Shown here: positions 1 through 64,000 of the stretch, piece by piece
How positions within the stretch are numbered: position 1 is the stretch's first letter
Layout of the letters: every line of letters starts with the position of its first letter
Origin: Hemiscyllium ocellatum
Lineage: Eukaryota
Reading direction: 5' to 3'
Assembly: GCF_020745735.1 (NCBI RefSeq)
Contig: NC_083427.1
Location: forward strand, 2,077,438-2,141,437
Length of the DNA stretch: 64,000 nt
Program-made: the position numbers and the translations under genes
The notes under the pieces: generated by a model
What the model was told of the DNA's origin: nothing
Database searches by the model: none
The model's input: the letters and a program-made list of their open reading frames with translations, nothing else

Positions 1-665
1 ATTGAACCAAGTCTCTGTGATCAAAATAACGTCACACTCCCAGGCACCAATCCAAGCCATAATTTCTTCTGTCATACCAACTATATTCCTTGCATTAAAG
101 CATATGCACTTCAACTACCACTTCCTTTGATTTCATAAGCACTCTGACTACCTTCCCCTTGGGAATGCCAACTTCATGATCTTTACAGTGTCTAGTTTCA
201 GCGTCATTGTCCACTAAACTTCTCTTCTGGTTCTAGGCCGCAAACCAAGTGTTTTAACCCCTCCAAACGGCAGTAGCAAGAACTCCCCCAAGAAATTTAA
301 TTCCAGTCTGGTTCAGGTGGTAGACCATCCAATTTTTAATACTTGCATCTTCCTCTGAACCGGTCCTAATATCCCATACATTTGAACCACTTCCTCCTGT
401 ACCATTCAACAGTCCACGCGTTCACCCTGCCTATTTTTTTCATTTCTATCCTGGTTATCACGTGGCACTGGTAGCAATCTTGAGATCAGTACCTTTGAAG
501 TCCTCCTCTTTATCTTGCCTCCTAGCTGCCTGAATTCTGCTTTCAGGACCTTATCTCTTTTTTTAAAAAGCTTATATCATTGCTGCCTATATGCACCTCA
601 ACATTACTGAGGCCATGTCCGTTCACTCTTCCTTTTCAGAATGCTCTGCAGTAATCGGTGACATC
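1..665 (-). mobile_element. CR1-clade LINE fragment (ORF1 SGNH-esterase end through ORF2 endonuclease N-terminus), inverted relative to the adjacent copy
   Basis: The reverse complement reads a degenerate VQDVTD..SILK (ORF1 esterase-like) near 660 and LKCI.FNARNIVG..WIGAW.CDVI (APE endonuclease start) near 40-130. It runs off the window start. Confidence 0.65.
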
Positions 666-3070
666 CTGGACTGGAGCACCCAGTACGAGTACTATAGATG
701 GGTCAGATTTTGTCCAGTGTGTGCAGGAGGGTTTCCTGACACAGTATGTAGACAGGCCAACAAGGGGCGATGCCGCATTAAATTTGATAATGGGTAATGA
801 GCCCGGCCAGATGTTAGACTTGGAAGTAGCTGAGCACTTTGGTGATAGCGATCACAATTCTGTTATGTTTACTTTAGTGATAGAAAGGGAAGGTGCATAC
901 CACTGGGCAAGAGTTACAGCAGGGGGAAAAGCAAATACGATGCGATTAGGCAAGAGTTAGGAGACATAGGATGGGGAAGGAACCTGCAGTGTATGGGCAC
1001 ATTAGAAATGTGGAGCTTATTCAAGAAAAAGCTCCTGTATGTCCTAGATAAGTATGTACCTGTCAGGCAAGGAGTAAGTTGTAGAGCGCGGGATCCATGG
1101 TTGACAAAGGAAGTGAAATCTCTGATCAAGAGGAAGAAGAAGACATATGTTAGGATAAGATGTGAAGGCTCAGTCATGGCGCGTGAGTGTTACAAGGTAG
1201 CCAGGAAAGACATAAAGAGAAAGAGCACGGAAGAGCCAGGTGGATAAATGAAAAGTTGTTGGCGGATAAGATCAGGGTAAACACTAAGGCTTTCTATAGC
1301 TATTTAAGTAATTAAAAGAATGACAACAGTAAGATTAAGGCCAATCAAGGATAGCAGAGGTAGGTTTTGTGTGGAGTCAGAGGAGATAGGAGAAGCACGA
1401 AATGAATTTATTCGAGAGTAGTCACTCTCGAAAACGACCATGTTGTCGGGGAGAATACTGTGATACAGGCTACTAGACTAGGTTGGTTTGAGGTTCACAA
1501 GGAAGAGGGATTAGAAATCCTGCAGAGTATGAAAATAGATAAGTCCCCTGGGCCGGATGTGATTTATCTTCGGATCCTCTGGGAAGCCAGCGAGGAGATT
1601 GCCGAGCCCTTATCATTGATCTTTAAATCCTCATTATCTACAGGAATACTGCCAGATGAATTGCACATGTGGTTCCCCTGTTCAAGAAAGAGAGTAGAGA
1701 CAACCCTGGTAATTAAAGACCAGTGAGTCTTACTTCAGTTGTTGGTAAAGTGTTGGAAAATATTAGAATACATTAGGATTTATAATCATCTAGAAAAGAA
1801 TAATTTGCTTCGGGATAGTCAGCACGGTTTTGTAAAGGGTATGTCGTGCCTCACAAAACATATTCAGTTCTTTGAGAAGGTGACCAAAAAGGTAGATGAG
1901 AGTAAATCGGTTGATGTGGTGTATATGAACTTCAGTAAGGAGTTCGATATAGTTCCCCACAGTTGACTATTGCACAAAATGCGGAGGAATGAAATTGTGG
2001 GATATATAGCAGTTTGGATCAGAAAAAGGCTTGCTGAAAGAAGACAGAGGGTGGTGGTTGACGGAAAATGTTCATCCTGGAGTCCAGTTGCTGCTGCTGT
2101 ACTGCAAGTGTCGGTGTTGATTCAACTGCTATTCCTCATTTTTATAATCGACCTAAATGAGGGCGTAGAAGGGTGGGTTAGTAAAGTTGCAGAAGACATT
2201 AAGGTCGGTGTAGTTGTGGATACAGACGAAGGATGTTGTAGGTTACAGAGAGACATAGATAAGCTGCAGAGCTGGGCTGGGAGGTGACAAATGCAATTTA
2301 ATGTGGACAAGAGTGAGGTAATTTACTTTGTTAGGAGTAAATGGAATGCAAAGTACTGGGCTACTGATAAGATTCTTGGCAGTGTAGATGAGCAGAGAGA
2401 TCTCGGTGCCCATGTCCAGATATCCTGGGAAGTTGCCAGCCAGGTTGACAGGGTGGTTAAGAAGTCATACAGTGTTTTAGCTTTTATTAATGGAGAGCTT
2501 GTGCTCCAGAACCAAGAAATATGCTGCAGCTGTATGACACTGATGCGGCCACACTTGGAGTATTGGGTACAGTTCTGGTCACCGCAATATAAGAAGGCTG
2601 TGAAAGCTTTGGAAAGGGTGCAAAGGAGATTTACTAGGATGTTGCCTGGTATGGAGGGAAGGTCTCATGAGGAAATTCTAAGGGACTTGAGACGAGTTTC
2701 GTTAGAGTGAAGAAGATTGAGAGGTGACTTAATAGAGACATACAAGATAATCCGAGGGTTAGATCGGGTGGACAGGGAGTGCCTTTTTCCAAGTATGGCA
2801 ACAGCGACCATGAGGGGGCATAGTTTTAAAGTGAGTGGTGATAGATATCGAACAGATGTCAGAGGTAGTTTCCTAACTCTGAGAGTAGTAATGGCATGGA
2901 ATGCTTTGCCTGCAACGGTAGTCGATTCGCCAACTTTAAGTACATTTAGTCGTCATTAGACAAGCATATGGACGTACATGGAATAGTGTAGGGTAGGTGG
3001 GCTTCAGATTGGGATGACAGGTCGGCACAACACCGAGGGCCGAAGGGCCTGTACTGCGCTGTAACCTTCC
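666..3070 (+). mobile_element. CR1/HER1-type LINE, 5'-truncated, degenerate ORF2 (late endonuclease, RT and 3' UTR)
   Basis: ORF-track pieces FVQCVQEGFLTQYVDRPTRG, KSPGPDVIY, LRDSQHGFVKG, VDVVYMNFSK, QFNVDKSEV, RPHLEYWVQFWSP and RGDLIETYKI lie in collinear order, broken by stops and frameshifts. The element ends with the tail gggcctgtactgcgctgta. Confidence 0.92.
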
Positions 3071-3593
3071 ATGTATGGTCGTTGCCCGATTCATATTTAT
3101 TTGCAGTTCATGTTCTCAATATGGAAAGGCTTCAGTGTCACCATAAAGCTCGGGATTATTCTATGTTTGATTGCAACTGTTCTACAGCATGTCAAGTCTG
3201 TAAATGTGATTGTGCAATGATGTAATGGAAGATAGAAAACAGGAAATTGTAATCTCAGTCTCTACACGTAACTGCTCTATAACTCTGCTGGATAGGCCCT
3301 CAGAATCTGTGATAATGTATTTAAAGACGGAGGTCTCAAAGTGCAATGAGAACCCGTCTCCTAAGGAGGCATCAGGAGTTGCACTATTGTAAGGGACGAT
3401 GCAGTTAAATCTCGTTTGATACTGGTGTACTGTTATCACTAATGACCTGCAAATGTAATATTCTCGAAGTATTAACGTGACACAAAATACACTGAAGTAT
3501 GGGCCAAGGGCTTGTACGAAACAAATGACAGGAGAAAAAGTGGGAATTGATATTTCAATTTTTAAAATAATTTACATGAAACGCTTCCCTGGT

Positions 3594-3890
3594 GGGCGGC
3601 ACAGTGGCTATCACTGCTGCCTCACACCGCCAGAGACCCGGTTTCAATTCCCGGCTCCGGCAACTATCTGCACATTCTCCCCGTGTCTGTGTGCGTTTCG
3701 TCTGGGTGCTCCAGTTTTCTCCCACAGTCCAAACATGTGCAGGTTAGGTGAATTGGCCATGCTAAATTACCGAAGTGGTAGATGTAGAGGAATGGGTCTG
3801 GATCGGTTGCTCTTCGGAGGGTTGGTGTGGACTTGTTGTGTCAAAGGGCCTGTTTCCACACTGTAAGTAAGTAACCTAAACTAATCCTAA
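3594..3890 (+). mobile_element. HE1-type tRNA-derived SINE
   Basis: Head gggcggcacagtgg..agcactgct-like with B-box ggtttcaattcc. The tail gggcctgtttccacactgtaagtaa is shared with the LINE 3' end, the established HE1 SINE/HER1 LINE pairing. Confidence 0.85.
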
Positions 3891-4479
3891 ATGATTGAGT
3901 GCTGGAACGTCATTCACTAAATTAAAACTGATCGCAGTCCTCTTTCACTAGATTTGAAAGGAAGCCACATCAATTAAGGGCAGCAGATTCGCTTTCCTGT
4001 AGAAGAGTCATGAAACGGATTTCTAGGAAACGGTCACATTATGTAAAATGCCAAGAATTATTGTGTGTTTTCCAGTATTAATGGTTGTTTCCCAAGTTTT
4101 CTAGTTACTCTGACTCCTGATCTACGCCGGTTTGATGAAGAAGATAACGGTTTATAATTACTTAGTAATGAAGCTGGTGTCCAGCTCAACTGTACTTAAG
4201 ATACTTGAAAACTTCTGTACATTAGAAAACATTTGAACTCGTGTCCAGAATGTTGTGAGCTTTGAACGATTGCCTAAACTAACCCCTATCAGTCAAAATT
4301 AGGATTATCCCATCAGCTTGTGGTTGTTTTGGTGCCTAGGTGCTTTCTGATGTGACGTTTTGGAATTTCTACTGGCAACAAATGCAGTTAGGAAAATGTA
4401 AAACGTTTCTAATCCTAAATGTTGAATGGCGACCCCGTGTGCGGTAGCTTCCTGAAGAAGCCAGCAGATGGTGTGTCTC

Positions 4480-5800
4480 CGTAGCTATTTGGGAGAAAGC
4501 GATTGATTAGGGACTCACACACTTTTGATGTTAAATGTGTATAAAATGTGTAAAAAGGAGAGTGAAGATCTTTGAACACACATGAAAAACATTGTGAAGC
4601 AATAGTAGGAACAAATAATGAATTCAAAATACCCATTACATGAAGAGACAAACTGACATAGGATGTACATTCCATTCTCTCTGATGGTGGTGGTTGGAAG
4701 TGAGTACTTTTTGGCAGAAGGTGATCGGCCAATGGTTGAAAACCTGAACGATTACACAGATAATTCGCAAGATTGGTTCCAGTTTACACAATTGGTTTGA
4801 TGGTAGAATGCACAGTTTGATCGTGGAAGCTATTTGTCGGACTGTAGACTTGTGACTCGTGCAGTGCCTGATTGTTCCTTGCTTGGCGCATTACTGTATT
4901 TTTATCTGCATCAATGATTTAGGCGAGAACATACAAGACACAATTAGTAAGTTTGAAGATGACACAAAATAAGATGTATTGCGGACAGTGAGGAAGATTG
5001 TCAGAAATAAGAGCAGAAAATTGACCAGCTGAGAACGTTGGCCAAGAAATTGCAAATGGAATTTAATAGACACAACTGTGAGGTTTTTCGTTTTGTAACG
5101 ACAAATCAAGGTCAGCGTTTCATGTTGAATCGTAAAGCCTTAAAAGTTGCCATGAAACAGAGCGAACTTGGAGTTCAGGTGCACGGCCTTCATCAGTCAG
5201 TACTTTCAGAATAGAAGTTGGGAAGTTATGCTGTCACTGCACAGAACTTGTTGGGGCCGCACTTGCAGTAATGTTTTCAGTTCTGGTCACCTTGCTGATG
5301 GAAAAATGTTATTCAACTGGAAAGAGTGATGACGAAATTTACAAGGAAGTTGCCAGGATTCAACGGTCTGAGTTAGAGCGAGAAGTTGGACAAGTTAAGA
5401 TTTTTTTTTCTTTGGAGCCTATGAGACTGAGGGTGGAACTTAGTGAAGTGCATACGATTGCATGGGCACGCTGAACGCACTCAGTGTTTTATCCAAAATT
5501 TTGGGAATTGAGGATGTGAAGACATCAGTTTTAATTTTGAGGAGGAAGAATACAAGGAATATTGAGGGGTAACTTTCTTACACAGAGGTTGGCATGCATG
5601 TGGAATGAGCTACCAGAGAAGTACTTGAGGATGGTACATTGAAAACATTTAAAAGGCATTTCAATAAATACACTGTTATGAAAGATATCGGAGGATACTT
5701 ACCATGTGCAGGAAGTGACGTTAAAGTGGAATGAAACTTTGGTCGGCAACAACCAGTTTGGGCCAAATACCCTGTCTCCATACTGCACGATTCTATGCCT
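4480..5800 (+). mobile_element. Old CR1-type LINE 3' fragment (RT C-terminus and 3' UTR)
   Basis: Degenerate CINDLGENI..ISKFEDDTK (the FADD motif) near 4905-4970, followed by RPHL...FWSP-like sequence and the LINE tail. Confidence 0.75.
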
Positions 5801-6015
5801 CTACCAAGCCATCTTCCCGCCCATTCAATTTCTATGAGAAACCAAGCATCTTCAACAATAAATACACCGTTAAGTTATTGTAATGGCATGATCTCCACTC
5901 TAAGTGCTGAACCACTGAATATATATGATTTGATCTCCTTCTCAAGTTAAGATGTTCACGTAGGCGTTGGCTATTTTCTGTCTCTCCTATTGTTAACGGC
6001 TCAGCATGTCAAGGT

Positions 6016-6628
6016 GAAAGTGAGGACTGCAGATGCTGGAGATTAGAGTCGAGACTGTGGTGATGGAAAGGAATGGAAGATCAGGCAGTCTCCGAGCAGC
6101 TGGGGGATTGGCGTTTTGGCCAAAAATCCTTAATCAGGAATGAGACTGGGAGCCGAAGGGGTGAAAGATAAATGTCTGGGGGTGGTGCTGAGTTAACGTA
6201 ACTGAGAGTGCAACAGGTGGATGGAGGTGGGGGTAATGGCGAGAGGTCAGAGGGTAGAGTGGAACAGATAGTTGGGAAGGAAGTTGGGCAGGTAGGACAC
6301 CTCATCAGGGTAGCGCCGAGTTGGAAGGCTGGCTCTGGGATAGGTTGCTGGGTGGGGAAATTAGGAAACTGAGAAAATACATGTTGACACCATGGGGTTG
6401 GAAGGTCCCGAGGCGGAATTTGAGGCGTTCTTCCTCCAGGCGTCGTGTGGTTTGGGAGTTGCGATGGAGAATGGCCAGGACCTGCATGTCCTTGGTGTAG
6501 TGAGAGGGGGAATTGAAATGTTAGCATGTTAATCGAGTAGATAGAAAGATGGGTTGCAATCACTGTTGGAGTTGAGGGATTACAATTTTTTTTCTATTGT
6601 ATCATTGGAGTCTGCAGTCCTCACTTTC
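6016..6628 (-). mobile_element. Neptune-type Penelope-like element 3' fragment with 18-bp perfect inverted termini
   Basis: The minus ORF 6305-6487 (LHR..QTTRRLEEERLKFRLGTFQPHG) is the GIY-YIG C-terminus, homologous to 12440-12540. GAAAGTGAGGACTGCAGA (6016-6033) is the exact reverse complement of 6611-6628. Confidence 0.85.
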
Positions 6629-6849
6629 TCCGACCCAATAAAATGTCTTCTTCTGATGTAAAGCTACCTTACTGAATAGAGTTGATAGCGGGACTTTATG
6701 GTTGTTGTAACCCTGTTGTTTCTTTACTTGTTCTGAAAAACAATCTCCTTTTTCAACAGCTCAAACAGTTCAACTATCCGAGGACAATAACATAATTTTA
6801 CAGAAACAGATGACGTTCGTCATTGATAATTCATCACTGGTTCACAAAA

Positions 6850-7790
6850 CAGTCAGTGGCATGTGTAAACAACTCCTGGGATCCAGTTCATTTGCATTTT
6901 ATTGGGACTTCTAGCCATACAAACAATGTTCACAATGGGTGTCACTTGATTTCAAAATATGTAGCAATTCTTCTAAAACTCTTTGTTTCAGGCAGTTCTT
7001 TCTTCCTCTCATCCACATTTTAAACATCTCAAACAAATGGTAAGACATAGCCTTTAGTTTGGGAATATCTGGAGTAAGGCATATTGTTTCAGTGATCCTT
7101 ACCATTGGTGAAAGACAAACATGCAATAAATGTTGACAAAGACGGCGGCTTTACCCTTCTTTTGAAATTTCCCACCTTAGATTGTGACCTCCAGTTGATA
7201 CCTTTCGGCACAGGTGTCACCCTGATTCATGACTGTCAATCCTTGTACCTCACAAATATATTTTTGCCAAGATCCCTCTTTGAGCTATGACTACACTAAC
7301 CAGACGCTCGGGTGGAACCTGAACAAACATCAATGAGTAGCTTAGCACTGAGTGTGATGCTGCGTTTCAACGATGTTCATTAAAGAGTCCTACATTTCAC
7401 CGATGCTCGAGTATAGATGGATGAAGTAGCATCGAGTCTTGTTCGATTTGACCCACTTTTTGAATACAGGTGATTTTCCAATTTGTCAGGTATTTGTCAG
7501 TGTTGTGGCTGCACTGAAACAGTTTGGCTCGGTGTGTGGCAAATTCAGGAGTAGAAATCTTCAATGCTATTGTTGGGACGTTGTCAGATGCCACAGTCTT
7601 TGCTGTATCAACTGGCAACAAGATGTTTCTTGTTATTACATGGATTGAACAGATCTGATTGAAGACTACATCTGTGATGCAGTTGTGCTCTGGAGTAGCT
7701 GTGGACGACCACATTTTGGATTTTCCTCCTCCATTCAGTTTGATCCTGAATAATTCCTCACACCAGCATTGGATGAGGCACCCTTTGTGC
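6850..7790 (-). mobile_element. Non-LTR retrotransposon RT fragment, a second family distinct from the HER1-type
   Basis: Minus ORF 7397-7792 has DTAKTVASDNVPTIALK..PEFA..AKLFQCS.N..WKI, the pre-RT region of CR1/L2/Jockey-group ORF2. Confidence 0.65.
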
Positions 7791-8082
7791 ATTCAAAAAT
7801 AATTCCTGTACTATTTTGCGCATTACTTTAACCAATGATAAGAGACTGAATTCAGTTCTAATTAATAGCGTTATTCTTGGAAAATATATTGGATTTATTC
7901 ATTAATCATGTGAAATCAAGGCTCGAGTATAGAGTGACCGAGCCATATGGCATGGAATTAGACACTTCAGTCCAATTAGCAGGTGCGTACCACATACTTT
8001 TCGAATTGTATTTTAAACTTTGTAACTACATTTTCACAGTGATTGGAAATGAATTTCTCTTCTCTCTGCTGAAGGACTGTGG

Positions 8083-8209
8083 AGAAAGTGAGGAATGCAA
8101 ATGCTGGAGATCAGAGTCAAAAGGTGTGGTGCTGGAAAACATGGTTGGTCAGGCAGCATCCGAGGAACACAACAGTCGAGGTTTCCAGGATAAGCTCTTC
8201 ATCAGGAAA
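8083..8209 (-). mobile_element. Solo Neptune-type PLE terminal repeat (pLTR) with 8-bp TSD
   Basis: Homologous to 6016-6130. Flanked by GACTGTGG at 8075-8082 and 8210-8217. Carries a degenerate hammerhead (CTGATGA-A-GAGC..GAAAC on the minus strand). Confidence 0.75.
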
Positions 8210-9033
8210 GACTGTGGCTTGTACTGTGTAACATGCGAATGCCCATTGTTGGTCACAAGGGTACGTTTCAGCAAAAAGCCAAACCTGACATCACATACAT
8301 AAAGACACTGATCACCATTTAGTGGTAGATATCTCAGTACTCTGGAAATATATTCTTGTAAACTCTGACCCTAATATCTGTCGATCAGGCCTCAGCACAA
8401 ATCTGGAGTATAACATGACTAAATATTCACACAGCAACATTTAATAAAGGATTCTCGACTTTATTCTTTCAATGCAGCAGATCAGGTGTCATGGCACACG
8501 AAAATGTTCAGCCATGTCTCAACCTCCTGCGCTTTATTTCATGATCTCAAGCCCAGAATCATCACGAAGTACCTGACAGTACACAGGTAGATTGCTATAA
8601 ACCCCTATTAACATTCAGTATTTACCATGTTGTCAGTTTGAAAGGCGACCTCACATTACTCGACTGTTTCACGCTATTCTTCATCATTTCAATTACTGTT
8701 GAATTTTCTTTGTACTGGTTTCTATTTGAAAGTAGCATAAATTTCTCTCTGCGTATTGCTCTCTACCGGTTTTTCTCGTGTCGACTCTTTGAATCTTTAC
8801 ACCAAATTATGCAATGCTGAGATTGAGATACCTTTTTCAACTATCTATGAGGATTCATCTCTCGTCATCTGTGCTGTTACGCTTCCATCCAGTCTTATGT
8901 CTTTTACCCACAGATATGTCGAATTTCTCTCTGAAATGTTGGAACTGTGGTAATACTGCAAGAATAAACTTCTCTTCATTCAGCAATTCGATGAATTGAT
9001 CTTTGGTAACTCGACTCGACACTGAGGCGTACA

Positions 9034-9034
<1 letters not shown>

Positions 9035-9108
<74 letters not shown>
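9035..9108. repeat. (CA)37 microsatellite
   Basis: Perfect dinucleotide run of 74 nt. Confidence 0.99.
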
Positions 9109-9110
<2 letters not shown>

Positions 9111-9924
9111 GATAGAGATGACATGGATTGACTCTGAATGATGCTTATGATGTCTCCTCCTGGAGATGGTCATTGCCTGACAAGTGGCAAGAATCTTGCT
9201 TGCTGCTTGTAGCCAGGACTGCATTCTATACAGGTCTTCTTGCATTTTGGACGCGGATTACTGGTGCTGAAAATTGTCGAGATTGTTACTTTGTCAAAAC
9301 AGTCAATTTTTCTTTGCAAGACAGTTGGGGAATAGCAGTCGCGTCTGTATTATTTTTCAGTGTGTTAATATTGAAAACACTGCAGTTGTTTACATTCATA
9401 TAACGTATTAGTCGTTACTTTTTTGCTACTTACATGAAAGACAATTGTTAACACGCTGAATGTTAACGACCAAGTCCACTGTCGCCCCGTCCCACAACCT
9501 TGTCTGCACCTTATCCATCAGAAAGTGATCATTCTGTTCACCAGCTGCATGCATGTAATGACACCAGCAGGTGGAAGTAAAGTATAAATTGTGCATCGCA
9601 GCCAAAGATTTTCCATCACTTATTATAAGTTGGCGGGGGGAAACGTTCTGGGAGCTGATCACAATCCTGGGAAGCTGGGAGCATGCCAGACAAAACTGTC
9701 ATACGTAGCCTTGCACACAGAAAATCCTCTCGATTTATGCCCAATAAGGACAAAACATTGCTCCTTCATGTTAAGAATATTTTTCAAATGTACCAGGAGT
9801 TTTGTTTAGTTCTCAACCCGTAACACACTGCTGAAAGGAGCATAATATCAAGAAATACTTTTTCAACGATCATTTTATTATGTTGCAGCGATGGTTAAGG
9901 TCTGGAAAAGCAATGGTGGAATTT

Positions 9925-10228
9925 AGATTAGATTAGACTTACAGTGTGGAAACAGGCCCTTCGGCCCAATAAGTCCACATCGACCCGCCGAAGCGCAACC
10001 CACCCATACCCCTACATTTACCTAACACTCCGGGCAATTTTGTAAGGCCAATTCACCTGACCCGCACATCTTTGGACTGTGGGAGGAAACCGGAGCACCC
10101 GGAGGAAACCCACGCAGACACAGGGAGAAAGTGCAAACTCCACACAGTCTGTCGCCTGAGTCGGGAATTGAACCCGGGTCTCAGGCGCAGTGAGGGAGCA
10201 GTGCTAACCACTGTGTCATCGTGCCGTC
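9925..10228 (-). mobile_element. HE1-type SINE flanked by a 76-bp direct repeat
   Basis: Minus-strand tRNA-like head (tgacacagtgg A-box, ggttcaattcc B-box) and (tctaa)n tail. Flanks 9849-9924 and 10229-10304 are direct copies with 5 mismatches. Confidence 0.92.
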
Positions 10229-11084
10229 CAAGAAATAATTTTCCAACGATCATTTTATTATGTTGCAGCGATGGTTAAGATCTGTAAAAACAATGGTGGA
10301 ATTTGTTGTGACTGTTCTGTCAGGAAATAGTGAATGTGTTTCACACTATTGTCAGTGTATGAATTTGTATATCATGAATAATCTCGAATTTCTATCACCT
10401 CTGCCTTTGTGCTTTCAGGAATTGCATCATTAGACTATGTGGTGATTGCTGCGTTGAACAACAAGGCAAAAGTGCGAGATTTCCAAGAAACTATTTGTTC
10501 TGCAAAACAATAGCGTCATGTAGATTTTGTGCTCGTGCATTTGGATTCAAACCATGTTTTGTAAAAATACAGGAATATATTTCATCCTCCTGCTTATGGG
10601 TCTGAGCCATGTTTTGTGAAGACAGAGATGTAGAATGGGACAACAATCATTTATTAACCGGCATGTCAATGCATGCAATGCAACATTGGAATTTGATATA
10701 GCTTGCTCGTCTGTGTAGGAGAGGAATTTATGGTGCAAAGTTAACAACAGTAGGTCATTAAATATGCAATATTTATGTCATTTATTAAAGTAAGAAAAAA
10801 AACTTGGCTATGATGCTTTTCTCTCTCCCATGTCACTCTGCAACCGATCCGATTGATGTACAATATCCAGACAGACATGTATCAAGTGTAGACCAACTCC
10901 ATGACAACCCAGTCTTCCGAATGGACTCCGTAATTCAGAAATTAATGTCACAGTGCTCTTTTCTGTTCACATCCCTGTATCTTTCTTGACAAAATAACAA
11001 TGTTTCCTTTCTTTAGCCTCTGTCAACAAAAACTCACACAAACGTGCAGAGTTCCTCCTCTCTAGTATCGCAATACATAACCCT

Positions 11085-12696
11085 GCTCTTGCCCCACTGA
11101 ACTCATCTCTGCATACCTCGACACAGTCCTGTCCCCCTTCGTCCAAGAACTCCCCACCGACGTTCGGGGCACCACCCACGCCCTCCACCTTCTCCATGAT
11201 TTTCGCTTCCCCGTCCCCAATGCTTTATCTTCACCATGGACATCCAGTCCCTGCACCCTTCCATCCCCCATCACGAAGGACTCAAAGCCCTCTGCTTATT
11301 CCTTTCCCAAAGTACCAACCAGTACCTTTCCACTGATCCCCTCCTCCGACTGACTGAACTGTCCTCACTCTGAACAACTTCTCTTTGCAATCCTCCCACT
11401 TCCTCCAAACCAAAGGAGTAGCCATGGAGACCCGCATGGGCCTCAGTTATGCCTGCCTCTTCGTAGGATATGTGGAACAGTCCATCATCCGCAGCTACAC
11501 TCTCGGCACTGCCTCGTGCTCCCACGAGGAGGTTGAACAGTTCATCCACTTTACCAACACCTTCAACCCCGACCTCAAATTTACCTGGACCATCTCAGAC
11601 TCCTCCCTCCCCTTCCTAGACCTCTCCATTTCTATATCGGGCGACCGAATCAACACGGACATTTACTATAAATCGACCAACTCCCACAGCTACCTAGACT
11701 ACACCTCCTCCCATCCTGCCCGCTGTGAAAAACGCCATCCCGTATTACCAATTCCTACGTCTGCTCTGCATCTGCTCCCAGGAGGACCGGTTCCAATGCC
11801 GAACAACCCAGATGTCCTCCTTCTTCAAAGACCGCAATTTCCTCCTACACGTGATCGACGATGCTCTCCACCGCATCTCCTCCATTTCCTCTTCCTCCAC
11901 CTTTGACCCCCGATGCTCCAATCGCCACGAGGACAGAACCCCACTGGTCCTCACCTACCACACCACCAAACTCCATATACGTCGTATCATCCATCGTCAT
12001 TTCTGCCACCTTCAAACGGACACCACTGCCAGGGATATATTTCCCTCCCGTCCCCTCCCAGCGTTCCGAAAAGACCACTCCCTCCGTGACTCCCTTGTCA
12101 GGTCCACACCCCCCACCCCCCATCAACTCAACCTCCGCTCCTGGCACTTTCCCCTGCAACTGCAAGAAATGCAAAACCTGCGCCCACACCTTCCCCCTTA
12201 CTTCCCTCCAAGGCCCCAAGGGATCCTTCCATATCCGCCACAAATTCACCTGCGCCTCCACACACATCATTTACTGCATCCACTGCAACCAATGTGGCCT
12301 CCTCTACATTGGGGAGACTGGCCGCCTACTTGCGGAACTTTTCAGAGAACACCTCTGGGACACCCGGATCAACCAACCCAACCACCCCGTGGCTCAACAC
12401 TTCAACTCCCCCTCCCACTCCACCAAGGACATGCAGGTCTTTGGACTCCTCCATCGCCAGACTACAGCAACACGATGGCTGGGGGAAGAGCGCCTCATCT
12501 TCTACTTAGGAACCCTCGTACCACAATGGATGAATTCAGATTTCTCTAGTTTCCTCATTTCACCTCCCCCCACCTTGTTTCAGTCCCAAACCTCGAAATC
12601 AGCACCACCTTCCTAACCTGCAATCTTCTTCCTGACCTCTCCGCCCACACCCCCACTTGCAGCCTATCACCATCATTTTAACCTCCTTCCATCTAT
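11085..12696 (+). mobile_element. Neptune-type Penelope-like element, degenerate RT + Cys-rich linker + GIY-YIG (5' part, interrupted by a nested insertion)
   Basis: GVAMETRMGLSYACLFVG (RT; the catalytic YIDD segment is deleted), FPCNCKKCKTC linker, and IIYCIHCNQCGLLYIGETGR (GIY-YIG) in ORFs 11385-11906 and 11861-12616. The start is approximate. Confidence 0.88.
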
Positions 12697-14575
12697 AAAA
12701 TCTGATTGAAGATTTGTAGCTCGGGTATCCGTTGTTGTGGTTCTGCTCGCCGAGCTGGAAGTTTTTGCTGCAAACGTTTCGTTCCCTGGCTAGGGAACAT
12801 CATCAGTGCTGTTGGAGCCTCGTGTGATGCGCTGCTTTGATGTTTCTTTCGGTATTTATATTGGTTTGTTCTTGCCGCTTCCGGTGTCAGTTTCAGCTGC
12901 AGTGATTTGTATGTGGGGTCCAGATCGATGTGTCTGTTGATGGATGTTCTTGCCGTTTCCGGGTGTCAGTTTCAGCTGTAGTGGTTTGCATATGGTGTCC
13001 AGGTCAATGTGTCTGTTGATGGAGTTTGGGGATGAATGCCATGCTTCTAGGAATTCTCTGGCTGTTCTCTGTCTGGCTTGTCCTATGATAGTGGTGTTTT
13101 CCCAGTCAAATTCATGTTGCTGGTTGTCTGAGTGTATGGCTACTAGAGATAGCTGGTCGTGTCGTTTTGTGGCTAGCTGATGTTCATGGATGCGGATTGT
13201 TAGCTGTCTTCCTGTTTGTCCTATATAGTGTTTTGTGCAGTCCTTGCATGGTATTTTGTAAACTACGTTAGTTTGGCTCATGCTGGGTATTGGGTCCTTT
13301 GTTCTAGTGAGTTGTTGTCTGAGCGTGGATGTTGGCTTGTGTGCTGTTATGAGTCCTAAGGGTCGCAGTAGTCTGGCTGTCAGTTCTGAGACGCTCCCGA
13401 CGTATGGTAGAGTGGCTAGTCCTTTTGGTTGTGGCATGTCCTCGTTCCTCGGTCTATCTCTTAGGCATCTGGTGATAAAGTTGCGTGGGTATCCGTTTTT
13501 GGCGAATACCTTGTATAGATGTTCTTCTTCCTCTTTTTGCAGTTCTGGTGTACTGCAGTGATTTGTGGCCCTTTTGAATAGTGTCCTGATGCAGCTTCGT
13601 TTGTGTGTGTTGGGGTGGTTACTTTCATAGTTTAAGACTTGGTCTGTGTGTGTTGGTTTCCTGTGTACCCTTGTGGTGAATTCTCCGTTGGGTGTTCTCT
13701 CTAGTAACACGTCTAGGAATGGGAGTTGGCTATCCTTTTTCTGTTCTCGTGTGAATCGGATTTTTGTGGCGTTGATGATTCGGTGTGTTTTTTCGATATC
13801 TGTGTTTTTGATGATTACAAAGGTGTCATCAACATATCTGATCCAGAGTTTGGGTTGGATTTGTGGTATGGCTGTATGTTCTAACCTTTGCATAACTGCC
13901 TCTGCTATGAGTCCCGAGATTGGTGATCCCATGGGTGTTCCGTTGATTTGTTCGTATATCTGATTGTTGAATGTAAAGTGTGCGGTGAGGCACAGGTCCA
14001 GTAGTTTAAGTATGCCGTCCTTGTTGATAGGTTCGGCCTCCTGTGTTCTGTTATGTATGTCCAGTAGGTTGGCTATTGTTTCTCTGGCTAGGGTTTTGTC
14101 AATTGAAGTGGACAGTGCCGTCACGTCGAATGATACCATGGTTTCTTCTTTGTCTATGTGTGTATTCCTGATGACGTCCAAGAATTCCTGTGTTGATTGT
14201 ATGGAGTGTTTGGATCCGCTGACTAGGTGTTTCAGTTTTTGTTGTAGTTCTTTGGCCAGTTTGTATGCTGGTGTGCCTGGTAGTGATACTATGGGTCTGA
14301 ATGGGATGTCTGGTTTGTGTACTTTGGGTAGTCCATAGAATCTGGGGGTGTTGTTGCTTTCAGGTTTCATTCTTTGCTGGTCCGCTTTGGTTATCTGTCC
14401 GTTTTTTTGTAGATTCCTTAGTGTGTTGTTTATTCTATTGGTGAGTTGTGGTGTGGGGTCGGAATCCTTCATTTGGTAGGTGTTGGTGTCTGCGAGTAGT
14501 TGTTGTGCTTTACTGATGTTGTCTGATTTATCTAGGATGACCGTCATACTGCCTTTATCTGCCGGTAGTATGATT
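12697..14575 (-). mobile_element. Poseidon-type Penelope element, left (antisense) arm with a continuous RT + GIY-YIG reading frame
   Basis: The 578-aa ORF 12856-14592 contains ADKG, FYGLPKVHK, GTPMGSPIS, RYVDD and VVYKIPCKDCTKHYIGQTGR. It is 5'-truncated; the first residues of the ORF-track call come from the junction. Confidence 0.96.
12770..12809 (-). ncRNA. Minimal type I hammerhead ribozyme motif in the PLE terminal repeat (left-arm copy)
   Basis: Exact reverse complement of 16235-16274. Confidence 0.7.
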
Positions 14576-16020
14576 CCGACCCCACACCACAACTCACCAA
14601 TAGAATAAACAACACACTAAGGAATCTACAAAAAAACGGACAGATAACCAAAGCGGACCAGCAAAGAATGAAACCTGAAAGCAACAACACCCCCAGATTC
14701 TATGGACTACCCAAAGTACACAAACCAGACATCCCATTCAGACCCATAGTATCACTACCAGGGACACCAGCATACAAACTGGCCAAAGAACTACAACAAA
14801 AACTGAAACACCTAGTCAGCGGATCCAAACACTCCATACAATCAACACAGGAATTCTTGGACGTCATCAGGAATACACACATAGACAAAGAAGAAACCAT
14901 GGTATCATCCGATGTGACGGCACTGTTCACTTCAATTGACAAAACCCTAGCCAGAGAAACAATAGCCAAACTACTGGACATACATAACAGAACACAGGAG
15001 GCCGAACCTATCAACATGGACGGCATACTTAAACTACTGGACCTGTGCCTCACCACACACTTTACATTCAACAATCAGATATACGAACAAATCAACGGAA
15101 CACCCATGGGATCACCAATCTCGGGACTCATAGCAGAGGCAGTTATTCAAAGGTTAGAGCATACAGCCATACCACAAATCCAACCCAAACTCTGGATCAG
15201 ATATGTTGATGACACCTTTGTAATCATCAAAAACACAGATATAGAAAAACACACCGAATCATCAACGCCACACTCACAGGAATCCGATTCACACGAGAAG
15301 AGGAAAAGGATAGCCAACTCCCATTCCTAGACGTGTTACTAGAGAGAACACCCAACGGAGAATTCACCACAAGGGTACACAGGAAACCAACACACACAGA
15401 CCAAGTCTTAAACTATGAAAGTAACCACCCCAACACACACAAACGAAGCTGCATCAGGACACTATTCAAAAGGGCCACAACACACTGCAGTACAGCAGAA
15501 CTGCAAAAAGAGGAAGAGGAACATCTATACAAGGTATTCGCCAGAAACGGATACCCACGCAACTTTATCACCAGATGCCTAAGAGATAGACCGAGGAGCG
15601 AAGTCATGCCACAACCAAAAGGACTAGCCACTCTACCATACGTCGGGAGCGTCTCAGAACTGACAGCCAGACTACTGCGACCCTTAGGACTCATAACAGC
15701 ACACAAGCCAACATCCACGCTCAGACAACAACTCACTAGAACAAAGGACCCAATACCCAGCATGAGCCAAACTAACGTAGTTTACAAAATACCATGCAAG
15801 GACTGCACAAAACACTATATAGGACAAACAGGAAGACAGCTAACAATCCGCATCCATGAACATCAGCTAGCCACAAAACGACACGACCAGCTATCTCTAG
15901 TAGCCATACACTCAGACAACCAGCAACATGAATTTGACTGGGAAAACACCACTATCATAGGACAAGCCAGACAGAGAACAGCCAGAGAATTCCTAGAAGC
16001 ATGGCATTCATCCCCAAACT

Positions 16021-16174
16021 CCATCAACAGACACATTGACCTGGACACCATATACAAACCACTACAGCTGAAACTGACACCCGGAAACAGCAAGAACATC
16101 CATCAACAGACACATCGACCTGGACCCCACATACAAATCACTGCAGCTGAAACTGACACCCGGAAGCGGCAAGA
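16021..16174 (+). repeat. 79-bp-period tandem duplication at the Penelope ORF 3' end (present in both arms)
   Basis: ccatcaacagacaca...caaga starts at 16021 and again at 16100. The mirror copy is at about 12870-13023. Confidence 0.85.
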
Positions 16175-16234
16175 GCAAACCAATATAAATACCGAAAGAA
16201 ACATCAAAGCAGCGCTTCACACGAGGCTCCAACA

Positions 16235-16274
16235 GCACTGATGATGTTCCCTAGCCAGGGAACGAAACGTTTGC
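16235..16274 (+). ncRNA. Minimal type I hammerhead ribozyme motif in the PLE terminal repeat (right-arm copy)
   Basis: GCA-CTGATGA-T-GTTCCC(tagcca)GGGAAC-GAAAC-GTT-TGC: catalytic core, perfect 6-bp stem II, palindromic AACGTT stem III, and 3-bp stem I (GCA/TGC). PLE pLTRs are known to carry minimal hammerheads. Confidence 0.7.
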
Positions 16275-16309
16275 AGCAAAAACTTCCAGCTCGGCGAGCA
16301 GAACCACAA

Positions 16310-16485
16310 CTCCTTCCATCTATCGCATTTCAAACGCCCCTCCCCCAAGTCCCTCGTCCCTACCTTTACCCTAGCTTGCTTGGCATACTCTCCTCATTCC
16401 TGAAGAAGGGCTCATGCCCGAAACTTCGGTTCTCCTGTTCCTTGGATACTGCATGACCTGCTGCGCTTTTCCAGCAACACAGTCT
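16310..16485 (+). mobile_element. Neptune-type PLE 3' terminus (continuation of 11085-12696) with a mutated hammerhead
   Basis: The sequence resumes after the duplicated CTCCTTCCATCTAT. CTGAAGA-A-GGGC(tcat)GCCC-GAAAC-TTC lies at 16400-16427; other copies in the window have GTC at the cleavage site. Confidence 0.85.
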
Positions 16486-19400
16486 CAGCATAATTCCGGT
16501 CTTCCCATTATCTTGCATCAAACTCAAGTATCGAACCCAAATATTGATGTGAAAATCCTTTGAGCATCATTCTCAAAGATTACATTTGTCTCTCCTTTCT
16601 CATTGCACTGTGGCATTCAAAGCATAGCGTATACCAATTCTCATCCCATTGCAGAGTTTCGGTTCGATGCTACCATTCCTTTTCCCAGAAGACTGAATCA
16701 TGATTGTACTAATTGCAGAACCTCACTCTGTCTTATAACTCTGCAGGAATGTTCACCTTTATTTCGCAATGAAACTTGTTTCTGCTCTCCTAACATAACA
16801 GCGTTTCCCTCTTACTTTTGTCCCACTTTTCTCTGCTTCACTTCCAACAAAAATGAACCAAAACACAATTGGATCCAAAATACAATACTGCCTCACATTC
16901 CCTTAAAGAATATAAATTCAAGTCATTGTTGTTTCGTGTGAAAACTGAAGTTGAAAATGTTAACAAGGAAAAAAAAAAGTAATGTTGCCACTTTGGCAAG
17001 CAGAATAGTGAAAAGAAAGAGTGACAATCGCAGTTAAAATACACAAAATGTGGTCGATATAAAACATAACACAAAAGGATGAGGAACCGAACAAACAACA
17101 GGTCTCACTAGCAGAAACAAAACAGAAATTTGTTCCGGGGTGGCACTACTGTACAACTTGGAAAGAAATTGAAACTGGGCTTCGCTTGTCTGGAGTTTCG
17201 ATGAATGACAAGTGATCTGATTGAAACTTAAAAAAATACTTGAAGAATTCGGCAGGATCAGTGCAGGTGATGTGTTCTCTCTCACCACCCACACCTCCCA
17301 GTTGTGGAGTTCAGAATTTGCAAATAAGGGACTTGAGGACAAAATGAGAGGAATCATTTTCTCCATTCTATGGTGGTGAACTGTTGGAAATCAGTACTGC
17401 AGATGGAAAAGGAGTATTTAAATTAAGCATTGATGGATTTCTGATTGCCAGTCGTATTACACGTTATTGGAACACTCCGGCTTTAAGAATTTTATCAGGC
17501 ACGATCCTATTAAATTGCAGAGAAGCTTTAGTGGGTGAACGATTCTCGATCTAGCGAATTTTTGTTTTCGCAAAAATTGAACAATTTATAAATGTGAGTA
17601 ATATTTGTCGTCAAATAATACACTGCCTGCTTTGCCAGACCTTAATCTATTGACTGGTAGATCCATGTGGGCTACAACCAGCTGACCAATTTGTTGTTTT
17701 ATCTGCCCAGTGAAGTGCAGACGTCATTGTAAACATGAGAAAACAGTGGACTGATTCCAGTGAAGTACAGATAAACCACTCGTTTCCTTGGAAAGTATGC
17801 CTGGAGCATTGAATATTAAGGAGTACGGAGGTAAAACCTTCTGAGATTGCAGATGACGATGCAATGCGGATTGTAGGAGATGTTAGTTTGTAGATGATTG
17901 AACCAGAATGTCCAAGAGTGAAGATTTGTACGGGGAAGTGTATGGGGCTATGTGAGTACTGGTACCATCCAGTTGGAGATAATGGAAATGATGACTTATG
18001 ATGACTCCGAAGAAGATACCAGTGTGTGGAATGTGAGGACGATTGAAACGTTATGGGTGTTGTGGGCGGAATGAGGAGGTGTGAGGAATCAGCTATGAAC
18101 ACCTACTTTCTATCAGTAGTTGTCCCTGATCGACAACTATATCATTCCCTTTATCCTTTGATTATGTCACCTTTGATCTCTAACTGCATGCACTCATTAA
18201 CACGCACAGCACTGTTTCAGCATAAATGCCTTCATGTTTCCACCTTGCATTTGAAACATTATGATTTTTTCTCCTCCCATTATTACAGCACACCGACTGA
18301 GGTTGTGCAGCACTTTCTGTTTCTTCAGTTAAATATGGTTTTTTTCCTGATCTTTTAGCCAATTCAATGACAATTCTGGCGATGTCTGTTTCGCTTCATG
18401 AACTTCAATAACAAAGTGGGTATCAATGTAATTCTTCACGTATTTAGGGTTATCAAGAAAATGCTGCAAAAATGCACAATAACGTCTGGTCTCAGCAAAA
18501 GTATTTCGAGTTTCACAAAAACAGTCAACAACACTTTGCTTCATTATAGACAGTTGGAAGAACATCTGAATGTATGAGGAATTACGTTGAGAACCAATTT
18601 AAGATGAGTTGGGTTCGGTCTCTGGCACACGTGTGTGCTGGAAACCATGCATAACACCAGACAGAAGGCTATTCATTGCAGACATAAAGATCATCTGTAT
18701 GCATTCAATGCGTTCTAATTCGACAAAAGTGGTGGCTTGTTCGTTGCTGAGGGCGATGATCTCAATGATCTGGGTCAACCGGTCTGATTTGAAATGTAGC
18801 AAAGTCTTGTCTTTAATAGTCAATTGGTATCAATTTGTGCCTTTTCTGCATTTGACAACAAAGCCTTGCCAAGCAATCACATTCTCCTTGCATTCATTAT
18901 TGGCTTTTTCCTCGGACTTGGGATTGCGATATTTCCTTATGTCCTTTAATAAAATTTACCTGTGTTTCTTTGGATCTAAGATTCTGTCATACCATATGAA
19001 TAAAAGCAAGTGTGTAAAACATTTGGAGATCTGCACTTCTTTTCTGCACTCTGCTCGATTCTCAACTATATTTAGTGTTTTAATTTTTACACTTCCTTTT
19101 GTATTTTAATTTATTGTGCAAATCTTTTGCTTTCTGGCGGTTACCAGATTTGATAGCCATCCCTTTCATAGTTCTGGTGTTGAGTTGAACAATATCGTCT
19201 TAGAACGACTTTTGTTTTGCACTTCATGTTATTTCTCGAAATGTTTCAGTCTACTTCTCTCAGGTAGGACTTGTTTTCAGTTCACTGATGCTAGCCCTGT
19301 TACATTAAGTATCTTAAGGCTCGAGATTTTAATTCATATTCTTTAGGGCACTTTAGTAATAGATGATATTATGATGAGGGTTTCCTAAATTCATTTCAAC

Positions 19401-19749
19401 TTCAGCATGTTCCACATAATTCCTCCGACACAAATTCAGCATGATGTACTCAATGCATCTTCTGGAAAACCTTTAATTCAGAAAATGTGACTACAGGAAT
19501 TAGGGGCACGAGTGCATCATTCAACCTCTCGAACAGTTTTATTTTGAAGTACAGCAATCTCCGACCTGAAACTTCAACACCGACGTTTTGCATCATTCAC
19601 ATATTTCCTTGCTTTTACATTCCCCAAAATATGTCTGTTTTGAATGTACTCCGCGACAGAGTATCAGAATTATCTCGTGTGGGAAATTCCAATGTTACCA
19701 ACAGATTGAGTGAAGGTGCGTCTTAATATTGTCTAAAATAAAATCATAC

Positions 19750-21250
19750 CATTGCACATCAAGAAACAGACACTTCGGTCCAAATCCATTCCACACAGAC
19801 ATCATAAATCAATCTGGACTAATTTTTCCATGTTTGGAACATATTCCTCTGGGCCCTTCCTACTTATACACCCGTCGAGACACTATTAATTGACTTAATT
19901 GCACCAGCCTGTGCAACTTCCTCCACCAGCTAATTTCATATATGCACCGCCCTCTGCATGAAGGAAAGTTGGGCATCACGTACATTTTAATTATTTCCCC
20001 TCTCAGCTTTAACATATGAACTCTACTCGAGGAAAAAGACCTTTTCCATTTAGCGTCAATAAGCACATCATGATTTTATAAACCTCCATCAGGTCACCCA
20101 TATAGGTGCGACTTCCGAGGGAAATCAATCCCACACTATTCACTCTCTCCCTGGAGCTCTAACCTTTCAATCCCAGCAACATCCGTGTCAGTATTTTCTG
20201 CATTCTTTAAAGTTTAACAATTTCTTTCAAAAAGCAGAGGGACAAGCATGGAAAACGTTTTCTCTAAGTGCCAAATTCAATGTCCTGTACAGCTGCAACA
20301 TGACATGCCAACGCCTCGAATCCGTGCACTGACCAATAAGGCAAGCCAAGCAAATGTAACCTTCACTACCCTGTTAACCTGTAGCTCCAACTTCAAAATT
20401 AGTTTGCAGCTGAACTGCGAGATCTCTTTGTTGAGCAACAGTCCCGAGGACCTCATCATTATATGCATACGCCCTGTCCTGATTTGCCTTTCCAAAATGT
20501 ATGACATTGTATTTATGTAAATTAATCTCCATCGTGTTTCTCAGTCCGTTGGACCATCTGATCAAGGTCGCATTATTCAGTGAGATAACTTACTTGACTC
20601 TCCACGACATCAACAATTTTGGTGCAACCTGTAAATTTAACAATCATTCCTGCTACATGCACAGCCAAAAGATTTATTTCGATGACAGAAAACAGTGGAC
20701 CCAGCATGAACCATTACAACACACCACTGGTTAGTAAATCAATCCTTCATCATTATGCTCTGTCCCCCATTCTGAAGCCAGTTTTGTATCCAACAGTTAA
20801 GTTTCTTTGAATTGCATATGTTTTAAGCTTCCTAATCAATCTGCGATGCAGAATCACGCAGAACGTCTTTTTGAAGTTCATGTATGCAACTTCCACCTCT
20901 CTGCTTTCATCAGTCGTCTTTTTTCGCTTCTTGAAAATACTCAATTACATGAGTGAGATGAGATTGCCCACGCACAACCTTTCCAAATAAACATGTAAAT
21001 CCTAACTCTCAGAATCCCCTCCATCAATTTACCATGCAGTCAATTTAGGCTCACCGCTGTAAAGTTCCCTAACTTTAACGTACAAGTTTTCTGAAGAATT
21101 GCGCGGCATTAACCACGCCGCCGAATTCTGGTACATCACCCCTGGCTATTGGTGGTATAGATATATCAGCAATGGACTCAGGAATATCTTCTCTAGCTTC
21201 CCAAAACGTTGAAAGTTACGCGATATGTTCCAGCAGATTTATCCACCTTT
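19750..21250 (-). mobile_element. CR1-type LINE fragment
   Basis: Minus ORFs VEVAYMNFKK, MEINLHKYNVIHFGKAN and VRTGRMHIM..GLL are degenerate RT and 3' motifs. Confidence 0.75.
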
Positions 21251-22089
21251 ATGTCTAACATCGCTTCCTCTGGATTAGGTCTGTTTTGTCAAGGTGTCTC
21301 CATTTATTTCTCCTGGTGTGCTGTAATGTAACGAGGGGTATATAAGGTTCATAGCAAAAGATTATTGCTGTGACATGCCGTAAACCCTCCTGCTTAATTT
21401 AAATGAACAACACAGAAACGATTTATCCCATGCAGTAATCTGCGAAAATTCCAGAATGCAATAACTATTTAAAATATTTCGTGAAGTATAACAGAGAATT
21501 ACAAATAAACAACTATTTCCAGCACGTTACTCTGACCTGTCCTTTACCTCCGCCTTTTCAATACTAATTAAATAAAAACACCGAGTAAGATTTGCCAAAC
21601 TTCAACTTTTCAAACCTAGCCATCTTTCGAATCTTTTGTAATTCCTCCTAGGAAACTCTGCTTCACAGGTCATGGTTCGATAAAGGTACCTTTAAGAGAA
21701 CTATTGTCCCGGTAGTCCGCAGATGTCATTGGCTTGACAGTTCTCCACATAATGTTCAATTTTCCGCTGTCTCATCTCCTAAAAGCATCAGATTGTGTCA
21801 TTTGCTTTCAAGATAATCAACATATTCAATTCAAACTTGATTGGAGTTTGACATTTTTGGGTATTTAATGTCAACTACTTGGCCTAATTCGAATCTGCTT
21901 TGGTCATCTCCAGACAACCAACTAATCACGTTGTTCGACCAAATGTTACATTGTATCTTTTTTCAGAACGCGTCATGCTGTCAGCGACTCCTGTTGGCTT
22001 TTAACTCTCTTAAAGATACAATGCACCAACATCTTCATAACATTATGAGAGTTCACTCTGAAGTCAGAGATGCAGACAGACTTTTCTGA

Positions 22090-25000
22090 GATCAAGAACG
22101 ACACAGCAGAATATTACTTTTGCCTACCTGCTCCCAGGATCAAGAATATTTCAACGGTTGCAGAATATTCACAAAAGGGAGAGGTACTACCAGGAGGTTG
22201 TTTGACACATTGGAATTAAATACATGGGAAGAGAAAAGGACGAGATTCTGAGATACGTAAATACAAGTTTAGGCAGGAATATAACAAGTAGTTCGTTGAG
22301 GGCAGTCATATTTGGGTTACTTTGCGTGTTACAATCTGGGGAGTGTAGGGAACAGGAGGACATAGTAGGTGAATATGTGGCTAAGAAGCTGTGCATGCGA
22401 AAATGATTCACCTTATTGGAACACTGACATCTATTTCAAGGTAGAAGTGACTTTGAAATTAAGGATGGATGGAATCTGAATTAGAAGGGGTCTAATGTAC
22501 GAGTGGGGATGTTTGCTAGAGCTTCGCAGGAGGATTTAATCTAAGAAAGTTGGAGTGTGGCGGATGACCGGGAGATAGTGAGGAATGAAATCAGCCTGAA
22601 ACTGGTTCAGCTCGGGCAAGGAGCAGGCCAACAGTCAAAGTAGTCATGATCAAACAGAGGATAGGCATAGTCCATAAGCTCTCAGAAGGATTCTAACGTG
22701 GGCAAGAGAGACAATGAGTGAAATTTTTGATTTAGGAAAGTATCACGGAAGTGCATCAGTTAGATATTCCTTTGAAAATGCGCAGACATGTTATTTGTGG
22801 AGATGTGAGAAATAAGTCAGGGACGATCTTATTTTCAGGATTGTAAGATAGATACTTCAATATTCAGCAGGAAAATGAGAAACAGATTTGTAAGGCGATC
22901 TCAGTTTTCTGTAAGAATAATAGGGTGGTTATGGTAATGGATTTTGACTTTCCAAACTGGATTGGGACTGCCAGAGTGTTAAGGGTGTGGATGCACAGGA
23001 AGTTGTTAAGTACATTCAAGAACATTTTCTTATTCAGAACGTGTATGTACGTACTGGAGAAAATACAAAACTTGACCAAAGGTTTGGAAATAAGGAAAGA
23101 GAGTGACTGAAGTGTCAATGGAGGTGTACTGTGGAGCCTGCGACCATAACTGTCTTATGGTTAAAACAGTGATGAAAAACAACAGACTGGATCGAAACGT
23201 TAATGTTCTAAATTGTCTGAAGTCCTACTTTAGTGGTGGTATTCAAGAACGTTCAAAAGTTGATTGACACAGATATTCGCAGGTACAGGAATGGCTGAAA
23301 AATTCGAAATCTTCAAAAATGGCAGTCCAGAGACAGTATGCTTCTGTAAGTGTGAAACGCAAGGCTGGTATTCGAAGGGAACGTTAGATGACTAGGGAAA
23401 TTATGGTTGTGTTCGAGAAAAAGAAGAAGCATATTTCAGGTACAGACACCAGCGATCGAGGTAATCCCTCGAAGAATATAAAAAGAAGCCTGATACTTAA
23501 AAGGGAAGTCAGGAAGTCTGTAAGGAGACATGAGATAGCTTTGGCAAATACGGTTGTGGGGTGTGCAGGTTTGTGGGGAATCCAAAGAGATTCTACAAAT
23601 GTATTAAGTACGAAAGAGTAATGAAGGGAAGAACAGAGCACCTTAAACATCAGTAAAGCCACCTATGTGTGGAACTATAGGAGATGGGGGAAGTGCGAAA
23701 CGAACATTTTGCATTAGTGTTTACTGTGGAGAAGCGTATTGAAGAGAGAGACTGTAAGGAAATGAATAGCAACGTCTTGATAAATGTCTAAATTAGAGAG
23801 AAAGAGGCGTTGGACGTTTTAAAAAGGCATAAAATTGAATAAATCTGCAAGGCGTGATCAGGCATATTCTGAAATACTGTGCACAGCTTGGGAAATTATT
23901 GTTGTGTTCATTTGTGAGATATTTATATTATCGATACCCACAGATGAGGTAACAAAAGTTTGGATTTTGCCAAATGTGAAGCCACCATTTAAGAAAAATA
24001 TTAAGGAAAAGCCAGGAAACTATATACTGTGAGCCAGACCTTGGTGGTGGATAATTTACGGTCAGGAATCCTGTAGGACACGATTTGAATTTTATTTGTA
24101 AAGGAAAAGTCTAATTAAGGATAGTGAACACGACTTTCTGCATGGGAGGTCGTGTCTCACTAATTCGAGAAAGTCATTTGCGGAAGTAACGAAGAAGAGT
24201 GATGTGGGAAGAGCGCCGAATGCGATCTTTCTGGACTTCAATAACACGTTCGATGAGGTTCTTCCTGGTAGACTATGAGCATTGTTAGATCACAGGTAAA
24301 AGAGATAGAATTCGCCACTTTGGATGCAGAACTAGCTCGAAGATAGAAGACACAGGGTGTTGGTGGACTGTTGTTTTTCAGCCTGGACACCTGTGACCAG
24401 CAATATAACCCAAGAAGTGATGCCGGATTAACTACTTTCGATCATTTATAAAAAATATTTGAATGTGAGCACAGGTGGTGTGGATATTAAGATTGAATTT
24501 GACAGCAAAATTAGAAGTGTTGGGTACAATGAAAATGTTATCTTCGAGTAGAACCGCACCTTGGTCTGCTGGCCCAATGGACCGAGGGCAACTCAAATAC
24601 TTGCCCTGCCTTCTTTGTCAAGGCGTGGCTGATGACGTTTACCTAGGTTAAAGGTGAGGTGCTGCACTTTGAAAAGGCAAATGCTTATCCTTAAATTTTG
24701 GAGATTGTTCACTCAATGAAGAGACCTTGGAATACAGTTTTAACGTTCCTTGGAAATTAAGTCCATGGTAGGATTTTGAAGAAGACCTTTGGTTTGTTTG
24801 CTTTTATTGTCCATTGTACTGAGTACAGAAGTTCCGATGGCATTCTGTAGCCAGACAGGGCATTATTGATGACAAATTTGGAATGCTGTACGCTATTCTA
24901 GGTAAGATGTTGTGAAACTTGAAAGGGTTCATAAGTATATCATAAGATTGTTGCCAGGGTTACAGCGTGTGAGATCTTGGAAGAGACTTGGCGCTATCTT

Positions 25001-25390
25001 CCGTGTAGCGCCGGAGGCTGAGGTGTGACCTTATAGAGGTTTATCAAACCACGAAGGGAATTTTAAAGTTGAACACAAAAGGTATTTTCTCCTGGATTGG
25101 CGGAGCCCAAACCTTGAGGGCATCAGTTTAAGCTGAAAATGGAAAGGTTGAAAAGAGACTTGAGGAACAACATTTCATGCAGATGGCGTTGCATGGATAG
25201 AATGAACTGGCAGAGGAATCTGGAACATCCACACCATTTACAAGGCATATGAATTGTTATGTGATTCATAAAGGGTAAGAAGAACATTGGCCAAATGCTT
25301 GAAAGTGGGGCTGGAGTTATTCAGGACAACTGGTTAGCATGGACAGCAGACCCGAAGTGTCTAATTAAATCCTGTACTGCCTGGGACTCT
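22090..25390 (+). mobile_element. Long degenerate CR1-type LINE (ORF1 esterase through 3' UTR)
   Basis: MGREKDEILR (ORF1), VMVMDFDFPN (endonuclease), KSARRDQAY..LCTAWE and degenerate RT and tail motifs in collinear order. Confidence 0.75.
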
Positions 25391-25928
25391 GTGACTTGTT
25401 ATCGTTTCCCAAATAAGTAATGAGATGAAATGCTCATTCAGGTATCACCCATCTTCTGAAGTTCTATGCCCAGTCTGCCGAGTTGATCTTTAAGTTGACA
25501 TATTCACTCACTACTTACTCATTTCACCTTAATTTATTTGTATAGTCTTTTTGGGTTCTCCTTAAGAATATTTGCCAAAGCTATTCCATGTCCCCCTTTG
25601 CCCTCCTAATTTCCCTTTTCAGTGTACTCCTACTGAGCTGAAACTGCTCGAAGTGTTCACTTGATCCTTGTTATCTATACGTTTTATAGAACTCATTCGT
25701 TGTTTTCATTGGAGTATAACTTGCTCCAGTCATCCTGGACTCCTTACACGTGCCAGCCTTGCCTCTTTCAGTATTGGAATATATTGCCCCTGGACTCTCG
25801 TTCCCTATTCGTTTACTGTGAATAACCTATCCTAATCAGTTGTTGACTATTCTTGCCCCAAAAAATCAAAATCGGAATTAATCTGGTTTCCATTGCTTTA
25901 AATCAGGGCAATACGTTTGCATCTAGAT

Positions 25929-26136
25929 AAAAGTGAGAACTGAAGACAGTGGACAGTCAGAATCGAAATGTTTGACGCTGGAATATCGCAACTATCCAGG
26001 CAGCATCCATGCAGGTGAATAATTGATGTTGCAGCCATTAGCTATTCCTCAGTCTTGATGAAGGACTGGTGGTCGAAACCCCTAATATTCTACTTCTCGG
26101 ATGCTGCCTGATCTTCTGTACTTTTCCAGCGCCAAA
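25929..26136. mobile_element. Head-to-head pair of Neptune-type PLE termini
   Basis: CAGGCAGCATCC (25997-26008) is the exact inverse of GGATGCTGCCTG (26099-26110). A degenerate ttgatgaag..gaaac lies between them. Confidence 0.65.
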
Positions 26137-27281
26137 CCCAATAATTTTCAATAACTATTTTAAAACCAATATAAGTTTGATCACCAGCTCCAAACTGCAT
26201 CCCTGTCATAATTCAACCACTTGCCCTGCCTTCTCTGCCAAGAATCGGATAACTTTGGTTCCTCCTCGAGTATGTTAATCCACATACTTTTAAGAAATAT
26301 TTATTGAACTCACTTAGCAAGACATTCATACAATAGATTTCATAGTTCATGTTTGGAAATTTAAAATACCCCATTCCAACCCTATTATTTGCCTAGATAG
26401 CTGAGATCTCCTGGAAAGTAATGCTTCTCAATTTTTTGCTGTTAATTGCAGACATAGAGTACAATCCTAACAAGAAGACAAACCATTTCTTATTTTTCAG
26501 TTCCAGTCAAAGTCATTCATTTGATGTTATCCTGGAATGTCCTCCCCAAATACAGCTGTAATGTTTTCCTCAATCATAAATGCCACTCGGCCTCCTCTCT
26601 TGACGACCAGCGATTCTTCCCATACCACAGTAAGTTAAGCTACCAGTACAGCCATTTCTGAGCCACAGTTCTGTAATAACATTAATATTCCTGTCCCTAC
26701 CTCCAAATCATGATCTCAGTTCATCAGACTTCGCATTCAGGCCTCTTGCATAAGGACAAATGAAGTTTAATTTACTAGTCTTCCCTCGTTTTCTACCTTG
26801 GTCTTGCCTAATTTCAATATTTTAGTTGCTTCTGTTCTCAGCTGCACCAGTCTCAGAACTCTGTCTTCGCTCACTATCTCTTTTAATTCCATCAAGTTGC
26901 CCCACATCCTAACAAGTATAAACCCTCGGGAGTGGCACTGGCATATCTCCCGCCAAGATATTGTCTCTGTTCCAATTCAGATAAAATGCCTTCCTTCTTA
27001 CACAGGCCATTCTCCCACAGAGCGATCCTTTTGTTTAAAAAATACGAAGCCTGCCATCTGCAACAACTTCTCAGTCACGCATTCCTTTACCCTATTCTTC
27101 GATTCCTACTGTCACTAGCACATGTTACCAGAAACAATTCAGATATTACTCCTCTTGTGGATTTACTTTTAAAACTTTTGCCTAGGTTCCTTAAATTCTC
27201 ATGTGGCTTTCTCTTCCTATGTCGTTGAGTTCAGCGACCTCTTGCTGATCCCTCTCCCCTTTGAGAATTTTCTGCACCATC

Positions 27282-27586
27282 TTTTTTTTAGATTACTTAC
27301 AGTGTGGAAACAGACCCTTCGGCCCAACAAGTCCACACCGACCCGCAACCCACCCATACCCCTACATATACCCCTTACCTAACACTACGGGCAATTTAGC
27401 ATAGCCAATTCACCTGACCCGCACATCTTTGGACTGTGGGAGGAAACCGGAGCACCCGGAGAAAACCCACGCAGACACGGGGAGAACGTGCAAACTCCAC
27501 ACAGTCAGTCGCCTGAGGCGGGAATTGAACCCAGGTCCCTGGCGCTGTAAGGCAGCAATGCTAACCACTGTGCCACCGTGCCGCCC
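27282..27586 (-). mobile_element. HE1-type SINE (young-looking)
   Basis: Minus-strand head gggcggcacggtggcacagtggttagc with B-box gggttcaattcc. Highly similar to 9925-10228. Confidence 0.92.
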
Positions 27587-28685
27587 AAAGAGAATTTGTT
27601 GACCCTGTCACCAAACACGCATTCTGATGTCTTGGTCTCTGCTGCAAAAGTGCCTCTTTTTTCTGCCCCTAACTAGAAAGTCTCCTACCACAATTGCTTG
27701 GGAACTGGAATACCATTCATTGCATCGAATCAGTCTCAGTTGACTGCCAATGCTTCGTCGGACTGAGAGTCCATCACCGTTACATTTTCCAAAAGCGCAT
27801 ACTTATTTGAGATGGGGATAGCCACAGGAGATACCTGCGCTCGCTGCCAACCATTCCTCCCTTTTCTAGATGTAACCCATCAACGCGACTGACTGCATTT
27901 TTCCTACATTCTGGACTTACTATTCATCATGCCCTCAGGTTCTGGCAAATTCTTCATTGCCTCTTACTGCCACTCCAATAGCATTTGTAATCAAACACAC
28001 TTCCTGCAGACATAATTATCAGTGGTCAAAACCATGCAGCAATATTGTGGCAAATGCTCGCTGTAAATTGGATGACGATCTTGCCACGTTTCCCTCTCGT
28101 AGTAACTGTGTAAGACTACTCACAAGTTCTCCTATTTAAGTGATATGGGCAGTCACCTGATAAAATCAATGAATTGATGGCCCACGCAAAATTCTCAAAA
28201 CAAAAATTGGGCATTGATTTTGACTTTATGTTTTGGATACTGCAAGTGAAACAGTTGTATTCACAACTACTCTGAAATATTTTATGTGTGTTGAATGTTT
28301 TACTTTCATTGCTTTTCAATTTTCAAAATTCCAAAGAACATAATTCTGAATGATACACTGTTTCTGTGTGGAGATACGGAACGAATCTCCATAACTGTCA
28401 CATTCTTTAAGTTAGTTCTTTTGAGTGGATTATCGATGCTGCCGTCTGCACAACCTACAACATGAATAGATGAACAAGTAGACGAAGATGTCCTATTGGC
28501 TCATCGGTCCTCCGTTTCCCTCCAATAAGATCATGGCTGATCTGATTTTAATCTGCAACTCGCATTATGTCTACCCCATTCACTTCCTGAATCTAACAAA
28601 CTCTGCCATGAGAAGAAATCAAAGAAACTTGCTGCTGTCAGTTGTTTTTTTTTCAATAAATGAATTCTCAGTATTCACAAAACTT

Positions 28686-28850
28686 TGTGAGTGTGTGTGT
28701 GTGCGTGTGAGACAGAGTAAGACAGGAGTGCGGGAGAGATATAGAGAGGTTTGGAGACAGAAAGGAATACGGATTGATAGGCAGAGAGACAGAGAGAGAG
28801 AGAGAAATGGAAAGAGGGAGGTGGAGGGAGAGTGAGACAAAGAGAGAGAG
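28686..28850. repeat. Degenerate (TG)n/(GA)n low-complexity tract
   Basis: gtgagtgtgtgtgtgcgtgtgagacagag...gagagagagagaaa. Confidence 0.8.
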
Positions 28851-30907
28851 AATCGCTGTACCTCTCCATTAAATGGTTACTCGCTGATTATTAAACTGTG
28901 ATGCATAGTTCAAGAGGTGTCCAGAAGAGGAGGTGTTCTTCCCGTATGTAATTCAGGATATTCTATGAGTCAAACAGGTCACCTTTCCCACTTTTAATTC
29001 AAATCATAAAAGCCAAGCATCCATATTTTACTTGTATGCATCACTCTCATTCCAGTTGCGAATATGGTGAATGTTCTCTGAACTGCTTCCAGCACATTTA
29101 CGTCCGTCCTGAAGTAAGGTGGAAAACGCAATTGTTTTTTTTATGATTTTATAATCATGTGCACTTATGGTACATCGGTGACGCTGTCGGGACCAGTATT
29201 TATTGTCCAACCTAGATTGCCTATTCAGAATATCCTGTTGGTCAGCATTCTTGAACCGTTACAGTTCTTTTGCTTTTGGGAGACACACAACATTTTAAAG
29301 GAGGACCTCCAGCATTTTGACAGTGTTAAGGATTTGCTCTCTCTAATGCACTGTACAAATAAGGAACAACTTTCATTTTCTTGAATTCAATTCCATTCAC
29401 TACAAATTCGATTAGGTGTTTTGAAAATTTAGTTGCTGTATCTGCATGCTAACCTTTTCTGATTCATGCTCTGGGGGGATAGATACTTCTGCATCTGAAA
29501 GCTCGGCAATCCATCAACACTTGAGGAAATGTTTCTTTATCTTCCTTCTTGGCAAATGGACAAAATAACATTTTTCCAACCTGCCATGAACAGAAACAAA
29601 CAAAAATACATATGTTTTTCTTCCAGGGACACCAACACCATACACATTACTCAATTCCTCTGTGGTCTTTCAAAGACAGCGTAAAGGTGCAATAATTTTG
29701 GGTAATTTTGTAATTTTGGGTCCTATTGCCCTCACAATGTTGCCACTTCCCTCCCTGCACTATTATGCTAACGTTTTGTGGTTTCTGTATTAGAGCTCTC
29801 AGATTCCACTGTATTTCTGGATTGTTAAATTTCCTTCCAATATAATAGCAATATAATTATCCAAGTTAATGTTCTCACCAGATAAGTCAGATCCCAGATT
29901 TAAAAAAAACAAAATCCAAAGTCTTTCGTGAAATATGAACACGTAAGGCATCAGAACTCGTCTCAATTCTAAAACAGGAATTTATTACATATGAACATGA
30001 AAGCGAAACAAACAAGTTTCTGCAAAACATAGCATAACAATTTGCTATCTACCTCCAAATACAGAGAAAGTTTCGTCCTCCATCAATTCTGTAAGTTGTA
30101 TGAAACATTTCTTTCCAGTATGCATGCTGTGAACTGCGAATCCTTTTTTTTCACTCACGCAACTGTCCTACTTACAGAGAAGTGAACAGTGTCTTAACTG
30201 TTGTGAATATAGTCACTTCATTTTATCTAAGGGAAACAATTCCTGTTTGTAACTTCAATCAAGTCACCTTCGAACCCAACTTGTCTTTTCTTACCTGAAA
30301 TCAATCATTTGTTATTTGCTTGCTATTTTATTAGCTCATCTCAGTCTCATGCCAATATCTCTGTCCTGGACCACCTACAATTATCCCAAAAAGCGCAACG
30401 AACCTCAAGGAAAAAACACATATTGTCCCCTCAGGCAATGCACAAATGCTAACGCTCAACTCTTCAATTTCAGAGTCGCGGAATGACGTTTGTACTCCAT
30501 TTTTCTGACATACATACAAACATAGCAAATGGTAACAAGAGCGATCCCTTCCGTCCTCCTAAACTACTTCACCATTAAATCTGATCATGGCTCATCATTC
30601 AGCACAATACATTTTTCCGACGGCATTTGACATTTTGCAAGAGCTGGAACCTCGCAAAATGCTTTGGAATGGTGCATCAGCAGTAAAGTGCATTGTGGTG
30701 TCATAACCCTAACCGTAACCCCATTATTTTATAAACACAAGGTTTAATTTGTACTGTTAAAAACACTGAGGACACCAATGCCTCTCAGGTTACTTTTAAA
30801 TCGTTTTTGTTCTCACCCTTAACTATTGCCCTCTTGTTTTGGACTGCCGTTCGGTGGGGAAAAAGAATTTGGCTTTTCAGGCTTTAATTGCCACTCATGA
30901 TTTTATG

Positions 30908-31095
30908 ATGTGGAGGTACCAGTGTTAGACTGGAGTGGACAAATTCAGAAGTCACACCACACCAAGTTACAGTGCAATGAGGATACTTGAAATGACATGC
31001 TTTCAAAGCGCTGTCATTTGTTTAGATGAAGTGATGAAGAAGCTGTGCTCTGGAAGCCTGTGATTACGAGACCTGGGCGTCATGTGACTTTTGAT
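30908..31095. mobile_element. Degenerate head-to-head pair of termini from a third PLE-like family
   Basis: tcagaagtcacaccacaccaagtt is an imperfect inverse of gacctgggcgtcatgtgacttttga. A hammerhead-like gtgatgaagaagc..ggaagc lies in the centre. A related single terminus is at about 50620-50731. Confidence 0.45.
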
Positions 31096-31699
31096 CATGC
31101 CTTGATAAACCTTTATAAGGTCACCCATCAGCGTCGTATGCTCCAAGGAATAACAGTCCGAGATTATTAAGCCTCTCATCATAACTCAAACCCTCCTGCC
31201 TCAGGAACATCGTAATAAATCTTTTTTGCACTCCTATCATTTTCATGACATTGCTCCTGCTGGCCGACCAGAAATGTGCGCAGATCTCCAAATGTGGTCT
31301 CACTAATTACGCATACACCTATAACATGACAGTCAAAACTCCTGTAATCAATGATCAAACAAATGTAGGCAATTGTGGCAAACTGCCTTCTTCACCAACC
31401 AGTCTACCTGTGACGCCACTTTCAAGGAACTATGCAACTGCGCCCTCAGGTGTTCCTGTTTGGGTCATTCCATTAATTCCTGTTTGAGTTTGTTTCTAGA
31501 AAATGCAACACTTTGCTTTTAAGTAATTTAAACCCCATCTACCATTCCTCGTCCCATTGGCCCAGTTCTCCTCGTAGGGAACCTTCTTGACTGTGCATCA
31601 TCATGGATTTTGGAGTTGTTTGCAAACTCACGAAGGATGTCTTAGTTTTTCTCAACTAAAACGTTTACTTAAATTACGAATAACAGTGAAACAAACACC

Positions 31700-33700
31700 A
31701 ATTCATGAGACATACCACTGGTCACAGCCTCCATTCTGAAACACATCCTCTATCACCACCCTCTGTCTCCTCGCATAAAGCCAATTTTTTCAATGCACTA
31801 GCTCTCCCTGCATCCTATTTGTTCTCATGGTATTATCTAATGTGCCATGCAGAACCTTTTAATAGGCCTTGCCAATGTCCGTGCGCACAATATCTGTCAT
31901 TCTGTCTTAATCTATCGTCTTGGTCACCCCTCCAATGATCTCAATAAAATTGGTGAGGCACGATTTGCTACGAGCAAAGTCATGCTGAGTGTCCCTCATT
32001 AATCATTGTCTTTCCAAATGCATGTGGATGTTTTCTCTCAGAATGCCCTCAAGCAACATGTCCACAATTGACGTCAGCCTTAGTGTAATCTCGTTCCCAG
32101 GCTTTTCCAGAGTCTTTCTTAAATATTGGCGCAATACTTGCACCCTTCAGTCTTTTAGTAGTTTATCCGTAGTTGTACATGACACAGATATGTGTGCTAG
32201 ATGCCGGAATTGCATTCCTAGAGCCGCACAATATACTCGTATACACCTAAGCATGTTCCCAGGCATTCGTCAACTTTTATGCATTATAAGGCCTTTACTA
32301 TCTCTTCGTCAGTGATGTGGATTCTTCTCAAGAAATCACTGTTGATTTCGCTGAGATTCTGGACTCCCTGTTGTACTGCGTTCTAACACAAAATATTCGT
32401 TTGGGATCTCACCGATCTCCTGTCATTTCACCCATATATGCAACCCTTTCCTTAAGGGGCCTTTTTCTCTCCCTAGTTACTCTTTCGCACTTAATATATA
32501 TGTAAAATTTCTTTGGATACTCCTTAATCTAAACTGCCAAAATTATCTGCTGTCCCGTTTATGCCGCATTCGTTTTCCTCTTAAGTATGCTCCAACACTC
32601 CTTTCCTCTCAAAGTATTCACTGACCTCAGTTGTCCATACTTGAAATATGTCTCTTGCTTTTTCTTGACCAGAACATCAACATCTCTGGTCAGTATTCCG
32701 TACTGCTTGCAGCTGTGCCCTTCACTCTCAAAGCAACATGTTGTATCTGAACTCTCGTTATGTCACTTTTGAATGCCTCCAATTTGCCAGACATCCTTTG
32801 GCTTGCAAAAAGCCCCACCCAATCAACCGTTGAATGTTCCTGTGTAATAACATCACAATTGGCCTTGCCCTGATTTAAAATTAAAACTGTGCATCGGTTC
32901 TATCGTTTTCTACTACGATTTTAAGGTGAATAGAATTATACTCATCTGGTCCAAAAGTGCTACTCCACGAACATGTCAGTCATTTATTTCTTCAGAAGTG
33001 GTCTCTTCCCTCCACATCCATCTGCATTTTGATTGAGAAAACACATTCCCTCGGAAAGGAAGTGTTGCTGCACCCACCCATACCAGTGAATGAGAGGATG
33101 AATAATAATCCATTCGAACAACTCCATTGACATATTTGTGGTTGAATAGACTCACAACAATGCCTAATCTATTTCTGATGAACGATCCACAATTCTGGTT
33201 TCCCTGCTATAGGAAGGATGTCGTGAAACCTGTAAGTGTTCAGCAAAGATTGACAAGGATTTTGCCATGGTTTTAGGCTTTCAGCTATCGGGAGAGTCTG
33301 AATACACTGGGGCTTTTTTCCTTGGAACATTAGAAGCTGAGGGCTCAACTTAAGGTTTATAAAAAATGAGGGGCATGGACAGTGTGAACAGACAAGGTAT
33401 TTCCTTGAGTTCGAGGATTCCAAAAGTAGAATGTCAGAAAGGAAAGATTTTAAAGGAACGAATGGGGCAACAATTTCACTCAGACAGGGGGTGCCTATAT
33501 GGAATGAGGTCCAGAGGAAGTGTTGGAGGCTGCCGCAATTGCAACATTTAAATAGCATCTGGATTGGTATACAAATAGGAACAATTCAGAGGGATACGTG
33601 AATAATGTCGGCATATAGCACTGCATTCATTTAGGTTACTTGCTCAGCATGGACAAGTTGGTCTGAAAGGTCTGTTCCTGTGCTGTACATCTCCACGAGT
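31700..33700. mobile_element. CR1-type LINE fragments (minus strand about 31700-33000; plus-strand 3' end about 33130-33700)
   Basis: Minus-strand RT-like sequence (ctcagcatgactttgctcgtagcaaatcgtgcctcacc), then a plus-strand FWFPCYRKDVVK..RLRAQL.VYK-like segment with the tail. Confidence 0.65.
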
Positions 33701-35079
33701 CCATAACTCTTACAGTCGCTTTGTTCATTGCAGTAATACATTTTCTACCATTTTCAATTTTTGCAATTCTTCATACTGTGGCATTTTCAATAAATGTGAC
33801 AATATCAATGGCACACTTTATAATTGCAAAGGCTGTGCACTGGCACAAAACAGATCTTAGATTGATTCAGTGATTTGTGAAGAATGACCATGTCTGCATG
33901 ATGTATTTTCTCAGTTGCCCTTTTAAACAGACCAAAGGTCATGGATGGTTTAGCTAGAGCATCTAAAGCTTCCTGTCCATTCACAGATTTGTTTCTGAAA
34001 CCTCAAGGTTCATATCTTTGAAATTCCTTTGCAAAATATTCTTAAAACAGAAAACAAAACGTTCCTTCATGTCGCAGAGCAAGGTTTGTATATTTTCTTG
34101 AGTTTGCTCTCGATAACCGCACATGTTTTCGAATATGTCAACCGTGATATTGTTACGTTGCACATTTTGACATCTGCTCTTCACTGTTCACTACATTCAA
34201 CAACCTTCTAGTTTAGAATTTGAAACCTGGAGCAGAATTAGACCATTCAGTCTAACGAATCTGCTCTGCCACATATCATGGCAGATCTGATGAACCTGGG
34301 CTTCAATTTCTTGACTTTTCCTTTTCCCAATTGATTCCTTTCCTGAGTAGATATCACTGCTTGAATATTTTAAATAACGCAGCATCGACAGCCTACTATG
34401 ATAAGAAATTCGACAGATTCACAATCTTTTGAGAGAAAAATACCTCATCACATCTACGTTAAATACTTGACTCTTAATACTGATTGTATCCAGTTGTCGT
34501 AGACAGTCCCGCAAGGGGAAATCCTTCTCCAAATTTCTGATTATAATTGGTTTGATAAGATCGCCTTTCATTCTTCTCAACTTCAAGGCCAAATATTTTA
34601 ATTATGTTTATTTTTTAAAAACCCTTCATATCAGAGACATCTTTCAATAGTTAAGGGCACCATAAGTTGTTCACGGTTTTCCAGCCTTTATTTGATTATT
34701 ACCTTCTTTGGTTTGAATTGGCCTCTTTCCACAGCTCATAAGGAAGATGACCAAATATGTGATTTAATTTGCAGGTGTCGATACTTTTTAAGTGAGACCA
34801 GTTTTACCCCCAATTTACATAATGACCTATTGATGGAAAGAAGAATTGAGAAGTTACTCATTGACCGCACCTTACTTAAAAATAGCGACTAAGTAATTAA
34901 AATGTCTGCCATCACCATTTCAGCTGGATTCCAGATAACGTGAGAGTGGCTGTTCTCTATACTAATGTCGCAATTGACCAAATGGGGAGTCAATGGTCTC
35001 GTCCAAAATTGGTGCCACTGAGAATCAGGTGAAAAAATAATGCTTTGCGCCACTTTAAGCAAATGGAAAATGCCTCGAG

Positions 35080-35560
35080 ATGTTGGAGATCAGTAATCTC
35101 AACGCCCGGGCATCTCTGCTGAAGTTCTTCAGGGGAATGATTCTGGCTGAACTATCTTTATCCGTTTCATCAACGAACTCCCCTATACCATAAAGTTAGG
35201 TGCAGGGACGTTTACTGGTGATCGTACAACGTTCAGCACCATCCATAACTCTTCAAATACTGATTCAGTCCATGTCTAAATGTTCCACGATCTGGATCCA
35301 TAGAACGTTTTGGGAAGACAATTGTCAGCGAAAGTTCCTGTCACTCTCATACCAGCCACTGGTTATCACTAAAAAATTACCCGGAGACATTCAGTGATAT
35401 TAACTTCACAGGATCGCCCATTATGGACGACCTAACTGCCACCATTGTCCAGAACCTGATCTGCTCTAATCATATAAGTACAGTGGCAACAAGAATTGGT
35501 CAGAGGCTAGAAATCTGATTCACTAACTATAGGATGGTGCGTTGCCTCCTTGAAGGGAAT
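35080..35560 (+). mobile_element. RT fragment of the second LINE family (as at 6850-7790)
   Basis: Degenerate VLQG..LAELSL..FINELP..IKL GAGTFTGDRTTFSTI, the QGSVLGP..INDL..FADD region. Confidence 0.55.
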
Positions 35561-35910
35561 GCTATTATGACGTGGCTGCAGAACACCTTCTCGGGAATAT
35601 GGCACTGTCAGATGTTACTTTTCGCATTGGTCTTAACAACATGGGCAGAAAGAAGACCGGGGTCCTGAACACAGATTTCAGCGAGTTAAGAATGAAATTG
35701 AAAGACAAATTCTCAAAGACACTAATCTGAGGATTTCTCTCTGCCACGCATCAGTGGGTAAAAAAGCAGAAAGAGTGATTGATTCAAAACGTTTTGAAGA
35801 GCACATGTAGGAAAAGGCTCTTTGGATTCTGAGGAATTAGAATGGATTTTCCAGCGGGTTGAGTCAGTGTTATCTGAACGTGCTACATTTTCACTGATCA
35901 GTCTTCTTAG

Positions 35911-36100
35911 AGGCTGGAGATTAGGGTCGAGAAGTGTAGTGCGGGAAGAACAAAGACAGTCCAGCAGCATCAGAAAAGCAGGAGAGCAGATTTTTCGAAT
36001 ATGACCACTTAATCAGATGAAGAGCTCATGCTCATAACTTCGACTATCCTGTTCCTCGGATTTTGCCCAACTGGCTGCGCTTTTACAGCACCACACTTCT
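35911..36100. mobile_element. Head-to-head pair of Neptune-type PLE termini
   Basis: AGAAGTGTAGTGC (35930-35942) versus GCACCACACTTCT (36088-36100) is a 12/13 inverted match. The arms meet at degenerate hammerhead cores (about 36010-36020). Confidence 0.65.
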
Positions 36101-38449
36101 AACTATTTCAGTTTCTGTTTAATCGTAACTCACGGAGAGTTGGCAAATGGATAATTCAGTGACTGAAAAACCATTGGGTATGAAGTGGTGATAGCTACAT
36201 GTCTTGTTGGGTCGATGATCATTGGATGGATCTCAGAGCATTTGAATCCACCAAAAGTACCAGCAAATTCGGTGAAAATGTCATGTGATAACTGATTCAG
36301 TGTTGAATGAGGCAGAGGTGCTATTTAGACAAAAAATATGTTTACAGAATGCAATATACATGACAGAGACACAAGTATGTGATATATATGTATGTACATT
36401 TCCCTCCCCCTTTGTGTATATATGTATATGTATCTCCTTACTTCTGCCTCTGATGAAATAGAGTCACCAGGCTACAACACAGTCAAAGTCCAGTCCCTCC
36501 ATCGTGGGAACAAGTGTGGCTTATCCATCGTTGCTCTCCCTCAACGGGAATATCATCTTTCCAGAGACAAATTCAAAAATTCACACAGTGGTCCAGGTGA
36601 AGTCTAACAAAGCTGCTTTACAAACGAGGCAACACTTCATTACTGCTGCAATCAAATCCTCTTGTGATGACAGCTAAAATTGTATCAACCTTGTTGTATG
36701 CGGAAGTTCGCCTTCAGTGCACAATTGAGACGGGCACCCAAAGCCTTTGTTCCTCTTCTTTTACAACCTAAAGTAATTTGGCGAATATTAAGCAGATTGT
36801 TTCTTTCCACAAGAGTGGAAAATCTCTCATTTTCCCAGGATATTTTCAATCTGCCATGACTTGATCATTGTTTAAACAAGAATTGGCATAAGATCGCGGG
36901 CGATTTCCTTCATGCCTCCAGGAAACAGATCAATGTCTTTTGTGCGTGATTAATGTAATTTTGACTTTTTCTGAATGTTTTATATTTTATTTCTCTGAAA
37001 TTAATTTTTATTTATCTGAAACAAGAACGGTTTCATGTTCTTCAAGTCATCAGAAAAAAAAATCCCTAATGTTGTCAACTTGATACATAAAATTCCAGTA
37101 AAAGAAAACTTCCTTCGTGTTATATGTGGATGCTGGTATGATCAGCCATTTCAGACCAACTGCATCTTCGTAGATATACCAGCCATGATATCGATAATTT
37201 GCACCTTTCTTCATTTCCTGTACGCTGCTTATCTCAGTTGAAACATTCGAATTTCACATGTTTGAGCACAACCTTGAGCTGAGACATCTAGTTTAAACAA
37301 GCGTATGGAACCGGCTTTATGCTGACGGGTTCTCTCCTAATTTTCAATACGTTTTACCTTTTGGATTTATTAAGAAACAATATTCAATAAGTATAGATGC
37401 CTCAAAAATGAGATTGCCTGACGCAGTTGCGTACTTCCATCCTTGCAGTTGAATTGCCATCCTTTGTTCAACAGCGAGGAACGGCTGTTAATCTGTCAAT
37501 AATGTTTACATCTTGAAAGACAGGCAACTATTGAGAATCTGTATTTTATCATGGAAACCTGGTTGTCACAAAACATGATCAAGCTTCGAGACTGCAGAAT
37601 ACTGATCAGTTTCTGCAAGATGAACTCGGATCAGCCGTCTTTGTGGTTTAGCGAAATTTTAACATGTGTTTGCATCATACAAGTTATTGTACTGATTAAT
37701 ATTTCATATTTAAATAGAATGTTCTGCCGTGCCATTTATTTGCAATACTTTTAGGTATTTGACAAGATTAATTTTCATTTCCATAATTCTCCTAAATCTG
37801 ATACGTGCAAACTTACAGAATTACTGAATGATGTTGATCTTGGTTGAACACTGAAACACATCACTGATTTTTTTTCTCATTTTAATTGTGTGTAATAAAG
37901 GAAGGTATAGCAGAACTGAGATGTCTATCAAGCAGATTTCATAAGTTACTTGATTCTACGATTAATTGCTTTGAGAGCAAATGGGGGCTGAGACGCTAAG
38001 ATTCAATCAGAATCGGTGGAATCTGGTGCAACTTAAATTCTCAGTTCTATCTGCAACAAATGACTGTCAACCAGATTGCAACTGACTTAAAGTGAACTCA
38101 GTGCGAGGGACATAACATAAAACAACTTCGTGACATCAAGAAATATTTGAAAGTACTGAATGAAGCAAAGGCTATTGTTGCTGTCATTGTCCCTGCATTA
38201 GTTATAAATGTAAATGCTCCATATCTTTCTAGTAGAAGGGCTTCTTGCAGCAACACAGTACGCTTCCCACATGCATCCTGTCCAGGAATATAGGACAAAA
38301 ACTAAAACAGAAAATAGCACTGCAGTTGACTTTTGTTAGTCATTATTTTAAAAAAAGGAGGGCAATCTCAGTGATGCGGGGGAATTCAGTGATTGTAATG
38401 GTATGAAGTGGTAATATCAAAATTCTTTCTTGTTTTAGTTAGTAATTGG

Positions 38450-39150
38450 CTGATCACGTGAGGTGCTAATATGTGTCTTTTTTTAGCCTAACCCTGGGAA
38501 TTTTCCAGGTCGTAATGCATTTGGCCACATATGTCTTCCGTTTCTGAGGAGTTGTGAATTGTACTGAATATTGTGCCTTCTTCAGAAAACATCACATTTC
38601 TGATTTGAAAATGATAAATGAAGTAACTGAAGTGGGTTGAATATATGACATTACTTTGAGTATTTCCGACAGGAACGTTCTGAAGCTGAAATATCTGACA
38701 TCGAACAGCCACAGCGATCATCCGATGCACTCGGTATAATTCGAACCAGTGGAGGGTTTTGATTCTGATCGATTTCGGTTTTTCGAGTGTTTGTTCATTC
38801 TGCATGCAATCAAATGTGGCCTTGATATGAAGAATTGATTCTTTTGCTTCACCTCTGGAATTCGGCTCATTGTCCATTTTTGAACCAAGACTGCACCAAC
38901 GTCAGTTTCGAAGCAGCCTTGGCAGGTGTCATACTTACTGCAAAACAATTGGTTCTTTTTAACAATGTTGAAGAGCCGTACCATCACTTTTCCAGTGATC
39001 GAGATTTTACTGATTGGTGATAATTGGTCGGAGTGGAAAAGGAAATAGTGAGGCAATTTTCATCATTGCTGGTTAGACGGCATTATTGTAGATTTACCAG
39101 AACAACTTGGCTCGAAGTACAACAGGTGTTTTTGCAAAATATCAAGTACA
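38450..39150 (-). mobile_element. Highly degenerate Gypsy/Ty3 LTR-retrotransposon pol remnant (RT C-terminus and RNase H)
   Basis: Minus strand FAK..V....MMKIASLFPFP, then ETDVGAVLVQ (the DAS..GVGAVL.Q RNase H motif), then QIFQLQNVPVGNTQSNVI, in Gypsy order. Confidence 0.45.
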
Positions 39151-40639
39151 TTTGGAGGAGCGTTGTAAGTCCACATTGAATTGTCTGGAGCTTCCAAACA
39201 TTTCATGATATGACCTAACTGATAGCTTTGATTTCTGGGGCATTGGCAGGAGCAGAAATTTAAGAAGAAAGCTTCTCAAATCGAAAAAGGAATGGGCAGT
39301 ACGTGCGTGATGCACATATGCCATGAATTAAACAATTATGGATTCAGCAGTCCTCCAATTTTCAATGTACATATTTACTTTGACGGAAATAGGCAGGATG
39401 TGCTAGGGATGACAATAAGCTGCAAGTTGCCTTTCATGCTTGGAATAATATCTCACGAATTTTAAGAAACTGCAGTGCAACATTCAGACAGAAATGTGTG
39501 AGTTTCTCCTGATAGTATGAAATGATTCAAGAAGATGTCAGTCCATCACTGGGGTAATTTGGAACTGTAACCAAAACAAGACAAACATTCTCGCTGTTTT
39601 ATAAACGTAGAGCTGAATTATCAACTTTTTTAAAAAGCTTATTAATCGATCTAAAAGAAGTTATTTGACCAATGTGGAACTCGTGATAACGGAGATGCAT
39701 AATCCCTGTTAGGTGATTTTTTTTTGCAAATTCTCAGTTGTTATAAATTGAAAAAGGTTGTTCTGGTCGGTAACTGATGTGAGGGACATTTCTGATTGAT
39801 CTACGGGACCGGGAAGGTAAAGGCAATAAGAGACAAGAAATGAGCTAGTTCCTTCTTTTAGTTCCCTTATGAGACAGAAACATTGGGCCATTTGTGGCAA
39901 CGGGGCGAACCCGACTACATGTTGCGGTGAACACTGCAATTATGGATTGGCTGAACTGCAATTAGTACTTATGTTTAGAAAAGTTAAACATTTAAAACTG
40001 TGTTCATGTATTTGGTGAATTGCAGTTGTTTGGCTTGTTTAATTGTGGTCTCGCACAAAATATATCATGGCGTGTGCATGAAGTAACAATGGTCGTTAAA
40101 TCTGCAACAGAAGTTACATTTATATGAGTGCGTCTCTGTCTCGTGCCGGCTGCAGAGCGTCATAAAGAATGAGTATTTTTGTGGCACTACAGTGAAAGAT
40201 TTATAGAAGATACATTATTTTATTCTTGACAACTAAATCTAAATATTATTTCCTGATGCATTTGTTTATGCATTCTATGTTTAATATACTTCTGGCACCA
40301 CCCTGTATTGCTATTGCATTCAAACTTTCTCCCACTTTGGCATTATTAGGACTTCTGTGTAGCAATAAAAATATCAAAACAATCTGGTCAGCATTGGGTC
40401 ACGAACACCGGGCTGCCATAGATTCGGAGTAGAGGCTGGTTTATCGGCGTTCTGGCGAAAATATGACATTGCTGCTTCGCCATTTTTGTGGAGTAATGTA
40501 ACATTAGGGTTATGTCTGTGCCTTGTAAATTTATGAATTTGTTCTAATATAAGATAGAGAAAAATAAGAGCAGAATTAAGAACTCCCAACTTATTGCATT
40601 CATAATACTGTAAAATACTCTACAAAATGTGTCAACATT

Positions 40640-43050
40640 AAACCATAACACCTTAAGAAGTGGGGGTCTATAAGTTAATTCAGCATACTCGATCTGCTCC
40701 GTCATTCGAACGTGCTTGACATGCCTCTTAACCCCATTCTTCTGCCTTCTCTCCGTAACCCTTGATGCCCTTCCCCATCAAGAACCTCAATCTGTCTTTA
40801 ATACACTCAGTGATTCAGACTCCACAGACTTCTGTGGCAAAGAGTTCCACCATTTTGCTGAATAAATTCCTCTCCAGCTCAATTTTAAAGGATTGCCCCT
40901 TCACTGTGAGGCTGTGCCATCGGGTCGAACTTTGTTCTGTGAGTGACATTGTCTCCTACGCATCCACTTTATGCAGGTCTCTCAGTATTCCATATGGTTC
41001 AGTGACACGCCACCCTTATCCTTCTAAACTGCATTGAACACAAAGGCAGAATCTTCAACTGATCTTCATTATGTAATCCCGGTATCCAGTGGATCATTCT
41101 TGTAAAGCCTCTGTGGATCTCCTCCAATGCCACACACCCTTCATTAGACAGCAATCCAAAACTGATCACAACATACCAAACGTACTCCTAATGGAGCCTT
41201 ATACAGTCTCAGTAGAAATTCACCGTGTTGGTAGTCTAGCTCTCTTGATATAAACTATAAACTTGCATGTGCCTCCACAATAGCCACCTGCATCTGCATG
41301 TTTAATCTGAAGATAATCCTGAAGTTCGACTTCCAACTCCCATCATGCTTCAAGTTTCAGAAGTCCTTCCCCTTTGAGGAAAAATAATCTCGTCTTTATC
41401 CTTCCAACCAAAATTCTTATCCTTATATTTACCCACATGATATTCCATCTGCCACTTATTTGCTAATCTCCAAGACTGTCGAAATCCTTGAGCACAATCC
41501 GCTTCTTCAGCATTACTTGTCCCTCAACCTATCATTGTGTAATCTGCCAACTTGGCAACAATGCCCTCAGTTTTTTCATTCAGATAATTTATGAATAAGG
41601 TGAATAGCTGTGCTCTCAACACTGACCCTACAGAACATTAGTAGTGACTGGTTACCCTCCTGAAAATGATCTCTTTATCCTCTTTTGCCTTTTGGTATTC
41701 AGCGAATTCTCCAGTTATGTCAGTGCAATATGCCAAACACGATGGATCTTATCTTACTTAACAGCTCCCTGTGCTTGCCAAAATCACACTGGAAATCTAA
41801 ATAGATAATGTCCACTAGGTTTCCTTTGTCTTACTTGCTGGTTGTCTTCTCAAATAATTCTAACAGATTTGTGAGGCATGGCTTCCCAATGACGAAGTTA
41901 TGCTGAGCCAACCTTATTTTACCAATCACATTCAATGTTCTGCGATCTCACGTTGAATAATGTACTCTAAAATCTTACGAATGACTGAGGTACGGCTAAA
42001 CAGCCTAAATATACAGTCTCCTGACACACTTAAACAAGGGTTTTACATTAACTATTTTCCAGTCCTCTCGGACGCTACCGAACTTCAATTATTCCTAAGA
42101 AATCACCACAATGCCTTCACGATCTCTTCAGTAATCGTCTTCAGAAATCTGGGATTTCGTCCGTCTGGTTAGGGTGATTTATCCATCTTCAGAACTTTCA
42201 GCTTTCCCAGCACTTTCTCCTGAGTGATGGGCTCTCCACTCACCTCTGCACGTTGACATTCTTGAAATTTCCGTATTTTACTGGAGTCTTCCGATTTGAA
42301 GACTTTTCTAACGTGCACATTTACTTCGTCCACAATTTGTTTGTTCATAATTTCTGCTTCCCTAGTCTCATTTTTCAATCTCCCAATGTCCATTCTTGCA
42401 TCTCCATCACCTTTTTTAAAATGTAAACAAATTTATTTGTAATCTTTTATAATAACGCTAGCTTTTTCTGACAAATCATCTTCTCCCCTCTTTTTTAAAT
42501 CAGTTGACTACTGCTGCTTTTCGAGATTTTCTAATCCTCTCCTTATCCCACTCACCATCACATTGTATTTTTTTTTCTCTGCTCTCTCTGATTTCCCTTG
42601 TCAGCTATAATTGCCTTGTCCTCAGCTTAGTATATTTCTTTCTCCTTGGAACGAAATTCTGCTGTGTCTTCCAAATTGTCCCAGAAACACCTGACGTTGC
42701 TCTCTGGCATTTTACTGCTAACTCTTTCATAGCTTCTTCCTCTCAAACTGCAGACTGAATTCTATCACATTATCTTTATTGCCATTACGTGCTTTTTTTA
42801 TTTGATTTCCCAATCAGGACTGTCCCAATAATTCTCACCAAGTCCAGAATTGCATGTTCCCAGGTGAGCTCTATCACATGCTGAACTAATAAAATCCCGT
42901 GGACATTCAAATAATTCCTTTTTGGGATTCAGTACCAACCTGATTTTCTCAGTCTGCCAGAATATTGAAGTTGCACCATGGCTATTGCAATTGTGCCATT
43001 CTTACATCCCTTTTGTACTTGCTGATTTATTTATTGTCGCACACACTATC
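40640..43050 (-). mobile_element. CR1-type LINE fragment
   Basis: Minus ORF EVSGEPITQEKVLGKLKVLKMDKSP, with RT and 3'-end motifs toward lower coordinates. Confidence 0.75.
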
Positions 43051-43399
43051 ACATTGTTGTTATTATCAGCAAGCCTCAATTTAGTGAGGTGGAATTGAAA
43101 CATAATTAAATGCGAGAGAATTCTGTTCATTTAATTGGTCATGCCTAAGATTTGATTACATAATTGTGCTTCCGTATCTTTCTCAGAATTAAAACTAAAT
43201 GATTCGACAACATTTAACTGAAACGTTCCTCTCCCATATTCGTACCTTACCAGATACACCTTCTGCACCAACAGGTGTAGAACGATCTGGGAGAGGCCAC
43301 GCTGGGAAATCATTTCACTCGATCACCACAGTGGGAAGAAAATAGAATGAATTTCGGCAACAGCGTATCAGTTTTTCCATGTTCTGCTGAAGATAAATC

Positions 43400-45090
43400 A
43401 TTTTCGCATATCCAGGGCAGAATCGGATCCAAAACCAAACTATTCCAGGTTTTAATTTTCCCTCATTGTGAGAGGTGTCGAGCAGGAATATGTTCTTGCA
43501 TTTATACAGGGCCTTGATGAGGCCACACCTAGACACTCTGGGCAGTTTTGGTCATTCTTTTTTCTGAACAAAGATGATCTGGCTCTCGAAACAGCGTGGC
43601 GAAGATTTACCAGAATATTTCTGGAAATGGCGTGAGTGACTTATGAGGAGAGATCGATTAGGTTAGGATTGCTTCCGTTGTAGTTCAGACGAATGATGGG
43701 ATATCTCATGGAGACTTGTGAAATTCTAACAATGACTCGAGAGGTTTGATACAGGAAGTATGTTCCCGATGGTGGGTTCATCCAAACTCAGGGATCACAC
43801 TATGAATACTCGAGGTGGACCATTTAGGACGGAGATGAGGAGATATTTCTTCACCAAAGAGTGGTGAGCCTACAGAATTCATTACGCCAAGAAGTAGGTA
43901 TAGAGTCACAGAAACGTACAGCACAGAAACTGACACTCCTATGCAACACATGCACGCCAATCAGGTATCCGAAATTAATCTATTCCCGTTTGCGAGCACT
44001 TGTCCCATACTCCTCCAATGTATTAGTATTTCTTATACCCATACAGATGCATTAAGTTTTCAGTGTACCAGCTTCCACCAGTTCCTCTGGGAAATCATTG
44101 CATACACGCACCATCCTCTGAATGAAAAAAAAAGTTGCCCCGAGGTCTCTTTTGAATCTTTCCCCTCTCAGCCTATTCCTATGCCCTCTAATTATGGACT
44201 CCCCACCACAGCGAACAGACCTTGTCGAGTTACCCTATCTATGCCCATCTTGAATTGAAAAAAAAACCTCGATTAAGTCACCCCTTATCCATCAACACGA
44301 CAGGAAAAAAAATCTTAGACTATTCAGACTCTCCTCTAGCTCAAACCCTTCAAACCTGGCAACATCTTTGCAAATCCTTCCTGACACATTTCAAGTTTCA
44401 TAGAATCATTCCCAGAGGAGAGACCAGAACTGCACACAATATTCCAAAAAGTGACCTAACAAATATCCTGTACATCTGCAACATGATATCTCAATTGCTA
44501 TACCCAAGATATTTGATGGGAAGCATACAAATGCCTTCTTCATTATTTAACTGTGACACCACTTCCAAGGAACCACGAACCTGCGCTTCAAGGAATCTTT
44601 CTTCACCAACACTCTCCGGGGCCTTGCCATGAAGACCATGAATTCTGCTCTTATTTCCCTTTCTAAAATGCAGCAATCGACATTTATCTAAATTAAACTG
44701 AATCTGCCATCATTTGACCCATTCGCCAATTTGAACAACATCCCGATGTACTCTGAAGTAATTTTCTTTGCCACCCACTACCCCTCCAAAACTGGTGTCA
44801 TCTGCAAACTTCCTAAGCTTGACCACGATGTTTACATCCACTTTTTTCCAATAAATGTCAAAACGTTGTTGCGCATCACTGGGTCCCAGGCCTCCAGCCT
44901 GAAAAGCAATACTCCACACCAACAGAAAACATTGAATATATTCAAGATGGCGCTAGATATAACACATAGGGCAAATGGGATCAAAGCTTATGGGGAGAAA
45001 TCATGATTAAGCTTTTGAATTGATCCTGATTTATGGTTGACCAGGCTCGAAGGGCCGAATTGCTTCTTCCTGTTCTGATTGTGTTTCTGA
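43400..45090. mobile_element. Cluster of CR1-type LINE 3' fragments in mixed orientation
   Basis: Plus-strand RPHLD..GQFW at 43400-43885; minus-strand VKLRKFADDTSFGG at 43890-44850; plus-strand tail at about 44930-45090. Confidence 0.7.
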
Positions 45091-45774
45091 TTCGTGTTTC
45101 CTGCAGTTGCCTTCCAGTATTATTCAATTTTTGAATATTATGTTCATGTAGTCTCGTTCACCCGAAAGTATTATTCAACTTATCCTGCAATAGCAGGTTG
45201 TGAAACGTGGTTGATTTTTAGAATTCAATATAATACATCAGTTTATCTGAATCTGGACAAATGTCCATTTCTTTCCTCAGTGATGAATATCTGTAACAAA
45301 CAGAAATCTGATGCCCAATCCTGGTGAATCCCTCTCAGTTCTTAAACTTTGTCGCAGGCTCCTCAGCAGTATCGACTTGTCAACATTATACTTTCAAACG
45401 AACCTCACACTTTCCAGTTTCGGCGGATGAAAATAAAACTGTGCCAAGTGTCTCACAGGCTATGAAATCTCTTGTATCCGTCTGCCATCTAATAATCCAC
45501 AAAAACTACTGTCCCCAGAGATATAAATCCAAATTTCAAGACTTTGATGTAGAATGGCCAGGAAGCCTCCATAAAAGCAGGGAGTTGCAAACATTCCAAA
45601 TGTAGTTTGTGCGCAATTTGCCCAAATGAATCCTCTTTGCTAAATACGATGGAACTCCTCTGAGCACAGTTGGAACTGGGTGACCTTTCAAAATTATTAT
45701 CTGAAAAGTGTGTAAGGACATTCCTGACAGTATATAAACATTCAATACATACTCTACCAAACTGTTCATTTATA

Positions 45775-45980
45775 CCCTTGAGTTTAGAAGACTGGGAGGG
45801 GATCTGATTGAGACATATAAGATTATTAAAGGATTGGACACTCTGGAGGAAGGAAACATGTTTCCACTGATGGGTGAGTGCCAAACCAGAGGACACAACT
45901 TAAAAATACGGGGTCGACCATTTAGGACAGAGATGAGGAGAAACGTCTTCACCCAGAGAGTGGTGGCTGTGTGGAATGCC
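45775..45980 (+). mobile_element. Short, little-diverged CR1 ORF2 C-terminal fragment
   Basis: GGDLIETYKIIKGLDTLEEGNMFPLMGECQTRGHNLKIRGRPFRTEMRRNVFTQRVVAVWN. Confidence 0.85.
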
Positions 45981-47444
45981 TCATACAGTAAACATCTTCA
46001 ACTCCTGCTCCACTTGTTTATGCTCAAAACAGCATGCGATGATGCTGAAAATGTTGCATTAAAAATGGAGAATTGGAATACACTGGAAATGCTCAGCAAC
46101 GTCAGTAATGACTGAGTAGAGCAGAACAAAGTTCAGACTTCACGCCATGTATTTTAATCGGAACCCTTCTAATGAAACTTCCCGATATGAAACTACAATC
46201 TTGGGAAAAGAGTTTACAGCGTCACAACTTTGTCGATGAGGGTGTGCCTTCAGTCCGTCCGACAAAGAGTTTACATTTACACGTGTATGACGGCTCGTGT
46301 TTTCAGATTCTACAACCTCTCGAAGCATTCTTTCTCAATGGAAAAGCTTTCCATTCATAAATCAAAGGTGTATTATGTGGCTACATAGTTCTTTGAACAA
46401 AGAAAACGTAATTTCACGTATTCCTCATATTGATATTTCCACATGTCACTCAATATTCTAAAGAATCATTGGTGCAATCTTTGAAATCACAGAACGCAAA
46501 TTCTTTGTTGAAGTCGACGGCTGAACTGTGGTATTGTTTTGAGATTTATTAATTGCACCATTTTGTACTGATTTACCAAACACAAACTGAATTTCGTTTG
46601 ACTCTTTGTAGAGTCGTGCCAAGATCAAACGTTATGCTCAAAAAGAAACCTTCCCCAATGGAACATAACACTTTTACCAATTCAAAACATATCGAACCTT
46701 CTTTTGATAAACAACTGACAAAATGTGTTGCTATTGATAGTGACTTCCGTCTGCTTCTTCTAAACAGAATCACACCAATGTATCAATATCTCTTTGATCT
46801 TCTAAATTGCTTGCCATAATTTGTAGTTGATTTAAACATTCGCATTTCAGCCGCACCATCTCGAGGATTACACCCAGATGGTGAGATCAACGTGACCGAA
46901 GTTTTATCTAGAAGCAAATAGTTTGTGAAGCCTCTATCCACTTATAAACAGTCTCAATATCGTCTCTTATTTTGTTGTTTTATTTTTCACGGTTCCAAAA
47001 GCTTCAATCGACTTCATTCACCGGTTTCGAATTTTGCATTCTGAAAAATATGAACTTATTTTCACTGCTATTTAACAGTTAAAGACATTCTGTTTACAAT
47101 AAACATTTCATGCGAGATTTTCAAGGAACTAGAGCCGTCAAATAAATCAGATTGTATGATTCTAGTGAGCATAACATGCATATATATGTTTGCGTGGCTC
47201 CTCGGTTGTCAGAGTTGGCCATGTATGGGTTTCAATGTTAATTATTTAAGTGTGCCCCTTTGTTCACAAGTTCGCTGCCTGAACATGAGAGATGTTCCCA
47301 GGTATGAAATTAAATGGCACCAAGTTAAACACAAGGAAATTAAGCACATGCTGCTATTTTTTCCACTCTGAATTGATGCAATTTTTCCTTTTGTGATGAC
47401 GGTTAGTCTGCACAAGGCTCAGCCCACCACAATGCGTGAGTTAG

Positions 47445-47550
47445 AATCAACGTGATTGGTTTCTTGCTCCACATGATGAAAATAAGCACAGTCTCCAGTG
47501 GTTTATAAGGTCGGTTCTCTGACACACACTGTTGCACTGAACAGGTGGCA
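47445..47550 (+). promoter_or_regulatory. Candidate IgNAR V promoter
   Basis: Within 160 bp upstream of the leader ATG: ATTGG (inverted CCAAT, 47455-47459), CCACATGA (muE3-like E-box, 47469-47476), TTTATAA (TATA-like, 47502-47508) and CAGGTG (E2A-type E-box, 47542-47547). No octamer is seen. These are motif matches only. Confidence 0.4.
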
Positions 47551-47602
47551 TTGAATTCCAGCGTTGACTGTGCATAAGGTTCTATCTGTCGGTGCAGAAA
47601 GA

Positions 47603-47645
47603 ATGAATATTTTCTTGTTTTCGTGCCTTCTAGCTTGGTTACCAA
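47603..47645 (+). CDS. IgNAR: IgNAR leader exon (MNIFLFSCLLAWLP + 1 nt)
   Basis: Matches the characteristic IgNAR leader MNIFL.S.LLAWLP. Donor A|gtaag, then a 125-bp phase-1 intron. Confidence 0.95.
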
Positions 47646-47770
47646 GTAAGTACTGTTTCTTATCGATGTTATTCACAGAATGACCGTGTTTATATTATTG
47701 AAATGTCCTTGTCTGAAAGATTCCTGATTAGAGATAAATGTCCTGTATTAAATTTATTTTTCTCCACCAG

Positions 47771-48045
47771 ATATCGTTACTGCATTGTTTGAGCAAACAC
47801 CGAGGATGGTAACGAAGGAGACAGGCGAATCACTGACCATCAACTGCGTCTTTCAAAGGTCTGACTGTGCATTGGGCAACAAGTTATGGTATCTGACAAA
47901 ATTGGGTGCAACAAAGGAGGAGAGCATATCAATTAGTGGACGATATTCCGAAACAGTGAACAAAGGATCAAAGTCCTTTTCTTTGCGAATTCGTGACCTG
48001 AGAGTTGAAGACAGTGGTGCATATAACTGTATGGCAGATTTTGAA
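47771..48045 (+). CDS. IgNAR: IgNAR V segment (VNAR type II), germline and unrearranged
   Basis: Acceptor ccaccag|. Reads (N)[91 protein letters not shown], with C22, W36, C83, a CDR1 Cys29 and no CDR2. Confidence 0.97.
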
Positions 48046-48083
48046 CACAGTAACAAACCTGATCTTCCACCAAGACAAAAACA
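48046..48083 (+). other. V recombination signal sequence, 22-bp spacer
   Basis: CACAGTA (48046-48052), 22 nt, ACAAAAACA (48075-48083). Confidence 0.92.
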
Positions 48084-48283
48084 CCTTCAGATTTTCCGTG
48101 AAGTAAATTGTCCTTGCTTCATCATATCAACGCTCAACATGGACTTTGTGGCCACTATTTATGATCCGGATTAACAGGAGGCAGGTTCTAAATGATTGTT
48201 AGCAAAATTAAGCAGGGAAGTTCAGAGAAGTTGCACTTGGATATTCAGTACTGTTCTTGAACCTACAGTAACGTGCCAGCATT

Positions 48284-48364
48284 CATTTTTGCACTGGGAT
48301 GTATCACTGTGACAGCTGTGAAGACCACAGCAATCAAGAACTCGATCACTGTAATACAAAAACT
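48284..48364 (+). other. IgNAR: IgNAR D1 segment with 12-RSS and 23-RSS
   Basis: CATTTTTGC-12-CACTGTG | ACAGCTGTGAAGAC (48312-48325) | CACAGCA-23-ACAAAAACT. One frame encodes S-C-E-D. Confidence 0.92.
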
Positions 48365-48552
48365 ACCAGCACACATTATTCCCAGCACCACAAATACTTT
48401 GATTTATTTGTTATCTGGATGGTCAGCTATTCCAGAACTAGGAAGGCTATAACACTTGGCTTTCTGAAACAGATATGAGAAGATGTACATTTGTAGGAAT
48501 CCAATTTTCAGTTTGTGTAACTTCTTGAGGTTGTTGTATGAACGACAATGCA

Positions 48553-48630
48553 ATGTTTTGCACTGCTGTGTGTGACTGTGTCACTGTGCTACCTCAATGA
48601 CGAATCCGTGATTACCATAATACAAAAACG
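48553..48630 (+). other. IgNAR: IgNAR D2 segment with a 12-RSS and a probably defective 22-RSS
   Basis: ATGTTTTGC-12-GACTGTG | TCACTGTGCTAC (48581-48592) | CTCAATG-22-ACAAAAACG. The 3' heptamer lacks the invariant CAC. Confidence 0.8.
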
Positions 48631-48958
48631 TCCTGCCAAATCTGAATGTCCTGCTCATGTAAATTATTTTCTGCATGCTTACGTACCTCATGCTGAAATT
48701 TGTCTTGCAACTTTTATGGCCTGACAACTGCTATTGAAAGATTTTCATACTCTTTTAACTGATTATTACGTGAATTTTCAAATCACATTCACTGCACAAT
48801 ATTGGTAAGTATTCCACATTTGATGAGTGCTTGAGAATTATAGCCTTTGTCTGGGAATACAATATAAAGGGAGTGATTTCCGTCATACTTGCTGCATCAA
48901 TCAATCACTCAATATCCCTGAACAGCTGAAGGATCTTCGGTTATTTTTGCAAGAATGG

Positions 48959-49026
48959 ATTTCTTGTGCTGGTGTGAAACAATGTGTAGCTGGATTTGCA
49001 CAGTGACACAAGACACAGCACAAACC
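48959..49026 (+). other. IgNAR: IgNAR D3 segment with 12-RSS on both sides
   Basis: ATTTCTTGT-12-CAATGTG | TAGCTGGATTTG (48987-48998) | CACAGTG-12-GCACAAACC. Confidence 0.85.
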
Positions 49027-49341
49027 TCTCGGCCAGGTTTTCCCTTTTCTACGTCTCATGGACATGATTTCATAATGGGCTTTTTGCAATGCATGTTGCT
49101 TTATGTAGTTAACATCAAATACAATTTGCCCAGTACTGGAATTCTATGCATGTTGCACATGGATTAGAGCTCAGCATGTCGACGTTTTCAATGTCACCCA
49201 AACTCTCTTTGGAGATAGCGGATGTAGGAGTAAATTTAAACTGTTGACAAATGAAGATTTGTTCATGCAGTGAATATATATGGAATATAGTGGACAGGAT
49301 ATGTTTTGGTTTATTGATTATAGGACTTTTGCTTCACTGAA

Positions 49342-49380
49342 GCTTTTTGAATGGCGTTGAATGGGAGCTGACGGATTGTG
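49342..49380 (+). other. J recombination signal sequence, 23-bp spacer
   Basis: GCTTTTTGA (49342-49350), 23 nt, GATTGTG (49374-49380). Confidence 0.88.
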
Positions 49381-49425
49381 ACGAATACCATGCAGGAGGT
49401 GGCACCTTTCTGACAGTGAAACCTA
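49381..49425 (+). CDS. IgNAR: IgNAR J segment (EYHAGGGTFLTVKP)
   Basis: G-x-G-T-x-L-T-V motif immediately after the 23-RSS, with phase-1 donor A|gtaag. Confidence 0.95.
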
Positions 49426-51210
49426 GTAAGTGACCCTTTTCTACTTATCGCTATGATTTTGCAGACGAGTTAAAAGAATGATTTTTTTTCTGGTTAGAAC
49501 TGCACAGGCTGAACTGCACAATTGAGAATCAGAACATTTTCTCTTCAACAAATCTTTTATGCTGTCATTTATGTGTCTTCCATTTCAAACTCATCTGCAG
49601 ATTTGGTTTGAGCAAATTTATGTTAATATATAAATATAAAGGTGTAATGTAGCTGGGAACTAGCCAATGTTTAAATATATATCTTGCTTGGCATAGAAAA
49701 CATAAGATGTTTATTTGTGTGGATCTTGAATTATAATCTTCAGACAAGAACGTGGCCACGATATGAGGCTGTACTAATACATGCCTGTGTGGCGCAAGTA
49801 TGCAAAACTTCGAATCCAAACAATTTCCATAAGTCTGGATTGAGGAAATCTTTCTGTTGACATTATTGTTTTGATTGTGTTCAAGCTTAATATGTTTCAA
49901 AAGACCAGACTTATCGTATAACATAATTTCGATTACATTAACATTGTCACAAAATCAGCAAATATGCCGTCCATTTTTGAAACTGGAACAATGCTAGCTT
50001 GCTGAACGTGCTAGCTAGATTGCTTGAAAAGAATGGTTGATTGGAGCTGTGCTCCAGTTGCGCAATAAACTGAATAGCTTGTGCACTGCTTTCACCAGCG
50101 CCCCATTTCAGACAACCATAACTGAGTAATTTCGCTGGATTTCAGCATGAAACCAGATCACCTGAAATCTGCTCTCACAGATCCCTATCCATCTGCGGGT
50201 CGAATATTTGAGAACTTTGCAGCCACTATAGGTTTAGTGTAAACTTTCAGTTTGAGTTAAACTGGAAATCATGTATCCCATTTGTTCGATTTTTATTGTT
50301 TGATTGGGAGAGTAGAATAATTTACTCTTTTACTTTCAGATTACACTCATTGCTGTCCGATTCGATACTTTTAATCACATAATCTTATCTAATTAGAATT
50401 TTTTGTCTTGACCTCATGGATCCATAGGAATTAGAATTCATACTAAACAAAGCATGTTCAATGAATTAATTGTGTGCGGATACGTTATTGTTGTAATGCA
50501 GCCACCTTGTTGTGTTTTGGGTAGATAGGTGGCTATGCGTGCAGATGGTCTGAGGGGAATCCCAAAAATGTGGTTAGTAACTGAAAAAGAATTTAGAAAG
50601 TGTCAGAACTCAGGCTTCAATTGACGAAGGGGTAGCAAGTATGTGATTTAAAAAAAACTTGTTCGACTACAACCTGGTGTCATATGACTTCAGACCTTGC
50701 TCGCAGTTCAACAATGTCACCTCCAAATCCAAGAAAACTCTGGATTTTCCGCATTGTCAATCCCACAACGGAAAACATTCACTCCACTAAGCAACTATTT
50801 CTGCTTTTTCGGCATTCGTAGACTAATGTGAAAACACACATACACACAAAAAATGATTTTAGTGCAGTTAGAGGGTGCCAGACCGAAGGCATGTCACTTG
50901 TAATTGAAAAGTAACAATATTGGGACTGGTTTGGTAAATTCCCAGAATATAGATCTATTATAGCCTGTGATTTGCCCCTAAAACACTATAATATGTGTCA
51001 AACACAATTGTTAAAATTTGAACCAAAATCAAATCTGAACGGCATGATCTACACAAATGACTGCTCTGCACCTTCCCATAAGGGATAGTATGCAGTTAAT
51101 TTTGCAGGACAACAGATCAGCTGGGCAGACTAGAAAATGAGGTTAACGTGAAGGATCACCTCAATATAAAACGTAGAACCTTAGAAAATTGAAGTTGCAG
51201 AAAGTCAAAC

Positions 51211-51530
51211 GGTTCTGGTGGGTCAATGTCTAGCATTGCTGCCTCGTAGCACCAGTGTCCTAGGTTCGACTTCAGCCTCGGGCGACTGTCTGTGTGTAGT
51301 TAACACATTCTCCCCGTCTCTGAGTGGGTTTGATCCAGGTTGTCCGGCTTTCACCCACAGTCCAATGATGTGCAGGTCAGGTGAATTGACCACGCTAAAT
51401 TGCCCATAATGTTAGGTGCATTAGTCAGGGCGAAATGGTTCTGTGTGCGTTTCTCGTCAAAGGGTTGCTTTGGATTGGTTGGGCCAAAGAGCCTGTTTCC
51501 ACACTGTTGGGAATCCAACCTAATCTAAAC
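51211..51530 (+). mobile_element. HE1-type SINE in the J-C1 intron
   Basis: Degenerate tRNA head (ggttcgact B-box), body homologous to 3594-3890, tail gagcctgtttccacactg. Confidence 0.8.
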
Positions 51531-52399
51531 TGCTCCAAAGTCCATTTTGATGAGTCAGCTCAATCTTTCTACCCCTTTTCTCCGAGGTTATTTCATCCCT
51601 TTTGGCTCATGAACGTTTTTGAATTGGTCTCGAAAACAATGACTGTATTGGCCTCAACAGTTTTCTCTTACAGAAAATCCCATAGGTTAACTTCTCTCTT
51701 GGTGAAGTAATTCCTCGCTATCTTATTAGAATTTTGTAACTATTCATGAGGGTTCCCTCATTTGTCGCTCTCCAGTTAATATGGTCCGACTGAATTTGCT
51801 CTCTCCAAACAGTTCAGTCCTGCCCACCCAAGAAATTTTCTGATATCAAGTTCGGTCAGATAAGTGCTGCGTCTGAAGGGATATAAAAGACACATATGAT
51901 TCTGAGAGAAGAAAAAAATGATTTGGAGTTTCATGTATTTCATCAACAAGGTAGAAGAATAAATTGTAGGTAGGAAACTTTCTGGAAGGGCAGAGGAAAG
52001 GCTGTTGTGAGATAATCATTTGGCTTCAGGTAACTTATTCCTGCCTGAACCTCTCCCAAAACAATTGTTTCTATGACTGCTTGGACAACCATAGAACTGA
52101 TATTAATTTTGTCTGTATGTTACTTTATTTCATTCAGTTAATAGTTCTTTTGAAAATTTCATGGCATACTGAAATGATTCAAATTGAGCTTCAACTGTAT
52201 TTCACTGAAATGTCTGACAGCGATTTTCAAAGTACATTTGACGTTTGTTTTCTCTCAGTTGAAACAATGAATAATACAATGGTATACTTGCTATGCCAGC
52301 TGCGTTTACACGGAAAACATATATTTAATATTCAAAATTGCCCAGCAGTATGAATTTAATACCGACATTATTAGTAATCTTCCAGATAATTACTCTCAT

Positions 52400-54560
52400 T
52401 GTTTCCAACTTGTTATTTCATCACCACCTCTGTCGTTATTTCATTAGCTCTGCCATTTTTAACATTGTCGTCAAATACTACTCACTGTAATGCATCCACT
52501 TCTCTCTGAAGTTTCCAATATTTCATTGAAACTTCTCTGCTTTCCAACATCGCAGGGAATACTGCTTATTTTATAAATATTGCGTGTCTGAAGAATGTCT
52601 ATTGATTTGATTTAAAATAAGACCCCTAGGATGTCGGCATCACCAACTGAGGCAGCATTTATTTTCACACCAGCAAATTTAGGATATAAATGCACTCTAC
52701 GCTATAAAATATGGCATAAACTTTGCTGCATTCTTCAACATAATCTAACAATTTTATTGCAGTTCTTGGCAAATTAGACCAAGCAGTTCCTCCAACCCGA
52801 CATGCATTATCATAAAATTCGTGACAATGTCCTGCTGCTCCATAGGACTAATTAACAGTGTTTCCTTGGACGTCTCAAATATTACTGGGAAATTGTACAC
52901 TGACGTCTGCTGATTTTTAGCATTTGTTATGAACATGATAATGTAATATCTACATATATATGCAACATTCCAGTAAAAGTTCAGCCAGGAGGCTGCAAAA
53001 TCATTCCTCAAAAGATAATCGGTTCATTCCATGGAATTGTCAGGTAACCCGTTTCTGAACATCCTCTGATGCAATTACATCTCCTGTGGATGAGATGAAC
53101 ATAATGACTCAGTACATTCTAGGGGTAAGCTTGCATGTGTCTGGTTTATCGAAAATAAAATGACTTCTGTAGATTGTGTCGAGAGTGTGGTGATGGAAAA
53201 GCACAGGTAGTCTGGCAGCATCCGACGATTCTACTGCTTCTCGGATGCTGCCTGACTTGCTGTGCTTTTCCAGCACCAGACTGTCGACTCTGAATTCCAG
53301 CAGCTGCACTCCCCACTTTCTCTTTCTGTACATTCGTATCCAGATTCCTTTTTGATAACTGATATCATTGCTTTAATTTTCTGAGTTATTTGCTGCCCAT
53401 CTGTGCTAATCTCAAGATATCCATCCATTCAGAAATCGTGGTCCGTCTGCACCTCAGAGTTTTACAATCTGTCATCATTTTTATTATTGTTGTCTGTTCC
53501 TCTTACCAAATGGTCTTCTTGTTCACCAAGCTCCACAATCATTTTTCGTATCATTATTCACACCTGTCATGATAATCTTTTAATTTCCTTGTGCCCTCTG
53601 ATGACTTAATTTCATTTCACATTTTTGAAAGTTCAGTAAATTTGGCTAACGGAGCATGGCCGTCTACATCGAAGGCATGTATTGCAAACATGATTTGCCC
53701 GCATTTATTTTCTGTATGACCGAAGTTCACTTTGTCAATTACCTCCTTTTCAAAATAATTGCAGGGACTCGTATTCTCTGATTTAATCTCTGGTGAGCTT
53801 CCTATCAAAAGCTGATGATTCAATAGTTATTAATTTTCATTTCTTTCATTTCCTCAAATTTTACTATTCTGTCTAATTTTCTGGCTTACGTCTGGTTGTC
53901 CACAATCACATCCATTTTGCTTAGTATTAATATTATCTTAAACCACAGATAACATTCCGAAACTTAGAATTTTCCTTCATCTTTAGCATGTATCTTTTTA
54001 TGTGATCTGAAACGTTTCCTTACACGTCTGCCACTATATCATGAATGAATTCTCCCCTATAATTATTTTCCAATTCACTTCAGCCAGCTCTGCTTTCGTG
54101 CCCTCATAGTATCCTATGTTAAACAACAGTTTTCTCTCGCACAGTTTGAATGTGAATGCAATCATGTTAACGTTGCTAATCACAAGAGAGGCCTTTACAA
54201 TGTAGTAATGATTTAATCCTACCTATTTCACCATTGCAGGAGGTTCAAAACATGTCGAAAACATGTGATTTGAACGAACTATTCCAAAATCATTTTAGGA
54301 GCTCCATACGGAGGATGTCTTTGCACATCTTACTTTCACAGTTATTTTACAGATAATACCTCCCATATGATTGTCTGATAATAAACATTATCAGACAAGC
54401 TCTTATAACGTTTACATCTATGCCCTCCCCAATCGTATAATTACACAATGTTGATCCGAACACCACTCCCAAAATTAACTGCTTGAGCTGTAATTTTTCA
54501 ACTTTACTTAAAACCCTTTCCACGGACTGCCTTTCTGAAATGGTGGACAATCATCTGGCT
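52400..54560 (-). mobile_element. Degenerate CR1-type LINE fragments in the J-C1 intron
   Basis: Minus-strand LLIGSSPEIKS..KEVIDKVN and gcaataaaattgtttagattatg (RT-region) similarity; heavily decayed. Confidence 0.5.
53176..53323. mobile_element. Head-to-head Neptune-type PLE-terminus palindrome with an 11-bp TSD
   Basis: GGCAGCATCCGA (53214-53225) and TCGGATGCTGCC (53241-53252) are perfect inverses. Flanks TTCTGTAGATT (53165-53175) and TTCTGTACATT (53324-53334). Confidence 0.75.
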
Positions 54561-55559
54561 TTCATAAAATAAGAACAGCCAGAACATTTCTGGCAGCGTT
54601 TGTGACAAGACAGAGACAGAGTTTGTTTCTAGTCTGATGTGGCTCTGTTGCAACTCTTTCTGTTCTGCAATAGCATTGTGAATGGACTGCTGCACATGCA
54701 AAGGTGTCCTAGTCTCCCCTCTTTCCTACAGCATCTGTGCGAATCCAGTCCGCATCGTCTTGAAGAAAGGATAGTAGTGAAGGCCAAGAGCAGTTTCATA
54801 ACCAATTGTTCTTGGCAAATGCTGAATATGAGCGTGAACGTCGTTCATTTCAATTCAATCGAACGTACCTGTTGGAATACTTGTTGGAAAGTATCACAAA
54901 ACTGATACTTCATTTGCAGGTCGAGTCAGTTATTATGCAGTTGTATTTGGTTACCAAGACTGTTATGGATAGTCATTGTCACAGAGAGCATTGTGACATG
55001 TTGATATCTAATTTTGGATCAAAATTATGCAGTTACTCGACAGTGTGGTTACTGGAGATAATGGAGCAGTGCTCATGTGTGCAAGGACCAAAGAATAGAA
55101 GCAACTTGACCTTTGCAAGCATATTGATATTTGATGCTGTGGTGGATTACTTTATTTTAAACCTTCACAAGTGATAGTTTCTAATGATAATAATGTCATG
55201 ACAGCCTAGTAATGATAGACATTAGATCCTAAAAATAAGTCAGCAATGGACCAGTACAATAAACTCAGAGTGCGTGTATCTTGGGCCATTGAAACAGTAA
55301 AAATGTGGCTGTGGATGAATTTGCATAAATGGAAAAGACATTTGATTCGAAAGTATTGTCTGAATTTGAGAAAATGCGTTGATTGGCAGAACAATCCTGA
55401 TTAGATTTACTTCAAAGAGTTTGAAGATGGGATCCCAGAGTGAAAAATGACGGAAAATCTCGGATACCTTTGCAGAGCTTGAAAGTTATGGTCGCAGATC
55501 AGCTGAGGCATTTTAGAGAGAGGGGTTAGTTAGCATGATCAAGCAGGTCGTCTTGCTGA

Positions 55560-57890
55560 TTTTGTGTTAAGTAGTCTGATGATTATAACAAGGTCACGAG
55601 AAAACCCCAGCTTGTGAACAGTCTGGTCAGATGGTTACATTGGTGGCAATAGATTTTGTTTAGTTTTAAACATTTGTTTACTTTAGCGATGGAATGTGAT
55701 ACCTATATACCGCAGGGCAAAAGTCATAGTTTGGGGGAAAGGCATTCACGATGCGATTATGGAAGATTTAGGAGACAGAGGACGGGGAAGAAAACTAAAC
55801 TGGATTGGCACAATTGAAACCTGAAGCTCCTTCAAGAAACAGCTAATGCGTGTCGTTGAAAATTATGTGCCTGTAAGACAGGGAGGAAGTTGTCGAGCAA
55901 GGCAGCCTCTGTTCACACAGTAAGTCGAATCTCTTTGTCAAGAGGAAGAAGAAGGCGTATGTTAAGATGAGATGTGAAGGCTTAGTTAGAATGCTTGAGA
56001 GTTACAAGTTAGCCAGGAAATATATAAAGAGAGCGCGAAGAAGAGGCTGGAAGGGAAGTGAGAGATCATTGGCGGATGCGATCAAGGAAAACCCTGATGC
56101 GTTCTGTCGGTACATCAGGAATAAAAGAATGACTACAGAAAGATTAGTGCCAGACAAGAACAGGAGTGAGAAGTTATGCGTGGAGTTCGCAGACATAAGA
56201 GAGCCACCAAATAAATATTTTTCATCAAGATTCACACAGGAAAAAGACAACGTTGTCGAGGAGGATACTGAGATACAAGCTACTAGATTAGAAAGGATTG
56301 GGTTTCACAAGGTGTCAGCAAATTTGGAAAGTGTGAACATATATAAATCCTTTCTGCTGAATGGGTTTTTCCTAGGATTCTATGAGAAGCTAGTGAGGAG
56401 ATGGCAGAGCCTTTGGCTTTGATCTTTACGCCGTCATTGTCTGCAGATGTAGTGTTGGAAGACGTCAGGAACACAAATGTCATTTCGTTTTTCAAGAAGT
56501 AGAATATAGACAACCCTCGTAATTATTGACTAGTGAGCCTTACTTCAGTGTGGGTAAAGGGTTGGAAAATGTTTGAACAGCTCAGATTTTTAATTATCTA
56601 GAGAGGAATAAGTTGATTATAGATAGTTAAAACGGCTCTGTTAAGTCTGTGTCAGACTTCTCAAACTTTATTGAGTTCTTTGAGAAGGTGACCAAACTGT
56701 TGGATGAGGGTAAAGCGGTTGATTTGGTGTTTATGGATTTCAGTAAGGTGTTTGATAAGGTTCCCCACGGTAGGCTATTGCACACAACAGGAAAGCATGG
56801 GGTTGAGTGTGAATTAGCTGTTTGGAGAATAAAATGGCATGCTGAAAGAAGGCATAGTTTGGTGGCTATGCGAACGTTCATGCTGGAGTTTAGTTAAAAC
56901 TAGTGCATCGGACGGGTCTGTTTTTTTTTGCCACTGTTGTTTGTCATTTTTATAAGTGACCTGGAAGAGGGCGTAGGATGATGATATATTAAATTTGCAG
57001 ATGATCCCAAGGTTTGTCAAATTGTCAATCGTGCCAAAGGACAGTTTAGATTACATACGAACATCGATAAAGCTGCAGAGCTGGGCTGATAGGTGTAAAA
57101 TGGAGTTTGATGAGAACAAGTGTTAAGTGATTCACCTTGGAACGAGTAACAGGAATGAAGATTATTGGGTTAATGATAAGATTCTTGGTAATGTGATGAA
57201 CAGAGAGATCTCGGTGTCCATGTAGTTACATTGCTGAAATTTGACACCGAAGGTGACAGGATTGTTCAGAAGGCATGTCGTGTGTTAGCTTTTATTGGTA
57301 GAGGGATTGAGTTTCGGACGAATGAGATCATGCTTCATCTGTACAAAACTCTGGTGCAGCTGCACTTTGAGTATTGTGTACAGTTGTTGTCACTGCATTA
57401 TAGGAAGAATGTGAAAGCTTTGGAAAGGCTTCAGAGGAGGTTTACTCGGATGTTGCCTGTCTGGACCGAAGGCCCCACAAGGAAAGGCTGAGGGACATGA
57501 GGCTGCTTTCTTTAGAGAGAAGATGGTTTAGAGGTGACTTAATTGAAACACATAAGATAATCAGAGTTTTAGACTGGGTTGACAGTGAGAACATTCTTCC
57601 TCGAATGGTGATGGCTAGCACGAGGAGACATAACTTTGAATTCGGGGTGACAGATTGAGGAGAGTTTTCAGAGGTAGCTTCTTGACTCGGGGGTAGTGTG
57701 GGAGTGGAACGCATCGCCAGCAATAGTAGTAGATTCGCCAACTGTTAGGCAAATTAAATGGTCATTGGATAGATATACGGATGAACATGGAGTAGCGCAG
57801 TTTAGATGGGATTCAGATTGGTTTCATAGATGGGCACAACATCGAAGGCTGAAGGGCCTATATTGCGCGACAATGCTCTATGTTCTATGT
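55560..57890 (+). mobile_element. CR1/HER1-type LINE in the J-C1 intron, same subfamily as 666-3070
   Basis: FIEFFEKVTKLLDEGKAVDLVFMDFSKVFDKVPHGRLL, LYKTLVQLHFEYCVQ and RGDLIET, with a 3' UTR gggcacaacatcgaaggctgaagggcc closely matching about 3020-3050. Confidence 0.9.
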
Positions 57891-58289
57891 AAAGAAAACG
57901 TGATCTCTTTTCCTGACAGGAATGTCTTAAATTTATGAGGTCTAACCAAACAATGAATGGAAAGAAACCCATTTGTCTCCATTGGGGTCACAAGTGATTC
58001 TTTGAAGAAAAGTCAAACTGAAGGATATCTTAAGTGATGCCTCTTACAATCGAGATAAATGTCAGGTTCAAGGTATTTCGCTCCAAAAGAATTGATTCTC
58101 CCAGAACTACTGTGTGTACATTATACAACAGCTAGTCAGGAATGCGAATGTTTGGAATAAACATAATCTTGAAGTTATGGGACTTAAGAATATGATTTCT
58201 GCTGAGTAATAGGCGTTAACTGTTCATTTCTACTCCACGATGGGACTCTGACAACAGTGATAGAAAATCACAGTTCGTGGATGGGGAAT

Positions 58290-60240
58290 TGATCTATGTC
58301 TGCTGCTAACCTGTGCTACGTGTTCGAGAGAACGGGGGAAACAGTCTGAGAATTCGCTTTGGACCATTTAGGAGGCATTTGAGGAGACATTTCTTCACCC
58401 AGAGAGTGGTGAGCATGTGGAAGTCATTACCCCAGGAAGTAGTTGAAACCAAAACAGGCACCATGATATTGCACTTGGAATGGATAGGCTCAAATGTTAT
58501 GCGGAGAAAGCAGGATTAAGCTATTGAGTTGAAAGATTAGCAGGATCATGGGGAATGTCAGAGCAGGCTCAAAAGACCGAATGGGCGCCTCCTGTTCCTA
58601 ACTTCCATGTTTCCATGTTCTAAACTGTAGAATTTCTAGTTCAGTAAGGCCTCCAGATTCCTTTTGCCTCTGGTGTGCAAACAAATTTCTGTTGACTTGT
58701 CAAAATTAAAATGACACCAAAATGAAAAGCTTGTTCAAAATTTCCACACGACAATTATATAAGATGAAATTGCCTCGTTATCAGGAAATTTATAACAGCA
58801 ATAGGCAATAAATCATTAAACGTTGGAGATATGGCTAAATTCTAAAATAGAAAGATATGCTTTAACAAATGCACAAAGAATACAAAGAAGGGATGAGAAG
58901 AAAATAGATTTATGTAGGAATATTACAGAACCTCGATTCTTGTAGGCTGGAAGTACATTTTTTCGTGTTGGGACAGTTTAAATCAGGAATTCTCCAGAGG
59001 CCAGTACATGTATGCACATTTCTGAGACGATGTGAGTTCGAGGTACTTTTAGAGCGAGAGATGAGTGAAGCTATTGATAACTTGAGGACAACTAAGTGAA
59101 TTATGAAATGGAGGGATGGCTTAACATGGCAAAATATAGGCCACAAAGCAGACAGGTGTTCCGGGATAGGTACTTAGATTGTGATTAAGATACAAGTTAG
59201 AAGATTGTTTAATGCCCTAAAGGTTGAAAGTGATGATTAGCCAGGAATGCATTTTCAAGACTGTGCAAATTCATGACATAATGTTGGAACAGTAGACAAG
59301 CTGAGAGTCAAAGATAGGCGGAAGTTAGACATAAAAGCAGGTGGTCTTAACAAGGAAGTCCGGGGGCAAATATTAACAATTGATAACATCATGAGAAGCC
59401 TGTACCAGGAAAGTAACAAAAGCATTTTCCCTAGGGTAGGGGAGATCAAATATAGAAGGGATAGGTTTAAGGTGAGAGGGAAAAGATTGTAAAGAACCTG
59501 AGGATCAGATTTTTCGCAGAGATCGTGGTGTAAATATGGAATGAACTGCCAGAGAAAGTGGTAGAAACGGTACAGTTAGAACATTTAAAAGCGATTGGAA
59601 ACACACAGTAGGAAAAACTGTTTGTAGAATTTGGACCAAGTAAAGCACATGAAGAAGGCGCTTGGTATACTTTCCTGTGTTGATCAGTGCACCAAGTATA
59701 AGAGTTGGGACGGCATGTTGCGGCTGCACAGAACATTCGTTATGCCGCTTTGAAATGTTGTATGCAATTTTCGTCTCCCTGCTTTGGGACCAATGTTGTG
59801 AAACTTGAAAGACTTCAGGGAAGATTCACAAGGATGTTGTCATGGTTGAAGAGTTCGAGCGATCGGAGAGACAGAATAGGTTGTTGCCAATTTCCTCGGA
59901 GGCTGATGTGTGACCTTATAGAATTTTATTAAATTGTGAGGGAAATTGAGAACTTAAATAGACAAAGTCTTTTCCCCGGGTTGGTGTAGTCCAAATCTAG
60001 AGGGGGTCGGATTGAGCAAAGTGGGAAAAGGTATGAAAGGGACCTAAAGGACAACTTTGACAACTTTGGATGTTGGCAGAATTACAATAGTTAAAGTGCA
60101 TCTGAACGGGGACATGAATAACAATGTTTAGAGGGATATGGGCCAATTGCTGGAAAATGAGAAGAGACTAATTTAAGCAATGTGGTTGGCATGGGCGAGT
60201 TGGACTGAAGATTTTGTACATCTCAATGACTCTATGACTC
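58290..60240 (+). mobile_element. Several CR1-type LINE 3' fragments in the J-C1 intron
   Basis: RRHFFTQRVVSMW at 58380-58430; further RT and tail fragments at about 58880-59640 and 59650-60240. Confidence 0.7.
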
Positions 60241-60530
60241 TAAATGGGACAATTCAAATTCGTGAAACCAGGTCAGCGTGAATGAATTCTACTGAATGTT
60301 TTTTTTTTCTCTGTTGTTTGGACACTATCAGTCTATCCAGTTAGGAGCTCACTTCAAGGTTAGATATGATTCCAACGTTGAGAGTAGTTTATTTTCGCAA
60401 CATGATACCATGACACAATAAAATGATTGCATTTTGTAATATTGGACAGTAATCGATTCAACAGGGCAGCACAGAAACTTTCTAATCATCTATACACAAG
60501 ACTGTCAGATTTTTTATGTTGTAATTTTAG

Positions 60531-60845
60531 GAGCATACCCTTCTCAACCAGTCATCAGTCTCCTCTACTCTGACGAACAGAGAGCAAACGGATTTCTGCA
60601 GCTGGTCTGTCTCATCAACAAATTCTATCCTGAAAACATTGCGGTGAAATGGCAGAAGAATGGAAATGCCTTAGATTCTGGCTTTACAACCACATCGCCA
60701 TTGAAAACATCGAACAATGTCTTTAGCTCTACAAGCTTGCTTAAAGTATCCCTGCAGGAATGGAGCAGCGGTTCTGTGTACAGTTGTGAAGTTTCACATT
60801 CTGCAACCAGCAGTAACCAGAGAAAGGAAATTCGTTCAGCAGCCG
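60531..60845 (+). CDS. IgNAR: IgNAR constant domain C1 exon
   Basis: ttttag| ... G|gtaag; 315 nt, open. Reads (R)AYPSQPVISLLYSDEQRANGFLQLVCLINKFYPENIAVKWQKNG...EWSSGSVYSCEVSHSATSSNQRKEIRSAA, the recognisable IgNAR C1. Confidence 0.97.
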
Positions 60846-61363
60846 GTAAGAAAGTTGAACAATCTCTCAAACTCATATTAATAACGATAATCACTTGCAT
60901 AATAAGTGTTGGACTAGAGGGAACATAATTATGTTGTCGTATTGCTGAGGATGAAGCATTCTTGAAATACTTGCATTGCGTGATGTCAATGGCAATTTGT
61001 AATCCAGAGTAATGTTACAGCAAAAGTGATTGGGAATGACCCAGGTACCTAAAGCAGCTATTCACAAATCTATAGTTGTTTACAATATCTGAAATTATTT
61101 CTCTCTGCTCTGTGTAAGTCTTTATCTCACTCGCAAAAGCTGATGGCAATAAGTAGAAACCTTGGAAGAAGACAGAGGAAAAGAGGCAGTGATATTGACA
61201 CTGTGATGAAAGCAACTGAATGAGAGATGTTGTGCAATCCCCAGGATTGACGATTTTAAACAAAGTTCCTTTTTTTCTCGATATTAATTCTCTTTATAAA
61301 ACAAGGTAGTTCCACGCTTTAATTAATTTACCAAGTCAATCCAGGGCATCAAAAATACTTTTG

Positions 61364-61533
61364 GGAATGTGTGGTGTTGGAAACGCACAGCAAATGATGC
61401 AGCAATCGAGGAGCAGGAGAATCGACGTTTCCATCAGGAACTCTTTCTCGGATTCTGAATGACCTGCTGAAGTTTTCCAGCACCGCACACTCTCAACTCT
61501 GATCTCCAACATGTGCAGCCGTCACTTTCTTCT
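61364..61533. mobile_element. Head-to-head Neptune-type PLE-terminus palindrome with an imperfect ~16-bp TSD (C1-C2 intron)
   Basis: GTGTGGTGTTGGAAA (61369-61383) versus TTTCCAGCACCGCAC (61474-61488) is a 13/15 inverted match. Flanks ATCAAAAATACTTTTG and ATCAAAAAATACTCTG. Confidence 0.72.
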
Positions 61534-62371
61534 ATCAAAAAATACTCTGTCAATGCCGAGACTGCATCCGAAAGGAAACAACTTCAACAATGAGTAATTT
61601 TACTGCTCATGCTAAGGATTTAATGTTTGCTGCTGCTATGTGCAACCAAGCATTTTTAGAAAAGATGAATTGGAAGGATGCTGTTCAGAGAAGCTAAGGG
61701 GAGAGACAGGAGTCTGGTGAAACAGAGACATAAATCTGTTTTTGGATGGGATACAACAAGCATACAAATATATGCTTCATTGAAACCTTCCTGATATTGA
61801 TCGCCAGAAAGACAAACAAATGTTTTTTTTCGGACAGTACATGCAATGACGTAATCAAGGATAATAATCTCAATGATATTATGTGCTGAAAATTCATCAA
61901 CCCTCATGATGTGGTAAATTTTCTCTGTCTCTCCATCTTTATCTTGCTATCTCACGGTCTTGTACTACTGCCAGGCTCATTTCGTCTCTGTCTGTTGGCT
62001 TGAGTCGCTCTGCTTATTCTGATTACTTTCATTCTGTAACTAGATCTTTCGCTTCACTGGTCATCTCTCTATATGTCTCGCTTTCTCTGCTTCTCCCCTT
62101 CTCAAAAATATTTATTCTTTCACGCTCCTGTTTCTGCAGATTTTAATAATTCTTTATGCATCATTGACCGTAGCTGCTTACGCTTCTCTTCTTCTTTACG
62201 CATATTGGTATTTATTCCTCCATTTTGTCTTCTTTCCTTTGGTACTGTCTGACCATCTTCCGCTCTTTCTGTCTGTCATTTCCAGCCTGTTATCTCCAGA
62301 TCCCATTCTCAAAGTTTATGCCTTTATGCATATCTATCTGGCAATCTGAGTTCACCTGTTCCTCCGTCTTA

Positions 62372-62580
62372 GAAATGTGCTGTTTGAAAAGCACAGCAGG
62401 TCATGCAGCATCAAAAGAGCAGGAGAAACGACGTTTCGGGCAAAAACCCTTCTTCCTGAAGAAGGGCTTCTGCCTGCAACGTCGATTCTCCTGCTCCTTT
62501 GACGCTGCCTGACTTGCTGCGCTTTTCCTGCAACGCATTATTAAGCTCTGATCTCCAGCATCTGGAGGCCTCACTTTCCC
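62372..62580. mobile_element. Head-to-head Neptune-type PLE-terminus palindrome with a 17-bp TSD (C1-C2 intron)
   Basis: Central stem CCCTTCTTC-ct-GAAGAAGGG (62447-62466) with ~80-bp imperfect arms. Flanks CCTGTTCCTCCGTCTTA (62355-62371) and CCTGTTCCT-acgt-CCGTCTTA (62581-62601). Confidence 0.82.
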
Positions 62581-62974
62581 CCTGTTCCTACGTCCGTCTT
62601 ACTGCATATATTTATCTGCATTTATAATTAGTTTGCATTTTGAACGAGTTTGCATTTTCTTCTCTGCTGATTATTTCTCTATTTATTTCTGTCCTGCTTA
62701 CTAAATGGATCCACATCAATTCTTTCATTCCACAAAGTGCGTCTCTTGCTTTCCTTTTTGTTTATTTTGTACTTAACCGGCTTATACAAATTATAAATCA
62801 AATCAACAAACGTGAAAACCAGCAATGGCACTTCAAATTCTATATTGCTGCATCTGTGACAGAGACATTCGCAATTTATCGTCCCATCTCTTGTCACTGA
62901 TTTGGCATTCTTGTTGCAATCCTGGTTACATGGAACATGGAAAAGAATTTGAAACTCTGATTTCTCACCAACAG

Positions 62975-63271
62975 AGATTGCTGTATTACTAAGAGATCCT
63001 TTGGTTGAAGAAATGTGGATCAATAAAAATGCCACTCTGGTTTGTGAAGTGCTTTCCACTGTTTCAGCTGGGGTTGTCATCTCTTGGATGGTGGATGGAA
63101 AGGTGCGGAATGAAGGCATTAAAACTGAAGCAGATATTGAAAACCAACGTCTGACCATCAGCCGCTTGACGACCAGCGTGGAAGAGTGGCAGAGTGGGGT
63201 GGAATACACATGCTCTGCAAAACACGATCAATCATCAAACGCAGTATCAAAACGAACAAGAATGGCAAGAG
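62975..63271 (+). CDS. IgNAR: IgNAR constant domain C2 exon
   Basis: caacag| ... G|gttggt; 297 nt, open. Reads (E)IAVLLRDPLVEEMWINKNATLVCEVLSTVSAGVVISWMVDGK...EEWQSGVEYTCSAKHDQSSNAVSKRTRMAR. Confidence 0.97.
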
Positions 63272-63347
63272 GTTGGTCAACAAAGATATGCATTTATATC
63301 TGTCATTTTATCAACGACGAAATTCTAAAATTGTAATTCTGTTACAG

Positions 63348-63665
63348 TCAAACCAGAGAAGCCACATCTCCGCCTCCTGCCTCCATCACCAAACGAGGTT
63401 CAAAACGGCACCTCTGCTACTCTCACATGCTTGATAAGAGGATTCTACCCTGACGAAATACGAGTAAACTGGGAGAAAGACGGAGCTTCTGTCAGTACAA
63501 ACATCACCATTTTCCCCACTGCTCTGGAACAGAACTTGACCTACAGCACACGGAGCCTCCTCGTTTTACCTGCAGTGGAATGGAAGAGCGGAGCAAAATA
63601 CACCTGTACTGCCTCTCATCCATCTTCACAGTCCACCGTGAAAAGGGAAATCAGCCATCCGAAAG
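63348..63665 (+). CDS. IgNAR: IgNAR constant domain C3 exon
   Basis: ttacag| ... G|gtaag; 318 nt, open. Reads (V)KPEKPHLRLLPPSPNEVQNGTSATLTCLIRGFYPDEIRVNWEKDG...EWKSGAKYTCTASHPSSQSTVKREISHPK. Confidence 0.97.
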
Positions 63666-64000
63666 GTAAGCAACCATTCCCACAGTTATCATTTTGTGGT
63701 AAATATCAACGCAACATGAAACCATGACCAAACATTCCAAGTTTCCACCAACTTTAAAATGCACAAAACCTCTTGAAATGAAACAATTTTCATACATTGT
63801 ACACGGGTTGACAGGAGAAACAATAATATCCCACAAACACGTAGGCTCAGGCAGTGTCAAGTCTGCTGATACAAAGAACGGATAGAGCCCTCTTTTGGCA
63901 CGTTGGCAGTGTCTGTGCACTGGACGAAGAGTTGCACGTTTACTTCCCACCTGCTCCAGAGTGTTGTCTTGAGCCTGTCTGAACAGGTTGATGAGAAAAA

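What the first reader, a model, noticed from the sequence alone, without database searches (positions are those of the whole stretch)
12683..16323. 3.6-kb head-to-head Penelope palindrome with a clean 14-bp TSD, nested inside a different PLE
Seen: CTCCTTCCATCTAT at 12683-12696 and 16310-16323 flanks a 3.6-kb insert. The insert is two inverted copies of the same 3' 1.73 kb of a Poseidon-type element (12734-14466 versus 14572-16310), with a 105-bp loop and a 4-nt GATT microhomology at the junction (14572-14575). The left arm starts at the element's 3' end; the right arm ends 37 nt short of it. The host Neptune-type PLE resumes seamlessly after the second TSD. Established: PLEs often carry short inverted pLTR pieces, whereas L1 twin priming gives non-overlapping halves. 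Inference: both strands of one staggered cut each primed reverse transcription from the RNA 3' region, and the two long cDNAs were joined by microhomology (bilateral TPRT).
Basis: partly seen in the sequence, partly recalled or inferred. Interest (0 to 1): 0.8.

Follow-up and report, generated by a model that had tools for sequence, protein, structure and literature searches.

The report
Head-to-head Penelope-like retroelement insertion
This is a real 3.6-kb insertion made of two inverted copies of one Penelope-like retrotransposon, but its layout is the published insertion signature of this element class, so it is a clean example and not a new phenomenon.

Summary
Two inverted copies of the 3' 1.7-1.9 kb of a Penelope/Poseidon-type element (12697-14575 minus strand, 14572-16310 plus strand) meet head-to-head. 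They are about 98% alike. An exact 14-bp duplication flanks them. They lie in the 3' untranslated part of a decayed Neptune-like element.

The 105-nt "loop" is extra 5' sequence of the left copy. The GATT microhomology is real. The 37 nt present only on the left end is genuine element sequence.

All of this matches the published PLE architecture: an inverted 5'-truncated copy, duplications around the whole unit, and a 30-40-nt "tail" at one end only (Arkhipova 2013; Craig 2021). A purified Poseidon protein cleaves and extends both DNA strands and starts reverse transcription at two sites that span the tail (Frangieh 2024).

Copy-back of a single cDNA remains a live rival, because the two arms are nearly equal in length. 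This scan reached the same verdict on seven similar insertions elsewhere in this genome. No read spanning the structure could be obtained. Interest is low.

The parts
12683..12696 (.). Left copy of the 14-bp target-site duplication, CTCCTTCCATCTAT
   Evidence: Uninterrupted host-family paralogues carry it once.
12697..12733 (-). 37-nt 'tail': extra 3'-terminal element sequence present only on the left copy
   Evidence: It continues the next-copy ORF start as QRIPELQIFNQI. This matches the N-terminus of the Chiloscyllium relative P0007, PQQRAPELQIFSQTL. Its length lies in the published 30-40 nt range (PMC8557442, PMC11167929).
12734..14466 (-). Left arm: antisense copy of the element's 3' 1.73 kb (RT, GIY-YIG EN, hammerhead, start of the next ORF)
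   Evidence: A 578-aa open frame at 12856-14592 (minus strand) has an RVT_1 hit.
12773..12806 (-). Minimal hammerhead motif of the left copy
   Evidence: It is the reverse complement of 16238-16271, read directly.
14467..14571 (-). 105-nt spacer: the left copy reaches 105 nt further 5' than the right copy
   Evidence: The left-arm ORF runs through it as ILPADKGSMTVILDKSDNISKAQQLLADTNTYQ. This is the conserved PLE RT N-terminal motif seen in relatives.
14572..14575 (.). GATT: 4-nt microhomology at the junction of the two copies
   Evidence: Related-species contigs follow the left copy to 14575 before diverging. Relatives read IIILPADKG at this point. The chance of 4 nt or more at one random junction is about 0.016 (my calculation).
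14572..16310 (+). Right arm: sense copy of the same 1.74 kb. It ends at the 'no-tail' position and is out of frame relative to the left arm at three indel sites.
16238..16271 (+). Minimal hammerhead motif: CUGAUGA, U, 7-bp helix II, GAAA, CG, UU. The next ORF's ATG lies at 16241, inside the motif.
   Evidence: Read directly. It meets the PLE min-HHR features listed in PMC4209133. Rfam gave no hit.
16310..16323 (.). Right copy of the 14-bp target-site duplication
11100..12682 (+). Host: decayed, 5'-truncated Neptune-like PLE (RT remnants, Cys-rich linker CNCKKCKTC, GIY-YIG). Its frame stops at about 12616. The left boundary is approximate.
   Evidence: A sub-threshold GIY-YIG hit lies at residues 135-165 of ORF 11861-12616.
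16324..16488 (+). Host PLE 3' region resuming after the insert, with its own minimal hammerhead at 16400-16431
   Evidence: Family depth drops after 16488, and other copies continue there with a tail sequence. Similar modules occur elsewhere in the window.

Best explanation
This is one retrotransposition event of a Penelope/Poseidon-type element into the 3' untranslated region of an older Neptune-like element. The element's GIY-YIG endonuclease made a staggered double-strand cut that left 14-nt 3' overhangs. Each 3'-OH then primed reverse transcription inside the element RNA, near the start of the next tandem ORF. One strand started at the distal start site (ORF +107, giving the arm with the 37-nt tail). 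The other started at the proximal start site (ORF +70, giving the arm without the tail). Both cDNAs grew to about 1.8 kb. Their 3' ends paired over 4 nt (GATT/AATC), and each was extended on the other. Fill-in of the overhangs gave the 14-bp duplication. What is shown here is the anatomy, the single event, the genuineness of the tail and the microhomology. Both-strand cleavage and extension and the two start sites are shown in vitro by others for a related element. It is inferred that both arms here were copied from RNA and that the join was made by microhomology annealing.
For: - **Anatomy:**
- **Single event:** one exact 14-bp duplication surrounds the whole unit, and a paralogous empty site exists.
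- **The tail is element sequence:** the region after the EN reading frame holds a minimal hammerhead, and the next ORF's ATG sits inside it. That ORF reads MMFPSQGTKRLQQKLPARRAEPQQRIPELQIFNQI through the tail. It matches the N-terminal region (from about residue 19) of a shark relative.
- **End positions:** the two ends lie at ORF +70 and +107. In the Anolis Poseidon element PAc, RT starts at two adjacent internal sites about 111-118 nt into the ORF, and the tail is the sequence between them. The purified PAc protein cleaves and extends both strands (PMC11167929).
- **Published architecture:** an inverted 5'-truncated copy, a tail at one end only, and duplications around the whole unit (PMC8557442; PMC3846280).
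- **Other cases in this window:** two Neptune-like mini-insertions show the same plan. The first is 61360-61537, with a 9-bp duplication and a 41-nt tail on one side. The second is 62371-62580, with a duplication of about 17 bp and a 35-nt tail on one side.
- **Same source for both arms:** at seven arm-difference sites with visible read data, six show a rare allele in one arm (three in each arm) and the family majority base in the other. The seventh is polymorphic in the family. This fits private changes from one source sequence.
Against: - The two copies differ in length by only 105 nt at the head. If two cDNAs were truncated independently over about 3 kb, I estimate roughly a 5-10% chance of this.
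- All five inverted PLE insertions in this window have small spacers of 0-105 nt. This points to coupled synthesis or to copy-back.
- No long read spans the locus.
- The start-site positions for this shark family are inferred from one locus and one protein relative, not from many insertions.
- Frangieh et al. do not themselves connect both-strand extension with inverted insertions.
Confidence: 0.55

Rival explanations
1. Copy-back (snap-back) of a single cDNA. One strand primes at the distal site and the cDNA reaches 1.88 kb. Its 3' end (GATT) then folds back onto AATC 105 nt behind (14463-14466) and copies itself, or the RT switches onto its own product. About 37 nt before the end, synthesis jumps to the other target end.
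For: - Near-equal arms and a short loop follow automatically from this model.
- The other four inverted insertions in this window, all Neptune-like, have spacers of 0-21 nt; the main Poseidon locus has 105 nt.
- A tail on exactly one side, seen in 3 of 3 clean cases here, is expected if the copied arm always stops short.
- Arkhipova 2013 argued for self-priming from palindromes at inverted junctions (PMC3846280).
Against: - The copied arm would have to stop at the same 30-40-nt offset that in vitro work assigns to a second RT start site, which is used on both strands (PMC11167929).
- The classic PLE layout, a long copy plus a short inverted 3'-terminal piece (PMC8557442, PMC3846280), cannot arise by simple fold-back.
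- Copy-back has not been shown for a PLE RT.
Confidence: 0.28
2. Two sequential insertions, the second landing at the 5' end of the first, or a later DNA-level inverted duplication of a single copy.
For: PLE endonucleases often cut within PLE sequence (PMC11167929). Nested PLEs are common in this window.
Against: A single exact 14-bp duplication brackets the entire structure, and no second duplication lies at the inner junction. The host family's uninterrupted sequence has the 14-mer once. A later inverted duplication would not recreate a direct duplication of the target at the far end.
Confidence: 0.04
3. Assembly artefact, such as a fold-back chimeric long read or a mis-join of two paralogous copies.
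For: No read or contig spanning 12.6-16.4 kb could be examined. PLE inverted structures are known to trouble assemblies (PMC8557442).
Against: - The arms differ at 27 positions and three indels, so they are not one strand read twice.
- The flanks form a precise target duplication within a continuous host element.
- The ends carry the family-specific tail/no-tail signature.
Confidence: 0.05

Closest known systems
Canonical EN+ Penelope-like element insertion architecture (Evgen'ev & Arkhipova 2005; Arkhipova 2006; Arkhipova et al. 2013, PMC3846280; Craig et al. 2021, PMC8557442)
   Same: Head-to-head inverted 5'-truncated copy. A variable-length target duplication around the whole unit (8-10 bp in the rotifer cases, 14 bp here). 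A 30-40-nt tail at one end only. A hammerhead motif in the terminal repeat region. Microhomology at 5' junctions.
   Different: Here both copies are 5'-truncated at nearly the same point. The result is an almost symmetric 3.6-kb palindrome with no full-length ORF copy and no direct pLTR, rather than a full unit with a short inverted pLTR.
PAc, the Poseidon element of Anolis carolinensis, characterised in vitro (Frangieh et al. 2024, PMC11167929)
   Same: The ORF start lies inside the hammerhead at the start of stem II. The insertion 3' ends lie about 70-110 nt into the next ORF copy. Two end positions are separated by a tail-length interval. Both DNA strands serve as primers, which matches the outward-facing 3' ends on both sides.
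   Different: PAc prefers to cut at 5'-ATT-3' in AT-rich DNA. The cut sites inferred here (after ...CATCTAT on top and ...GGAAGGAG on the bottom strand) are not obviously of that type. The in vitro work does not show how the two cDNAs are resolved. No biochemistry exists for the shark element.
L1 twin priming (Ostertag & Kazazian 2001; from my own knowledge, not read here)
   Same: The second target strand primes reverse transcription, and the two cDNAs are joined by microhomology, giving an inverted structure within one duplication.
   Different: Twin priming uses one RNA with an internal second priming site. It gives non-overlapping inverted and direct halves. Here the arms overlap completely and both begin at dedicated 3' start sites.

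Membership tests
Penelope-like elements (EN+) | Reverse transcriptase domain of PLE type | tested here: met
   RVT_1 hit, E 4.7e-8, on the 578-aa left-arm ORF. The closest proteins carry RVT_1 plus HTH_animal and DUF8422, and read ...IIILPADKG....
Penelope-like elements (EN+) | [quoted passage not shown] | tested here: inconclusive
   The Pfam GIY-YIG hit is below threshold (E 0.035). The motif is plain on reading: VVYKIPCKDCTKHYIGQTGR...IHEH.
Penelope-like elements (EN+) | Minimal hammerhead ribozyme motif in the terminal repeat | tested here: met
   Positions 16238-16271 read CUGAUGA-U-GUUCCCU/AGGGAAC-GAAA-CG-UU. This has the extra nucleotide after A9, the G10.1-C11.1 pair, a long helix II and a palindromic 15.2-16.2, as listed in PMC4209133. 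Rfam models did not detect it, as expected for motifs that lack helix III. Cleavage activity was not tested.
Penelope-like elements (EN+) | Insertion signature: target duplication, inverted 5'-truncated copy, one-sided 30-40-nt tail | tested here: met
   Published description.
Penelope/Poseidon clade (the insert) | No CX2-5CxxC Zn-finger-like linker upstream of GIY-YIG (PMC8557442) | tested here: met
   The sequence before the GIY motif is ...LRQQLTRTKDPIPSMSQTNVVY, with no cysteines. No phylogeny was run.
Neptune/Nematis-type clade (the host element) | Cys-rich CX2-5CxxC linker upstream of GIY-YIG | tested here: met
   The host ORF 11861-12616 reads ...PCNCKKCKTCAHTF... upstream of IIYCIHCNQCGLLYIGETGR. 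Neptune versus Nematis was not resolved, and no phylogeny was run.
Two-strand (bilateral) TPRT as shown for PAc | Both target strands cleaved and extended from RNA at two fixed internal start sites | not testable with these tools
   Only the end positions (+70 and +107) and the outward 3' ends are visible. Whether the second arm was copied from RNA or from the first cDNA cannot be read from one locus.

The most novel reading that the evidence does not exclude
The two arms may not be independent. In this window all five inverted PLE insertions have nearly equal arms, with spacers of 0-105 nt for arms of 60-1730 nt. All three well-preserved ones carry the tail on exactly one side. In vitro, either start site is used on either strand. 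This pattern would point to an obligatorily asymmetric, coupled step that has not been described. One possibility is a dimeric RNP whose two nascent cDNAs switch onto each other. Another is copy-back of one cDNA. Such young shark palindromes could serve as natural records for working out the unresolved second half of PLE integration.
Probability: 0.3. Interest if true: 0.5.

Novelty: already known. Interest (0 to 1): 0.22.

Why it matters
How PLEs complete integration after first-strand synthesis is still open. Frangieh 2024 calls the later steps 'yet to be validated experimentally'. A clean, fairly young insertion helps here, because both arms are long and both outer ends and the inner junction can be read to the base. 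It is a useful natural example of what the two-strand model predicts. It also gives concrete numbers for a genome-wide census: a 37-nt tail, 4-nt microhomology and a 105-nt length difference. On its own it adds no new principle. One practical point is that transcription through such a palindrome would give a 1.7-kb double-stranded RNA hairpin against the family, a possible source of silencing small RNAs. That idea is speculative and was not tested.

Tried and rejected
- **Rfam scan of 9-20 kb at E up to 1:** no hammerhead hit. The motif had to be read by hand against the published min-HHR criteria.
- **Read support:** Neither the spanning-read test nor an orthologous or allelic empty-site test could be done. 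Only paralogous empty sites of the host family were seen.
- **Other genomic copies from related sharks:** fetching via the look-up of encoding contigs (P0007, P0001, P0008) returned gene tables but no DNA, because the files are too large. The family's canonical 3' ends could not be surveyed.
- **Other copies in the window:** there is no second copy of this Poseidon family in the window.
- **Pfam:** GIY-YIG hits were below threshold for both elements.
- **Rejected readings:** two sequential insertions, a later DNA-level inverted duplication, and an assembly fold-back. Reasons are given under rival explanations.
- **TSD search at 53.2 kb and 26.0 kb:** only an 8-mer of doubtful meaning at one and nothing at the other. 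Both were left as old and unclear.
Full report
**1. The observation**

- CTCCTTCCATCTAT stands at 12683-12696 and again at 16310-16323.
- Between the two lie inverted arms, 12734-14466 and 14572-16310, separated by 105 nt.
- BLAST of one arm against the reverse complement of the other gives 98.1% identity over 1739 columns.
- A global alignment gives 27 mismatches (16 transitions, 11 transversions, 4 in CpG context) and three indel events of 1, 6 and 1 nt.
- The left copy has 37 further nt (12697-12733) between the duplication and the start of the shared sequence.
- The base at 16310 is ambiguous between element and duplication.
- The window has no N and no second copy of this family.

**2. 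What the insert is**

The left arm carries an uninterrupted 578-aa frame (12856-14592, minus strand) with an RVT_1 match. Its C-terminal part reads VVYKIPCKDCTKHYIGQTGR...IHEH. This is a GIY-YIG core with two cysteines between GIY and YIG. The Pfam hit is only sub-threshold. The right arm is out of frame relative to the left at the three indel sites.

The closest database proteins are unnamed proteins of carpet sharks: Chiloscyllium punctatum, Hemiscyllium ocellatum, Stegostoma and Rhincodon, at 59-85% identity. After them come flatworm PLE proteins at 41-56%. The genome is therefore probably an orectolobiform shark.

No cysteine-rich linker precedes the GIY motif. By the criterion in Craig et al. 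2021, this places the insert with Penelope/Poseidon.

**3. The 3' terminal region**

Downstream of the EN reading frame lies CUGAUGA-U-GUUCCCU-AGCC-AGGGAAC-GAAA-CG-UU (16238-16271). It shows the features Cervera and de la Peña list for PLE minimal hammerheads:
- an extra nucleotide after A9;
- a G10.1-C11.1 pair;
- a long helix II;
- a palindromic 15.2-16.2.

Rfam did not detect it. That fits motifs that lack helix III.

An ATG at 16241 sits inside the CUGAUGA box. It opens a frame reading MMFPSQGTKRLQQKLPARRAEPQ, which continues through the 37-nt extension as QRIPELQIFNQI. The Chiloscyllium relative P0007 reads ...SPRQGTKRLQDKFPARRTEPQQRAPELQIFSQTL... from about residue 19.

Two conclusions follow. 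The extension is genuine element sequence, not filler. The insertion's 3' ends also lie inside the start of the next tandem ORF copy, at +70 (right arm) and +107 (left arm).

**4. The centre**

The 105-nt spacer continues the left copy's frame as ILPADKGSMTVILDKSDNISKAQ.... It is simply extra 5' sequence of the left copy.

Contigs from a related species follow the left copy through 14575 and then continue ATGTTCTTATCATTTC.... In the element's sense this translates as NDKNIIILPADKG, the same string seen in related PLE proteins. GATT therefore belongs to both copies, which makes it a 4-nt microhomology. I calculate the chance of 4 nt or more at one random junction as about 0.016.

**5. The host and the target site**

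The flanks belong to a decayed Neptune-like PLE.
- RT remnants start at about 11.1 kb.
- A CNCKKCKTC linker precedes IIYCIHCNQCGLLYIGETGR.
- The frame stops near 12616.
- The element has its own minimal hammerhead at 16400-16431.

The insert sits about 70 nt after that stop.

Reads confirm the target site through paralogues. One contig of the source-sample run joins 12657 to 16312 through a diverged version of the intervening host bases. Contigs of another species read TCACCTTAAC directly before 16310. The 14-mer is therefore single in uninterrupted host copies and was duplicated by this insertion. This also argues against an assembly artefact, as do the 27 differences and three indels between the arms.

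**6. Comparison with the literature**

- **Craig et al. 2021.** They state that PLE insertions are highly 5'-truncated. An inverted 5'-truncated copy often lies adjacent at the 5' end. A 30-40-bp tail is often found, typically at only one end of the insertion unit.
- **Arkhipova et al. 2013.** They describe units flanked by 8-10-bp duplications. One inverted pLTR is 37 bp shorter than the others. A 31-bp tail occurs on one inverted pLTR. Microhomology occurs at 5' junctions. Head-to-head is the most frequent inverted arrangement.
- **Frangieh et al. 2024.** Purified Poseidon protein from Anolis cleaves and extends both top and bottom strands, unlike R2 and L1. Reverse transcription starts at two adjacent internal RNA sites about 111-118 nt into the ORF. 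The tail is the sequence between those sites, and the ORF begins at stem II of the hammerhead.

Every feature of this locus maps onto these descriptions. The paper does not itself tie both-strand extension to inverted insertions. That link is a short inference, not a published statement.

**7. Recurrence**

The same window holds four small head-to-head Neptune-like insertions. Two are well preserved:
- 61360-61537, with the duplication AAAAATACT and a 41-nt tail on the right only;
- 62371-62580, with a duplication of about 17 nt containing a 4-nt indel, and a 35-nt tail on the right only.

Earlier notes of this scan report many more in this genome. One follow-up on seven tail/no-tail insertions reached the same verdict. 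I treated those notes as leads. I verified only the cited 2024 paper and the two in-window cases.

**8. Mechanism**

My preferred account is two-strand target-primed reverse transcription. A staggered cut leaves 14-nt 3' overhangs. One strand starts at +107 and the other at +70. Both cDNAs reach about 1.8 kb. Their 3' ends anneal over GATT/AATC and are extended on each other.

Seven arm-difference sites have visible read data. At six, one arm has a rare allele and the other the family majority base, three cases in each arm. The seventh is polymorphic in the family. This fits private changes from one source sequence and rules out two different subfamilies.

The main rival is copy-back of a single cDNA. 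It explains the near-equal arms and the one-sided tail without extra assumptions. Under independent truncation I estimate a 5-10% chance of arms this similar in length. All five inverted insertions here have small spacers.

Against copy-back:
- the copied arm would have to stop at exactly the offset that biochemistry assigns to a second start site;
- simple fold-back cannot produce the classic layout of a long copy plus a short inverted 3' piece.

A coupled dimeric complex whose two nascent cDNAs switch onto each other would reconcile both sets of facts, but that is speculation. I put two-strand priming at 0.55, copy-back at 0.28, and sequential insertion or artefact at under 0.1 together.

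**9. Verdict**

The structure is an ordinary, well-preserved instance of a known insertion signature. Its remaining value is as one data point for a census that could resolve how PLE integration is completed.

Noticed in passing
window 61351-61546 and 62353-62601: Two small head-to-head Neptune-like PLE insertions lie about 1 kb apart, with arms of about 60-95 nt. Each has a target duplication (9 bp, and about 17 bp with a 4-nt indel). Each has a 35-41-nt tail on the right side only, of the form CTCTGATCTCCAGCATCTG.AG.CCTCACTTTC.
   Followed up: partly
window 53164-53303 and 25970-26137: Two older Neptune-like mini-palindromes, with arms of about 60-80 nt and spacers of 15 and 4 nt. Neither has a convincing target duplication.
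   Followed up: partly
window 12400-16600, runs X5-X14: Nine other organisms (coded B-J) hold about a third of the 31-mers of this stretch. Two of them, B and C, were laid, and their contigs match parts of the Poseidon arm with 0-1 differences over about 120-140 nt. The family is therefore shared almost unchanged among several species. This means either slow evolution in related sharks or recent spread. It was not resolved.
   Followed up: no
window 16238-16243: In the right arm, the stop codon TGA of the long frame (16239-16241), the CUGAUGA box of the hammerhead and the next ORF's ATG (16241-16243) overlap within six bases. The left arm is in a different frame here because of a 1-nt indel upstream (12885/16159).
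   Followed up: no
window 8855-9245: A (CA)n/(TG)n microsatellite lies about 2 kb upstream of the host PLE.
   Followed up: no
window 6010-6520 (minus strand): Another 5'-truncated Neptune-like copy. An EN remnant at 6308-6520 is 63% identical in protein to the host EN. A 3' module lies at 6010-6144.
   Followed up: no
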